Assembly: GCF_018420025.1 (NCBI RefSeq)
Contig: NZ_JAEDAM010000069.1
Location: 1 to 6,866 of the forward strand
Direction: 5' to 3'
DNA length: 6,866 nucleotides
DNA from: Candidatus Vampirococcus lugosii
GTDB taxonomy: Bacteria > Patescibacteriota > Gracilibacteria > Absconditabacterales > Absconditicoccaceae
The translations under genes were made by a program, and so were the position numbers. The stretch's first letter is position 1. Each line of letters begins with the position of its first letter. The notes beneath the pieces were generated by a model. That model saw nothing but the letters and a program-made list of their open reading frames with translations. It was not told the origin of the DNA and ran no database searches. Shown here piece after piece: positions 1-6,866 of the stretch.

Positions 1-132
1 CATTTTTGAGAAGAAGAATACAAAGAACTTGCAAAATATAGTGAAGAAATAGGTATAGATTTTCTTTCTACTCCTTTTGATTTAGATGCAGTTGATTTTT
101 TAGATCCTTTGATGAAATATTTTCTTTTTTAG
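1..132 (+). pseudogene. NeuB/PseI-family nonulosonic-acid (sialic/pseudaminic acid) synthase, internal fragment entering from the left edge
   Basis: Frame 1 with TGA=Gly reads HFGEEEYKELAKYSEEIGIDFLSTPFDLDAVDFLDPLM. This is the conserved GI-x-F-x-STPFD...VDFL block from the middle of NeuB-family synthases. Similarity stops near 114, followed by KYFLF and TAG at 130-132. Confidence 0.6.
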
Positions 133-187
133 CTATATCATAGTAGTTTACTCCTATTTCAGCTATTATATAAGGTGTTTTTATCAT
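68..187 (-). pseudogene. NeuB/PseI-family synthase, 5' fragment (only the first ~25 codons are homologous)
   Basis: ATG at 187..185, 8 nt after the TAA of the upstream pseF/pseG-like gene, which is an operon-like arrangement. MIKTPYIIAEIGVNYYDIAKKENIS matches the N-terminal IIAEIGxN motif of the family. Beyond ~113 the frame reads unrelated SKDLKNQLHLNQKE and stops at TAG 70..68, because it is now antisense to the + strand fragment. Confidence 0.6.
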
Positions 188-195
188 AATAATAT

Positions 196-1818
196 TTATA
201 ATTTATTTAAAATATCTAAGAATTTATTTATTCAATTTTCAAGATTATAAGAAAGCATTTTTTTATTTATTACTTTTCTTTCATCATAATTAAATATAAG
301 ATTTTTTATCTCTTCTTCAAGTTTAGTTTTATCTATAAAATTCACAAGTCAAAGATTTTTGATACATCAAGAAAAATTTGAAAAAGTATGATGCATTTCT
401 TGTTCATTTTGAGATATAGAGATTGTAGGAACTCATATACAAGTTATCTCATAAATTGTTCTTCCATTACTTGTAAGCATAATATCTGCATTTTGTATTA
501 CTTCTCACATATTCGATATATTTTCAAGTATTTTTATATTTTGTTTTCATTTTGTTATATTTTCTAGTTTTTTTTTATGAGAATATCAAGGTCATAGAAT
601 TATATTTATATTTCAATTATAATTTATATTTTCAAGTGATTGTAAATATATACAAGTAAGATTATTTGGATCTGTTCAACCACAACTTATAGTTATATTT
701 TTTACATCTTTTGTTATTTTTTTCTTTTCTTGATTTATAATATCATCTCTAAGTATTATATATTTATGTCCATTTAGTATATTTTCTTTATCATCAGTAA
801 ATTCATAAAGTTCATTTATAGTAAAATCTGCATAATTTTTTCATTCTCATAAATCTTCAAAATTTATAACTTTTAGTTCATTTTCTTTCAAACTATCAAT
901 ATATTTTTTTGAAGTATCAAGTATATCATTTATTATTATTTTTATATTTTTTTCTTTTAAAAATTTTATTAAATATTCTTCATTGTCATATTCTATAATT
1001 TCATAAAAATTTTCATTTATTATTTTTTTTGCAAGGTTATTTCATTTTTTTGTAAAAAATGTTGGCTTTGTATTTAGGTTTAATGCTATATGTAATTGTC
1101 TATATATATGTCATAATCAAGTTTTATTATTTCAAATTACATTTATAGCAATATTTTTTTGGTTTAATAAACTTTCAACATTCACCCAGTCTGCATAAGT
1201 ATCTATATCAGTAGATTCTTGCTCTCATGTTATCACAAAATCACAAGAGTTTATATTTATTCTTGTGTTGTTTGTTAGAAAATAATCTTTTTTAACTCAT
1301 ATGATTGCTCAAGTTTCTACATATTTTTTTGGTAAAAATTGCCTATTAACTCTTTTTTCAAAATCTGCAATTATCTTTCAATTTTCTTCTTTCCAGTAAA
1401 GATGAGTTTCTTCTCTTAGACTCATAAAAGAATCCTTTCAACTTTCTATAAAGTTTTTAATAGCTTTTTCTATAGTTTTTAACTTTATCAAAGGTGATGT
1501 TGGTTGAAAAGTTATTATATAATCATAATTATTATATTTTTCACATACATCAAATATTACGGGATCCAAAGGAGTTGCATCATCTGATAAACTTTCTGGT
1601 CTATTATGAATAATTATTTCTTTACTTTTACAATTATTTTTTATTTCTTCACTTTCAGTAGTTAAAACTATATCATCAATTATTTTTGATGATTTTAAAT
1701 TATCTATTGTATAGTGTATAAGAGGTTTTCAATTAAGAGGTTTTATATTCTTTTTTGGAATTCATTTACTACTTCATCTTGCCGGTATAATTGCAAGTAT
1801 TTTTTTGTTATTGTACAT
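196..1818 (-). CDS. Fusion protein of 540 aa: N-terminal CMP-nonulosonic acid synthetase (cytidylyltransferase, PseF/NeuA-like) plus C-terminal PseG-like UDP-sugar hydrolase (GT28-type domain)
   Basis: ATG 1818..1816, TAA 198..196, no TAA/TAG in between; about 24 in-frame TGA read as Gly. N-terminus: [38 protein letters not shown] ... ITFQPTSPL ... RVNRQFLPKKYVETGAI (cytidylyltransferase motifs). From about residue 230: VIGNNKTGLGHIYRQLHIAL ... ISCGGTDPNN ... NADIMLTSNGRTIYEITCIGVPTISI (PseG/SpsG-like motifs). An upstream in-frame stop at 1833..1831 fixes the start. Confidence 0.85.
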
Positions 1819-1854
1819 TATATATAATATTTAGTAGAGTCAAAACATAACACT

Positions 1855-1882
1855 ATTATAACATTTTATTTGTAAAAATCAA
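1855..1882 (-). promoter_or_regulatory. Sigma70-like promoter candidate for the pseF/pseG-like operon
   Basis: On the minus strand, TTGATT (1882..1877), a 16-nt spacer, then TATAAT (1860..1855), ending 36 nt upstream of the ATG at 1818. The hexamers and spacing are the same as the candidate at 3227-3254. AT-rich background makes chance matches common. Confidence 0.35.
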
Positions 1883-2062
1883 ACTTAATTATTATTTAAT
1901 TTGAAATATTTTTAAAATTAATTATAAGAAAGTAGATTGTTTTTTTACTAAAACGACATTATATATACAAAAATATACCTAATATGATAAGATTTAGTTT
2001 TTAATAGTGATAATATTAATAAATTAATTAGACAAATTGCTTATAGAACAAATGCATATAAG

Positions 2063-2281
2063 ATGTGGACATATTTTATTGAAAAAAATCATATTGTTTT
2101 ATTGAAAAATAAAAAATCTATATGTTTCTTAGTACCTAAAGTTGCAAATACTTCAATAAGTTTTGCATTAGCTGATATCTTAGATATTGATACTGAAGGT
2201 AAAAGTATAAGAAAAATATTACCTCGCATACAAAAGCAAGAAGTTACAAAAAATTACAATAACTATAATAAATTTTTATAA
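2063..2281 (+). pseudogene. Sulfotransferase-like N-terminal stub (72-codon ORF; only about the first 45 codons look family-like)
   Basis: MWTYFIEKNHIVLLKNKKSICFLVPKVANTSISFALADIL carries the N-terminal PKxxxTS (PAPS 5'-phosphate-binding loop) pattern of bacterial sulfotransferase-family proteins, which are normally over 200 aa. The ORF ends at TAA 2279-2281 and overlaps, in another frame, the start of glycosyltransferase homology. Confidence 0.35.
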
Positions 2282-2351
2282 ACTTTTCCAAAGAACTTGA
2301 CAGATAAAAAAATATTGTAGAAAAAATAATATAGACAAATCTCTTTCTTTT

Positions 2352-3215
2352 ATGGAGGAAGCAAATTTTCCAAATATTTTAAGTAAATATTTTTGAAGCA
2401 AATCAAAAATTGTTATAAGTATTAGAACAAATATTAATAAAAAGTCTTGATTATATAAAAAATTAATCAAATTTTTATACCCAAAAGCAGATTTTATAAC
2501 ACCAATAGTTAAGGAATGATCTCAAAATCTTATACAAAACTATTGAATTAATCCTAAAAGAATTCAAAATATATATAATATGTTTGATATAAAAGTAATA
2601 CAAGAAAAATCAAAAGAAGATTTATGAGACTATCAAGAATTGTTTAATAACTGAAAATATACATTTATAAATATATGAAAATTTATCAATGCTAAAAATC
2701 AAAAACTTTTACTTAATGCTTTTGATAAATTTCATCAGAAAAATCCAAATACTCAACTTATAATACTATGAGATGGGGAATTAAAAGAAGAATTGAAAAA
2801 TCAAAGAAAATCTTTATCTTCAAAAGAAGACATTTACTTTTTATGAGTTCATGAAAACCCTTATAAATTTTTGGCAAATTCTGATGCTTATATAAGTAGT
2901 AGTAGTTGGGAATGAATGGGTAGAGTTTTGGTAGAAGCTATGGCTTGTTGACTATCTATTATTTCTACTGATCATCCTACATGAGCAAAAGAAATTATGA
3001 AAAAAGATATTCAAAGTTTTGAAATGGTAGATTGAGTAAGTAAAGATAAATATTGAATATTAGTTCCAGTAGATGATGAAAAATCTTTAACTCAAGCAAT
3101 GCAAGATTTGTATGATGATAAAGATTTACAAGGACATTATAGTAAACAGTCAAAATTGAGAGCAAAAGATTTTGATGTTGAAAATATTATAAATGAATGG
3201 GAAAATGTTTTATAA
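2352..3215 (+). CDS. GT-B fold glycosyltransferase (family 1/4), 5'-truncated; frame open from 2211, first ATG at 2352
   Basis: Table 25 translation: MEEANFPNILSKYFGSKSKIVISIRTN...LYPKADFITPIVKEGSQNLIQNYGINPKRIQNIYN...YTFINIGKFINAKNQKLLLNAF...QLIILGDGEL...SSSSWEGMGRVLVEAMACGLSIISTD...GILVPVDDEKSL, ending TAA 3213-3215. The EGxG...EAMAxG motif has TGA at the Gly positions. Homology continues upstream of the ATG to about 2270 (FYKLFQRTGQIKKYCRKNNIDKSLSF) without a start codon. The glycine-rich first beta-alpha-beta unit of the N-domain is absent. Confidence 0.75.
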
Positions 3216-3226
3216 ATAAATTATAC

Positions 3227-3254
3227 TTGATTTATAATATTTTTTTTATATAAT
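3227..3254 (+). promoter_or_regulatory. Sigma70-like promoter candidate for the ATPase gene
   Basis: TTGATT (3227-3232), a 16-nt spacer, then TATAAT (3249-3254), ending 33 nt upstream of the ATG at 3288. Confidence 0.35.
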
Positions 3255-3287
3255 TCAGTTATACTTTATTAATATAACAAAATAATT

Positions 3288-4532
3288 ATGACAGATAAAT
3301 TAAAAGAATATATACAAAAAGTTATTATAAGACAAAAATATTTAAAAGATTTAGAAAATTTTTGTTTTGCTCCATTTATAAAAATTATTGTATGAGCAAG
3401 AAGAGTTTGAAAAAGTTTTTATCTTTTTTCTATTATAAAAAAATTATTAGAATTAAATAAATTAAAAGAAAATCAAATTTTTTATATAAACAAAGAATGG
3501 CTTGAATATGATGATATTCAAGATTATAAAGATTTAAATAATTATTTTTTGAAATGGAAAAAAGAAAATAAAGTATGAAATAATTTTTTCTTGTGAATTG
3601 ATGAAGTGCAAGAAATAAAAGATTGGCAAAAATTTATACTTTCTATTTGGAGTAGTTATCCACAAAGTATTATTTTTATTACTTGATCAAATTCAAAATT
3701 ATTATCAAAAGATATATGAACAAATTTAAGATGAAGATATATTTCCAAAAAAATTTTTCCTCTTTCTTTAAATGAATTTAGTTTATTTTCAAATAAAAAT
3801 ATAGATAACGAATTATTATTTGAATATATAAATTATTGATGATTACCTGCAATTAATTTTATTGATGATTTAAATATAAAATTAGAATATTTAAAATGAG
3901 TTTATAATACTATTTTTGTAAAAGATTTACTTGAATATGAAAATATAAGAAATACTAATTTACTCAAAAATATACATAAATTTTTATTTAAAGAATTTTG
4001 AAATTTGATTAATTCTAAAAATATTTCAAATTTTTTAAAAAAAGAAAATATAAAAACATCAATTGAAACTATATTAAATTATATGGAATTTAGTTTTAAT
4101 TCTTTTCTTTTTGATGAAGTTAGTAGATATGATATTAGATGAAAAAAACTTTTTGAAATAACAAAAAAAATATATTCTTTTGATCTTGGAATAAGAAATA
4201 GTATTGTATGAATAAATTTACAAAATGATATTTGATGAATTTATGAAAATTTAGTTTATAATCATTTTATTTCAAATTGATTTAATGTATTTGTATGAAT
4301 ACTGTGAGAAAAAGAAATTGATTTTATAGCTGAAAAATCTTGAAAAAAAATATATATTCAAGTAGCTTATTTATTATCTGATGAAAAAGTTATTGATAGA
4401 GAATTTTGAAATCTTATGAAAATCAAAGATTGATGGGAAAAAATAGTTATTTCAAGTGATAATTTATTTGTAAATAATTATGAATGAATAAAACATTATA
4501 ATATTTTGGATTGGTTGCAAAATATGGAATAA
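3288..4532 (+). CDS. AAA+ superfamily ATPase of the COG1373 type (AAA_14 N-domain plus DUF4143-like C-domain), 414 aa, intact
   Basis: ATG 3288, TAA 4530-4532, length divisible by 3, about 22 in-frame TGA. Walker A IVGARRVGKSF has both Gly encoded by TGA (3393-3395, 3408-3410). Walker B is FFLGIDEVQEIKDW. Further family motifs: ITGSNSKLLSKDIGTNLRGRY, YINYGGLPAI, IYSFDLGIRNSI, GGIYENLVYNHF, EIDFIAEKSGKKIYIQV. Confidence 0.9.
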
Positions 4533-4709
4533 TTTGATTTATTTTTTGAAATATATATATTAGTTGTAAGTTTTTAAACAGTTAAGTTTTATACAATGAA
4601 ATTTTATTCAAAACTATTTAATTGTTTAGAAATATATATATAAATAATTTAATCTTGTATAAAATAAAAAAAAATATATATATAATATTTTATAAAATAA
4701 TTTTTAATA

Positions 4710-5105
4710 ATGAAAAATAATTTAATATATATTCACAATATAAAAGTTTATAAATATAATAAAACTTATTATACAAATAGAGCTTGGATATTTAATGAGT
4801 TTTCTAAAAATTATAATATAAAACTATATTGTAAAACTCAACTTGAAGCTATGAGTGTTTGAGTCGTTCCAATATGTGCTGATGAAGGTTGAACTTATAG
4901 AACAATAGATAATTATTATAATGGATCGTTATTCAAAAAACTTGATTAGAAAGCTTTGGCAAAAAATATTGATATGCTGTATGATAAACCTGAATTGTAT
5001 GAGGATTTGAAACAAAATGCACTTAAATATATACAAGAGTTATCTTTGGAAAAACAAGTAAAGAAAATGAGTAAAACTATAAATAATTTTTATAATTTAA
5101 AATAA
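4710..5105 (+). pseudogene. Glycosyltransferase family 1 remnant: N-terminal ~43 codons joined directly to the C-terminal ~85 codons, with an in-frame TAG
   Basis: MKNNLIYIHNIKVYKYNKTYYTNRAWIFNEFSKNYNIKLYCKTQ is followed immediately by LEAMSVGVVPICADEGGTYRTIDNYYNGSLFKKLD (the EAMAxGxPV...G motif, normally ~250 residues further in). Then TAG at 4947-4949, then in the same frame KALAKNIDMLYDKPELYEDLKQNALKYIQELSLEKQVKKMSKTINNFYNLK and TAA at 5103-5105. Confidence 0.6.
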
Positions 5106-5281
5106 GAAAAATGAATATAATTAAAAAAATCTTTTCAAGATTATATATAGCTTATGAAACAATTTAAATCAGAAATAGAGAAAATAAATGATTTACTTCA
5201 TAAACATAGTCTTATAGATCCAGAGATTGATTTAGTAAAATATTGGTGATATGATAAAATTTAGTATTAAATTATTCTCTA

Positions 5282-5322
5282 ATCTTAACAACTTCTTTTT
5301 TAAGTTTTAGTAAACTTTTATA
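5282..5322. repeat. 41-bp perfect direct repeat, copy 1
   Basis: ATCTTAACAACTTCTTTTTTAAGTTTTAGTAAACTTTTATA is identical to 6296-6336. The left boundary is sharp, with unrelated flanks. The right flank shows only weak AT-rich resemblance. Confidence 0.95.
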
Positions 5323-5518
5323 GTTAATTTTCTATCAACACTTTTATTAAAAATACTTGATTTTTTATCAATCCTATGGAAGTAAAGTATAGAAACAAAA
5401 AAGATGTTTATCTCATACCAGCTTGCTTGGTAAGTTTTATAAACCTTTAATTTTTTCTTGATTTTAAATATATAATCATTATATTTCTTTTAGTTGTATT
5501 TTTTAACCACTTATAGAA

Positions 5519-6134
5519 ATGAAATATATAAATATTCAAAAAAACTAAAAGAATTAAAGATTTTTTCAACTCAAGATTTAAAATTACTTGATGATAATTA
5601 TGATAAGTCAAAAATTTTTAAGTGGAAAAAAGCTTGATATATAAAATAAATTATAAGATGATATTATATATTATCTGATATTCATATAAATGAAAGTTTG
5701 CTTTATTTTGCATCAAATAAGATCTATCAACCAAGTTATATATCTTTGGAAAGTGCTTTTTCATACTATGGGATTATTCCTGAACAAGTATTTACTATAA
5801 ATTGAGTAAGCACAAAAAAGACAAATTATTTTAAAACAGATTTTTGAGTATTTAATTATAAAAAAATAAATCCAAAACTATTTTTCTGATATAATATAAT
5901 TTCTTTAAAAGAAAATAAAGTTCTTATTGCAAGTTTAGAAAAGGCTATATTAGATTACTTTTATTTGTATGATAATATAAAAAGCACTGTAGATTTTGAA
6001 TATTTAAGATGGAACAAAGACATACTAAAAAAAAATTAGATATTGATAAATTAAAAAAATATTGAAGTTTAATTAAAATAAAAATTATAAACAAAAGAAT
6101 AGATTTACTTCTTAAATATATAAATAAAAGATAA
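5519..6134 (+). pseudogene. abiEi: AbiEi-family antitoxin (type IV TA / abortive infection AbiE), disrupted by two homopolymer frameshifts and one nonsense codon
   Basis: Reading across three frames:
- MKYINIQK from ATG 5519.
- After a frameshift in the A7 run at 5538-5544: KLKELKIFSTQDLKLLDDNYDKSKIFKWKKAGYIK, TAA at 5647-5649, then IIRGYYILSDIHINESLLYFASNKIYQPSYISLESAFSYYGIIPEQVFTINGVSTKKTNYFKTDFGVFNYKKINPKLFFGYN...IASLEKAILDYFYLY...LRWNKDILKK.
- After a frameshift in the A9 run at 6027-6035: LDIDKLKKYGSLIKIKIINKRIDLLLKYINKR, TAA at 6132-6134.
The PSYISLESA-x-SYYG-x-IPE block is the family hallmark as I remember it. Confidence 0.75.
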
Positions 6135-6135
6135 T

Positions 6136-6279
6136 GAAAACTTAAAAGAAAAATTAAATGAATTTACAAAAAATCAAAACCTTGAAAAAATAGCTCAAGA
6201 TGTAAAGCCTTTTTTAATAAATCAAGATGAGATATATAGAGTTATCAATTTTCAAGATTTTATTGATAGTTTAAAATAA
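6136..6279 (+). pseudogene. AbiEii/AbiGii-family nucleotidyltransferase toxin, 3'-terminal remnant (~47 codons)
   Basis: An ATG at 6134-6136 overlaps the antitoxin stop (TAATG), the typical coupled start, but reads only MKT-stop. In the next frame, ENLKEKLNEFTKNQNLEKIAQDVKPFLINQDEIYRVINFQDFIDSLK (TAA 6277-6279) resembles the extreme C-terminus of AbiEii toxins (D-V-x-P-F-l motif). The roughly 200-plus residue nucleotidyltransferase core is missing. Confidence 0.5.
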
Positions 6280-6295
6280 CCACTACCCTTTTTTT

Positions 6296-6336
6296 ATCTT
6301 AACAACTTCTTTTTTAAGTTTTAGTAAACTTTTATA
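6296..6336. repeat. 41-bp perfect direct repeat, copy 2
   Basis: Identical to 5282-5322. It lies 16 bp downstream of the flippase stop codon (6354..6352). Confidence 0.95.
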
Positions 6337-6351
6337 ATTTATAATCAAAAA

Positions 6352-6866
6352 TTATAATCAAAATATAGCAAAAGCTATCATCAAGTAAAATAAATTTTCA
6401 TATCCTGCACTATCTGTATATTCAAAAAAGTTTCATTTCAAAACATATAGTATAGTTCATATACAAACAAAATATAATAAATTTCAAAATATAAATCATC
6501 TATAAAGTTTTATAGGGTTTTTCTTATATATGTAGATAAATGAAAATAAAAAGATTATAAAACAAGCTATGATACTTGATATAACTGCTCCATATACTCA
6601 TATAAAAAGTATCAAAGCTCCATTTATGAGAATATTTACAAGTACAACAAAAGCTATTATCTTTACTCTATTTTTAGGTTTTCCATAAGCATTTATCACT
6701 ACAAAATTTAACTGAAATAAGACTTTTAGAACCAAAAATAAAGCTATTATCACTTGCAAGAAATATAGTGTCTTGATAATCTTGAAATATAATTCATTCT
6801 TTTTTAAGAACTGTTTCAAAGCTAATATATGAATTTTTTTTAAGTTTTGTTGAAAGTTCAAGTTTG
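6352..6866 (-). CDS. Polysaccharide/O-unit flippase of the Wzx/MOP superfamily, C-terminal part (5' end lies beyond the right edge)
   Basis: With TGA=Gly the minus frame is open from the window edge to TAA 6354..6352: ...NFVVINAYGKPKNRVKIIAFVVLVNILINGALILFIGVYGAVISSIIACFIIFLFSFIYIYKKNPIKLYRGFIFGNLLYFVCIGTILYVLKGNFFEYTDSAGYENLFYLMIAFAIFGL. It has successive hydrophobic helices and a G-x-x-GA-x-I-S motif typical of flippase C-terminal halves. The 87-aa track ORF is an internal piece of this gene. Confidence 0.55.

Follow-up and report, generated by a model that had tools for sequence, protein, structure and literature searches.

Genes and gene remnants of the contig

Candidatus Vampirococcus lugosii is a predatory CPR bacterium, and the window analysed here is one entire contig of its assembly (6.9 kb, G+C content ~20%). 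Five translations made with genetic code table 25, in which UGA encodes glycine and UAA and UAG remain stops, are identical to NCBI proteins of this organism, and these exact protein matches, together with its published placement, assign it to the Absconditabacteria/SR1 group (PMC8080830). Under this code, part of a locus for nonulosonic-acid and glycan biosynthesis can be recognised on the contig. The genes and features along the contig are as follows.

1..132, plus strand: NeuB fragment, an internal piece of the N-acetylneuraminate/pseudaminate synthase family, entering from the contig end
196..1818, minus strand: ORF A, 540 codons with 24 TGA and 3 GGN, stop TAA; exact match to NCBI MBS8122302.1
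2352..3215, plus strand: ORF B, 287 codons with 14 TGA and 3 GGN, stop TAA; exact match to NCBI MBS8122304.1
3288..4532, plus strand: ORF C, 414 codons with 22 TGA, 1 GGN and 6 TGG, stop TAA; NCBI MBS8122305.1 (P0001)
4710..5105, plus strand: GT1 glycosyltransferase remnant, C-terminal third, containing 2 TGA and interrupted by an in-frame TAG (4947..4949)
5275..5328, no strand assigned: first (left) of two 54-nt direct repeats (family D1, 91% identical, 1014 nt apart)
5519..6039, plus strand: AbiEi antitoxin pseudogene (frame reading; profile match after repair)
6124..6279, plus strand: AbiEii toxin remnant, last ~50 residues (PADLOC AbiEii 1.1e-07, profile 205-253 of 254)
6289..6342, no strand assigned: second (right) of the two 54-nt repeats (family D1), directly downstream of the ORF F stop
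6352..6864, minus strand: ORF F, last 170 codons of the gene for a membrane protein, truncated by the contig end, with 6 TGA and 4 GGN, stop TAA; exact match to MBS8122308.1

The Pfam families of ORFs A-C and of the NeuB fragment were recovered with TGA masked as X. ORF A is predicted to be a fusion of a PseF/NeuA-like cytidylyltransferase and a PseG-like UDP-sugar hydrolase, as it matches Pfam CTP_transf_3 (2.4e-24) and Glyco_tran_28_C as well as the NCBIfam families PseG (2.9e-35) and PseF (1e-30), neither of which reaches its equivalog cut-off; the fused architecture of 540-560 aa is frequent among its homologs. ORF B is a predicted PglJ-like GT4 glycosyltransferase (Pfam Glycos_transf_1 5.2e-24; NCBIfam PglJ 5.3e-59, profile 96-357 of 363), in which ~95 N-terminal residues are missing compared to the family model. 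By its domains, ORF C is a putative AAA_14/DUF4143 ATPase (Pfam AAA_14 5.6e-23, DUF4143 2.1e-11), and it also matches the PADLOC defence candidate PDC-S01 (2.8e-123). The NeuB fragment, having a single in-frame TGA (7..9) and ending prematurely at a TAA (130..132), covers residues 53-88 of the 241 of Pfam NeuB (3.4e-08) and 74-108 of the 329 of NCBIfam NeuB_NnaB. ORF F gave no significant match in the Pfam or NCBIfam profile searches; NCBI names it 'polysaccharide biosynthesis C-terminal domain-containing protein, partial'. The members of the glycan locus are the NeuB fragment, the PseF-PseG fusion, the GT4 glycosyltransferase and the flippase-like C-terminus. The AAA_14/DUF4143 ATPase and the decayed remains of an AbiE toxin-antitoxin pair lie on the same contig. 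Among the profiles proposed in the first-pass annotation, which was made from the sequence alone, CTP_transf_3, Glycos_transf_1, AAA_14/DUF4143 and NeuB all match, while AbiEi is recovered through PADLOC and NCBIfam with no match in the Pfam search.

The stretch between 4.55 and 6.35 kb consists of decayed fragments containing in-frame TAA/TAG and one frameshift even under table 25. The GT1 remnant at 4710..5105 is a gene fragment or pseudogene; the Glycos_transf_1 match (Pfam, 3e-09, profile 73-171 of 172) spans the TAG, and NCBI annotates just the first 79 codons (MBS8122306.1, exact match). The AbiEi frame stays open only if the A7 homopolymer (5538..5544) is lengthened by one A, and it contains an in-frame TAA (5647..5649); after repair it has 5 TGA codons, four of them in the frame 5650..6039, and matches PADLOC AbiEi (9e-54, profile 1-167 of 199) and NCBIfam TAA_AbiEi (3e-10). 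Six stops lie in the same frame between the AbiEi and AbiEii remnants (6040..6123), and the AbiE remnant is flanked by the two 54-nt direct repeats. Because the V. lugosii assembly was made from whole-genome amplification (PMC8080830), any single frameshift or stop of the decayed stretch might be erroneous. The earlier description of the window as gene-dense is overstated: three of its genes are intact and one is partial, the intact genes cover only ~62% of the window, and the remainder consists of gene fragments and pseudogenes.

Reading frames and protein-family columns at TGA codons

At a cut-off of 60 aa, the standard code yields exactly three ORFs in the window (72, 64 and 87 aa), as had been noted before, and the longest stop-free frame does not exceed 96 codons. 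Treating TGA as a sense codon opens stop-free frames of 544 (minus strand, 196..1830), 419 (plus strand, 3273..4532) and 334 codons (plus strand, 2211..3215), which, counted from the first ATG, give the 540, 414 and 287 codons of ORFs A, C and B, all terminated by TAA in agreement with the first-pass annotation. Dinucleotide-preserving shuffling (300 replicates) gave longest TAA/TAG-free frames of 97 codons on average (sd 17) and of 175 codons at most. As controls, TAG taken as sense yielded no additional frames and TAA taken as sense yielded overlapping noise only. TAA and TAG are absent from frame 1 of all three ORFs, which is interrupted by TGA only, and number 5-53 in either of the remaining frames.

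These data bear on the possibility of TGA being a real stop and the window being non-coding or thoroughly pseudogenised. The lack of any standard-code frame above 96 codons and the true decay of parts of the window would fit such a scenario, but TAA and TAG are excluded from precisely one frame of each long ORF, the frames far exceed the shuffle maximum, and their lengths equal those of their homologs end to end (414 aa for ORF C compared to 399-416 aa; 540 aa for ORF A compared to 540-560 aa). The TGAs furthermore coincide with catalytic and Walker-A glycines, and the pattern persists, with conservative codon changes, in orthologs at 81-86% nucleotide identity. TGA as a stop is refuted, as it would need TGA to be placed at random relative to homolog columns, and this scenario has a vanishingly small probability.

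The frames alone do not distinguish glycine from tryptophan, as the Mycoplasma-type table 4 yields the same long ORFs, and many of the close relatives represented in public protein sets show W at the TGA positions. We tabulated the family residues at the TGA columns, as had been suggested, and applied a Codetta-like log-odds score to 46 TGA columns of two families (ORFs A and C). Glycine reaches +109 bits, followed by Ser as the next best residue with -163, whereas Trp scores -202 and Cys is among the lowest-scoring residues. In distant homologs glycine makes up 58% of the residues at TGA columns compared to 1.9% at other columns, and it is found at ≥90% in 25 of the 46 TGA columns, i.e. 12/22 columns of ORF C at ≥90% and 13/24 columns of ORF A at ≥93%. 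None of the 24 TGA columns in ORF A has any Trp (0%, 115 homologs). The reverse comparison gives the same picture: the window codons at 29 columns with ≥90% Gly among homologs are TGA in 24 cases, GGN in three and others in two, and those at four columns with ≥50% Trp are TGG in three cases and TGA in none. P0001, identical to ORF C, has G at 22/22 TGAs.

Structure-based alignments add to this, as the motif TGAs in both ORF A and ORF B are matched by G in solved structures; for the ILGDG, FLG and ACG TGAs of ORF B it is present in 4/4 solved-structure homologs. All TGA codons (3393, 3408, 1776, 1764, 678, 2769, 2913) and TGG codons (3498, 3555, 3624, 2907) cited in the first-pass annotation are located where it had placed them. 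Its claim that TGA sits on invariant glycines stands for the motifs listed with the exception of the E-G-MG position of ORF B (2913), which is not an invariant glycine, since solved-structure homologs have G in 1/4 and S in 3/4, and it does not extend to the ~45% of TGA codons located in variable columns. Such codons are expected for any glycine codon; they are uninformative rather than contradictory.

Ortholog codons and codon usage

Two orthologs of ORF C were compared at the DNA level, showing 81% and 85.5% nucleotide identity. TGA is opposite TGA in 16 and 22 pairs, TGA is opposite GGN in five and GGN opposite TGA in one, whereas TGA is never opposite TGG and TGG is opposite TGG in 6/6 pairs. 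UGG, not UGA, remains the codon for Trp, both at conserved Trp columns and in the ortholog codon pairing, confirming what had been argued earlier against the Mycoplasma code. Of the best 119 ORF C homologs from a large protein database, 52 resemble table-4 translations, being Trp-rich and Gly-poor, which bears out the earlier warning against annotation with table 11 or table 4, and the two such homologs checked at the DNA level have W at every TGA codon. The DNA under these residues is TGA alternating with GGN in orthologs, and the W's in these two relatives are table-4 gene-calling artefacts.

Codon usage in the three intact genes points in the same direction. TGA accounts for 60 of 1241 codons (4.8%) and for 90% of the glycine codons (60 TGA compared to 7 GGN), a dominance fitting strong AT pressure in a region of ~20% G+C. 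Reading TGA as glycine gives a glycine content of 5.40%, while table 4 would result in an implausible composition of 5.64% Trp, compared to 0.81% from TGG alone, and 0.56% Gly. TGA encoding Trp is refuted by the column test, and we consider it extremely improbable.

The reading of UGA as glycine in V. lugosii, with UAA and UAG staying stops, is supported by every test run on the window and nothing in the window contradicts it: the glycine columns score +109 bits, the families survive masking, and TGA exchanges with GGN but never with TGG in orthologs, all in accordance with the initial proposal. We regard this assignment as practically certain.

Decoding machinery and relation to known codes

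The assignment is also not new, as UGA=Gly was stated for V. lugosii with genes called by Prodigal under table 25 (PMC8080830), i.e. it is already published and already applied in the public annotation. UGA would be decoded by a dedicated tRNA-Gly(UCA) bearing a glycine identity set, and release factor 2 would have been lost, as judged from the literature and from relatives. No tRNA gene was found within the 6.9-kb window; 38 tRNA genes are reported for the V. lugosii genome without being listed, and release factors are unmentioned in the supplementary texts examined (PMC8080830). At least ~40 Gracilibacteria, Peribacteria, Patescibacteria and Altimarinus genomes among the matches listed carry a near-invariant tRNA(UCA) with Gly identity elements (G1:C72, C2:G71, G3:C70, U73). 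It is 76 nt long plus CCA, an ordinary tRNA of class I, and lacks the long arm of tRNA-Sec.

UCA-anticodon tRNAs are labelled 'tRNA-SeC' by default in ARAGORN, which could suggest TGA being read by selenocysteine insertion or low-level readthrough. The 4.8% TGA frequency is far beyond SECIS-dependent insertion, homologs have Gly at the TGA columns, where Cys ranks among the worst by log-odds, and the related tRNAs have the glycine identity elements just described. Codon frequency and column identities refute this mechanism, and we assign it a negligible probability.

With glycine as the meaning of UGA, the window can be set against several known systems. UGA is read as Trp (table 4) in Mycoplasmatales, Entomoplasmatales and several insect endosymbionts. 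The same codon is reassigned there in AT-rich reduced genomes with identical-looking ORF maps; unlike in these systems, TGA in the window is matched by Gly, never by Trp, and Trp remains TGG. Table 25 in Absconditabacteria/SR1 was reportedly described by Campbell et al. 2013, which is ref. 19 of PMC8080830, and UGA=Gly in Gracilibacteria/BD1-5 is said to have been found by Rinke et al. 2013. Compared with the table-25 systems of Absconditabacteria/SR1 and V. lugosii (Moreira et al. 2021, PMC8080830), which share UGA=Gly, UAA/UAG stops, UGG=Trp and a low-GC, reduced CPR genome, and whose published assembly includes this contig, there is no difference in kind, although TGA is here the dominant rather than an 'additional' glycine codon. 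The sister lineage Gracilibacteria/BD1-5 shows the same reassignment, its relatives carrying the near-invariant tRNA(UCA), and provides proteomic proof, with 97 Gly-specific, 3 Trp and no stop peptides for UGA in a BD1-5 relative (Hanke et al. 2014, PMC4032931). Passages of PMC8629427 describe some Gracilibacteria in which UGA is still a stop and RF2 is retained.

The code may, tentatively, go beyond table 25 by CGA/CGG encoding Trp, which is possible though on balance unlikely. This reassignment is predicted by Codetta across the analysed Absconditabacteria genomes and linked to low GC in the same passages (Shulgina & Eddy 2021, PMC8629427), where CGN is nearly or fully extinct in this clade. 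The contig with its ~20% GC belongs to the same low-GC clade, and the 1241 codons of ORFs A, B and C include no CGN, Arg being encoded by AGA (24) and AGG (1) only; such absence is the precondition for codon capture. On the other side, no CGA or CGG codon occurs in the three intact ORFs or the two orthologous genes, and those passages of PMC8629427 do not name Vampirococcus. As the intact ORFs have no CGN codons, the question is moot within the window, and CGA/CGG=Trp would extend the UGA=Gly explanation rather than replace it. That UGA is the principal rather than an 'additional' glycine codon and that the real code exceeds table 25 is, taken together, a rather doubtful proposition; it could take the form of CGA/CGG captured for Trp or of GGN nearing extinction, and in either case the public table-25 annotation would be slightly wrong.

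Reading frames and gene content with TGA as a sense codon

The first-pass annotation had counted only three short ORFs under the standard code, which is borne out: three ORFs reach 60 aa (72, 64 and 87 aa) and no stop-free frame in the whole window exceeds 96 codons. Reading TGA as sense results in non-overlapping frames of 544, 419, 334, 170 and 129 codons, the coverage of the window by frames of at least 100 codons being 70% compared to 0% under the standard code; by the same measure, three related CPR loci show 78-92% compared to 4-14%. The frame map is unaltered if TAG is read as sense, and the 38 overlapping frames that appear with TAA as sense are AT-rich noise (window G+C ~20%). In 300 dinucleotide-preserving shuffles the longest frame free of TAA and TAG has a mean length of 97 codons and a maximum of 175. 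The three intact genes, i.e. ORFs A, B and C, contain no TAA or TAG in frame 1 and 5-53 in each other frame, and carry 24, 14 and 22 in-frame TGA codons, respectively.

Features of the window
1..132: NeuB piece, cut short at position 108 of 329 of the NCBIfam model
196..1818, minus strand: ORF A, PseF-like cytidylyltransferase fused to a PseG-like hydrolase
2352..3215, plus strand: ORF B, PglJ-like GT4 glycosyltransferase, match beginning at model position 96 of 363 (NCBIfam)
3288..4532, plus strand: ORF C, AAA_14/DUF4143 ATPase
4710..5105: C-terminal third of a GT1 glycosyltransferase (Pfam Glycos_transf_1), in-frame TAG at 4947-4949
5519..6039: AbiEi antitoxin remnant, A7 run at 5538..5544 short of one A, in-frame TAA at 5647
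6124..6279: AbiEii toxin remnant, last ~50 residues only (PADLOC 1.1e-07)
6352..6864, minus strand: ORF F, C-terminus of a polysaccharide-biosynthesis membrane protein (name from NCBI)

The description of the window as gene-dense thus holds for ORFs A, B and C, which are intact with TGA as sense, but not for the NeuB piece, segment 4710..5105, AbiEi and AbiEii, all of which are fragments or remnants. ORF A is matched by the NCBIfam models for PseG (2.9e-35) and PseF (1e-30), neither reaching its equivalog cut-off, and fusions of the PseF-PseG type are common among its homologs in archaea and spirochaetes. A search of the remaining frames of the window did not reveal the N-terminal GT4 domain (~95 residues) that ORF B lacks. 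ORF C is matched along its whole length by PDC-S01, a PADLOC defence candidate (2.8e-123), and a search of solved structures gave no sequence relative for it; the locus of an uncultured relative (L122, 5964-15945) has five or six paralogs of the AAA_14/DUF4143 type, with polysaccharide-biosynthesis genes in between. ORF F gave no Pfam match, even at E<=1. Between ORFs A and B, a 96-codon frame at 1991..2281 has no TGA and one GGN codon and contains a 72-aa ATG ORF (2063..2281) as well as the motif FLVPKVANTSI; nothing significant was found for it in Pfam (E<=1) or NCBIfam, neither of which supports its being a sulfotransferase fragment.

The NeuB fragment and the truncated ORF B make the glycan locus look eroded, or the whole-genome-amplified assembly look chimeric. 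Segment 4710..5105, of which the NCBI annotation covers the first 79 codons only, is a gene fragment and gives no evidence of TAG recoding. The AbiEi remnant, undetected by Pfam even at E<=1, matches PADLOC AbiEi with 9e-54 after frame repair. Two copies of a 54-nt direct repeat, at 5275..5328 and 6289..6342, flank the AbiE remnant; they share 91% identity and lie 1014 nt apart, an arrangement suggesting an inserted cassette or a duplication. Recoding of TAA or TAG was considered for the stops interrupting the fragments at 4710..6279 but rejected, since TAA terminates ORFs A, B, C and F where homologs predict it and the fragments carry a frameshift and large deletions as well. Some of the lesions could be artefacts, since the V. 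lugosii assembly derives from MDA- and MALBAC-amplified single consortia (PMC8080830).

The amino acid encoded by TGA

Every TGA was masked as X before family and homolog searches to avoid circularity. The check proposed in the first-pass annotation, i.e. searching the families and tabulating the residue in each TGA column, recovered the families apart from AbiEi and returned Gly as the best-scoring residue: with TGA masked, Pfam identifies CTP_transf_3 and Glyco_tran_28_C in ORF A, Glycos_transf_1 in ORF B, AAA_14 and DUF4143 in ORF C, Glycos_transf_1 in 4710..5105 and NeuB in the first 132 bases. The placement of TGA on invariant glycines could be confirmed in part, as alignments with solved structures show G opposite the TGAs of PAR-G-SSK-G, N-G-A, ILGDG, FLG and ACG, whereas the position within E-x-MG, also read as invariant glycine, is S in three structures and G in one.

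For the column test, 119 and 120 homologs were obtained with the masked ORFs C and A, respectively, and rows resembling table-4 translations were taken out. In ORF A, Gly accounts for 93% or more of the residues at 13 of the 24 TGA columns, eight of these being 100% Gly in 115 sequences, and W is at 0% in all 24; in ORF C, Gly accounts for 90% or more at 12 of the 22. Codetta-style log-odds over the 46 TGA columns of both ORFs amount to +109 bits for Gly, compared to -163 for Ser, -164 for Ala and -202 for Trp, the last being the residue assigned by the Mycoplasma-type code (table 4). The reverse test points in the same direction: among 29 columns that are 90% Gly or more in homologs, the codon of the window is TGA at 24, GGN at three and another one at two, and among four columns with 50% Trp or more it is TGG at three and TGA at none, confirming that Trp is still supplied by TGG. 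Table 4 would furthermore give ORFs A-C a composition of 0.56% Gly and 5.64% Trp, compared to 5.40% and 0.81% under table 25. An observation favoring TGA=Trp is that close relatives in the protein database show W in the TGA columns; this is explained by table-4 translation, as seen in the database proteins P0020 and P0011, the underlying codons of which are TGA.

This was resolved on the DNA of the ORF C orthologs from two uncultured relatives, which we compared codon by codon with the window.

Orthologs of ORF C
L121, 70-1314: locus GC 0.225, 81% nucleotide identity to ORF C
L122, 10001-11245: GC 0.205, 85.5% nucleotide identity to ORF C

TGA of the window stands opposite TGA 16 and 22 times in the two orthologs and opposite GGN five times, and one GGA of the window stands opposite an ortholog TGA. 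TGA is never paired with TGG, which is kept as TGG at all six codons. Homolog columns, log-odds, composition and ortholog codons together support the reading of TGA as Gly in the window.

Within ORFs A-C, TGA is the main glycine codon and not an additional one (60 TGA vs 7 GGN; TGA share 90%). CGN codons are absent from the 1241 codons of these ORFs and from the two ORF C orthologs, Arg being encoded by AGA (24) and AGG (1). Codetta predicts Absconditabacteria to read CGA and CGG as Trp too (PMC8629427), and the near-empty GGN and CGN boxes could permit further codon capture of this kind.

Mistranslated relatives and public annotation

P0020 and P0011, the database proteins of the L121 and L122 genes, show W at every TGA, altering ~5% of residues in these two DNA-checked relatives, exactly the most conserved ones. 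Of the 119 best-matching ORF C homologs in a collection of 5.8 billion proteins, 52 (among P0002-P0055) are Trp-rich and Gly-poor and look like table-4 gene calls, which we confirmed on DNA for two, one of them from an NCBI assembly. Relatives of V. lugosii are therefore mistranslated in numbers in public metagenomic protein sets, a data-quality issue for profiles or structure predictions built on metagenomic CPR proteins. The warning against annotating the contig with table 11 or table 4 proved justified: table 11 makes it look empty and table 4 would turn each TGA-encoded Gly into Trp, Walker-A and catalytic glycines included.

For V. lugosii itself, the public record already follows table 25. 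The top match to the masked ORF C is P0001, 'ATP-binding protein [Candidatus Vampirococcus lugosii]' (414 aa), identical at all unmasked residues and showing G at all 22 TGA positions. By exact-sequence look-up, the table-25 translations of ORFs A (MBS8122302.1), B (MBS8122304.1), C (MBS8122305.1), D (the 79-codon piece beginning at 4710; MBS8122306.1) and the partial ORF F (MBS8122308.1) are exact NCBI V. lugosii proteins, so that the window is one entire contig of the published V. lugosii assembly. The genome paper gives UGA as Gly, and its gene calling relied on Prodigal with translation table 25 (PMC8080830). TGA=Gly is hence already published for this organism and built into the public annotation; its importance for the window is practical only, and no new biology follows from it by itself.

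tRNA(UCA) in related genomes

Neither the window nor the 35 kb surrounding the ORF C orthologs contains a tRNA. We scanned species-representative genomes with a class-I tRNA pattern combining a UCA anticodon with the glycine identity set (G1:C72, C2:G71, G3:C70 and U73, as given in PMC8629427). This returned at least 120 matches; among the matches listed, about two thirds are chance matches in high-GC coding DNA and none lies on a Vampirococcus contig. ARAGORN confirmed tRNA(UCA) in at least ~40 loci among the matches listed; the contigs of these loci are all low in GC and bear the labels Gracilibacteria, Peribacteria, Patescibacteria, Altimarinus or unclassified bacterium. Across those loci the tRNA is near-invariant (GCGGGGGTAACATAAAAGAGTGAGTGTACTAAGGCTTCAACCCTTGGGTGTGCGAGTTCAAACCTCGTCCCCCGCT), which supports the decoding mechanism at the level of the clade. 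For V. lugosii itself, presence of tRNA(UCA) and loss of RF2 would be expected from the literature; the accessible portions of the supplements of PMC8080830 make no mention of release factors, tRNA-Gly or sialic-acid genes. For a BD1-5 relative, UGA=Gly has been proven by proteomics, with 97 Gly-specific, three Trp-specific and no stop-specific peptides (PMC4032931).

Outside the CPR, a tRNA(UCA) with glycine identity elements occurs on at least two contigs, one of an Anaerolineaceae MAG (L010, 16-90; GC 0.65) and one of an Akkermansia MAG (L052, 4985-5055; 5-kb contig). Both tRNAs are ordinary-looking, and the standard code gives a normal reading of either contig; these tRNAs may be opal suppressors or phage-borne.

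What the first reader, a model, noticed from the sequence alone, without database searches (positions are those of the whole stretch)
5282..6336. Perfect 41-bp direct repeat brackets a ~1 kb cassette carrying the AbiE toxin-antitoxin remnants
ATCTTAACAACTTCTTTTTTAAGTTTTAGTAAACTTTTATA occurs at 5282-5322 and again at 6296-6336, which is 1014 bp apart and in the same orientation. The identity is perfect and the left boundary is abrupt. Copy 2 lies 16 bp past the stop of the flippase gene. Everything between the copies is AbiE-related or unassignable.

A 41-bp identical core flanking foreign-looking cargo at the 3' end of a housekeeping-type gene resembles attL/attR scars of site-specific integration. 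It could also reflect a duplication created when the cassette recombined in. No integrase is present, so the element would now be immobile unless served in trans. Recombination between the copies would excise the cassette precisely.
Basis: partly seen in the sequence, partly recalled or inferred. Interest (0 to 1): 0.65.

Follow-up and report, generated by a model that had tools for sequence, protein, structure and literature searches.

The report
Duplicated flippase gene end brackets decayed defence modules
The 41-base repeat is the last stretch of a sugar-flippase gene, copied each time a small anti-phage gene module was inserted at that gene's end; here it brackets the decayed remains of two such modules in an uncultivated bacterium that reads TGA as glycine.

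Summary
An exact 41-mer occurs at 5282-5322 and 6296-6336, far beyond chance. The window uses genetic code 25 (TGA = Gly). On the minus strand the 41-mer encodes YKSLLKLKKEVVKI, the conserved native C-terminus of the adjacent Wzx-type flippase. In the window a TGA(Gly)->TAA change cuts that tail off, so copy 2 only looks intergenic. Copy 1 is a duplicated gene end, as at an attL/attR pair. Two related contigs carry three copies each, separating interchangeable modules: a PDC-S01 (AAA_14/DUF4143) ATPase, AbiEi-AbiEii, or a second ATPase. The window's 1014-bp segment is a decayed two-module array, with about 1.9 kb deleted, the middle repeat lost, and frameshifts and a nonsense codon in abiEi. 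In a distant lineage (L083) the last 29 nt of its own flippase gene bracket a PDC-S01 ATPase, starting at the same K-K-E codons. Three other lineages have empty, single-copy sites. No recombinase gene is seen anywhere. The repeat is not a dispersed family, terminator, attC or dif site. Closest known kind: tandem accretion of integrase-less (CIME-like) islands at a gene's 3' end.

The parts
6296..6336 (-). Repeat copy 2 (gene-proximal). This is the native 3' coding end of the Wzx-type flippase and encodes YKSLLKLKKEVVKI on the minus strand.
   Evidence: In L077 the orthologous 511-aa flippase ORF reads through this sequence. Distant homologues share the NYK..l..lKKE.k.irK tail.
5282..5322 (-). 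Repeat copy 1 (distal). This is a duplicated flippase 3' end. The extended unit 5275-5328 encodes flippase residues 493-510, followed by its own in-frame stop (KIRE*).
   Evidence: tblastn of L077 flippase aa 493-510 against window 5328-5275 gives 94% identity. Frame analysis is, and the profile hit 5275-5321 is.
6352..6354 (-). Premature stop in the flippase (TAA). The orthologue has TGA = Gly at this codon. It cuts off the last 22 codons of the ancestral frame (6286-6351), whose own stop is TAG at 6283-6285.
   Evidence: Codon-by-codon comparison of window and L077. TGA = Gly shown.
6355..6747 (-). 3' fragment of a Polysacc_synt (Wzx/MOP) flippase gene, equivalent to residues ~358-488 of a 511-aa protein. 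Homology stops at about 6747, and 6748-6866 is unrelated.
   Evidence: blastn of window 6289-6747 against L077 2913-3373 gives 91.8%. Pfam PF01943 scores 42.8 bits on the L077 orthologue. Only query residues 37-170 align; tblastn.
5323..5372 (+). Leader/promoter region of a PDC-S01 (AAA_14/DUF4143) ATPase module. It directly follows copy 1, as in L004 and L077.
   Evidence: Window 5282-5372 matches L004 92-182 and L077 3-93 at 90.1%.
5373..5450 (+). Remnant of the 3' end of that ATPase gene (stop TAA at 5448-5450). About 1129 nt and a further ~96 nt of the gene are deleted.
   Evidence: Alignment blocks. tblastn of L004 ATPase aa 362-418 matches window 5373-5447.
5449..5458 (.). Junction where the middle repeat copy (present in L004 at 1495-1535 and in L077 at 1406-1446) is missing. 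The window has a 42-nt deletion relative to L004.
5459..6134 (+). abiE promoter region plus an abiEi pseudogene (ATG at 5519, stop at 6132-6134). It carries two 1-nt deletions in poly-A runs (after 5537 and after 6030) and an in-frame TAA at 5647-5649.
   Evidence: NCBIfam NF047376 TAA_AbiEi at E 2.9e-10. 94.6% aa identity to the intact 205-aa AbiEi of L004. Indels listed.
6124..6276 (+). abiEii remnant comprising the last 51 codons. 621 nt of the gene are deleted.
   Evidence: 90% aa identity to residues 207-257 of L004 AbiEii, which is PF08843 at 77.5 bits.

Best explanation
The 41-mer is the 3'-terminal coding sequence of a Wzx-type polysaccharide flippase gene (minus strand). That gene end serves as an insertion site (attB-like) for small modules that carry one or two defence-type genes and no recombinase of their own. 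Each insertion leaves the gene end attached to the flippase and places a second copy at the far side of the insert, as in Campbell-type integration of a circular element that carries a copy of the target's 3' end. Repeated insertions at the gene-proximal copy build a tandem array: repeat-module-repeat-module-repeat-flippase. In the window's lineage the array was repeat - PDC-S01 ATPase - repeat - AbiEi/AbiEii - repeat(flippase end). The window holds its decayed form. Most of the ATPase gene, the middle repeat and most of abiEii are deleted, abiEi is broken, and the flippase is truncated at both ends. What remains is two identical copies 1014 bp apart. Shown: the identity of the repeat with the flippase tail, the three-copy arrays with exchangeable modules, the decay events, an independent second lineage with the same architecture at the homologous codons, and empty sites elsewhere. 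Inferred: that insertion is site-specific and catalysed in trans by a recombinase encoded elsewhere (CIME-like), and that the two remaining copies could still recombine to excise the segment.
For: (1) rc(41-mer) = YKSLLKLKKEVVKI. L077's 511-aa Polysacc_synt flippase (PF01943; 91.8% nt identity to window 6289-6747) reads through the repeat to ...KIRKN*. (2) The tail is ancestral: flippases at 30-33% identity (504-514 aa) extend 20-32 aa past the window's stop, and most share the NYK..l..lKKE.k.irK motif. (3) All 8 copies keep the flippase tail frame. Six keep a nearby in-frame stop (after 2-3 codons), one (L4_92) reads on for 11 more codons and one (L77_3) is cut by the contig end. (4) L004 is R-ATPase-R-AbiEi-AbiEii-R', and L077 is R-ATPase-R-second ATPase-R-flippase. 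Homology between contigs starts at the repeat's edge and ends inside it. (5) The window differs from L004 only by deletions of 1129, ~96, 42, 1, 1 and 621 nt. (6) Independent replicate: in L083 the last 29 nt of a different flippase gene (KEIKNLRK*) recur exactly at the far end of the adjacent PDC-S01 ATPase, starting at the same K-K-E codons. The null is 20 nt or less. (7) Empty single-copy sites occur in L082, L084 and L085-88. (8) All modules are defence or defence-candidate genes: AbiE, and PDC-S01 at E down to 1e-123. (9) The repeat is absent from 596 Gb of genomes, the metagenomes and the viral contigs except for chance 22-mer hits. (10) Known precedent: integrase-less islands bounded by repeats of a gene's 3' end, stacked in tandem (PMC5704250, PMC3146451).
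Against: No integrase or recombinase gene is present in the window, L004, L077 or within 10 kb either side in L083. No excised or circular junction has been observed. The boundaries of homology differ between copies (positions 22, 37 and 41+ on one side, and three types of extension on the other). That fits different elements with different attP arms, but it also fits untidy homologous or illegitimate events. Close relatives are only three short contigs from k=31 assemblies that break at the repeat. No close relative with an empty site was found. The outer junctions of the window's arrangement are not read-verified, and a strain-mixture chimera at the repeat cannot be excluded. Module orientation relative to the flippase differs between the two lineages.
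Confidence: 0.6

Rival explanations
1. The anatomy is the same but no site-specific recombinase is involved. The duplicated gene end is a short portable homology patch. Modules are swapped, gained and lost by RecA-dependent recombination between repeat copies, for example after DNA uptake, with circles formed by repeat x repeat recombination re-entering by single crossover.
For: No recombinase gene was seen in any context. Homology breakpoints lie at variable positions in and around the repeat. Copies within one contig can be as similar as, or more similar than, orthologous copies: the window's R1 equals R2, while L004 and L077 orthologous copies differ at 2-3 positions. That is compatible with gene conversion.
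Against: It does not explain how the first duplication arises, nor why two lineages with unrelated nucleotide sequences duplicated the same 29-30 nt starting at the same K-K-E codons. By general knowledge, 29-41 bp is at or below the usual lower limit for efficient homologous recombination.
Confidence: 0.2
2. The PDC-S01 gene (AAA+ ATPase fused to the DUF4143 PD-(D/E)XK-type domain) is itself a single-gene mobile element. It inserts at specific gene ends and creates 28-50 bp target duplications. AbiE merely occupies a slot in the array.
For: Three unrelated repeat sequences bracket PDC-S01 genes: the L004/L077 lineage, L083 with 29 nt, and L078 with 28 nt (null 21 nt or less). Random 1.25-kb intervals give 15 nt or less. 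DUF4143 is classified in the PD-(D/E)XK nuclease superfamily (PMC3424549). These genes are multi-copy in the loci.
Against: The AbiE module, which has no ATPase, is bracketed by the same repeats in L004. The window's intact PDC-S01 gene, L081's and three viral-contig homologues have no flanking repeats. No transposase-like activity is known for the family, and there are no terminal inverted repeats.
Confidence: 0.1
3. The repeat is kept identical because it is a functional non-coding element, such as a terminator, insulator or regulatory site, that is reused between genes. On this view it is not a scar of insertion.
For: It always lies between the end of one gene and the promoter-like leader of the next. 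It contains a weak AT-only hairpin (AAGTTT-TAGT-AAACTT) followed by T-rich sequence.
Against: Folding is no better than for shuffles, both as RNA and as DNA. There is no terminator-like site and no Rfam match. The sequence is demonstrably the flippase C-terminal coding sequence. The window has lost the middle copy, and the flanking abiE promoter region is conserved (96.6% to L004).
Confidence: 0.05
4. The arrangement is an assembly artefact. The contig is a chimera joined at a repeat shared by different strains or loci, or the 1014-bp unit is really a circle or a tandem array.
For: L001's ends overlap by 25 nt and lie inside the repeat, so the de Bruijn graph is ambiguous there. Several repeat contexts co-occur in the sister samples SRR13241708 and SRR13241709.
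Against: Repeat copies are found in three independent assemblies. Both inner junctions are reproduced at 100% identity. Copy 1 sits in a 66-nt unit (5263-5328) that is homologous to L077 2905-2968 and spans the repeat's edges. A 1-kb circle of dead genes has no means of persisting.
Confidence: 0.05

Closest known systems
Tandem accretion of genomic islands and cis-mobilizable elements (CIMEs) at the 3' end of a target gene. Examples are ICESt1-related elements at fda in Streptococcus thermophilus and the ssrA genomic islands of Dehalococcoides (PMC5704250, PMC3146451).
   Same: Direct repeats consist of the target gene's 3' end. The gene-proximal copy keeps the gene complete. Several islands are stacked head to tail and separated by further copies. 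Many islands lack integration genes, and the elements decay in place.
   Different: The modules here are tiny (about 1.4-1.5 kb, one or two genes) and are all defence-type. No integrase-bearing member of the family has been seen at all. The target is a protein-coding flippase gene in a code-25 candidate-phyla bacterium. No link to conjugation is evident.
Integron gene cassettes and integrase-less cassette arrays (CALINs).
   Same: Arrays of small one- or two-gene units are separated by a recurring short sequence. TA systems are typical cargo, and arrays can exist without a nearby integrase.
   Different: The repeat has no attC-like imperfect palindrome or single-strand fold and no RYYYAAC/GTTRRRY core sites by inspection. 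It is derived from the neighbouring gene's coding end, and the modules carry their own promoter-like leaders.
Xer-dependent elements (IMEX) and pdif modules of Acinetobacter plasmids.
   Same: Small modules without their own recombinase, often TA systems, are bounded by short recombination sites and moved by a host enzyme.
   Different: The repeat does not resemble dif beyond chance (the dif sequences were taken from memory). The copies are all in direct orientation, and the site is a gene end and not a terminus site.
AbiE (AbiEi/AbiEii) type IV toxin-antitoxin / abortive-infection system.
   Same: The cargo between the copies includes an AbiEi homologue and the C-terminus of an AbiEii (PF08843) homologue in operon order, with overlapping stop and start codons.
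   Different: Both genes are dead here. The repeat is not part of the AbiE module, because intact AbiE loci in L002, L003 and L081 lack it.

Membership tests
attL/attR pair of an element integrated at the 3' end of a gene | Direct repeats flank the inserted DNA | tested here: met
   Exact 41-mer at 5282 and 6296. Three copies each in L004 and L077. A 29-mer pair in L083.
attL/attR pair of an element integrated at the 3' end of a gene | One repeat copy is the genuine 3' end of the target gene, and the other is a partial duplicate | tested here: met
   The flippase ORF reads through the repeat in L077. The tail is conserved in distant homologues. Copy 1 encodes residues 493-510.
attL/attR pair of an element integrated at the 3' end of a gene | Unoccupied sites with a single copy exist in relatives | tested here: inconclusive
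   Met only for distant lineages (L082, L084, L085-88). No close relative with an empty site was found.
attL/attR pair of an element integrated at the 3' end of a gene | An integrase or recombinase is encoded in or next to the element | tested here: not met
   No recombinase domain in the window, L004, L077 or L083 +/-10 kb.
attL/attR pair of an element integrated at the 3' end of a gene | Excision gives a circular junction and a restored empty site | not testable with these tools
   Read data are needed. The topology of L001 is ambiguous.
Cis-mobilizable element (CIME) | Retains att sites at both ends but lacks integration and transfer genes | tested here: met
   Same evidence as above. Definition taken from PMC5704250.
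Cis-mobilizable element (CIME) | Derived by decay of an ICE or IME, and mobilised in cis by an element integrated next to it | not testable with these tools
   No ICE or IME relative was seen. Only the tandem architecture is observed.
Integron cassette / attC | attC site with an imperfect inverted repeat that folds as single-stranded DNA | tested here: not met
   ssDNA folds of the 66-68-nt units give z-scores from -0.5 to +0.2.
Integron cassette / attC | IntI integrase and attI nearby | tested here: not met
   None in any context fetched.
Dispersed intergenic repeat family (REP/MITE-like) | Many copies at unrelated intergenic sites | tested here: not met
   0 hits for the 27-nt core. 72 single chance-like hits for a degenerate 22-mer, with the second half matching at 11 of 19 or fewer. 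nhmmer finds copies only at module junctions. The rest of the source genome could not be searched.
Intrinsic terminator | Stable GC-containing hairpin followed by a T run | tested here: not met
dif / Xer site (IMEX, pdif module) | 28-bp site with XerC and XerD arms | tested here: not met
   Best match is 14 of 28, with shuffle p >= 0.89. The XerD arm matches 9 of 11, p = 0.14. Reference sites were taken from memory.
AbiE type IV toxin-antitoxin system | Intact AbiEi antitoxin and AbiEii nucleotidyltransferase toxin genes | tested here: not met
   Homology is clear. However, abiEi has 2 frameshifts and 1 nonsense codon, and abiEii has lost 621 nt.
PADLOC PDC-S01 candidate defence gene | Full-length match to a PDC-S01 profile | tested here: met
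   Window ATPase 3288-4529 at E 2.8e-123. L004/L077-type at 6e-68. L077 450-aa protein at 4.3e-123. The copy inside the repeat pair is only a remnant.

The most novel reading that the evidence does not exclude
PDC-S01 genes (AAA+ ATPase fused to a PD-(D/E)XK-type DUF4143 domain) are autonomous single-gene mobile elements in candidate-phyla bacteria. They home to the last ten or so codons of wzx flippase genes and other gene ends, generate 28-50 bp target duplications without a conventional integrase or transposase, and thereby seed defence-gene arrays in surface-polysaccharide loci.
Probability: 0.1. Interest if true: 0.8.

Novelty: new variant of a known kind. Interest (0 to 1): 0.5.

Why it matters
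Mobile elements and defence islands of candidate-phyla bacteria such as Gracilibacteria are almost unexplored, and their alternative genetic code hides features from standard annotation. Here the key fact, that the repeat is a gene's coding end cut off by a Gly-to-stop change, is invisible under the standard code. The result identifies the 3' end of the wzx flippase gene as a recurrent docking site for very small, recombinase-less anti-phage modules (AbiE and PDC-S01) in at least two divergent lineages, at the same codons. This gives a concrete, testable att site and a set of natural occupied and empty alleles for finding the responsible recombinase. It also links phage-defence gene turnover physically to the cell-surface polysaccharide locus, which is itself a phage-receptor determinant. 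For annotation, it warns that repeat-bounded 'cassettes' may be decayed composites.

Tried and rejected
- Exact 27-nt core of the repeat against genome, metagenome and viral collections gave 0 hits. The pattern was later seen to be too strict for the variant copies.
- A degenerate 22-mer gave 17 + 55 single hits in unrelated taxa. None extended into the second half of the repeat, so they were rejected as chance.
- tRNA scan, Rfam, terminator/promoter scan and RNA/DNA folding of the repeat found nothing above background.
- The attC and dif hypotheses were tested and rejected.
- The idea that the repeat belongs to the AbiE module was rejected, because L002, L003 and L081 have intact AbiE without it.
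- A word-index homology search with the flippase fragment found only the query itself. The exhaustive representative search was needed.
- The viral-contig scan for PDC-S01 relatives gave only 3 distant loci, all without flanking repeats. This is too few for a systematic test.
- A possible third degenerate copy at 5412-5452 (70% identity) turned out to be the 3' end of the ATPase remnant and not a repeat copy.
- Table-11 ORF lists are misleading for this window.
Full report
OBSERVATION. The 41-mer ATCTTAACAACTTCTTTTTTAAGTTTTAGTAAACTTTTATA occurs exactly at 5282-5322 and 6296-6336 on the same strand, 1014 nt apart. Identity ends abruptly on both sides and there is no inverted copy. In 200 order-2 Markov simulations the longest exact repeat was 25 nt or less.

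GENETIC CODE. The window has 19.6% G+C and almost no long ORFs under table 11. Reading TGA as sense restores them: 2058 aa against 361 aa in ORFs of 80 aa or more. At the 22 TGA codons of the ATPase gene (3288-4529), five standard-code homologues have Gly in 73 of 110 aligned cells and never Trp. The gene has a single GGN codon, and the P-loop reads G-ARRV-G-KS only if TGA = Gly. This is code 25 (Gracilibacteria/Absconditabacteria), consistent with the names attached to homologues. The window is an entire 6866-bp contig of an NCBI MAG, so no further flank exists.

GENE MAP (code 25):
- 1-120: NeuB fragment.
- 199-1830 (-): cytidylyltransferase/GT28-type fusion.
- 2211-3212 (+): GT1.
- 3288-4529 (+): intact AAA_14/DUF4143 ATPase.
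- 4701-5102 (+): GT1 C-terminal fragment with an internal stop.
- 5282-5322: repeat copy 1.
- 5519-6134 (+): abiEi pseudogene (NF047376, E 2.9e-10).
- 6124-6276 (+): abiEii remnant.
- 6296-6336: repeat copy 2.
- 6355-6864 (-): an ORF whose part from 6747 downwards is flippase.

WHAT THE REPEAT IS NOT. There is no tRNA, no Rfam family and no terminator-like site. It does not fold better than shuffles as RNA or as ssDNA, so it is neither a terminator nor attC-like. Its similarity to dif sites is at chance level (reference sites from memory). It is not a dispersed family. A 27-nt core has no match in 596 Gb of species-representative genomes, the JGI metagenome contigs or IMG/VR. A degenerate 22-mer that covers all known variants gives only 72 single hits in unrelated taxa, and none continues into the rest of the repeat.

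RELATIVES. The AbiEi-like protein has hundreds of intact relatives of 205-210 aa in Gracilibacteria, Absconditabacteria and 'Altimarinota'. Three contigs are close to the window.
- L001 (Logan, SRR13241709, 1039 bp) equals window 5285-6323 at 100% identity, and its ends lie inside the two repeat copies.
- L004 (SRR23285958, 4009 bp) has repeat (92) - leader - PDC-S01 ATPase - repeat (1495) - intact abiEi - intact abiEii (PF08843) - partial repeat (2996) - another ATPase on the minus strand.
- L077 (SRR13241708, 4473 bp) has repeat (3) - the same ATPase (96.8% nt) - repeat (1406) - a different 450-aa AAA_14/DUF4143 gene - repeat (2922) - a 511-aa minus-strand gene that is 91.8% identical to window 6289-6747.

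A profile of the repeat finds two copies in the window, three in L004, three in L077, and none in six more distant loci. So the repeat punctuates a series of exchangeable modules. The slot next to the flippase holds AbiE in the window and a second ATPase in L077. AbiE's right neighbour is the flippase in the window and an ATPase in L004. Homology between the window and L004 begins exactly at the left edge of copy 1 and ends 22 nt into copy 2.

THE KEY FACT. In L077 the 511-aa gene is a Polysacc_synt (Wzx/MOP) flippase (PF01943, 42.8 bits against a cutoff of 28.2). It reads through the repeat...AFAIFGL-G-FLIINYKSLLKLKKEVVKIRKN*. The reverse complement of the 41-mer encodes YKSLLKLKKEVVKI. The window has TAA (6352-6354) where L077 has TGA (Gly), so the last 22 codons are cut off and copy 2 merely looks intergenic. 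The tail is ancestral. An exhaustive search shows that flippases at only 30-33% identity (504-514 aa) extend 20-32 residues beyond the window's stop, and their ends share the motif: NYKKFAFLKKEIKNLRK, NYKELIKLKHSIKNIRK, NYKNIILVKRELKN.... Copy 1 (extended unit 5275-5328) encodes flippase residues 493-510 at 94% identity. All eight copies in the three contigs keep this tail frame. Six of them keep an in-frame stop 2-3 codons after ...VKI, one (L4_92) reads on for 11 more codons, and one (L77_3) is cut off by the contig end. The repeat is therefore a reiterated gene 3' end, the signature of insertion at an att site inside the end of a gene.

THE CARGO IS A DECAYED TWO-MODULE ARRAY. A global alignment of window 5282-6336 with L004 92-3036 shows only deletions in the window (tblastn support):
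- 1129 nt plus about 96 nt of the ATPase gene. Its leader (5323-5372) and 3' remnant (5373-5450) remain.
- 42 nt that remove the middle repeat copy.
- Two 1-nt deletions in poly-A runs of abiEi, which also has an in-frame TAA at 5647.
- 621 nt of abiEii.

The flippase is also 5'-truncated, since homology starts at about 6747.

INDEPENDENT REPLICATE AND EMPTY SITES. In L083 (NCBI GCA_040777565.1; flippase about 31% identical, different nucleotide sequence) a PDC-S01 ATPase lies directly past the flippase. The last 29 nt of the flippase gene (KEIKNLRK* plus 1 nt; 11518-11546) recur exactly at 13002-13030, at the far end of the ATPase. This is the longest dispersed exact repeat in 21.5 kb, against a null of 20 nt or less. 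In flippase sense the duplicated segment starts at the K-K-E codons. That is the same place where the segment common to all eight copies of the window's lineage starts. In three other flippase lineages (L082, L084, L085-88) the next gene follows within 3-69 nt, no module is present, and the gene end is single-copy, with the longest match elsewhere being 12-15 nt. A third, unrelated 28-nt repeat brackets a PDC-S01 gene in L078 (null 21 nt or less). Random 1.25-kb intervals give 15 nt or less. The window's intact ATPase, L081's and three viral-contig homologues have no such repeats.

NATURE OF THE MODULES. All four ATPases match PADLOC's candidate single-gene defence family PDC-S01 (E down to 1e-123). 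DUF4143/COG1373 is listed in the PD-(D/E)XK superfamily (PMC3424549). With AbiE, every module is therefore defence-type. No recombinase domain occurs in the window, L004, L077 or within 10 kb either side in L083.

MECHANISM.
- Best supported (about 0.6): the flippase gene end is an attB-like site. Circular modules carrying a copy of it integrate by a Campbell-type event. Successive integrations build arrays (accretion), and the modules lack their own recombinase and depend on one in trans. This matches cis-mobilizable elements and the integrase-less tandem ssrA islands of Dehalococcoides (PMC5704250, PMC3146451).
- Shown: the anatomy, the origin of the repeat, module exchange, the decay, the replicate lineage and the empty sites.
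- Inferred: site-specific catalysis, the trans-acting enzyme, and present-day excisability.
- Rivals: purely homologous recombination through the short patch (0.2), self-mobility of PDC-S01 genes (0.1), a functional non-coding element (0.05) and assembly artefact (0.05).

CAVEATS. Close relatives are three short contigs from k=31 assemblies that break at the repeat. The ends of L001 imply a further copy identical over TT+R[1..33], which L077's middle copy fits exactly. Several contexts therefore co-occur in those samples, and the window's outer junctions need read-level confirmation. The rest of the source genome could not be searched.

VERDICT. I classify it as a new variant of a known kind (tandem, integrase-less islands at a gene's 3' end), found in a code-25 candidate-phyla bacterium, with very small defence modules and a conserved target in the wzx tail. 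Interest is moderate (0.5).

Noticed in passing
window, whole (e.g. 3389-3418): The window uses genetic code 25 (TGA = Gly) and has 19.6% G+C. Table-11 ORF calls fragment every gene. The ATPase gene has 22 TGA codons but only one GGN codon.
   Followed up: yes
window 6748-6866 (-): Flippase homology stops at about 6747, although the ORF stays open to the contig end. Another frame on the same strand (6677-6865) has a faint AbiEi-like hit (E 0.06). The flippase may be 5'-truncated by a further insertion.
   Followed up: partly
window 1-120 (+): A 43-aa fragment of a NeuB-family sialic/legionaminic-acid synthase (PF03102, 33.6 bits) ends in a stop, next to a cytidylyltransferase/GT28 fusion on the other strand. 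It is another gene remnant in this locus.
   Followed up: partly
window 3288-4529 and 4701-5102: An intact PDC-S01 ATPase lies between a GT1 gene and the C-terminal fragment of a different GT1 gene that carries an internal stop. There are no flanking direct repeats. The ATPase may have replaced the 5' part of that GT gene.
   Followed up: partly
window 5110-5262 and 1991-2278: Short ORFs with no family match: 5153-5262 (MKQFKSEIEK...) and a 96-aa ORF at 1991-2278. The 19 nt left of copy 1 (5263-5281) resemble the flank of L077's gene-proximal copy.
   Followed up: partly
L078 1299-1326 and 2677-2704: In an unrelated organism (GC 35%), an exact 28-nt direct repeat brackets a PDC-S01 ATPase gene, and similarity continues for about 50 nt. 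The target gene is unknown.
   Followed up: partly
L083 11550-11745: The 203-nt leader between the flippase stop and the ATPase start contains two copies of a ~45-nt motif (ACCGGYYAAATTTAAARTTYATTT.CAAAATRACYGGT), each with inverted ends. It looks operator-like.
   Followed up: no
L002 6001-7381; L003 94-1474; L079 10001-10696: AbiEi(-AbiEii) modules of more distant Gracilibacteria/'Altimarinota' also sit inside polysaccharide-biosynthesis clusters, next to a flippase in L002. They have no flanking repeats.
   Followed up: partly
L004 2996-3036 and 3014-4009 (-): The third repeat copy in L004 keeps only its first 22 nt and is fused to the 3' end of a minus-strand ATPase gene. This is probably a further insertion into the repeat, but the contig ends before its other boundary.
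   Followed up: partly
window 5323-5372 / L004 133-182: The ATPase leader contains a small inverted repeat, TTGAT-TTTTT-ATCAA, overlapping a -35-like TTGATT. It may be an operator.
   Followed up: no
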